A stretch of 64,000 nucleotides of DNA from a virus. The translations under genes were made by a program, and so were the position numbers. Below are positions 1 through 64,000 of this stretch, in pieces. The number at the start of each line of letters is the position of its first letter. The first letter of the stretch is position 1. The stretch covers positions 50,010 through 114,009 of IMG/VR virus record IMGVR_UViG_3300030117_007876. One strand, written 5' to 3'. Below the pieces are notes generated by a model. The model saw only the letters and a program-made list of their open reading frames with translations, did no database searches and was not told the origin of the DNA.

Positions 1-28108: not shown

Positions 28109-28368
28109 ACAAAACAGCCGAAAATATAAAAGAAGAACTTTCTTATATAAATGAACAAGCCTTATTTGCTGATGGTTTTGACGATGCTTTAATTGGGGTT
28201 GACATGGTTCATTATACAGCCGTTTATGATGTTGATAAATGCGTAGATGTTCTTATGAAAGAAAGCGGCATGACTTTCGAAGAAGCGCAAGAATATTTTG
28301 AATTTAATACCCTCAATGCCTACGTAGGCGAATACACACCTAAATACATTAAAATATATAATAAATAA
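28087..28368 (+). CDS. Conserved phage hypothetical protein
   Basis: ADGFDDALIG...AVYD...EEAQEYFEFN...AYVGE.TP. Confidence 0.75.
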   Translation: MEAYKEINKTAENIKEELSYINEQALFADGFDDALIGVDMVHYTAVYDVDKCVDVLMKESGMTFEEAQEYFEFNTLNAYVGEYTPKYIKIYNK

Positions 28369-28370
28369 TT

Positions 28371-28553
28371 ATGTCACTATTAATAGCTCTTGCTTTTAGT
28401 CAAATAGAAATAAATTACGCTTGTAAAGATCAACATATTGATGCTACTTTTAAGTCGTATCAAGAAGCTAAAAACTATGCTGAATATTTTAAACCACATC
28501 ATAATTATGATATTATACCTTTTTTAAACTTCTCTAAAGTAAAAAATGAGTAA
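28371..28553 (+). CDS. Hypothetical protein
   Basis: ORF. Confidence 0.5.
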   Translation: MSLLIALAFSQIEINYACKDQHIDATFKSYQEAKNYAEYFKPHHNYDIIPFLNFSKVKNE

Positions 28554-28908
28554 GAGGCATGTGTACATATTAAAAATGCCAAAAAGTCTTAAGCTTGATT
28601 TCAACACGTTAAATGAATTAATATATGATAATTTTTATATACCCAATTCAAAAGACATATTAATTAGATGGTTGGACTGGGTAGATTTGCACTTTAACAA
28701 AATAGATTACGAAAAGATATATTTCTTTCTTAATAAGTACGAGCGATTACAAATTGTATTGAATGCCATTTCTGGACATATGATTCAAAAAATGAAACCC
28801 TCTTCAAATGGTAAATTCTCCATGGCTACATATGTCGAGTGCGATAATATTAACGAAGTAATATCTAATATAGTACTTGACATGATAGCTAAAGAGGGTT
28901 ACACTTAA
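28546..28908 (+). CDS. Hypothetical protein
   Basis: ORF. Confidence 0.55.
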   Translation: MSKRHVYILKMPKSLKLDFNTLNELIYDNFYIPNSKDILIRWLDWVDLHFNKIDYEKIYFFLNKYERLQIVLNAISGHMIQKMKPSSNGKFSMATYVECDNINEVISNIVLDMIAKEGYT

Positions 28909-29342
28909 TGATAAAATTATCATCTAAACACCTTTTCAATGCTTTGCGCGTATGATTTTACATCTTAGCAATTATGTGTTTGTTAAAAGAAGTATATTAA
29001 TCAAAGGTTTTTGTCTATTTATTGCTATTTGCTATATTAACAATATTTTGTCTTTTTTAGGTCTTATTTCCCCCGTATATTCCTCTTTAATAAGCCATAT
29101 TTGCATCTACAATTCATCAAGACCTTTTACGTATAACATACACCCCGTATGTTACACAAACCCCCTTTAAATACAGTATAAATAACACTTTCAATGATTA
29201 CTTCATATATAGATAATATAATACCTAATAACATAAATACCAAACAAAAAAAAGAACGTTGAAGTAAAAATAAAAAAGAGATTGAAAAGACCACTGCGCC
29301 TTTAATATTTATTCAATACGCATTATTTATTAATTAATTGAT

Positions 29343-29600
29343 ATGAAAAATAGTAAATTAGTAATTTTTATTCATAAGTATGGTATGAATTTTTCTGTTG
29401 CTTTATATGTATTGTTATTAACACATATAGGAATATACGTAAATAAGCTTGATTTTTGGCTATTATTCTTTTGTTTTTGTTTGAACATGTATTTTATATT
29501 TCATAAAGGTATGGTATATATGTTATCTAAACAGTTTGAGAAAGATATGTTAAAAGAGATAGTAAAACAGCAAATAAGAGATCACAAAGAAAAAAAATAA
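29343..29600 (+). CDS. Small membrane protein
   Basis: Two TM helices. Confidence 0.5.
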   Translation: MKNSKLVIFIHKYGMNFSVALYVLLLTHIGIYVNKLDFWLLFFCFCLNMYFIFHKGMVYMLSKQFEKDMLKEIVKQQIRDHKEKK

Positions 29601-29635
29601 AAATAAAATGAACTAAATTGAAAATAGCGGCCATT

Positions 29636-29712
29636 TGGGATATCGCCCCACTTTCACTATATTGTATAACTAGTTGAAAAATATAAAAAAAAATGGGATA
29701 TCGCCCCACTTT
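29636..29712. repeat. Direct repeat TGGGATATCGCCCCACTTT x2
   Basis: Two copies about 58 bp apart in AT-rich noncoding DNA. Confidence 0.8.
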
Positions 29713-29856
29713 TGTAAATATTGAATAAATAATGACTTAATAATTGCTTAATAATATATAATAAAATGCGCGTTTTTGCTGTTTTTTAATTAATATTTTG
29801 TTGTTTTTCAATCATTTTTGTTTATTTTTGTTGTTTTTTGATGTAATATAATATAT

Positions 29857-30210
29857 ATGAGATTTAAGCAGCAAGTATTATTAAAACACGATCATGGAAT
29901 TACAGCTCAATGGATCAGTGAAGATTATAGCCAAATGGCAGTAGCCACATACTTTCGACAAGAAAAAGAAGGTAAAGATGTTAACGGCGAAAATGTTATA
30001 ATTAGAACATGGGTATTAGGTAATTGCAGCGGCCCATGGACTGGCGTCACACCTGATGGTAAAGAACTAACAATTATACCCGGATTCGAAAAAGAAAGAG
30101 ATCAAATATCAGGCGAAGCCACATTAATATTAACATGTATTAACGCTACATTAAATGGTAATAATGCATTAAATAGTATATGGACAGCAACAAAAATTGG
30201 ATTCGAATAA
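29857..30210 (+). CDS. Hypothetical protein
   Basis: ORF with ATGTAA upstream. Confidence 0.7.
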   Translation: MRFKQQVLLKHDHGITAQWISEDYSQMAVATYFRQEKEGKDVNGENVIIRTWVLGNCSGPWTGVTPDGKELTIIPGFEKERDQISGEATLILTCINATLNGNNALNSIWTATKIGFE

Positions 30211-30325
30211 AATAAACACAAATAATGTGCAAATAAATGCTTAATAATACTTGACAAATAATGTAATATATGATAGTATTTTTTCAACGTCAAAAAGTAT
30301 TGGCGTAATAATAAATATATATTAT

Positions 30326-30556
30326 ATGAAAAATAAGTTAGTTAATACATTAAACAGCACAGGAGGCCGTTTCACCACCCTAGTAGTTAATCGTTCTAAG
30401 GGTCAGCAAACATATTGCGCTCGTATTAAATCGGCTACTGAAAAGATGGTAACATTCTTCGATGTTAATAACAAGATGAATCGTCGTGTCGATACAAACC
30501 GTATTGTATTTGCACGTTCTGGAGAGACTCAATATCGAAAGGCTCGCACTAAGTAA
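30326..30556 (+). CDS. Small basic hypothetical protein
   Basis: Start adjusted from 30251; TTGACA promoter upstream, terminator downstream. Confidence 0.65.
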   Translation: MKNKLVNTLNSTGGRFTTLVVNRSKGQQTYCARIKSATEKMVTFFDVNNKMNRRVDTNRIVFARSGETQYRKARTK

Positions 30557-30581
30557 TAATAAATATTCTTAATAAGACACA

Positions 30582-30610
30582 CAACCCACAGGGCAACCTG
30601 TGGGTTTTTT
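30582..30610 (+). terminator. Intrinsic terminator
   Basis: AACCCACAGG-GCAA-CCTGTGGGTT followed by T-tract. Confidence 0.85.
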
Positions 30611-30818
30611 GTTTGATTATAAATAATACGCGGCCAAATAACATACAATATCTATCTATTACATACTAAATAAACACTATTCGATTGTAAATAAAATAAA
30701 GCCAAATAACTAACAAATAAACACGTAATATAAATAACTAAATATAGAACGCTAAATATATGTATGCAAATAAGTAATAATATATATAAAAAAAATCTAA
30801 CTATATAATTTATAATTT

Positions 30819-30935
30819 GTAAGTCGTTGATTATTAAGAACTTACGCTGGGGCCCCTGTTTGCGTAACCTATTTATTATCAACAGGTTACATCTGTGGGG
30901 GCCCCAATGCAAGTCGTTGATTTTCAAGGGTTTAC
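30819..30935. repeat. 45-bp-period palindrome cluster 1 (3 units)
   Basis: 27-bp GTAAGTCGTTGATTATCAACAGGTTAC-like units separated by 18-bp GGGGCCCC linkers. Confidence 0.9.
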
Positions 30936-30964
30936 ATATGAGAGAGTTTTTTGTGTTTGTCAAT

Positions 30965-30989
30965 AAAAAAAGCCCCCTTTCGGGGGCTT
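30965..30989 (-). terminator. Intrinsic terminator of the DUF932 gene
   Basis: AAGCCCCC-TTTC-GGGGGCTT with A-tract on +. Confidence 0.8.
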
Positions 30990-31010
30990 GTGAGTGTATT
31001 TTATGCTTGA

Positions 31011-32075
31011 CTAATTAGCCAAAGCAATTTGATTTTGGGTTTCTAATTCAACCTTGCGTCCAATCTCCTTTAATCCATTGAATCGTTTGGAATTGAATTC
31101 CGGCTTACCCTGTAAATCGTTAGGGGTGTCAAACAATTGATTATAGAAATCTTGCTTTGCACGGTTGCCAGCTCCAAAATGACTTGACTCATTTTGTTTC
31201 ATTCGGAAGTTGTCTTTATCCTTGCCTCCAGATGATTCATGACTGTAAAAATCAGTAACAGCAGAAAAAGCGTCCAGAAGCGTTTCGCCTTTGTTGCCTT
31301 CTCCTGTGGAAAAGAGTTCCGTCAGTCGTTCGATTCTGTTTCTTGATTGGGTTGGGATCACTTTATCTTTATTGCTTTTCATGATCCAACCAGTGAAAGC
31401 TTCGGACACTTCATTACGTTTCACAGGGATTTCAGCAGCAACCTGCATCGCATGTTTAAATTGCTTGGCGACGCCGATGAAAGATTCAATGCCTTTCTCC
31501 ATGTTTTCAATGCCAGCTATCATATTTTTAGAGTGACGGACCTTGAATCGGAAAAGTCCTGACTTGTCCTGCATAGCAGCGTTAAAGCTATTCTGACAAA
31601 CAATGCAAAGAGAGGTATTGACCCCGTAGAGTGAAGAACTCATGTCGATACTGTCCAGAAGACAAAAACGGTTTTTGAATTCACGTTGTCCAACATAGAA
31701 TTGATCCATATCTGTGCCCAAAGCTACGGTGATGTAACGTCGAGCGCGATTTTTAAACGTTCCAACATTTTCAACCTTAGCATCAGTGCCACCAACTGCA
31801 TTCTGCACGATTTCCCAGAATCTCTCATTTGTGAGATGCTGATAACTTTCAGGAATTGGTTTGCCAGTGAATTCTTGAGTGTCAGAACAGGTCAAGCCAT
31901 ACCATTTTGTGCCGTTCATGGAAACATGGTTTTTATCCCAATCGTATAAAGCTTGACGTTTAAACTCATAAGGAAATGCGTCTTCAAACGTAATTTCCTC
32001 AACAGTGTCTTTGCTGACCCAACTGGCGTTGGTGGAGATGTAGTGATCTTTGTTTTTGCTTTTATAGTTAGGCAT
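31011..32075 (-). CDS. DUF932 / phage-plasmid TIGR03299-like protein
   Basis: SY..L.NE, S.D.S, IVCQN, V.HSK, GET..DAF.AVT....H. Confidence 0.75.
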   Translation of the reverse strand: MPNYKSKNKDHYISTNASWVSKDTVEEITFEDAFPYEFKRQALYDWDKNHVSMNGTKWYGLTCSDTQEFTGKPIPESYQHLTNERFWEIVQNAVGGTDAKVENVGTFKNRARRYITVALGTDMDQFYVGQREFKNRFCLLDSIDMSSSLYGVNTSLCIVCQNSFNAAMQDKSGLFRFKVRHSKNMIAGIENMEKGIESFIGVAKQFKHAMQVAAEIPVKRNEVSEAFTGWIMKSNKDKVIPTQSRNRIERLTELFSTGEGNKGETLLDAFSAVTDFYSHESSGGKDKDNFRMKQNESSHFGAGNRAKQDFYNQLFDTPNDLQGKPEFNSKRFNGLKEIGRKVELETQNQIALAN

Positions 32076-32220
32076 ATCTTTTTTTATTTGATGTTCAACT
32101 TGTGATTTAACTTACATAGAAAATATATCATGCTTTAAAACCTGCGCAAACTTTTTTTTCATTTATTTTATTTCAATTAAGTATTGACAAAGCGCGTTTT
32201 TTTTGCTAGAAAATTCTTGC

Positions 32221-32292
32221 GTAAGTCGTTCATTATCAACAGGTTGCGCTTGCGGGGGCCCCAACGTAAGTCCCTGATTTGCAAGGACTTAC
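32221..32292. repeat. 45-bp-period palindrome cluster 2 (2 units)
   Basis: Same unit and linker. Confidence 0.9.
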
Positions 32293-32303
32293 GGTGTCAA
32301 GCT

Positions 32304-33035
32304 TTAATTTAAAACAACAAAACCACTTTCGTCTTTTAAGGCTCTGCCTTTTGCTTTCAAAGCTACAATGCAGTTTTTAGGATCTTTAAAGCGCAAGTCA
32401 TTTTTATCACCGTCAACAACTTTATATTTGCGCCCTTTAAAGTTATAGTGTCCATCTGACAAGACTTTTTTATAGTTTTTAAAAACCATTGCAACATTGC
32501 CACCTTTACGTAAAACAAGATCACAAACAGCATCATTTCTTTCTGACTTAGAAAAAGTTAAATGATAATTTGCTGGCATCTTACCATCAAGAAAGTCAAT
32601 CATTCTCTTAGGGTTTTTTGTGTAATCATAAAATTGAGTTTCTTTTTCAGTTTGAAAGATGTTTTCATTCTCCCATGGAATATCACTTGTTCCATTCAAA
32701 CGGACAACAAATTGAGTTTTATTTTTTATAGCTTTCTTTTTAGCGTTAAAAATCTCACCTTTGAGTTGATTAATCCAAGACGCTTTATCAGCAAAAAAAG
32801 ATATAGTTTTTTTAATTCTAGGATTGCGAACATTATTCATTGATCCGCGTCCCGCAGTAAACAAACAAGAAGCGCGGCACCCTTTAGAGGCGTGTGGACA
32901 TGTGTTCGCCACTCCTGATTCATCGCTTGGTGCGAGATACACAATCCCAGTCATAAAACCTTGAGAAATACCCTTTACGGTTTTAGCGTTTGTGTCGATG
33001 CCCAAGATCTTTTGAGTTTTAGCAATTGCTTTCAT
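32304..33035 (-). CDS. Gene-88-like (GP88) phage protein
   Basis: CP.AS.GC..SCL..AGRG, RLNGTSDI, FYDYTK, YHLTFS, DGD..DLRF.D. Confidence 0.85.
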   Translation of the reverse strand: MKAIAKTQKILGIDTNAKTVKGISQGFMTGIVYLAPSDESGVANTCPHASKGCRASCLFTAGRGSMNNVRNPRIKKTISFFADKASWINQLKGEIFNAKKKAIKNKTQFVVRLNGTSDIPWENENIFQTEKETQFYDYTKNPKRMIDFLDGKMPANYHLTFSKSERNDAVCDLVLRKGGNVAMVFKNYKKVLSDGHYNFKGRKYKVVDGDKNDLRFKDPKNCIVALKAKGRALKDESGFVVLN

Positions 33036-33080
33036 GACTTCATATTATTAAAAAATCAAAACAGTGCAAGAATAAAAATA

Positions 33081-33109
33081 AAAAAAAGCCCCTCACGATG
33101 TGAGGGGTT
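33081..33109 (-). terminator. Intrinsic terminator
   Basis: AGCCCCTCAC..GTGAGGGGTT with A-tract on +. Confidence 0.75.
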
Positions 33110-33225
33110 GATTACAACTATTTTATGCTTCTTTCAAGCAATACCAGCAAAATGCCAGCAATCATAGCAAGTATCAGATACATTTGCTTTCCCTTTCATT
33201 CAGTAGCCACCCCATGTGGCTAAAG

Positions 33226-33954
33226 TCAGTTGTGTTTTAAGGTTAAATCATCGTTTAAATATTCTTGTTTTATTCCTTCTATGCTATCATAACCAATATC
33301 ATCTTCATTATCATAACCGTCAACATAAAAATATCCTTCTACATATTTATGCATTCCGGGTTCATGACCACGACCACCAGATTCTGTGCATTTCCAGACT
33401 GTGTAATCTTCAAGACCTTCAACTTCGACTTGTTCATGTTGTGCAAGATGCCACTCTTCTATGATTTTCTTTATTCCACCAGTTATAGTGTAGATTTCAC
33501 CATAACCTTGTTCCTCTTCCCATTCTACAGTTATAACGTGTTTGGGGAATTTAAGGCTAAGATGATGAATCCAGTTGTAAGGTTCTTCCCATGGAGTTTC
33601 AAAACCAACTTCATCAGAATTACAGTAACTTGTTTGAGCATTCCACTTGCACCCCCAATTCTGAACGCACCAATCATACCAATCACCTACACCATACAAT
33701 TCACGAAATCGCTCCTTGTCTTTTTCAGTCATTGGGATTTGGTGCTGGCCATTACCATATTCCCATTTATTTTCTACAATATCTTTTGCTTGTTCTTGCA
33801 GTGATACTGTTGAACCTGTCCAGTAATCTTTTAGATCAGGTGGGATAGGCATGATAAGCTCGAAGTCCACATCTTTCTCTCCACATTTATCACAAGTGAT
33901 AGCATTAATCACATCTTCATGTGCAGATAGTTTAATATTGACCCAATTTGGCAT
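33226..33954 (-). CDS. YubB/Api92-like (DUF1281) ferredoxin-fold protein
   Basis: MPNW, WYDWCVQNWGCKW, FETPWE.P. Confidence 0.8.
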   Translation of the reverse strand: MPNWVNIKLSAHEDVINAITCDKCGEKDVDFELIMPIPPDLKDYWTGSTVSLQEQAKDIVENKWEYGNGQHQIPMTEKDKERFRELYGVGDWYDWCVQNWGCKWNAQTSYCNSDEVGFETPWEEPYNWIHHLSLKFPKHVITVEWEEEQGYGEIYTITGGIKKIIEEWHLAQHEQVEVEGLEDYTVWKCTESGGRGHEPGMHKYVEGYFYVDGYDNEDDIGYDSIEGIKQEYLNDDLTLKHN

Positions 33955-33962
33955 AACATTTT

Positions 33963-34214
33963 TTATTTAAAAGGTTCATATTGACGAACGATAGAATCTT
34001 GATCGGTGTGGTGATTTTCGACCGTGTATTGTATTCCATGTTTTTGCATGGCACGATGGAAAATAGTCCAATCGCAATCCTCTTCTAGAAAAGCGTATCC
34101 TGCAGCTTTATATGAGAATTCACTAATCTTGTCAACGATATTTAACTTTTCAAGTAATCCCATAGGCACTTGTAGCCACCCATGAGCTGGATCTGTTTTA
34201 GCAATTAATTTCAT
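33963..34214 (-). CDS. Conserved phage/plasmid hypothetical protein
   Basis: DPAHGWLQV...IS.FSY...LEEDCD; start adjusted. Confidence 0.7.
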   Translation of the reverse strand: MKLIAKTDPAHGWLQVPMGLLEKLNIVDKISEFSYKAAGYAFLEEDCDWTIFHRAMQKHGIQYTVENHHTDQDSIVRQYEPFK

Positions 34215-34304
34215 GATATATTTAGTTAGTAAGCAAACAAGCAATAAAACATATTAAAACGCACATAAAAGCACATATCAACCATGTTTTTTCATTTGCA
34301 GCAT

Positions 34305-34634
34305 TCATTTGGATTTGGAGTTGTTATAATTGTAGTCTTTTAATTGTCTTCTGTCAACTTTTTTTCCTTTAGTGTTTACCTTTTGTCGGCAGAAGTATCG
34401 ATATCCCTCAAGCCATTCTTCATGCGAACCAATTTTCTTTTCTTCGCTAATAATGGGGTGACGGAATCCAGAATTACTTGTGGCATAATCATGGACTCTA
34501 TTTTTCTTCCAATACTTTGATGTTCGACTAATATGTCCTTTTTTAATTCTTGCAACTTCGGCAGCTACAAGAGTAGTCCAAGGAACTTTATCTTCATGCT
34601 GTTTACCTGTGGATCTGTAATCAACTTTTTTCAT
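34305..34634 (-). CDS. Hypothetical protein, KVNxxGKKVDR paralog family
   Basis: Shared motif with 18511 and 18872 ORFs. Confidence 0.7.
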   Translation of the reverse strand: MKKVDYRSTGKQHEDKVPWTTLVAAEVARIKKGHISRTSKYWKKNRVHDYATSNSGFRHPIISEEKKIGSHEEWLEGYRYFCRQKVNTKGKKVDRRQLKDYNYNNSKSK

Positions 34635-34638
34635 AATA

Positions 34639-34941
34639 TTAATTCTCACATGTTTCTATTAAATGAATCATTTGATGATTGTCAATAAAGTAAAGATCAT
34701 ATTTATCAACTAATTCCTTAAATGTTATATAAAAATTTTCATTACTTGTAGTTAACCTCCAGAGATTTTCCCCTTCAGATGGAACCTCGACAGTATAAAC
34801 TGTAGCAACAATATGTTTAGCAACAGCAAACAGCGTCCCTGCATTGTCAGGGAGGTTAGCTAAACATGAGTCTAACTCTTGAGCAGTAGAGAATATAATT
34901 TTCTGCCCGTGGCTACAAGAATCGTATATTAATTTTTTCAT
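34639..34941 (-). CDS. Hypothetical protein
   Basis: ORF. Confidence 0.6.
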   Translation of the reverse strand: MKKLIYDSCSHGQKIIFSTAQELDSCLANLPDNAGTLFAVAKHIVATVYTVEVPSEGENLWRLTTSNENFYITFKELVDKYDLYFIDNHQMIHLIETCEN

Positions 34942-35201
34942 ATTAATTTATCTATTTTAAGGTTTTCTATGAAATCTTCCTTATATATGTCTGCCATGTC
35001 TTTACTAGTTCTGCGATTTAATTTATCATTTAAATAATCAAACAAATCAATTAGCTCTTCGACATTGCAAACTTCACCATCTAACCATTCCATGTAGACA
35101 TCTTTTGGTTGCGCCATCAATGCTCGCCACGCAATTTCATCAACCAAATCTTGCTTGTTTAAATCAGCGTATGTAAAAGTTGTGATGTTTTCTTTTTTCA
35201 T
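34938..35201 (-). CDS. Hypothetical protein
   Basis: ORF; start adjusted. Confidence 0.6.
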   Translation of the reverse strand: MKKENITTFTYADLNKQDLVDEIAWRALMAQPKDVYMEWLDGEVCNVEELIDLFDYLNDKLNRRTSKDMADIYKEDFIENLKIDKLI

Positions 35202-35202
35202 A

Positions 35203-35397
35203 TTATTGTGGGCAGAGTTCACGGAAGATACTTTTCATTTCTTCTGAGGATATTTCGTCTGTCTGTTTTTTAGTTTTGGTGGCGACTCTGTTCTTTACTT
35301 GCAACCGTTGAAGTGGTAGTTCGGTTGATGTGATTTCTGACACGATACCTTTTTTAATGCATCGCTTAACAAGAGCTTTATATTTATCTTTTGTCAT
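35203..35397 (-). CDS. Hypothetical protein
   Basis: ORF. Confidence 0.55.
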   Translation of the reverse strand: MTKDKYKALVKRCIKKGIVSEITSTELPLQRLQVKNRVATKTKKQTDEISSEEMKSIFRELCPQ

Positions 35398-35402
35398 AAT
35401 TT

Positions 35403-35786
35403 TTATTCAGCTAACCATTTAGCCTTGATTTTATTTTTATCATACATTTTGACAAACTTATTGATTTCATCAGCGAGATCGTCATGCCATACATCTTTAT
35501 ATGCTCTTGCTAAAAGGTCAAGAGCTTTTTCAAATCTTAGTTCGGTAGGTTTTTTAAATTTATTACGGAACATCACTACTTCATCAATAGCACGTTGATC
35601 CCAATCTCCATTAAAGTATCTAGCTTGATAGCGTATCAACTTTGCGACTTGTTCGATTGTGCATTCGATTGGTTGGAATCCTTTTATTGCGTATCCATCA
35701 AAAGCAGATATTGACAAATGATCTAGATCTGCATCTGATTTAGCAATGCGAATAGCCTCGTTCATATCGTGAATGTTCATAAGCAA
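35403..35786 (-). CDS. Hypothetical protein
   Basis: ORF with TTGACT promoter. Confidence 0.65.
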   Translation of the reverse strand: MLMNIHDMNEAIRIAKSDADLDHLSISAFDGYAIKGFQPIECTIEQVAKLIRYQARYFNGDWDQRAIDEVVMFRNKFKKPTELRFEKALDLLARAYKDVWHDDLADEINKFVKMYDKNKIKAKWLAE

Positions 35787-35828
35787 TATTTAATAAGAAA
35801 ATAAGGTAAGAGTCAATAGAATTTTAAT

Positions 35829-36239
35829 TTAACTTTTTGCGTAATGACGCGCTGATCGACCGTCTTCAGTCTCTAACTCTTTTCTGATGTAAGTAAGTTT
35901 TTTTTCGAGATCTTGGCTGTTTTTAGCAATGCGAATCGCGAGTCTTAGTGCGGTGGAGTGTGAATAGCGTCTATATTTACCCTCTTTTTCGCAAGCGTCT
36001 TCGGAGATCATTTGTCTTATTTCTTCAAGCATGTCGAACTCTTTACTAGTTATTGAAAAAGCTTTACTCCAAGTTTCACAACATTCATTCTTTGAGTATA
36101 AAATTTTTTTAGATTTATTTTTTTGAGCAGATCTTTTAGTTTTTCTTTTTTTAAGCGTTGGAGTTTTAATTTTTGTAGAGTTAGCTTTTTTGGTGAGCTG
36201 AATCCATTCGCCTAGTGTTTTATTTTTTGTAGCGTCCAT
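35829..36239 (-). CDS. Putative ribbon-helix-helix DNA-binding protein
   Basis: AFSIT.KEF..LEE....S.S..LR.AIR. Confidence 0.5.
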   Translation of the reverse strand: MDATKNKTLGEWIQLTKKANSTKIKTPTLKKRKTKRSAQKNKSKKILYSKNECCETWSKAFSITSKEFDMLEEIRQMISEDACEKEGKYRRYSHSTALRLAIRIAKNSQDLEKKLTYIRKELETEDGRSARHYAKS

Positions 36240-36335
36240 ACAATTAAAATAATTCAATAAATAATGAATGTCAAATAATAAATAATCAAATAGTAATAAA
36301 AATTAAGTATAAAAAATACACTATAATTTATATTC

Positions 36336-36452
36336 GTAAGTGCTTGATAATCAACAGGTTGCGCTGGGGCCCCCTTCTGCGTAAGCTGTTTATATTCAAT
36401 AGGTTATAAAAGGAGGGGCCCCGGCACAAGTCTTTGATTGCGTTGAGGTTAT
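36336..36452. repeat. 45-bp-period palindrome cluster 3 (3 units)
   Basis: Same unit and linker. Confidence 0.9.
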
Positions 36453-36462
36453 GAATTATAAT

Positions 36463-37131
36463 TTATATTGTTGTGGGGTTAGGGCTATTTCCCCCAAGCC
36501 TTTTTTTAATCGGGGTTTGGTTACCTAGGTTAGGCCCACCTGAAAAATGTTGGTGCTCAATGCAAGATGAGCCTCTGCCGACAATATTTCTGGTGCTCAT
36601 GTCGTTTCTTGAATAGTCTTTTTTCTTTTGTGTATGTGCTAGCGCTACAGCTTCTGATTTGCTACGAAGTGGAATACCCAGAATTTTTAAATTTCTCGAT
36701 ATTGTCATTCTGCCAACTCCCATTATTTCTCCAATTTTAGAGCAGGACATTTTTTGATTAACGTACATGTCTTCTAATTTTACGATATCTAGCTCTATTG
36801 GCTTAGCTTTTGCACTAGTCCGCGTTATTACTCCGAGTTGTTTTAGTTTACGAAGCACGGTCATCCTGCAGACGTTTAGTTTTTTACTTATCTTTATTGT
36901 ACTAATTTTTTGATTAACATACATGTCAACCATTTTTTCGATATCTACTTGTTTTTCTATAACTTCTCTGCTTGCTTGCGTGAATGATTTTATAGTAATA
37001 TTTTTTTCTTTAAGCAGGTTACTAATTGTATCAGGGCGAATCTTAAAGATTTTCCCTATTTTTCTAAGCGATATGCCTTGATTAACATACATGTCAACAA
37101 CGAGTTCGGTGTCTATATCTAACCTTTCCAT
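36463..37131 (-). CDS. Triple HTH-repeat DNA-binding protein
   Basis: Three D(I/T)...VDMYVNQ..S..KI... repeats. Confidence 0.75.
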   Translation of the reverse strand: MERLDIDTELVVDMYVNQGISLRKIGKIFKIRPDTISNLLKEKNITIKSFTQASREVIEKQVDIEKMVDMYVNQKISTIKISKKLNVCRMTVLRKLKQLGVITRTSAKAKPIELDIVKLEDMYVNQKMSCSKIGEIMGVGRMTISRNLKILGIPLRSKSEAVALAHTQKKKDYSRNDMSTRNIVGRGSSCIEHQHFSGGPNLGNQTPIKKRLGGNSPNPTTI

Positions 37132-37194
37132 GGTTTAAAGATACTGTATTTTTTAATCTGACGCAAGAAAAAAAACAGTTATTTTTTTTACCGC

Positions 37195-37266
37195 GCAACC
37201 TATTGCGATTCAATAAGTTGCAAAAGGAGGGGCCCCAACGTAAGTCGTTGACTACGAGGGGTTTAC
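37195..37266. repeat. 45-bp-period palindrome cluster 4 (2 units)
   Basis: Same unit and linker. Confidence 0.88.
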
Positions 37267-37290
37267 AGATTATATAATTATATAATTAAT

Positions 37291-37365
37291 TGGTGGGCTG
37301 GGTGAGACTCGAACTCACAACCAACGGCTTAAAAGGCCGCTGCTCTACCATTGAGCTACCAGCCC
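37291..37365 (-). tRNA. tRNA-Lys(TTT)
   Basis: Reverse-complement cloverleaf GGGCTGG...CCCACCA. Confidence 0.95.
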
Positions 37366-37373
37366 CAGAGGGA

Positions 37374-37574
37374 TTAGTCAACTCTTTTTATTTTACCAAT
37401 GATCCCACCTTTGGTAAAGGAGCGGATGCCATACTGCTGATGCTCTCCGCTATATTTGTAGGCGGTGAAGAAATGGGGCTTGTCAACGATAGGACCAGAG
37501 GTCACATAAGTATTGACAACTCCATCTTGGCGTTTGTAAACGAACGTGTATTTTTCGGTTGGGAATGATTGCAT
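37374..37574 (-). CDS. Hypothetical protein
   Basis: ORF. Confidence 0.6.
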   Translation of the reverse strand: MQSFPTEKYTFVYKRQDGVVNTYVTSGPIVDKPHFFTAYKYSGEHQQYGIRSFTKGGIIGKIKRVD

Positions 37575-37599
37575 ATTATTTTTCGCTTTCTATTTATTA

Positions 37600-37833
37600 T
37601 TATTTATTTAGTTTGATATTAGGGCAGTCGTTATCATGAAGGAATTCACGGACTTCATTGACTGATTCAACTATTTTAGCCAGTTGTTTAGAAAAATATT
37701 CATTGCTGAGATCTGGATATTTGAGCAGACATTCGGCATGAGCTTCTAACCTGCCACTCATTGAGGCGAGATAACCATCCATGGCAAAAAATTCTAGATC
37801 TTCGTAGTGGTAGTTTGCAACGTCTTTATTCAT
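37600..37833 (-). CDS. Hypothetical protein
   Basis: Leaderless, TTGACA-17-TAAATT. Confidence 0.65.
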   Translation of the reverse strand: MNKDVANYHYEDLEFFAMDGYLASMSGRLEAHAECLLKYPDLSNEYFSKQLAKIVESVNEVREFLHDNDCPNIKLNK

Positions 37834-37871
37834 ACAAGTAATTTAGTGCAATTTTTATTCTTTGTCAATTT

Positions 37872-38063
37872 TTATTTTGTCCAATCTTCAGCGCAAGTAA
37901 TCCAAGCTTCAGGATGAATGATTGATTTTTCCATTTGCTTGATTGTTTCAGCTTTATCACTGCTGATTTGTTTTGCATACATATCAAGAGCTTGCATAAC
38001 GAAGACTTGGTTCAGTGGAGATTGCTCCATGTATTCAGTGACTTTTTCAATGTTTGTTTTCAT
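37872..38063 (-). CDS. Hypothetical protein
   Basis: Leaderless, TTGAAT..TAAATT. Confidence 0.65.
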   Translation of the reverse strand: MKTNIEKVTEYMEQSPLNQVFVMQALDMYAKQISSDKAETIKQMEKSIIHPEAWITCAEDWTK

Positions 38064-38093
38064 ATTTAAAATTTACCATATTAAATATTAAAT

Positions 38094-38309
38094 TCAAGAA
38101 AAATCTACTTCAATTTCACAATTTAAATTGTCAACCCTGTCTGCATTGCGATAGACTCTCCCTCCAAATTTGGAGATGTATTCGAGAGCAGCTTCAAGCG
38201 CTCCATGTTCAGGGTAATCGTCAATGTAAAAAGTTGCATTCTTTTTATTTGGAACGAGAACTGCGTGGTAGGCTTCCATTGAGATTGACTTTGTTGTTGT
38301 ATTTTTCAT
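38094..38309 (-). CDS. Hypothetical protein
   Basis: Start adjusted to MKNTTT after extended -10 TGTTATGCT. Confidence 0.6.
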   Translation of the reverse strand: MKNTTTKSISMEAYHAVLVPNKKNATFYIDDYPEHGALEAALEYISKFGGRVYRNADRVDNLNCEIEVDFS

Positions 38310-38398
38310 GCTATAAGCATAACAAATAGGGTAGGACAAATACAGTCCAACCCCCAAAAAAGTGAAAAAAGTTTTTAAAAGAAAAGTGTTGACATCGC

Positions 38399-38470
38399 GT
38401 AAGTCATTGATAATCAACAGGTTACATTGGGGCCCCCCATCGCGTAACTCGTTGATACTGAGGGGTTTGT
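38399..38470. repeat. 45-bp-period palindrome cluster 5 (2 units)
   Basis: Same unit and linker. Confidence 0.9.
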
Positions 38471-38494
38471 GAATTATAATTTATATTATACTAT

Positions 38495-38528
38495 AAAAAA
38501 AAGGGAGGGAGCCGAAGCTCCCTCCTTG
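38495..38528 (-). terminator. Intrinsic terminator of the hydrolase gene
   Basis: GGAGGGAGC-CGAA-GCTCCCTCC with A-tract on +. Confidence 0.8.
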
Positions 38529-38586
38529 CACTTATGACCAAGAAACATAACATATAACACTAAACCAAGTTACGGAAGAAAGTCAA

Positions 38587-39030
38587 TTATAATTTATAAA
38601 AAATGTGGCGTCCAATCTTAGCGACAGGCTTTTCGCCCTTCGCCCAATACGGTGCTTTGATATAGTCTGCATAGTAATGGTTGGCGTTGCCGATCTTGGC
38701 GCGATCAATGCGATGCATGTTCTTGGCGAGATAGATTGCCATCTTTGCCTGTGGCACATTCAACAGATGATCAAGGTCTGAGATCTTCTTGCCATTCCAA
38801 CAGGAGAACTGCCATTTAGCTAGGCAGACTTTTTCCCATGTCTGCTTGCGGTCGATTGCACGTTGAGCGATGACAGCTGCAACGGCTCCCATTCCTTTGT
38901 CACCTTCACCCCGTGCCTCTGCAAGGATCGTAATGGCGACCACTTTTTGTTCTTTAGTAAGTTCACTTGATGCGACCAGTGCCGTGATTGATTGTGATAC
39001 AAGTAAGACATAAAGCAATATCGTTTTCAT
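38587..39030 (-). CDS. Cell-wall hydrolase, SleB/Hydrolase_2 family
   Basis: AEARGEG..GM.AVA.VI, QFSCW, HYY.....PYW, IGRHIFY; signal peptide. Confidence 0.9.
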   Translation of the reverse strand: MKTILLYVLLVSQSITALVASSELTKEQKVVAITILAEARGEGDKGMGAVAAVIAQRAIDRKQTWEKVCLAKWQFSCWNGKKISDLDHLLNVPQAKMAIYLAKNMHRIDRAKIGNANHYYADYIKAPYWAKGEKPVAKIGRHIFYKL

Positions 39031-39049
39031 ATGTATAAGATAACAGAAT

Positions 39050-39259
39050 TTAGGCTAGTGTCAAATGTTTTTTTATTTCACTATGAGCGAATTCAATAGC
39101 GCATCTGACGGCATCTTGACGATTGGCAACACCTAAAATATCTTTCAATTCATGCATTTGCGCCACCAGTTCAGGAGAAAGAGCGACGTTTACTTGAAGT
39201 CTTTTACCATCTATTTTGTTCCATCGTAAGTTTTTGATAGTGATCTTATCTGGTTTCAT
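39050..39259 (-). CDS. Small RHH-like protein
   Basis: LQVNVALS.EL...NRQDAVR.AI. Confidence 0.55.
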   Translation of the reverse strand: MKPDKITIKNLRWNKIDGKRLQVNVALSPELVAQMHELKDILGVANRQDAVRCAIEFAHSEIKKHLTLA

Positions 39260-39516
39260 GCTAGCTCCTTATTTTGTGTTTCTTGCCATGCGGTGTCAAT
39301 CATAGTCCTAAAAAATTCAATTCTTGATGGACTATCAGCTAACTCCATTAAGAGTTCAAATTTTGCAAAATGCTCGCTGTTTAAATCGAAAAGTAACCTT
39401 TTACCATCGGTGACTCTACATGTCTTACCAGCTCTTGATGTATACGTTGAGACGGTCTTGAATTTGGGTTGATATCTAGAGGCTAGCTCGAAGAGCTTGT
39501 GTTGCGTGTTGTTCAT
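39256..39516 (-). CDS. Hypothetical protein
   Basis: ORF. Confidence 0.6.
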   Translation of the reverse strand: MNNTQHKLFELASRYQPKFKTVSTYTSRAGKTCRVTDGKRLLFDLNSEHFAKFELLMELADSPSRIEFFRTMIDTAWQETQNKELA

Positions 39517-39598
39517 AGTTGTTTCAATTATTTTTTATTATAGTAACTTTAAACTTAACAGGTTTGGCAAAGCGTATTTTTATTTCCATGACCACAGT

Positions 39599-39799
39599 CT
39601 ATTTAGATTCAGGGAAGGCGTCAACAAGAAAATTTGCGATTCCTCCATCATACATTTTGTTGACAAGCTTGATCTTTCGGTGAAAGTTGTATTCTGCGAT
39701 CACATCCCACTCTTCCTCTGTGGTGGCGCAGTCGCACAGCCAGTCCTCTAGTCTCTTGTTGATTTCATCCATGGTGATCTTGGTAAGTGCTGCGCTCAT
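39599..39799 (-). CDS. Hypothetical protein
   Basis: ORF. Confidence 0.6.
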   Translation of the reverse strand: MSAALTKITMDEINKRLEDWLCDCATTEEEWDVIAEYNFHRKIKLVNKMYDGGIANFLVDAFPESK

Positions 39800-39800
39800 C

Positions 39801-39974
39801 TTATGCGTCCCAGCTAAAAGGTTGAGCCTTGACGCTGCGCTTGTATGGCTTGGCGAGGTGAGCTTTGCGAGCTGCGTCCTTCTCTTCTTCTTCCTTGCGA
39901 AGCAGTCCGTTCATGTGCGCGTTATGAGTGGCGAACTCCTTGCGGATCTCAGTCAGTGTCTCGTTAACTTTCAT
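39801..39974 (-). CDS. Hypothetical 57-aa protein (below ORF-track cutoff)
   Basis: MKVNETLTEIRKEF...; promoter TTGCAA-17-TACCTT, then 6 nt to ATG. Confidence 0.65.
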   Translation of the reverse strand: MKVNETLTEIRKEFATHNAHMNGLLRKEEEEKDAARKAHLAKPYKRSVKAQPFSWDA

Positions 39975-40022
39975 ACTTATAAGGTAGTCGAATCAGTCGA
40001 TGATTGCAAGAAAAAGTTTCAA

Positions 40023-40229
40023 TTATTTTTTGTATTGGTTCCACAGGTTCTTATGTTCTGGTGTAGCGTGAGAGGCTGGCTCTAAGACGTAACGCAATCT
40101 GTCGCTTTGTGCTGCGTAGTGCTGAGAGTCATCGTTCTGGTAGTCAGAGCTGAAGAAATTGACAAGAGCTTTTTTGTATTCGTTGATGTCTAGCATTGCA
40201 ATGTATTCTTTGCTTGTGTCGTTGTTCAT
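40023..40229 (-). CDS. Hypothetical protein, first gene of the minus-strand block
   Basis: TTGCAC..TATCTT, then 6 nt to ATG. Confidence 0.65.
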   Translation of the reverse strand: MNNDTSKEYIAMLDINEYKKALVNFFSSDYQNDDSQHYAAQSDRLRYVLEPASHATPEHKNLWNQYKK

Positions 40230-40534
40230 GGTTATAAGATAACAGAATATTTATTCAGTGCAAGAAAAAGTTTTGCTTTTTTTTCTCAGGCTTGAGATTT
40301 ATTATGACAAATGTCTTGACAAAACCCCACCCTTTTTTTAGAATTTTTACGAGATCGTATTTCTGTAAATAGGTGGGGGGACATTTTCTTCAATATGTAA
40401 TTCATTTTCCAGCCATAGGCCCCCCTATTTAATAAAAATAAAACAAAACCAACAAAAACCAGCAAAAACCTTCGCTTAAAAAAAATAAGCTGATAAAATT
40501 TGACAGCCGCCAACCTTTTTTTATTATATATAAA

Positions 40535-40864
40535 ATGGATTATTTATTAGTTTATTTGGACGAGGATGATCAGAAAATGGCAGCATTACCTGATAATGAA
40601 GGGGTATATAAAAATTCAACAGAATTCGATGAATATCCTGAAGAAATGACAAATAGAGAAGTTATTGTTTTAAGAAGCAAGGACTTTTATAAAGTAATGA
40701 ATGATCCCAATTTTGATGATAAATATTTTGAAGCGGAATTTGAAGGTCAGTATATAACTTCTTCTGAAATACATAAATGCATAGACAATATAGGTTTTGA
40801 AAAGTTTTTTACAACAATTATTAATGAGCATATTAAAAGCTTAGAAGAAGAGGAAGAAGAATAG
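40535..40864 (+). CDS. Acidic hypothetical protein
   Basis: ORF. Confidence 0.65.
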   Translation: MDYLLVYLDEDDQKMAALPDNEGVYKNSTEFDEYPEEMTNREVIVLRSKDFYKVMNDPNFDDKYFEAEFEGQYITSSEIHKCIDNIGFEKFFTTIINEHIKSLEEEEEE

Positions 40865-41907
40865 TGAAGATAGGTATTTTATTTTCTGCATACAATTGCG
40901 CGGCATATATTGATGAATGTTTGGAGCCATGGTTAAAATTAAAAAAAGAACTTAATTTAATATTAGCGGCAACTAACGGCAGATATATATTGTCTCCTGA
41001 AGAACCTGACGACATGAAGGGTTCTCATTCTTTATTAAAGTTATTAGGTAAAAACTTAGATTTTTTATTACATTCTTGCGGTGAAAACAGATGGTCAGAA
41101 GAGCAGGGTCGTAATTACATGCTTTATTATTTATTAGATCAGAAAGTTGATCTAATTTGGGTAATTGATTGCGATGAAATATATACAGAAAAAGATATAT
41201 ACAATATCTTATCTTATATTAAAGAAAACCCTGAACCTGATTGTTATAAATTATTCTATAAAAATTATTGTATAAAACATCCATACTGGATTGATGATGA
41301 TTTCACCAAGTTTTCAATATATTGGACAAATAGAAGAGAAGGAATTAAAACTTTTTACTTTGATTGTGATATTCAATATAATAATGGAGATAATTTAAAT
41401 TCTTTATCGCAAAACAATATTGGTTTTATAAATAAAAACACGGCGTTTATAGATCATTATTCTTGGATACAGGATGATCCAAGAGTAAAAGATAAAATAC
41501 ACAACCAAAATATAAAATATGCTGGCGAACAAGATGCTAAATGCGCATATATAGTTGACGCGCAAGATAATTTAATGATAAGCGAGACATTTTTTAAAAA
41601 AAGAAACATGCAGTTGCCTCACATTCATAAAAGTGTTGTGAATAGTTTACATATTTGTGATATTATATATAATAAAATTAAAAATGTAATATATTTTACT
41701 AATATTACTAATCCTGATGATTATCAAGTAGCTATTGCTGACAGCGATAATAATACTATTTATTCTTGTGATGCTAATTTATGTGGAGATTATTATATAG
41801 CTCCTAGTTTTGATTTAAGAAATGTTTCTTTCTTTAATGTTATTATTAAAAAATTTAATACTGTTTTAAAACATGAAGAATTACATGTGAAATTCAATAA
41901 TTATTGA
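40864..41907 (+). CDS. Glycosyltransferase family 2-like
   Basis: FSAYNCAAYIDECL, IDCDE. Confidence 0.8.
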   Translation: MKIGILFSAYNCAAYIDECLEPWLKLKKELNLILAATNGRYILSPEEPDDMKGSHSLLKLLGKNLDFLLHSCGENRWSEEQGRNYMLYYLLDQKVDLIWVIDCDEIYTEKDIYNILSYIKENPEPDCYKLFYKNYCIKHPYWIDDDFTKFSIYWTNRREGIKTFYFDCDIQYNNGDNLNSLSQNNIGFINKNTAFIDHYSWIQDDPRVKDKIHNQNIKYAGEQDAKCAYIVDAQDNLMISETFFKKRNMQLPHIHKSVVNSLHICDIIYNKIKNVIYFTNITNPDDYQVAIADSDNNTIYSCDANLCGDYYIAPSFDLRNVSFFNVIIKKFNTVLKHEELHVKFNNY

Positions 41908-41908
41908 T

Positions 41909-44900
41909 ATGAATTATTTTGTAACACATTGTGATAAAAAATATATAAAATATGCTGAAAGATTGTTTGAATCACTAAAAAAGGATTCTGAAAATAAAAT
42001 TTTATTTTTTTCAGTTGATTTTGATTATAAAAATCGTTTCAAAAATGTTATTAATATAAAATATGATGCTTTAAGAAATTTTAAAGAAAAAAGAAACGAT
42101 TTGTACAAACCTTTTAGAGGAGATTCAAAATCTTTTCATGTCTTTATAAAACCTTTGATTGTAGAGGGGCTGTTAGATGGTAAATATGCGCAAATATCAT
42201 CAGATGATAACTTTTGCTACTTAGACGCGGATTGTTTTAGTCGAAAAGAGTGTGATTCTATATTTAAAAACGCTCAGAAAATAAAAAATTATCCGTTACT
42301 TAGCATAGCTTGTCAGCAGTATATGCTTTGCAATGGCAGAGGTAATCCTTTTGCTAACGGTAAAGAAGATCCTAACTTATGTTTAGAGGCTCCGTTACTA
42401 AAAGAGTTAGGAATTGATGTAAGTTTAAGAATTCCTGTATATTTACAAACAGGAGTTTTTATGTTTAATAAAAAATGCATAGATTTTGTTAAAGAATGGA
42501 GTGATTTATGTTTTTCTAACTTAGTACTGAATAATAGAGAATATCTTGCTCCCTTTCATGAAGAAACAGTTATAAACTGTCTTTTATGGCGAGATAAAGT
42601 AAAAGATAATTTAGGGCAGTCATTAATAAATGTTATTGAAGGTGGTAAAAAAGAATTGAAAGAAATGATGCATCATCTTGAAAATCCTAGTCAAGAGTTG
42701 CAGCGAATTACAAATCATTGCACTATTCCTGCAAAAAACAAAATAAATGATCTTTATTTTTTTCACAGAAGAGTAAATGATCAAGTATACAAATTTTTAA
42801 CACAAAAAATGAGAAAATTATATTTAAAAGTAAATTCTCCATCTTTAGGAGACACATTAGCTGTTACTCCTACATTAAGAAAATTATCTAAAACTTATGA
42901 TGGGCTTATCAGCGTAATTACCCATCACAAAAATATTTTTCAAGATAACCCTTATGTTGATGAAATTTTGTCTTTTGATGAGTTTCAATCTTTAAAAACA
43001 GAAGATTGTGAAGTATTTGAAACTTTTTTAGGTATTGGGCATAAAAATCATCTTGGAGTAGAAAAAAAACACAATACAATTGATATAAGACAATTTCATT
43101 CTATTGATTTAGGCTTTTGTCTATCCAGTGATGAAATGGAATATGATTATACGCCCGACAATTACGTTCAGATCAAAGATCTGCCTTCTTCCTATGTCGT
43201 ACTACATGTAGGATCTACATGGCCCTCTAGAACGTATTCTAAGGACAATTGGCAGCAATTAATAAATCTATTGAACTATGACAATATAAGTGTGGTCTTA
43301 GTGGGTAAAAATGATCATGAAACAGGTTTTTACGATATAGATAAGAAAACAATTAACTTAAACGTAAATTTAGGCTTAGATTTAACAAATCAGTTAACTT
43401 TATCTCAGTGTTGGCATGTTATTGATAAAGCTACGTGTTTAATAACTATGGACTCTGGTTTATTGCATTTAGCTGGAACAACAGATACTTACATTGTTCA
43501 GTTAGGATCTTCTTTAAATAATGAGTTAAGGGCTCCTTTTAGAAAAGGTTCTCAAAATTATAAATACAAATATATAAGTGGGTCTTGTGATATATTTTGC
43601 GCTTCAGATATAAAATATGGAGTAAAAGAATGGGGTACTATTCAAGGTGTGCCTCCTTTGATAAATTGTTTAGAAAACAAGCCTACTTTTGAATGCCACC
43701 CTAATCCGCAAAATGTTTTTGATTTTGTAGAATCCGAAATAGTTGAAAAACACAATGTATTAAATTATGTAGATTTTTCTTACGAAAATAATCGTTTAGC
43801 TTTAAATTATAGTTTGTCAGATTCTAAATACGCTGGTAAATACAATATAGTCATAGAAGAGGAAGGTTCTGGCATCGTAATATATCAAGAATTAGTAAAT
43901 ATTTCTCATGCGGGAGTTAATTTTTGGACAGATTTTACTTTTGCAAAATCCAAGATGAACGAAAATTTCAAAGTAAGAGTTTTGAAAAATAATTCTTGCG
44001 TTTTCGAAAAGAATTTTTCTTACCCTCATTTCAATCCCTCAAATCCTTTAATTGAATTAGGTGATAAATTACAAAATTTTGATTTATCTGGTGTTTCTTT
44101 AGGAGTTCTTTCTGAAGTGTTTATAGACAATAATTATGATGAAGGTTTGGTAAAAGTTTCTGAAGGAGATGTAGTCGTGGATATAGGTTTTAACGTAGGC
44201 TTATTTTCTGTAAAATCTTTTCTTGAAGGTGCTAAAAAAATATACGCGGTAGAACCTAACGAAGAAAACATATCTAAATTTAAATCAATAAATAAAAATA
44301 AAGTAATCGATAATTTGCACATATCTAATATTGCAATATCTGATCATGACGGAACAGATAGTTTTCTTATAGACGAAGATTATGATAATTCTGGTCGTTC
44401 CATGTTGGAGAAAACGCTGCATTCAGGTAGAACAAGTTTTAATTCTCATTCTTACAAAACCGTCAAAACTCAAAAATTTCAAACTTTTCTTGAAGAAAAT
44501 AATATAGATAAAATTGATTTATTAAAAATAGACTGTGAAGGTGGAGAATTATTTATTTTGCACGAAGATAATAGAAAAATATTTGAAGACAAAGTTGATA
44601 AAGTTGTTGGAGAAATTCATTTCTCTTTAGATACACAAAAAGGAAGTTACATGAAAAATTTCCTTGAAGAAACTGGTTTTGAGTTTTCTATAGATGCGGG
44701 ACCAGATCCTGCGGGACTGATAACATTTAGCGCTTTAAAAAAAAAGAATAAAAAAATAGTATTTTTAGCTCCCCACTTATCAACAGGAGGTTCACCGGCT
44801 TATTTATTATGGTTAATCCAAGAAAAGATAAAACAAGGTTATGAAGCTTTTGTTATAGAATATTGTTACTATGGAAATTATATAGTTCATAGAAATAAAA

Positions 44901-46828
44901 TTATAGACTTAATAGGTAAAAATAATTTCTTTAATTTTGCAGCGCTTAATGACTCTGATGAAGTTTTTATAGATAGAACTGATTTTTTGATTCAAAAGGT
45001 TCAAGATATTAATCCTTCCGAAATCCATTTAAACGAAATAGGTGAGAATTTTTCACTTAAACAGTTAACGGAAAAATTAAAAAGCTTTCTTTATTCTCCT
45101 GAAAGAAAATTCAAGATTTACGAAACCTGTCATACTTCTGAATTCGATTTTAAAGACAAGGTTTTAATGCCAGATGAATTTTATTTTTGCACACCTTACC
45201 ATTTGAAATCATCTGATCACCTAAACGTGCCTAAAAAAGTTGTAGAGATGCAAATTAATAAGCAAAAAAAGCCTGACAGAGATAAAACTTTAATTTCTTT
45301 AGGTTTAGATCCTAATAAATACCATGTTTTACAGGTAGGTTTATTTCACGAAAATAAAAATCAAAAGTTCACCTTTGATTTAGCCAAACAATTTATAAAC
45401 GCTCCCATTCAATTTCATTTTGTAGGAAACATTTGTTTTGTTGATGACTGCGGTGTAGATAAAGAACAGCAAAATTGTAAAATATGGGGAGAAAAAGATA
45501 ATGTAGATATTTTTATGTCGTGCATGGATTTGTTTATTATGCCTTCAATAAAAGAGTTAAATCCTATTTCCATAAAAGAAGCTCTTTCTTGGAGTATGCC
45601 TTGCTTTGTTTCAAAGATAGAAACATTGCAGTCGCAATATGAACACACGGAAAATGTTGAATTTATAGATGGTTTAAATTTATTTAATTATATAAAGGGC
45701 AAAATAAAACCTTTAATGAGTGAAAGTAAATTTTTAGATTTGCATAGTAATACTTTTTCAGTTAACAGAGAAGATGATATTGTTAAAGTTGAAATTATAG
45801 GTCATGAAGTATGCGACTATGAAATAAAATTTGTTGATTTAGAAACTTATAAAATACTTTATCAAACAAAAATAACAAATGGCATGTGGAGCTCTTGCGC
45901 AAGTAATAGTAAACTTAAAGTTTTAATTTATAATTGTATAACTTGCAAAACAGAAACTTTTTGGCCCGATGATTTAAATATAATTAATGAATCTGGAAGT
46001 TTAGGTGACGCTTTGGCTTGGGTTCCTGTAGTAAATGAATTCACGAAATTAAAAACTCAAAAAGTTAACTTTTTCACTCCTTATGCAAATATTTTTGATA
46101 AAAATGAATATCCGAATATAAAGTTTAAAAATTATAATCAAATTGCTGGAGAAAAAGAATTAGAAAATACTAAAAGAATAGGTTGTTTTTATAAAGAGTC
46201 TCTTTCTGTGCCGTTACAAGATTTGCCTTGTGAAATTTTAAGCATCCCTAAATTAAGAAATAATATAAGACCTAAAATTAATAAATCATTTATAACTTTA
46301 AGGCCTTTTGAGAAAAAATATGTTTGTATCGCTTCGCATTCTACAGCTCAATTAAAATATTGGAATAATGAAGTTGGTTGGGAACAGGTAATAAAATATT
46401 TAAAAGAAATTGGTTATGAAGTAATTTGTTTAGACAGAGATCGTGATTTTGGAAATGACCAAAAAATGAATTCAATTCCTGAAGATTGTATCCATTACCC
46501 CGGAGAATCTTTGGCCGACATAATTAATTGTTTGCATTATTGCGAATTTTTTATAGGTTTAAGTTCTGGATTATCTTGGCTAGCTTGGTCTAGTTTTAAA
46601 CCCGTGGTTATGATTTGCGGTTTTTTGGAAAAAGAATATCATTTTGATGAGGCTTACTATGTGCAAAATAAAAACGTTTGCAATTGTTGTTGGAACAAAG
46701 GAAAACATTTTGATTCTTCAAATTGGATGTGGTGCCCAGAAAATAAAAATTTTGAGTGTTCAAAAGAAATTTATTTTGAAATGGTAAAGAATAGTATAGA
46801 TAATTTAATATCTGATCATAACTTATAA
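41909..46828 (+). CDS. Multidomain sugar-modifying enzyme: GT-A, GT9, FkbM methyltransferase, GT4 and autotransporter-type heptosyltransferase
   Basis: YLDAD; SLGD..DSGLLHLA; VVDIGFNVG..KIDCEGGE; APHLSTGG..ELNPISIKEA; SLGD..GLSSGLSW..CNCCW..WCP..FECSK. Confidence 0.85.
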   Translation: MNYFVTHCDKKYIKYAERLFESLKKDSENKILFFSVDFDYKNRFKNVINIKYDALRNFKEKRNDLYKPFRGDSKSFHVFIKPLIVEGLLDGKYAQISSDDNFCYLDADCFSRKECDSIFKNAQKIKNYPLLSIACQQYMLCNGRGNPFANGKEDPNLCLEAPLLKELGIDVSLRIPVYLQTGVFMFNKKCIDFVKEWSDLCFSNLVLNNREYLAPFHEETVINCLLWRDKVKDNLGQSLINVIEGGKKELKEMMHHLENPSQELQRITNHCTIPAKNKINDLYFFHRRVNDQVYKFLTQKMRKLYLKVNSPSLGDTLAVTPTLRKLSKTYDGLISVITHHKNIFQDNPYVDEILSFDEFQSLKTEDCEVFETFLGIGHKNHLGVEKKHNTIDIRQFHSIDLGFCLSSDEMEYDYTPDNYVQIKDLPSSYVVLHVGSTWPSRTYSKDNWQQLINLLNYDNISVVLVGKNDHETGFYDIDKKTINLNVNLGLDLTNQLTLSQCWHVIDKATCLITMDSGLLHLAGTTDTYIVQLGSSLNNELRAPFRKGSQNYKYKYISGSCDIFCASDIKYGVKEWGTIQGVPPLINCLENKPTFECHPNPQNVFDFVESEIVEKHNVLNYVDFSYENNRLALNYSLSDSKYAGKYNIVIEEEGSGIVIYQELVNISHAGVNFWTDFTFAKSKMNENFKVRVLKNNSCVFEKNFSYPHFNPSNPLIELGDKLQNFDLSGVSLGVLSEVFIDNNYDEGLVKVSEGDVVVDIGFNVGLFSVKSFLEGAKKIYAVEPNEENISKFKSINKNKVIDNLHISNIAISDHDGTDSFLIDEDYDNSGRSMLEKTLHSGRTSFNSHSYKTVKTQKFQTFLEENNIDKIDLLKIDCEGGELFILHEDNRKIFEDKVDKVVGEIHFSLDTQKGSYMKNFLEETGFEFSIDAGPDPAGLITFSALKKKNKKIVFLAPHLSTGGSPAYLLWLIQEKIKQGYEAFVIEYCYYGNYIVHRNKIIDLIGKNNFFNFAALNDSDEVFIDRTDFLIQKVQDINPSEIHLNEIGENFSLKQLTEKLKSFLYSPERKFKIYETCHTSEFDFKDKVLMPDEFYFCTPYHLKSSDHLNVPKKVVEMQINKQKKPDRDKTLISLGLDPNKYHVLQVGLFHENKNQKFTFDLAKQFINAPIQFHFVGNICFVDDCGVDKEQQNCKIWGEKDNVDIFMSCMDLFIMPSIKELNPISIKEALSWSMPCFVSKIETLQSQYEHTENVEFIDGLNLFNYIKGKIKPLMSESKFLDLHSNTFSVNREDDIVKVEIIGHEVCDYEIKFVDLETYKILYQTKITNGMWSSCASNSKLKVLIYNCITCKTETFWPDDLNIINESGSLGDALAWVPVVNEFTKLKTQKVNFFTPYANIFDKNEYPNIKFKNYNQIAGEKELENTKRIGCFYKESLSVPLQDLPCEILSIPKLRNNIRPKINKSFITLRPFEKKYVCIASHSTAQLKYWNNEVGWEQVIKYLKEIGYEVICLDRDRDFGNDQKMNSIPEDCIHYPGESLADIINCLHYCEFFIGLSSGLSWLAWSSFKPVVMICGFLEKEYHFDEAYYVQNKNVCNCCWNKGKHFDSSNWMWCPENKNFECSKEIYFEMVKNSIDNLISDHNL

Positions 46829-46833
46829 TATGT

Positions 46834-47670
46834 ATGAAATGTAAAATTACATTAAAAAGTTATCCTTTAGGGGATACTATTGCAGCAATCCCTCAAGTGG
46901 ATAAATTTCAAAAATTAACAGGTTATGAAGTAGGGCTTTTTATAAGCGATAGATATAAAAGCTTATTTGAAAAAGCTTATTCAAATATTAGTTTCAATCC
47001 AGAAAATTTTTTATTTGAAAAAAATATAGATATTGATTTTTCTTTCAATCAACCTTTGCAAAAAGGTTATGCAGACGATTTAGGCATGGAATACGAGGAG
47101 GAAACACCTAAAGTATATATACCTGAAGATTTGCAATCACCATTTCCTGAAAAAAAATATATAACTTTATCGATGCAATCTACTCATCAAGGCAGATACT
47201 GGAACAATAAAAATGGTTGGGACTTTTTAATAAAATATTTAAAACAAAAATACAACATTCATACTGTTTGTATAGATCGTGATGCTCAATGGGGTGTAGA
47301 AAAACATTATAATTTAAAACCTAAAAAAGCTATTGATAGAACCGGCATTTCTTTAGACAAATGCATAGAGTATATAAATAACAGTTTATTTCACGTAGGA
47401 ATTTCAACAGGTTTGAGTTGGTTGGCTCATGCCTGTGGCAAGCATGTCGTATTAGTATCGAATGTAACAAAGCATTGGTACGAGTTCACTCATAATACAA
47501 CAAGAATTTATGACGAAAGTATTTGTCATGGATGTTTAAATGAAGAACAATTCGACAGTTCTAATTGGTTGTGGTGTCCGCGTAAGAAAAATTTTGAATG
47601 TACTAAAAAAATATCTTTTCCAGTAGTAAAAGAAAAATTAGATAACCTTATAAAAAATAATTATTCATGA
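46834..47670 (+). CDS. Aah/TibC-like O-heptosyltransferase (GT9 fold)
   Basis: PLGDTIA, YWNN..GW, GISTGLSWLA, CHGC...WCP...FECTK. Confidence 0.82.
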   Translation: MKCKITLKSYPLGDTIAAIPQVDKFQKLTGYEVGLFISDRYKSLFEKAYSNISFNPENFLFEKNIDIDFSFNQPLQKGYADDLGMEYEEETPKVYIPEDLQSPFPEKKYITLSMQSTHQGRYWNNKNGWDFLIKYLKQKYNIHTVCIDRDAQWGVEKHYNLKPKKAIDRTGISLDKCIEYINNSLFHVGISTGLSWLAHACGKHVVLVSNVTKHWYEFTHNTTRIYDESICHGCLNEEQFDSSNWLWCPRKKNFECTKKISFPVVKEKLDNLIKNNYS

Positions 47671-48056
47671 AAATAGAAGTTTCAAACGGAGAGATTTTAG
47701 ATAAATTATCAATTTTAGAATTGAAAATGCGTTTTATAAATAATGAAAATCAAAAAGATAATATTATCAAAGAGCACAAATATTTAAAAAGCGCCTCCAT
47801 GGAGATTTTTCATAAAGACGATAATTTATTTCCTTATGATTTGTACAGGGAATTAAGTAATATTAATTTAAAATTATGGAAAATAGAAGATGCTATTAGG
47901 TTAAAAGAAAAAAACAAAGAATTTGATGATGAATTTACTGATCTAGCCCGTGCAGTTTATTATACAAATGACGAACGCTCGAAAACAAAAAAAGAAATAA
48001 ATTTACAAACTAACTCTGAACTTATTGAAGAAAAGTCTTACAAAGATTATTGTTGA
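47667..48056 (+). CDS. DUF6165-like protein
   Basis: IEVSNGEILDKLSILELK...LW.IED.IR...ARAVY..ND.R...EEKSY. Confidence 0.8.
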   Translation: MKIEVSNGEILDKLSILELKMRFINNENQKDNIIKEHKYLKSASMEIFHKDDNLFPYDLYRELSNINLKLWKIEDAIRLKEKNKEFDDEFTDLARAVYYTNDERSKTKKEINLQTNSELIEEKSYKDYC

Positions 48057-49096
48057 ATTAAAGATTTAAAAATCATTTCATATTTTTTACATTGTAATTC
48101 TATGGTGTAATTATGTAAAGCGTTTTTTAAACAATCGTTTGGGTTTATTTCTTTATCTATATTATTCAAAGCAAAACTAAATTGTTGATAAGTAGAACAT
48201 CTAAAACCAGTATATCCTTGTTTAACTGTTTCTGTAAAACCTCCAAAGTCTGTTGTTATAGTTGGTGTGCCGGAAAACTGAGCTTCAATGACGGTCCAGT
48301 TGCAAGGTTCTGTAAAAAAACTAGGGGCCAATAAAAATTTAGCATTACTTAATAATTCTTTTCTTTTTTCTGGACCTACAAAACCTAAAAATTTACAATA
48401 TTTAGTATCTTTAAGTTTTAGTATATTAGGTCCTGCAAAATAAATTTCTTGCTGTGTTTTATTGCACATGTCATATGCAGCTTTAGCGCCCTTTGCTTCT
48501 GTAACTCTGCCCAAAAACAAAGCTGTATTTGATTTTTCTTTTTTGAATTCAAAGTCTTCTTTTTTAAACCCCGGAGGAACAACAAAAGCTTTATTGAATT
48601 GTATATTTAGTTTTGCTGCGCCGTGGAGTTTATGAAGCTGTGCGTAAGTTTCAAATATTTTTACATCTGCAAACATTGAATCATAACCTATACTTGGTTC
48701 TATAATTACAGCTTTATCATGAAAATATTTAACACAAGGTTGATGAGCGTACCCAAACCAGCACAATATAAATTCATTTTTTGATTTTAATCTTTTATTT
48801 AATTCTTCGATGCAATTTTTATTAAATGTTTTTACTGCTTCCGTTTCAACATTTTGATTAAAACCTTCTGTTTTCCAAGAATTTAAATCTTTATAGCTTT
48901 TTTTTAAAACTTCATTATCTGTGACCGTTATGTGTTCAGTGCATAAAACTTTAGAATCTTTATGCCCATAATGATAAACAGTATGACCTTTTTTGGTCAT
49001 TTCTTCACAAAATTTATAGACTTTTTGAACAAAGGCGCATAATGAAGTGTTTTTATCTGTAGCTGCATAAGGAACGCTAAGACAATGGAAAATCAT
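48047..49096 (-). CDS. Glycosyltransferase family 4 (GT-B)
   Basis: FLGRV..AKG, EP...VIEAQFSGTP.I.TD.GGF.E. Confidence 0.88.
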   Translation of the reverse strand: MIFHCLSVPYAATDKNTSLCAFVQKVYKFCEEMTKKGHTVYHYGHKDSKVLCTEHITVTDNEVLKKSYKDLNSWKTEGFNQNVETEAVKTFNKNCIEELNKRLKSKNEFILCWFGYAHQPCVKYFHDKAVIIEPSIGYDSMFADVKIFETYAQLHKLHGAAKLNIQFNKAFVVPPGFKKEDFEFKKEKSNTALFLGRVTEAKGAKAAYDMCNKTQQEIYFAGPNILKLKDTKYCKFLGFVGPEKRKELLSNAKFLLAPSFFTEPCNWTVIEAQFSGTPTITTDFGGFTETVKQGYTGFRCSTYQQFSFALNNIDKEINPNDCLKNALHNYTIELQCKKYEMIFKSLIQQ

Positions 49097-49124
49097 ACAT
49101 ATATAGTGTAATATATTTTACAAT

Positions 49125-49856
49125 ATGTCAACAAAAAAACGTAGGACGGCTAAAGAGACAATCAAGGAAGTTTTAGAAGATAATGTTTTTAGACAAGTTA
49201 AATTAAAAATAAAAAAATTCGAACTAACAAAAAAACAAAAAAATTTCGTAGAGTTAGCTTTTAATAGGGAGACTAAAATAATCTTTGTTAATGGTGTGGC
49301 AGGTTCATCCAAAACATTTTTATCTGTTTATTCTGCTCTTCATCTTCTAAATGCTAATCCAAAATATGAAATAAAATATATTAGAACCATTGCAGAAGCA
49401 GGAGAAAGAGGTTTGGGATCTCTGCCCGGAACTGTAGATGAAAAATTTAATCCATTCATGATGCCGTTGTACGATAAGTTGGATGAATTACTTCCTGTTA
49501 CTCAATCTAAGTATTTAGAAGACCAAGGGTATATCGAGGCGTTTCCTGTAAACTTCCTTAGAGGCGCTACATGGAATGATAAGGTGATTATAGCAGACGA
49601 GGCTCAAAACTACTCCACAAAGGAGCTTGTGACGCTTCTGACACGCATAGGAGAAGGAACTAAGATGTTTATATGTGGAGATTCGATGCAATCTGATATT
49701 GGAACTAAATCAGGTTTTACAAAAATTTATAATTTATTTAAAAGTCAAGAAAGTGAATCTAAAGGCATTCATTGTTTTGAGTTTGGTCAAGAGGATATAG
49801 TGAGAAGCGAGATTTTAAAATATATTGTAGAAGTATTTAAAGAACTAGATAAATAA
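49125..49856 (+). CDS. phoH: PhoH family ATPase
   Basis: GVAGSSKT, LGSLPG, FLRGAT, DEAQN, GD..QSD, DIVRS. Confidence 0.93.
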   Translation: MSTKKRRTAKETIKEVLEDNVFRQVKLKIKKFELTKKQKNFVELAFNRETKIIFVNGVAGSSKTFLSVYSALHLLNANPKYEIKYIRTIAEAGERGLGSLPGTVDEKFNPFMMPLYDKLDELLPVTQSKYLEDQGYIEAFPVNFLRGATWNDKVIIADEAQNYSTKELVTLLTRIGEGTKMFICGDSMQSDIGTKSGFTKIYNLFKSQESESKGIHCFEFGQEDIVRSEILKYIVEVFKELDK

Positions 49857-49878
49857 TAAATAAAATATATAATAAGAT

Positions 49879-50244
49879 ATGAGTAGCATATACTGTTCGC
49901 AATGCGGTAGCAAGCATCAAGCTGGAGCAAAATTTTGTTCTTCATGTGGCAACGCTTTGTCTGCTTTGTCGAGACAAGTAAACCAAGTGAATCAAATTGC
50001 TGATGTTGAAGTTCAAACTGAAGAAAGTTTTAGGAGGCCAAGAGGTTTAGCTTACGAAATAGATAGGGGTGGAAATAACGTTTATAAAGCAGAAGATATT
50101 TTCAATTCTAACCCTGTTGATGAAGGAAGTAAAATAAAAAGACCAATAGGCCAACAAACAAAAATGTCTGAACAAGAATTACTCTCAGAATCCTTAAAAG
50201 AATGCGCCCCTGTAAAAAATATAAAAGAAATTAATGAAACGTAA
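49879..50244 (+). CDS. Zinc-ribbon protein
   Basis: YCSQCG...AKFCSSCG. Confidence 0.75.
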   Translation: MSSIYCSQCGSKHQAGAKFCSSCGNALSALSRQVNQVNQIADVEVQTEESFRRPRGLAYEIDRGGNNVYKAEDIFNSNPVDEGSKIKRPIGQQTKMSEQELLSESLKECAPVKNIKEINET

Positions 50245-50947
50245 GGGGAAAAAATTTGAGGACATGTATGAAATAATTGACGACGTAATAAAAAAACGTA
50301 AATCTAAATGGCGTTTAAAAGCTATTACTTGGTTTGACTTTGAAGATATAGAGCAAATTATCAAATTGCATATATATAAAAAATGGCATTTGTGGGATCA
50401 GTCTCGCCCTATAGAACCTTGGGTTAATAGAATAGCTACAAATCAAATAAAAAATATTATAAGGAATAATTACACCTCTTTTGCTAAACCCTGTTTATCT
50501 TGCCCCTTTAATACAAGCAAAGGAATAGAAATAACTTTCGAAAATTCTTGTGGTTTTACAGCTAGTAAAATTCAATGCAATGAATGTCCTCTTTATGCTA
50601 AATGGGAAAAGCTGAAAAAACCAGCTTTTGATGTAAAAATGACTGTTAGCTTAGAAAATCATAAAAATTATTACATGTCATTTCAGTCTACTGCGGAGTG
50701 TGATTATAGAAAAGCGGAAAGCAGGCTACATGGATTAATGAAATCATGTTTAAGTGATAAACAGTTTTTTGTTTATAAAATGTTTTTTATTGATTGCTTG
50801 CATGACGATGAAATAGCTAAAATATTAAATTTTAAAACTAACGAAAAAGGTCGAAAGGCTGGATACAAACAAATCAAAAACTTAAAAAAAATGTTGTACC
50901 AAAAAGCTCAAAAATTGATGAAGGAAAATGATTTGTTTTCTGAGTAA
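50234..50947 (+). CDS. Phage sigma factor (ECF-like) with Cys-rich insertion
   Basis: Region 2 (EDIEQ...W..RIATN...N..R) and region 4 (LSDKQ..VY......EIAKIL). Confidence 0.7.
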   Translation: MKRKGKKFEDMYEIIDDVIKKRKSKWRLKAITWFDFEDIEQIIKLHIYKKWHLWDQSRPIEPWVNRIATNQIKNIIRNNYTSFAKPCLSCPFNTSKGIEITFENSCGFTASKIQCNECPLYAKWEKLKKPAFDVKMTVSLENHKNYYMSFQSTAECDYRKAESRLHGLMKSCLSDKQFFVYKMFFIDCLHDDEIAKILNFKTNEKGRKAGYKQIKNLKKMLYQKAQKLMKENDLFSE

Positions 50948-50949
50948 TT

Positions 50950-52020
50950 ATGTTAACAGAAGAAAATAAAATTTTTATAAATGAAAAAATAGAAAGCGGA
51001 TTAAATGATTATGTCGTCATAGCTAATCTGCTTTTTAAAAAAGAGAAGCTAACAGGTAGATCTAAGCAAGCAAAAATAGTTAGAGATTATCTCGTTGAAG
51101 CTGGAATGCTTGAAAAGAAGAAGCGTCAAAATTTTTCTCCAGTAAAAGAAAAGCTAACAGATAATCAAAAAGAATTTATTGAGCAGAATATAGAATCTGA
51201 GATGAGTCCAAAGCAGATCACAGAGCTTTTATTTAGTAGTAAATTTCAAGGCGCTCAAAATTCAAATATTTATGCTACATCAGAATATAGAGCTGTACAT
51301 AAATACATAAAAGAAAAACATCCCACTTTGTTGGTTGAGAATGAATCAGGTGTTAATCAGAAATACTCTGTTCCTCGATCTTTGAAAACTGTTCTTGGAA
51401 AAGTTAATAGATGGTGTGGGCAAAATATAAATGAAGAAAAAATGTCTTTGCAGCACAGAAAATGTTTAGAAAAATTATTAATTTATTTAAGTAGTCCAAG
51501 GTTCGTTGCTAACTATGATGCTTATTCTTCTGTTCCAGATAAAGATCTTTTTGAAGCTGAATTTGTAAGGTCTGTTTGGGATAAGCCTGACTTAACAATG
51601 GATGAAATTAATTTGTATATAAATGTTTGTATGGATTACATAAATTTGCGTCAGATAGATATTAAAAAAAATAAAGTTAATCAAATGTTTAGCGAAACGC
51701 AAGAGCAAAATGATTTAACAATTCGTTTAACTGAAATTTTAAAAACAATTAGTGAAGAATATAATCAGTGCGCAAGACGCATTGATCAGAGTATACAAAA
51801 GTTAAACGGGGAAAGAGCGAAGAGGGTAGAAAAGCATCATCAGAAAAACGCATCTATTTTAAATCTTGTAGAACTTTTTCAAGATGAAAAAGAAAGAAGC
51901 ATGATGATTCAAATAGCTGAAATGCAAAAACAAGCGATAGAAGAAGAAGCTGATAAGTTAGAGAATATGTCTTCTTGGAAAGCGAGAATATTAGGCATAT
52001 CAAAAGAAGATGCAATATGA
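50950..52020 (+). CDS. Conserved hypothetical protein (possible terminase small subunit)
   Basis: HTH-like N-part, coiled-coil C-part, position before terminase. Confidence 0.65.
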   Translation: MLTEENKIFINEKIESGLNDYVVIANLLFKKEKLTGRSKQAKIVRDYLVEAGMLEKKKRQNFSPVKEKLTDNQKEFIEQNIESEMSPKQITELLFSSKFQGAQNSNIYATSEYRAVHKYIKEKHPTLLVENESGVNQKYSVPRSLKTVLGKVNRWCGQNINEEKMSLQHRKCLEKLLIYLSSPRFVANYDAYSSVPDKDLFEAEFVRSVWDKPDLTMDEINLYINVCMDYINLRQIDIKKNKVNQMFSETQEQNDLTIRLTEILKTISEEYNQCARRIDQSIQKLNGERAKRVEKHHQKNASILNLVELFQDEKERSMMIQIAEMQKQAIEEEADKLENMSSWKARILGISKEDAI

Positions 52021-52940
52021 TAAAATGCAAGATATGTAATCAAGAATTTGAAACTGATAAAGCTCTACACGCTCACATTAAAAAACACGGAATTTATCAA
52101 GCAGAATATTATTGCACTCATTATCCTAGATTTTCTTTATTTCATAAAAAGAAGATACCATTTATAAATAAGAAAGATTACTTCTCAAAAGAATTTTTAG
52201 ATATAGATGAGTTTTTGTTGTGGGAGCAGAATTCTAATCCTGAAGATGTAAGAAAAAAATGCGTAGAACTTTTAGAGAAAAGAGTGAAGCAGAAAAAATA
52301 TCTTTACGCACCCTCTCACAATGAATTAAAAACGCTTAATTTGCCTCCTATTAATATATTAAAAAAACATTTTAAATCTTATACTAAAGCATGTAAAGCT
52401 ATTGGTTTAGAGCCGCTCTTAAATAAGCCAATGCCTAAAGATTTTACCGCTTTAGAAGAAGTTGATGATTTAGAAATGTTGGTTGATACTAGAGAGCAAG
52501 ATCCTCTGCCTTTTAAGAAAACAAAAATAGAAAAACTTTATGTAGGAGATTATTTAATCAAAGGAAAAGAGTATACTTACACTTATGTTGATAGAAAAAG
52601 CGAATCAGATTTTTTAGGAACAATGAGTGGGGGTATTTCTAGATTTAAAAAAGAATTAGAAAAAGCTGTAGCTTTAGAGTCTTATTTGTTTGTTGTTACT
52701 GAGAGCAGCATAGACAGTATTAAAAAAAATCAAAGTAGATTCAGAAGAAAAATAAATTTAGAATATATATTTCATAACATGAGGGATTTAATGCATGAAT
52801 ACCCTAGAAAGATACAATTTGTTTTTACTGGTAGTAGAGAAAAATCTTTAAAACTAATCCCTCTTTTACTTTATCATGGAAAAAAATTATGGGATGTAGA
52901 TGTGCAATATTATTTAGATCATGAGTTGGGAAACAGGTAA
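52017..52940 (+). CDS. C2H2 zinc finger plus ERCC4/XPF nuclease domain protein
   Basis: CKIC...H...H; VDTREQ, GDY, DRKS..D. Confidence 0.8.
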   Translation: MIKCKICNQEFETDKALHAHIKKHGIYQAEYYCTHYPRFSLFHKKKIPFINKKDYFSKEFLDIDEFLLWEQNSNPEDVRKKCVELLEKRVKQKKYLYAPSHNELKTLNLPPINILKKHFKSYTKACKAIGLEPLLNKPMPKDFTALEEVDDLEMLVDTREQDPLPFKKTKIEKLYVGDYLIKGKEYTYTYVDRKSESDFLGTMSGGISRFKKELEKAVALESYLFVVTESSIDSIKKNQSRFRRKINLEYIFHNMRDLMHEYPRKIQFVFTGSREKSLKLIPLLLYHGKKLWDVDVQYYLDHELGNR

Positions 52941-54786
52941 TCAAAAAAATAGAAAAAAAGAATTCATATCGAATGAAGACTTATTGAAAAAGAAAGGCTT
53001 TTTAGAGGAAAAAGAAGCTAAGTTATTGTTTTATGAATTTTTAAGGAATAATGTAACATTTGCTACTGATTTGATAACTGGTGTGCAGCTATTTCCTTTT
53101 CAGCATATGGCTATTAAAAGCATGTTGGAAAGTGATTACTTTTTAGGTGTGTGGTCTCGCGGCATGAGTAAAAGTTATACAACAGGTATTTATGCTGTAC
53201 TAGATGCAATACTGAATCAAGGCGTAGAAACAGGAATTCTTTCTAGATCATTTCGTCAGTCAAAAATGATTTTTAAAAAGATAGAAGATATAGCTGCAAA
53301 ACCAGAGGCTTATTTACTAAAACAATGTATTACTCATGTTTCGAAAAGTAATGATGAATGGGTAATGGAAATAGGAAAAAGTAGAATTCGTGCTTTACCT
53401 TTAGGTGATGGTGAAAAGCTGCGTGGATTTCGTTTTCATCGCATTATTATTGATGAGTTCTTGCTTATGCCAGAACGTATTTATAATGAAGTTATAGTGC
53501 CGTTTTTATCTGTTGTTCAAAACCCTACACAAAGAGAAGAGTTGTATCAAGTAGAAAATAAGTTAATTGAACAAGGAAAGCTTTCTGAAGAAGATAGACA
53601 TCAATGGCCCAATAATAAATTAATAGCTCTTTCATCTGCATCTTTTAAATTTGAATATTTATACAAACTATACGAGCAATATGAAAATTTAATTTTTAAT
53701 CCCAAAAATAAAGAAAGAACAAGGCGATGTGTTATGCAATTTAGTTATGATTGCGCTCCTGTTCAGCTCTATGATCAAAATCTTATTAATCAGGCAAAGG
53801 CGACAATGAGTGAGTCGCAGTTTATGAGGGAATTTGGGGCTCAATTTACTGATGACAGTTCTGGATATTTTAAAATTTCTAAAATGGCTTTATGCACTGT
53901 TCCTGACGGTGAAATGCCTTCTACAGAAGTAGTGGGAAGACCAGATGATGAATATATAGTCGCTGTTGATCCATCTTGGTCGGAAACAGAATCTTCAGAT
54001 GATTTTGCTATTCAAGTTTTAAAATTAAATGAAGAAAAAAGAATTTGCACTTTGGTTCACTCTTATGCTTTATCTGGCTCTTCGCTGAAAGAGCATATAA
54101 AATATCTTTTATATATATTACAAAACTTTAACGTTGTGGCTGTTTGCATGGATTACAACGGTGGCGTTCAATTTATGAATTCATGCAATGAAAGTGAATT
54201 ATTTAAAGATGCTAATATTGATCTTAAACAAATGACTACAGAATTTGAAAAGCCAGAAGATTATGCTCAAAATTTAATAGCTGCAAAAAATGAATACAAT
54301 AAATCTAGTTGTAAATACGTATTTTTAAGAAAACCAACTTCTAGTTGGATTAGGGTCGCTAATGAATTATTACAAGCTAATTTTGATCATAGACGTATAT
54401 TTTTTGGAAGCAGAGCTATAGACAATAACTTTAGATCTCAAACCAAAAAGAAAATAAATATTTTAAATATAAAATTCTCTAATATGGCAGATTCTGATAA
54501 ACAAAATGAAGAAGCTAAAATGATAGATTTTGTTGAACATTTGTCAGATATGATACTTTTGACAAAAACAGAGTGCGCTTTGATACAAATAACTACTACG
54601 TCTCAAGGTACGCAGAGTTTCGATTTACCTCCTAACTTAAAAAGAAAAACAGGGCCTGATAAACCAAGAAAAGACAGTTATTCTGCATTAGTTTTAGGAA
54701 ATTGGTTGGTAAAAGTATATTATGATATGAAACATACAGAAGTAGAAGCTGTTCAGGAAACTTTTACTCCTATGTTTATAAATTAA
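52921..54786 (+). CDS. Terminase large subunit
   Basis: SRGMSKS, LRGFR..IIIDE, SSA, AVDP, RKD.YSA. Confidence 0.9.
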   Translation: MSWETGNQKNRKKEFISNEDLLKKKGFLEEKEAKLLFYEFLRNNVTFATDLITGVQLFPFQHMAIKSMLESDYFLGVWSRGMSKSYTTGIYAVLDAILNQGVETGILSRSFRQSKMIFKKIEDIAAKPEAYLLKQCITHVSKSNDEWVMEIGKSRIRALPLGDGEKLRGFRFHRIIIDEFLLMPERIYNEVIVPFLSVVQNPTQREELYQVENKLIEQGKLSEEDRHQWPNNKLIALSSASFKFEYLYKLYEQYENLIFNPKNKERTRRCVMQFSYDCAPVQLYDQNLINQAKATMSESQFMREFGAQFTDDSSGYFKISKMALCTVPDGEMPSTEVVGRPDDEYIVAVDPSWSETESSDDFAIQVLKLNEEKRICTLVHSYALSGSSLKEHIKYLLYILQNFNVVAVCMDYNGGVQFMNSCNESELFKDANIDLKQMTTEFEKPEDYAQNLIAAKNEYNKSSCKYVFLRKPTSSWIRVANELLQANFDHRRIFFGSRAIDNNFRSQTKKKINILNIKFSNMADSDKQNEEAKMIDFVEHLSDMILLTKTECALIQITTTSQGTQSFDLPPNLKRKTGPDKPRKDSYSALVLGNWLVKVYYDMKHTEVEAVQETFTPMFIN

Positions 54787-54836
54787 AAGTTTAAAAGTCA
54801 CTTCAAAAGTAACTTTGTGTAATTACTATATGTAAT

Positions 54837-56873
54837 ATGACTCGCAAGTATACAAAAAAATCAGATTATTGGAACAAGTTTTCTAAAGGAACTAGCGACA
54901 AAAACGCTTCTTTAGAGGATTTAATTAAAAATGAGTCTTCAGAGCCTCAAATTATAGGAGACCCTTTTTATGATTTTGACTCTTCTGCATCTTATTCTAG
55001 AACAGGGGGTGATTCTACCACTGGCACAAGAAGAAATAGAATATCCGTAAAGCCGAAGATTTATAAATATGCAAACATCAGAGAAGGCTTACTGCCTTTC
55101 GAGATGTCAATCAATGGATATAATGTTAGAGACGCTATTGAGTTGTGTCAAAAAGCTTATGCCAATGTAGCTATTTTTAGAAATGCTGTAGACATAATGT
55201 CAGAATTTTCTAATGCTGAAATAGTATTAGAAGGTGGTAGTCAAAAATCAAGAGATTTTTTCACTAAATGGATGAAATACGTAAAGATGTGGAGAGTGAA
55301 GGATCAGTATTTCAGAGAATATTACAGAAGTGGAAACATATTTTTTTACAAAATAAATGCTAAGTTTCAGTTGAATGATTTTCAGAGAATATTGCAAAGC
55401 TATGCAAATAACGATGAATTAAATTATAAAAATACAGAAAAGATATTTAAGTATCCTACCTCTTATGATGTAAAAAATTCTATACCTGTACAATATACTT
55501 TATTAAATCCTTTTTACTTGACAGTTAAAAGAACAAGTTCTTGGAAACAAGTTGTTTATGAAAAAATACTTTCTGAATATGAATTGGAAAGATTGCAGAA
55601 CCCCAAAAATGATCATGATAAAATGATCTACGATAATTTAGATTCGGAAACTCAAGACAAAATTAAAAATGGGCAGTGGTCTCAAGATGGTTTAAAAATA
55701 CAATTAAACCCTACTGATGTTATTTATTCTTTTTATAAGAAACAAGATTATGAGCCATTTGCTGTGCCGTTTGGTTTTGCTGTTTTAGATGATATTAATT
55801 TTAAGTTAGAAATGAAAAAGATAGATCAAGCGATCTGTCGAACAATTGAAAATGTTATTCTTCTGATCACTTTAGGAACAGAACCTTCAAAAGGCGGCAT
55901 AAATCATAAAAACATATCTGCGATGCAGTCTTTATTGAGTAATCAATCTGTTGGTCGTGTGCTTGTTGCAGATTATACAACAAAAGCTGATTTTATCATT
56001 CCTGATATGAATAAAGTATTAGGGTATGAAAAATATAAAATTGTTAATGAAGATATAAAAGAAGGTTTGCAGAATATCTTAATTGGTTCTGAGAAGTTTG
56101 CTAACACAACAATAAAAGCGCAAGTATTTTTTGAAAGATTGAAAGAGGCAAGAAACGCTTTCTTAAATGATTTTATGCAGCCAGAAATGGAACTTATATT
56201 CAAGAATTTAGGTTTCAAGGGTCGTTGTCCAGTTGCTAAATTTGAAGAAGTTTCAATTAAAGATGAAACTCAATTTAATAGAGTCGTGACTAGAATGATG
56301 GAGCTAGGGATTTTACCTCCTGAAGAAGGTATTAAAGTTATTGAAACAGGAATTTACCCCACAACTCAAGAATTAGAAGCTGCTCAAGAAAAATTTGTAG
56401 AGCAAAGAAAGAAGGGTTTTTATAATCCGATTGTCGGTGGCGTTCCTACAATAGCTCCTGCTGATGGTGATGATGATGAAGAATTAGAAAAGCCAGAGCA
56501 GCCTAAACAAAATAAAGTTCCAAATGAAAGAGGGAGACCTGTAGGTGCTGTAGCATCTGTTTACTCTAAAGAAGATATAGCGCAAGTTTTTGATTTAACT
56601 AAAGACTTATATAGCAATGTTCAAGGTTTACTAAAAAATAAGTATAATAAAAAACGTTTAAACAAAGATCAGAAAAAATTAGCCGAAAATATAAGTGAGG
56701 CTATAATTGTAGGCTCTGAAAATAAAAATTGGAGTCAAGTTGCTGAGAAAGTTATTTCTGATCCTAGCGTTTTAGATAAAATGGGCATATTGAAAAAAGT
56801 TCAAGATTTAGCTTCGGAGCATGATTTAAACATTTATGCAGCCGCTCTATTATATCACAGCGCTAATAAATAA
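54837..56873 (+). CDS. Portal protein
   Basis: Size, position after terminase, helical content, GRP tail. Confidence 0.8.
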   Translation: MTRKYTKKSDYWNKFSKGTSDKNASLEDLIKNESSEPQIIGDPFYDFDSSASYSRTGGDSTTGTRRNRISVKPKIYKYANIREGLLPFEMSINGYNVRDAIELCQKAYANVAIFRNAVDIMSEFSNAEIVLEGGSQKSRDFFTKWMKYVKMWRVKDQYFREYYRSGNIFFYKINAKFQLNDFQRILQSYANNDELNYKNTEKIFKYPTSYDVKNSIPVQYTLLNPFYLTVKRTSSWKQVVYEKILSEYELERLQNPKNDHDKMIYDNLDSETQDKIKNGQWSQDGLKIQLNPTDVIYSFYKKQDYEPFAVPFGFAVLDDINFKLEMKKIDQAICRTIENVILLITLGTEPSKGGINHKNISAMQSLLSNQSVGRVLVADYTTKADFIIPDMNKVLGYEKYKIVNEDIKEGLQNILIGSEKFANTTIKAQVFFERLKEARNAFLNDFMQPEMELIFKNLGFKGRCPVAKFEEVSIKDETQFNRVVTRMMELGILPPEEGIKVIETGIYPTTQELEAAQEKFVEQRKKGFYNPIVGGVPTIAPADGDDDEELEKPEQPKQNKVPNERGRPVGAVASVYSKEDIAQVFDLTKDLYSNVQGLLKNKYNKKRLNKDQKKLAENISEAIIVGSENKNWSQVAEKVISDPSVLDKMGILKKVQDLASEHDLNIYAAALLYHSANK

Positions 56874-56887
56874 GTGTAATAAATATT

Positions 56888-58480
56888 ATGTTTCAATACA
56901 AAACAAGGTTTGACAATGTTGTCACCGCATCACTGAACTTCGATAATAATGTTCTGTTATCGCAAGCTTCTTTGGAGCCTTTAAAAGGCTTAATGCCTGA
57001 TTCTGTAAATTTAGAGAAAAATGTTGATTTAGTTGGTGCAGCTTTTAACGCTGCCGTTGTTAACAAGTTTAATAAAAATGGCGATGGTATTGATACAAAC
57101 ACAGCTATCGCTTTTAAGAAATATTTTATTCATAAACCTACTAACATAGAACATAAAAAACAAAAAGTAGTGGGACACATTGTGAATTCAGGTTTTTCTT
57201 CTTATGAAAATAATAAAGTTTTAAGCGATGCTGAAGTAGGCGGTTCATTAAATCCATTCAATATAGCTTTAGCAGCAGTTGTTTATAAAACAGTTGATAG
57301 AGAGTTTGCTGATGCTTTAGTTGAATCTAATGAATCAACATCAAATTTATACGAAAAAATAAGTGCAAGTTGGGAGATTGGTTTCAATGATTATTTTGTT
57401 GCTGTGGGTAGTGAAGACCTTAAAGAGGCTGATATTATCACAGATAAAAAACAAATAGAAGAATTTAAAAAATACATGAAGGGTTTTAGTGGTAACGGTT
57501 TCATGAATGATGGAACTCCAGTTTACAGATTAGTTACCGGTAGAATTTATCCTTTAGGAATAGGGTTTACTACAAATCCAGCTGCAGATGTAGAAGGTGT
57601 GATAGTAGACGATGGAAAAAATAATAACATTCAACAAGAAAGTGACGCTATAAAAGACGTAGAATCTATACACGTTAATAGTTTAGAGTTACTTAAAATA
57701 AATAATAATTTTTCACAAAATAAAAAATCCCCTGTAAAAATAAACAAAAATAATATTATGGATCTAGAACAAATATTAACAGAATTAAAGACGGTTCTGG
57801 CTGAAAAGCGAGACACCGATACATTCAGCGACGAAGCTGTTGCGAACATTTCGCAAAAAATCGCTGAAAGCATCAAAGAAAAGAGCGATGAGATTCAAGC
57901 TAAGATTTCCGCTGCTGAAGAAGCCAAATTAGAGGCTGTTGCAGAAGCAGATCAACTTAAGAAGGATCTTGTGTCTAATAGCGAAAAGCTAGACGAAGCT
58001 CTTTCTAAAATTAACGAACTTGAATCAACATTATCTGCTCAAGCTGCACAAGAATTATTTAATTCTAGAATGAGTCTTCTAGATGCAGATTACGGTTTCG
58101 AAGATGCTGATAGAAAGATTCTATCAGACGAATTAAAAGGTTTAGACAGCTCTGATGAAGCTTTTGCTTCTTTCCAAGAGAAAGTAAGCGTTTTATATCG
58201 CCACAAAAGCAACGCTTTCAAAGAAGAGCAAGAAAAGATTTTCCAAGAAAAATTAGAGGCTGAATTAGCAAAAAGAATTCAAAAAGTCGAAGAAGTAGAA
58301 ACATCTGAAGCTTCCGTTAAAGAAGAAGAAAATGTTGAAGTTGAAACTGCTTTAGCGAATTCAGAAACTGAAGAAGCTTCTATTCCAGCTCAAAATATTG
58401 AGCCTACAGAGCAAGAACTTTCTTGGAAAGAAAAATTAGGTAAGGCTTTTTCTAAAGAAAATATAACAATTAACTTCTAA
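56888..58480 (+). CDS. Prohead protease / scaffold fusion
   Basis: NKNGD, NIEH..VGHI, SASWE, NPAAD, then acidic coiled coil. Confidence 0.8.
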   Translation: MFQYKTRFDNVVTASLNFDNNVLLSQASLEPLKGLMPDSVNLEKNVDLVGAAFNAAVVNKFNKNGDGIDTNTAIAFKKYFIHKPTNIEHKKQKVVGHIVNSGFSSYENNKVLSDAEVGGSLNPFNIALAAVVYKTVDREFADALVESNESTSNLYEKISASWEIGFNDYFVAVGSEDLKEADIITDKKQIEEFKKYMKGFSGNGFMNDGTPVYRLVTGRIYPLGIGFTTNPAADVEGVIVDDGKNNNIQQESDAIKDVESIHVNSLELLKINNNFSQNKKSPVKINKNNIMDLEQILTELKTVLAEKRDTDTFSDEAVANISQKIAESIKEKSDEIQAKISAAEEAKLEAVAEADQLKKDLVSNSEKLDEALSKINELESTLSAQAAQELFNSRMSLLDADYGFEDADRKILSDELKGLDSSDEAFASFQEKVSVLYRHKSNAFKEEQEKIFQEKLEAELAKRIQKVEEVETSEASVKEEENVEVETALANSETEEASIPAQNIEPTEQELSWKEKLGKAFSKENITINF

Positions 58481-58485
58481 AGGTT

Positions 58486-64000: not shown

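Follow-up and report, generated by a model that had tools for sequence, protein, structure and literature searches.

The window, that is, the whole 64,000-nt stretch of viral DNA analysed here, carries a repeated intergenic element that most likely serves as a module at which protein docks and bends the DNA, rather than as an RNA hairpin or a site devoted to recombination. For each 27-bp unit of the element we predict binding by a DNA-bending protein of HU/IHF type, most probably a host product; for this more specific assignment we put the chances at about even.

As shown in Table 1, all 12 unit starts reported in the first-pass annotation were found again, the exact 45-bp period was confirmed for the units in all five clusters, and 5/5 clusters lie, as described there, in intergenic gaps of the minus-strand block. 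The units have the same orientation throughout. A motif scan of the full 114,009-bp contig with a weight matrix derived from the units, which had been proposed as a check, returned 0 extra copies. The 18-bp linkers also agreed with the earlier description, each of the seven inter-unit linkers holding one copy of GGGGCCCC; 7/7 copies in the window, and likewise the 7 in the whole 114-kb contig, lie inside these linkers, versus a mean of 0.06 expected in the shuffled window. Within the 18-bp linker this core occupies one of two alternative offsets, +3 or +7, and the three-unit clusters resemble fusions of both linker types. Other parts of the description were too regular. The consensus given earlier proved to be idealised: the units deviate from it by 2–12 bases, and only 2 units have three mismatches or fewer. 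Palindromy is limited in the last unit (on the plus strand) of clusters 3, 4 and 5, where it extends to only 3–6 of the 13 mirrored positions. An AT-rich flanking box of the form TATAATTTATA was found to the left of cluster 1, on either side of cluster 3 and to the right of clusters 4 and 5, and was absent from cluster 2.

Table 1. Coordinates (window numbering) of the repeat clusters and of neighbouring genes and predicted transcription signals.
Feature	Position	Strand	Units or motif	GGGGCCCC cores	Context
Cluster 1	30819..30935	.	3 units: 30819, 30864, 30909	30849-30856, 30898-30905	3′ end of the minus-strand block, past the terminator of gene 31011-32075; no further gene
Cluster 2	32221..32292	.	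2 units: 32221, 32266	32255-32262	between the GP88-family gene stop (32304-33035) and the DUF932 gene (31011-32075)
Cluster 3	36336..36452	.	3 units: 36336, 36381, 36426	36366-36373, 36415-36422	starts 11 nt past the multi-HTH gene stop (36463-37131); upstream of gene 35829-36239
Cluster 4	37195..37266	.	2 units: 37195, 37240	37229-37236	between tRNA-Lys (37291-37365, minus) and the multi-HTH gene
Cluster 5	38399..38470	.	2 units: 38399, 38444	38429-38436	past the terminator of the cell-wall hydrolase gene (38587-39030); upstream of the 71-aa gene (38094-38309)
tRNA-Lys(TTT)	37291..37365	-			25 nt upstream of cluster 4 on the gene strand
Multi-HTH gene (222-aa protein, three HTH domains)	36463..37131	-			clusters 3 and 4 on either side
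Promoter-like site	38452..38480	+	TTGATA-17-TATAAT		11/12 matches (promoter scan)
Promoter-like site	36434..36462	+	TTGATT-17-TATAAT		10/12 matches; same build on the last unit of cluster 3
Promoter-like site, gene strand	36246..36274	-	TTGACA-17-TATTTT		for gene 35829-36239
Promoter-like site, gene strand	37138..37166	-	TTGCGT-17-TATCTT		read from sequence; not listed by the simple scan
Intrinsic terminator of the upstream transcription unit	38504..38525	-			directly precedes cluster 5
Intrinsic terminator of gene 31011-32075	30970..30989	-			directly precedes cluster 1

Each half of the unit reads W-ATCAA-N4-TTR, which is the IHF consensus, a match missed in the first reading of this DNA. 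In the IHF site, which spans 34 bp, WATCAA lies near the centre and is followed 4 bp to the 3′ side by TTR; two AA steps stand at a distance of 9 bp, and a 5′ A-tract is optional (PMC1874591). The TTR lies 6 bp from the nearer kink (PMC5829579). In the phage units WATCAA is present near the centre (W14 in 86–91%, A15 in 60–73%, T16 in 76–90%, C17 in 92–98%, A18 in 100% and A19 in 91%) and TTR follows 4 bp 3′ of it (T24 in 98–100%, T25 in 100%, A or G at column 26 in 99–100%). A distance of 9 bp separates the AA/TT steps A18-A19 and T9-T10, as it does the two proline kinks of IHF, and we infer that prolines would intercalate at these steps. The nearly invariant columns among 127 distinct units (A3 A4, T10 G11, C17 A18 A19, T24 T25) are the bases specified by the IHF consensus, and column 2 holds only T or C. 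CAA-N4-TTR occurs in 109/127 gene-proximal and 97/127 distal halves, the exact 13-mer in 78/127 units, and 12/12 window units have at least one CAA-N4-TTR half. The double site YAA-N4-TTG-N5-CAA-N4-TTR was found four times in the contig, always within the clusters, compared with a mean of 0.14 in shuffles. The optional 5′ A-tract is not present; the mirrored consensus takes its place in the 5′ half of the unit. The units are also richer in information than the IHF consensus of E. coli, N4 being mostly CGAC and G1 and C27 being favoured. A palindrome is not required by IHF, which is heterodimeric.

As the units are near-palindromic, they might instead form RNA or ssDNA hairpins acting as terminators, processing sites or hairpin promoters, or give rise to small RNAs from inward promoter-like sites in some relatives. 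The clusters directly follow stops or terminators, and in the relative L074 a TTGACA-N18-GTTATA sequence is aimed into 6/7 pairs, which are followed by a hairpin. Nevertheless, we regard this explanation as very unlikely. Mirrored cells of the 127 distinct units were paired in 76.1% versus 75.4 ± 0.5% in shuffles, the covariation score was 0.146 (reached by 28/500 shuffles) vs. 0.135, and in the variable columns 5–8/20–23 between 34 and 48% of cells were unpaired. Neither pairing nor covariation is thus above shuffles, and because pairing does not exceed the expectation from column composition, two protein half-sites are favoured over a hairpin. The distal half drifts uncompensated while the gene-proximal half stays conserved, and mismatches of the G-U type show no strand bias. 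The search of Rfam matched tRNAs only and gave no family for the units, and clusters 1 and 5 are already preceded by terminators. The ssDNA hairpin role listed among the initial suggestions is disfavoured by this absence of covariation.

Scanning of relatives showed that the unit pairs are kept across the phage clade: at least nine related uncultured phage contigs carry the 27-bp unit in pairs, and the element belongs to a whole clade and is not private to a single phage. Genes common to the related contigs are those for terminase, portal, capsid, PolIII-alpha and PhoH and two sigma-like genes. Pair spacing is fixed within a lineage at 40, 42, 45, 48 or 50 bp, and the pair linker is GC-rich and conserved within each genome. 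The pairs in relatives are confined to one 8–14 kb block of small genes, with one cluster per gene or two; there are 5 clusters here and up to eleven in relatives. The terminase is approximately 26% identical to those of Bacillus and Clostridium phages. Neither the region nor a single cassette matched the DNA of cultured phages, which gave no match to the capsid either, and a literal search of a paper collection for the unit core returned nothing relevant. We also considered a general chromosomal motif of Bacteroidota and rejected it, as the full double palindrome was found in only 1/50 other sampled genomes; high motif counts in one Segatella and one Saprospiraceae genome came largely from multi-copy elements. 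In some bacterial assemblies a half-motif lies directly 3′ of tRNA genes, which suggested an att border; its neighbours were ordinary chromosomal genes with no integrase, and this idea was dropped. Clustering of the genes around 120 bacterial matches revealed no recurrent family.

No HU/IHF gene was found in these phages. Since they also gave no tyrosine or serine recombinase, sigma-54 or conserved enhancer-binding activator gene, the binder is probably a host protein. An assembly containing a contig with an 81% identical capsid gene encodes both IHF alpha and IHF beta (above NCBIfam cut-offs). This assembly is gammaproteobacterial, a host assignment that is a lead only, because another relative falls in a Flavobacteriaceae bin and no Shine-Dalgarno use was detected in these phages. 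Relatives carrying the element do not conserve the local DNA-binding ORFs that had been named as possible binders, those at 36463, 35829 and 39050 among them. Two further candidates were set aside: the GP88-family gene is conserved in the block and is widespread in unrelated phages, and a conserved 130-aa ‘regulator’ looks, on alignment, like a zinc-ribbon type of protein.

It is possible, although we consider it doubtful, that the clusters form an operator array for a different dimeric or tetrameric regulator of phage or host origin, for example an on/off switch of the early block, and that the likeness to IHF is coincidental. The conservation of half-site positions that IHF does not specify (CGAC and the outer G and C), the GC-rich linker kept within each genome and the operator-like use of the unit centre as a −35 element, here and in the relative G003, would suit such a regulator, as would the clade-wide presence of two sigma-like proteins and of the 130-aa protein, a weak match to a PHROG ‘transcriptional regulator’ family. 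Yet no DNA-binding gene within the block is conserved clade-wide, the only shared block gene being that of the widespread GP88-family protein, and the 130-aa protein looks degenerate and zinc-ribbon-type, unlike a typical dimeric repressor. Moreover, agreement with IHF at nine specified positions, which takes in the R/Y and W degeneracies as well as the 9-bp distance between kinks, is unlikely to have arisen by chance.

The promoter-like site at cluster 5 (38452..38480) has its −35 at the centre of the last unit of that cluster and its −10 in the flanking AT box, and is antisense to the genes; the same geometry was read from the sequence in 4/4 cassettes of G003. On the gene strand, the predicted −10 of the site at 36246..36274 ends 6 nt ahead of the ATG of gene 35829-36239, and a leaderless mRNA is therefore predicted. 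The −10 of the site at 37138..37166 likewise ends 6 nt ahead of the ATG of the multi-HTH gene, for which the centre of the nearest unit is approximately 77 bp upstream of the predicted start. In this window the nearest units stand at about −77, −103, −110 and −119 from the downstream predicted starts, in no helical register, and several similar promoters in the block have no unit pair beside them. Repeated sites for a dimeric protein, as first proposed, remain the best-supported reading (half-sites conserved, no covariation, clade-wide occurrence), except that the sites do not appear ‘phased’: 45 bp corresponds to 4.3 helical turns, relatives have 40–50 bp, and the distances to predicted promoters are out of register.

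IHF sites classically accompany sigma-54 promoters. Sigma-54-like −24/−12 elements lie 12–18 nt from pairs in the relatives G001, G002 and G003 and are enriched beside pairs; GTGCCAAC is absent from the window. An enhancer role with sigma-54 was rejected, as neither a phage sigma-54 nor a conserved enhancer-binding activator was found in the phages. The single match to PF00158 was one AAA+ ORF in the window's own contig, G000, obtained with a model that also matches archaeal control genomes.

Gene content at the clusters was compared with that of the nearest relative, G003, and was found to change. Homology breaks at clusters 3, 4 and 5, and at cluster 4 it ends exactly at the GGGGCCCC core, after GTTGGGGCCCC (1/3 breakpoints, a small sample). 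Both the multi-HTH gene and gene 35829-36239 are missing from the syntenic place in G003, so that the former behaves as a swapped cassette. These breaks, the absent cluster-flanked genes and the fusion-like three-unit clusters with their two linker types could point to dedicated att-like cassette-exchange sites, with a GGGGCCCC crossover core between bending sites, used by a hitherto unrecognised recombinase to insert, delete or swap early genes. We hold this to be unlikely. No tyrosine or serine recombinase (PF00589, PF00239) was found in the five contigs G000–G004, of which G002 is 91% complete and the others incomplete, and the 18-bp linker is too short to fit an overlap region between inverted core-type recombinase sites. 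Furthermore, the comparison covered only three breakpoints, and homologous recombination between 70–120-bp repeats accounts for them, as it does for PeSLs (promoter-early stem-loop cassettes; PMC2839356). The more far-reaching proposal that the pairs form a previously unrecognised cassette-exchange system of large lytic phages, with two bending-protein sites around a short GC crossover core, run by a non-canonical recombinase and shuffling early genes within and between phages like a phage integron, is in our estimate improbable. Of the recombination sites suggested in the first-pass annotation, the difference in gene content versus G003 thus stands, and no recombinase was found to go with it.

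Replication iterons and packaging signals, also proposed there, gained no support. Tandem palindromes of fixed period do recall iteron arrays and plasmid F's 43-bp sopC repeats, and the block may be among the first DNA to enter the cell. However, a replication origin, partition centromere or entry/packaging signal seems to us extremely unlikely: the clusters are dispersed (five here, up to eleven in relatives) and do not form a single locus, none of the ORFs examined next to them is a Rep or ParB-type gene, and cumulative GC skew has no sharp turn at the clusters.

We compared the element with known systems. IHF acts upstream of the early promoters lambda pL and Mu Pe and between enhancers and sigma-54 promoters. 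With canonical IHF sites such as lambda H′ the phage units share WATCAA-N4-TTR, AA steps 9 bp apart and an AT-rich centre; their 40–50 bp spacing accommodates 34-bp footprints, and they lie upstream of early promoters and, in relatives, beside −24/−12 elements. Unlike those sites, the phage unit is symmetrised, with the consensus on both sides, no A-tract and extra conserved bases, and stands in twos or threes round a GC-rich core, in 5–11 sets per genome. The conserved inverted repeats of phiC31, the stoperators of mycobacteriophage L5 and the KorB operators of RK2 are single sites served by a repressor that the element itself encodes. They resemble the phage element in placing one short site for one protein in many intergenic regions and at many promoters, whereas here the sites are fixed-spacing pairs and no conserved phage repressor was found. 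In BIME-1/RIB (RIP) of E. coli, two inverted REP hairpins flank an IHF-binding linker, and architectural and topological-insulator roles have been proposed for REP/BIME (Boccard and Prentki 1993, cited in PMC3333891). Like the phage element, BIME-1 is a repeated extragenic module found where transcription units end at their 3′ side, and joins an IHF site to GC-rich palindromes; the order differs (IHF-type site, GC core, IHF-type site in the phage vs. REP, IHF site, REP in BIME-1), and the phage element is not chromosomal, lacks a REP-like GTAG hairpin or RAYT transposase and has a core of only 8 bp. The PeSLs of T4-type phages consist of a strong sigma-70 promoter and a terminator hairpin between small non-essential early genes (Arbiol et al. 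2010, PMC2839356). They are likewise short repeated regulatory cassettes among such genes, with gene content differing at the cassettes between close relatives; the conserved part here is instead a pair of protein-site-like dyads with a GC core, and promoter and terminator lie outside the repeat and differ between cassettes and lineages.

Taken as an IHF-type bending module, the element may work as follows. The unit would be a symmetrised IHF site, YAA-N4-TTGAT-W-ATCAA-N4-TTR, built from two copies of the consensus WATCAANNNNTTR in inverted orientation that have the central W in common; this sets the AA and TT kink steps at a distance of 9 bp. With their centres 45 bp apart, two or three of these sites would leave approximately 11 bp between 34-bp footprints, a gap occupied by the presumably stiff GGGGCCCC core. 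The module lies where one early transcription unit has ended, at its terminator or stop, and ahead of the promoter of the following unit; the bound protein would fold this DNA sharply, and the fold would likely shape or insulate neighbouring promoters. Where the TTGAT unit centre is the −35 beside a TATAAT box, the bound protein would likely occlude that promoter. As a by-product, the repeated cassettes would likely act as hot spots of recombination where phages exchange early genes. The anatomy of the element, its conservation across the clade, the absence of covariation, the match to the IHF consensus and the homology breaks are direct observations, from which we infer the identity of the binder and all of these functional consequences. 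Against the IHF-type module stands the centre-to-centre spacing of 40–50 bp across lineages, which means that no single three-dimensional architecture is conserved; the conserved GGGGCCCC, which could be the site of a second protein, also counts against it, as do the extra information in the units, the mirrored consensus in place of an A-tract, a palindrome that IHF would not need, the predicted promoter distances out of register and the similar promoters that stand without a pair.

If the units are high-affinity sites for a host bending protein, a widespread, uncultured clade of large phages would separate its early host-takeover transcription units by a standard architectural module. The element would then give a simple handle on early regions and cassette boundaries in metagenomic phage genomes, and would account for the turnover of gene content at fixed points in these regions. 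For work on DNA bending it would provide a symmetric IHF-type site of natural origin that is probably very strong, and it would allow a test of whether a phage can borrow a nucleoid protein of its host at many sites simultaneously.

All twelve 27-bp units lie at the starts assigned to them in the first-pass annotation, in a single orientation and, inside each of the five clusters, exactly 45 bp apart from start to start. The core claimed for the 18-bp linkers, GGGGCCCC, occurs seven times in the 114,009-bp contig (G000) vs. 0.06 times in shuffled sequences, and all seven copies are in inter-unit linkers. It takes one of two offsets within the linker, and the three-unit clusters have one linker of each offset type. 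The repeat itself is real, but the consensus proposed for it was idealised, the units deviating by 2–12 bases; in clusters 3–5 the last unit on the + strand has just one good half left. A scan of the contig using a weight matrix made from the 12 units gave no further copy.

Features of the window and of related contigs (window positions unless a contig is named)
Feature	Position	Strand	Remark
Cluster 1	30819-30935		three units
Cluster 2	32221-32292		two units
Cluster 3	36336-36452		three units
Cluster 4	37195-37266		two units
Cluster 5	38399-38470		two units
Promoter-like TTGATA-17-TATAAT	38452-38480	+ (antisense)	second-best sigma-70-like match of the region
Promoter-like, unit centre and AT box	36434-36462	+ (antisense)	similar to the 38452-38480 site
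Promoter-like, unit centre and flanking AT box	37248-37276	+	read by eye
Sigma-70-like promoter	36246-36274	minus	-10 close to ATG
Sigma-70-like promoter	37840-37868	minus	-10 close to ATG
Sigma-70-like promoter	39037-39064	minus	-10 close to ATG
Multi-HTH gene	36463-37131	minus	between clusters 3 and 4
AT-rich non-coding stretch, ~260 bp	30560-30818		between cluster 1 and the bidirectional terminator; has minus-strand promoter-like sites; could encode a small RNA
Bidirectional terminator	30583-30606		
28-bp tandem repeat	30704-30760		inside the non-coding stretch
1639-aa protein gene	41909-46828		directly adjoins the block; glycosyltransferase family 9, FkbM-type methyltransferase and group 1 glycosyltransferase domains
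Long ORF, past window end	61204-63999		Ser/Gly-rich repeats (periods 9/18/27/54/108 bp); a fibre or surface protein is likely
Sigma-factor-like protein gene	50234-50947		kept across the clade
Sigma-factor-like protein gene	G000 7797-8462 (L253)		kept across the clade
Paired units, related phage contig G001	91.8-103.4 kb of 104.7 kb		
Paired units, related phage contig G002	4.9-18.1 kb of 202.9 kb		

When viral contigs were scanned for part of the unit, many proved to carry paired 27-bp units. These contigs form one phage clade with about 30 genes in common, and in each of them the pairs are limited to a single 8–14 kb block adjoining the PhoH, sigma and terminase module. The pairs and the near-palindromic unit are kept across the clade, but the spacing is fixed per lineage only: the centre-to-centre distance is constant within a contig and amounts to 40/41, 42, 45, 48 or 50 bp between lineages. 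The linker is GC-rich in every contig and frequently palindromic. G003, the nearest relative, has the 45-bp period and the GGGGCCCC core of G000.

A role as hairpins had been suggested for the palindromes. In an alignment of 127 distinct units, taken from ten contigs and set in gene orientation, we found standard pairs at mirrored positions in 76.1% of cells vs. 75.4 ± 0.5% with shuffled partners, and a covariation score of 0.146 vs. 0.135 in shuffles. A third to half of the cells were unpaired in the variable columns 5–8/20–23, the gene-proximal half was clearly more conserved than the distal one, and the Rfam search matched tRNAs only, with no family at the units. Pairing and covariation near shuffle level speak against the hairpin role, and together with the better kept proximal half they indicate that the palindromy reflects two half-sites, each fitting one consensus, rather than pairing under selection.

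The consensus in question is that of IHF. Near-invariant columns of the 127 units are A3 A4, T10 G11, C17 A18 A19 and T24 T25, with only purine in column 26, only pyrimidine in column 2 and A or T at the centre, so that each half, read from the centre outward, gives W-ATCAA-N4-TTR, the IHF consensus. In the canonical 34-bp IHF site WATCAA begins near the centre and TTR follows 4 bp further 3′, prolines intercalate at two AA steps nine bp apart, and the A-tract of the 5′ half is optional (PMC1874591); TTR lies six bp from the nearer kink (PMC5829579). A18-A19 and T9-T10 of the unit are likewise nine bp apart, and the place of the A-tract is taken by the second half-site. Because of these two features the unit is, judged by its sequence, a symmetrised IHF-type site. 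Of the 127 proximal halves 109 contain CAA-N4-TTR, as do 97 of the 127 distal ones; 78 of the 127 units carry the exact 13-mer, and every window unit (12/12) has at least one CAA-N4-TTR half. Four copies of the double form are present in the contig, each of them within a cluster (0.14 in shuffles). With footprints of 34 bp, the size known from the literature, the 45-bp period leaves a gap of about 11 bp, which is filled by GGGGCCCC.

The 19-bp right half plus centre was also found at no fewer than 120 places in bacterial assemblies, chiefly in Bacteroidota and the Verrucomicrobiota-Lentisphaerota group, vs. roughly 17 expected by our own estimate with equal base frequencies. Much of this count comes from multi-copy elements, the full double palindrome is rare among 50 sampled Bacteroidota genomes, and we give this distribution no weight in the interpretation. 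In L150, L160, L182, L204, L224 and L146, L157, L205, mostly Verrucomicrobiota-type assemblies, the half-motif begins 0–4 nt past a tRNA 3′ end, in one group followed by GTGCAGTAAA repeats; the surrounding 3 kb or so revealed no integrase. Segatella maculosa DSM 19339 carries about 40 copies of an element (L115, L184, L208, L211, L221, L278-L297) composed of GTCCCTACAT, about 25 nt, TTGATAATCAA-N4-TTAY and several AATCTCAGCCATTTT-like repeats, which resembles a MITE or the end of a mobile element and has a putative bending-protein site.

G000 is an uncultured tailed phage (G+C 32%) with genes for terminase, portal, PolIII-alpha, DnaB, a RecA-like protein, PhoH and two sigma-like proteins; the clade-wide conservation of the latter points to a sigma cascade that would serve middle and late genes. 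All clusters are within the minus-strand block of small genes at about 31.0–40.5 kb. On the gene strand a stop or intrinsic terminator is followed by the cluster and then by the promoter of the next unit, except for cluster 1, which ends the block and has no gene after it. Several gene-strand promoter-like sites have the -10 end 5–8 nt upstream of the ATG, as do sigma-70-like promoters of the relatives L074 and G001; given this distance, many early mRNAs of the block would lack a leader. Ahead of the long ORFs of G000, G001 and G002, Shine-Dalgarno-like motifs are only as frequent as at random positions.

Collinearity between G000 and G003 is interrupted at clusters 3, 4 and 5, and gene content differs there between the two. 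At the syntenic position G003 lacks both the multi-HTH gene and gene 35829-36239, and at cluster 4 the identity covers the first unit plus GTTGGGGCCCC and goes no further. Such breaks fit modular shuffling between repeated cassettes, like that shown at the PeSLs of T4-type phages (PMC2839356). A dedicated site-specific exchange system, as implied by the proposed recombination-site role, is a minority reading, with three breakpoints only and no tyrosine or serine recombinase found in the five contigs scanned (G000-G004).

The phages of the clade examined yielded no gene for an HU/IHF-family protein, a tyrosine or serine recombinase or sigma-54, nor for an enhancer-binding activator conserved among them; the sole PF00158 match was an AAA+ ORF in G000, by a model that also matches archaeal control genomes. 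Of the local DNA-binding ORFs put forward as binders, those at 36463, 35829 and 39050 are not conserved in the relatives, and no DNA-binding gene of the block is kept across the clade. On these grounds a host factor is the economical reading. One assembly labelled Gammaproteobacteria contains a short contig whose capsid gene shares 81% identity with that of this phage; genes for IHF alpha, IHF beta and HU are present in the same assembly. A more distant relative falls in a Flavobacteriaceae bin with two undifferentiated HU/IHF-like genes, and the symmetric unit would suit a homodimeric HU/IHF-like protein. A Bacteroidota host would also be compatible with the lack of Shine-Dalgarno use.

The module is always in a control region between transcription units. 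In G000 and G003 a spacing of exactly 17 bp separates the centre of an outer unit (TTGAT or TTGAC) from the TATAAT beside it, and near-consensus TTGAyw-17-TATAAT is present in all four G003 cassettes (L250; flanks read from the sequence). These sites are directed antisense, entering the upstream gene at its 3′ end, and a protein on the unit would cover the -35 of the antisense promoter-like site. In the relative L137 the distance between the unit centre and a TATTTT or TATCTT box, in gene direction, is 16 bp. Elements resembling -24/-12 often occur 12–18 nt from pairs, in either orientation, and are concentrated in the block (G001, G002, G003). In G002, those with TGC number 11 in the 13-kb pair-bearing block vs. 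1 in the other 190 kb. These sigma-54-like elements, TGGCAY-N6-TGC, lie at 7.4–17.5 kb of G002 (L239), in G001 (L237/L238) and at 15549 of G003 (L250).

The sites had been described as phased, but the predicted unit-to-start distances (about -77, -103, -110 and -119) are out of register. The lineage spacings span a full helical turn, and like promoters without pairs are also present. These three observations weigh against a single rigid architecture, and they favour, over a promoter-specific activator, a module that would act in a general way, by shaping the DNA, occluding or insulating, comparable to the architectural or insulating role considered for BIME-1 elements, which bind IHF, and for the REPs of E. 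coli.
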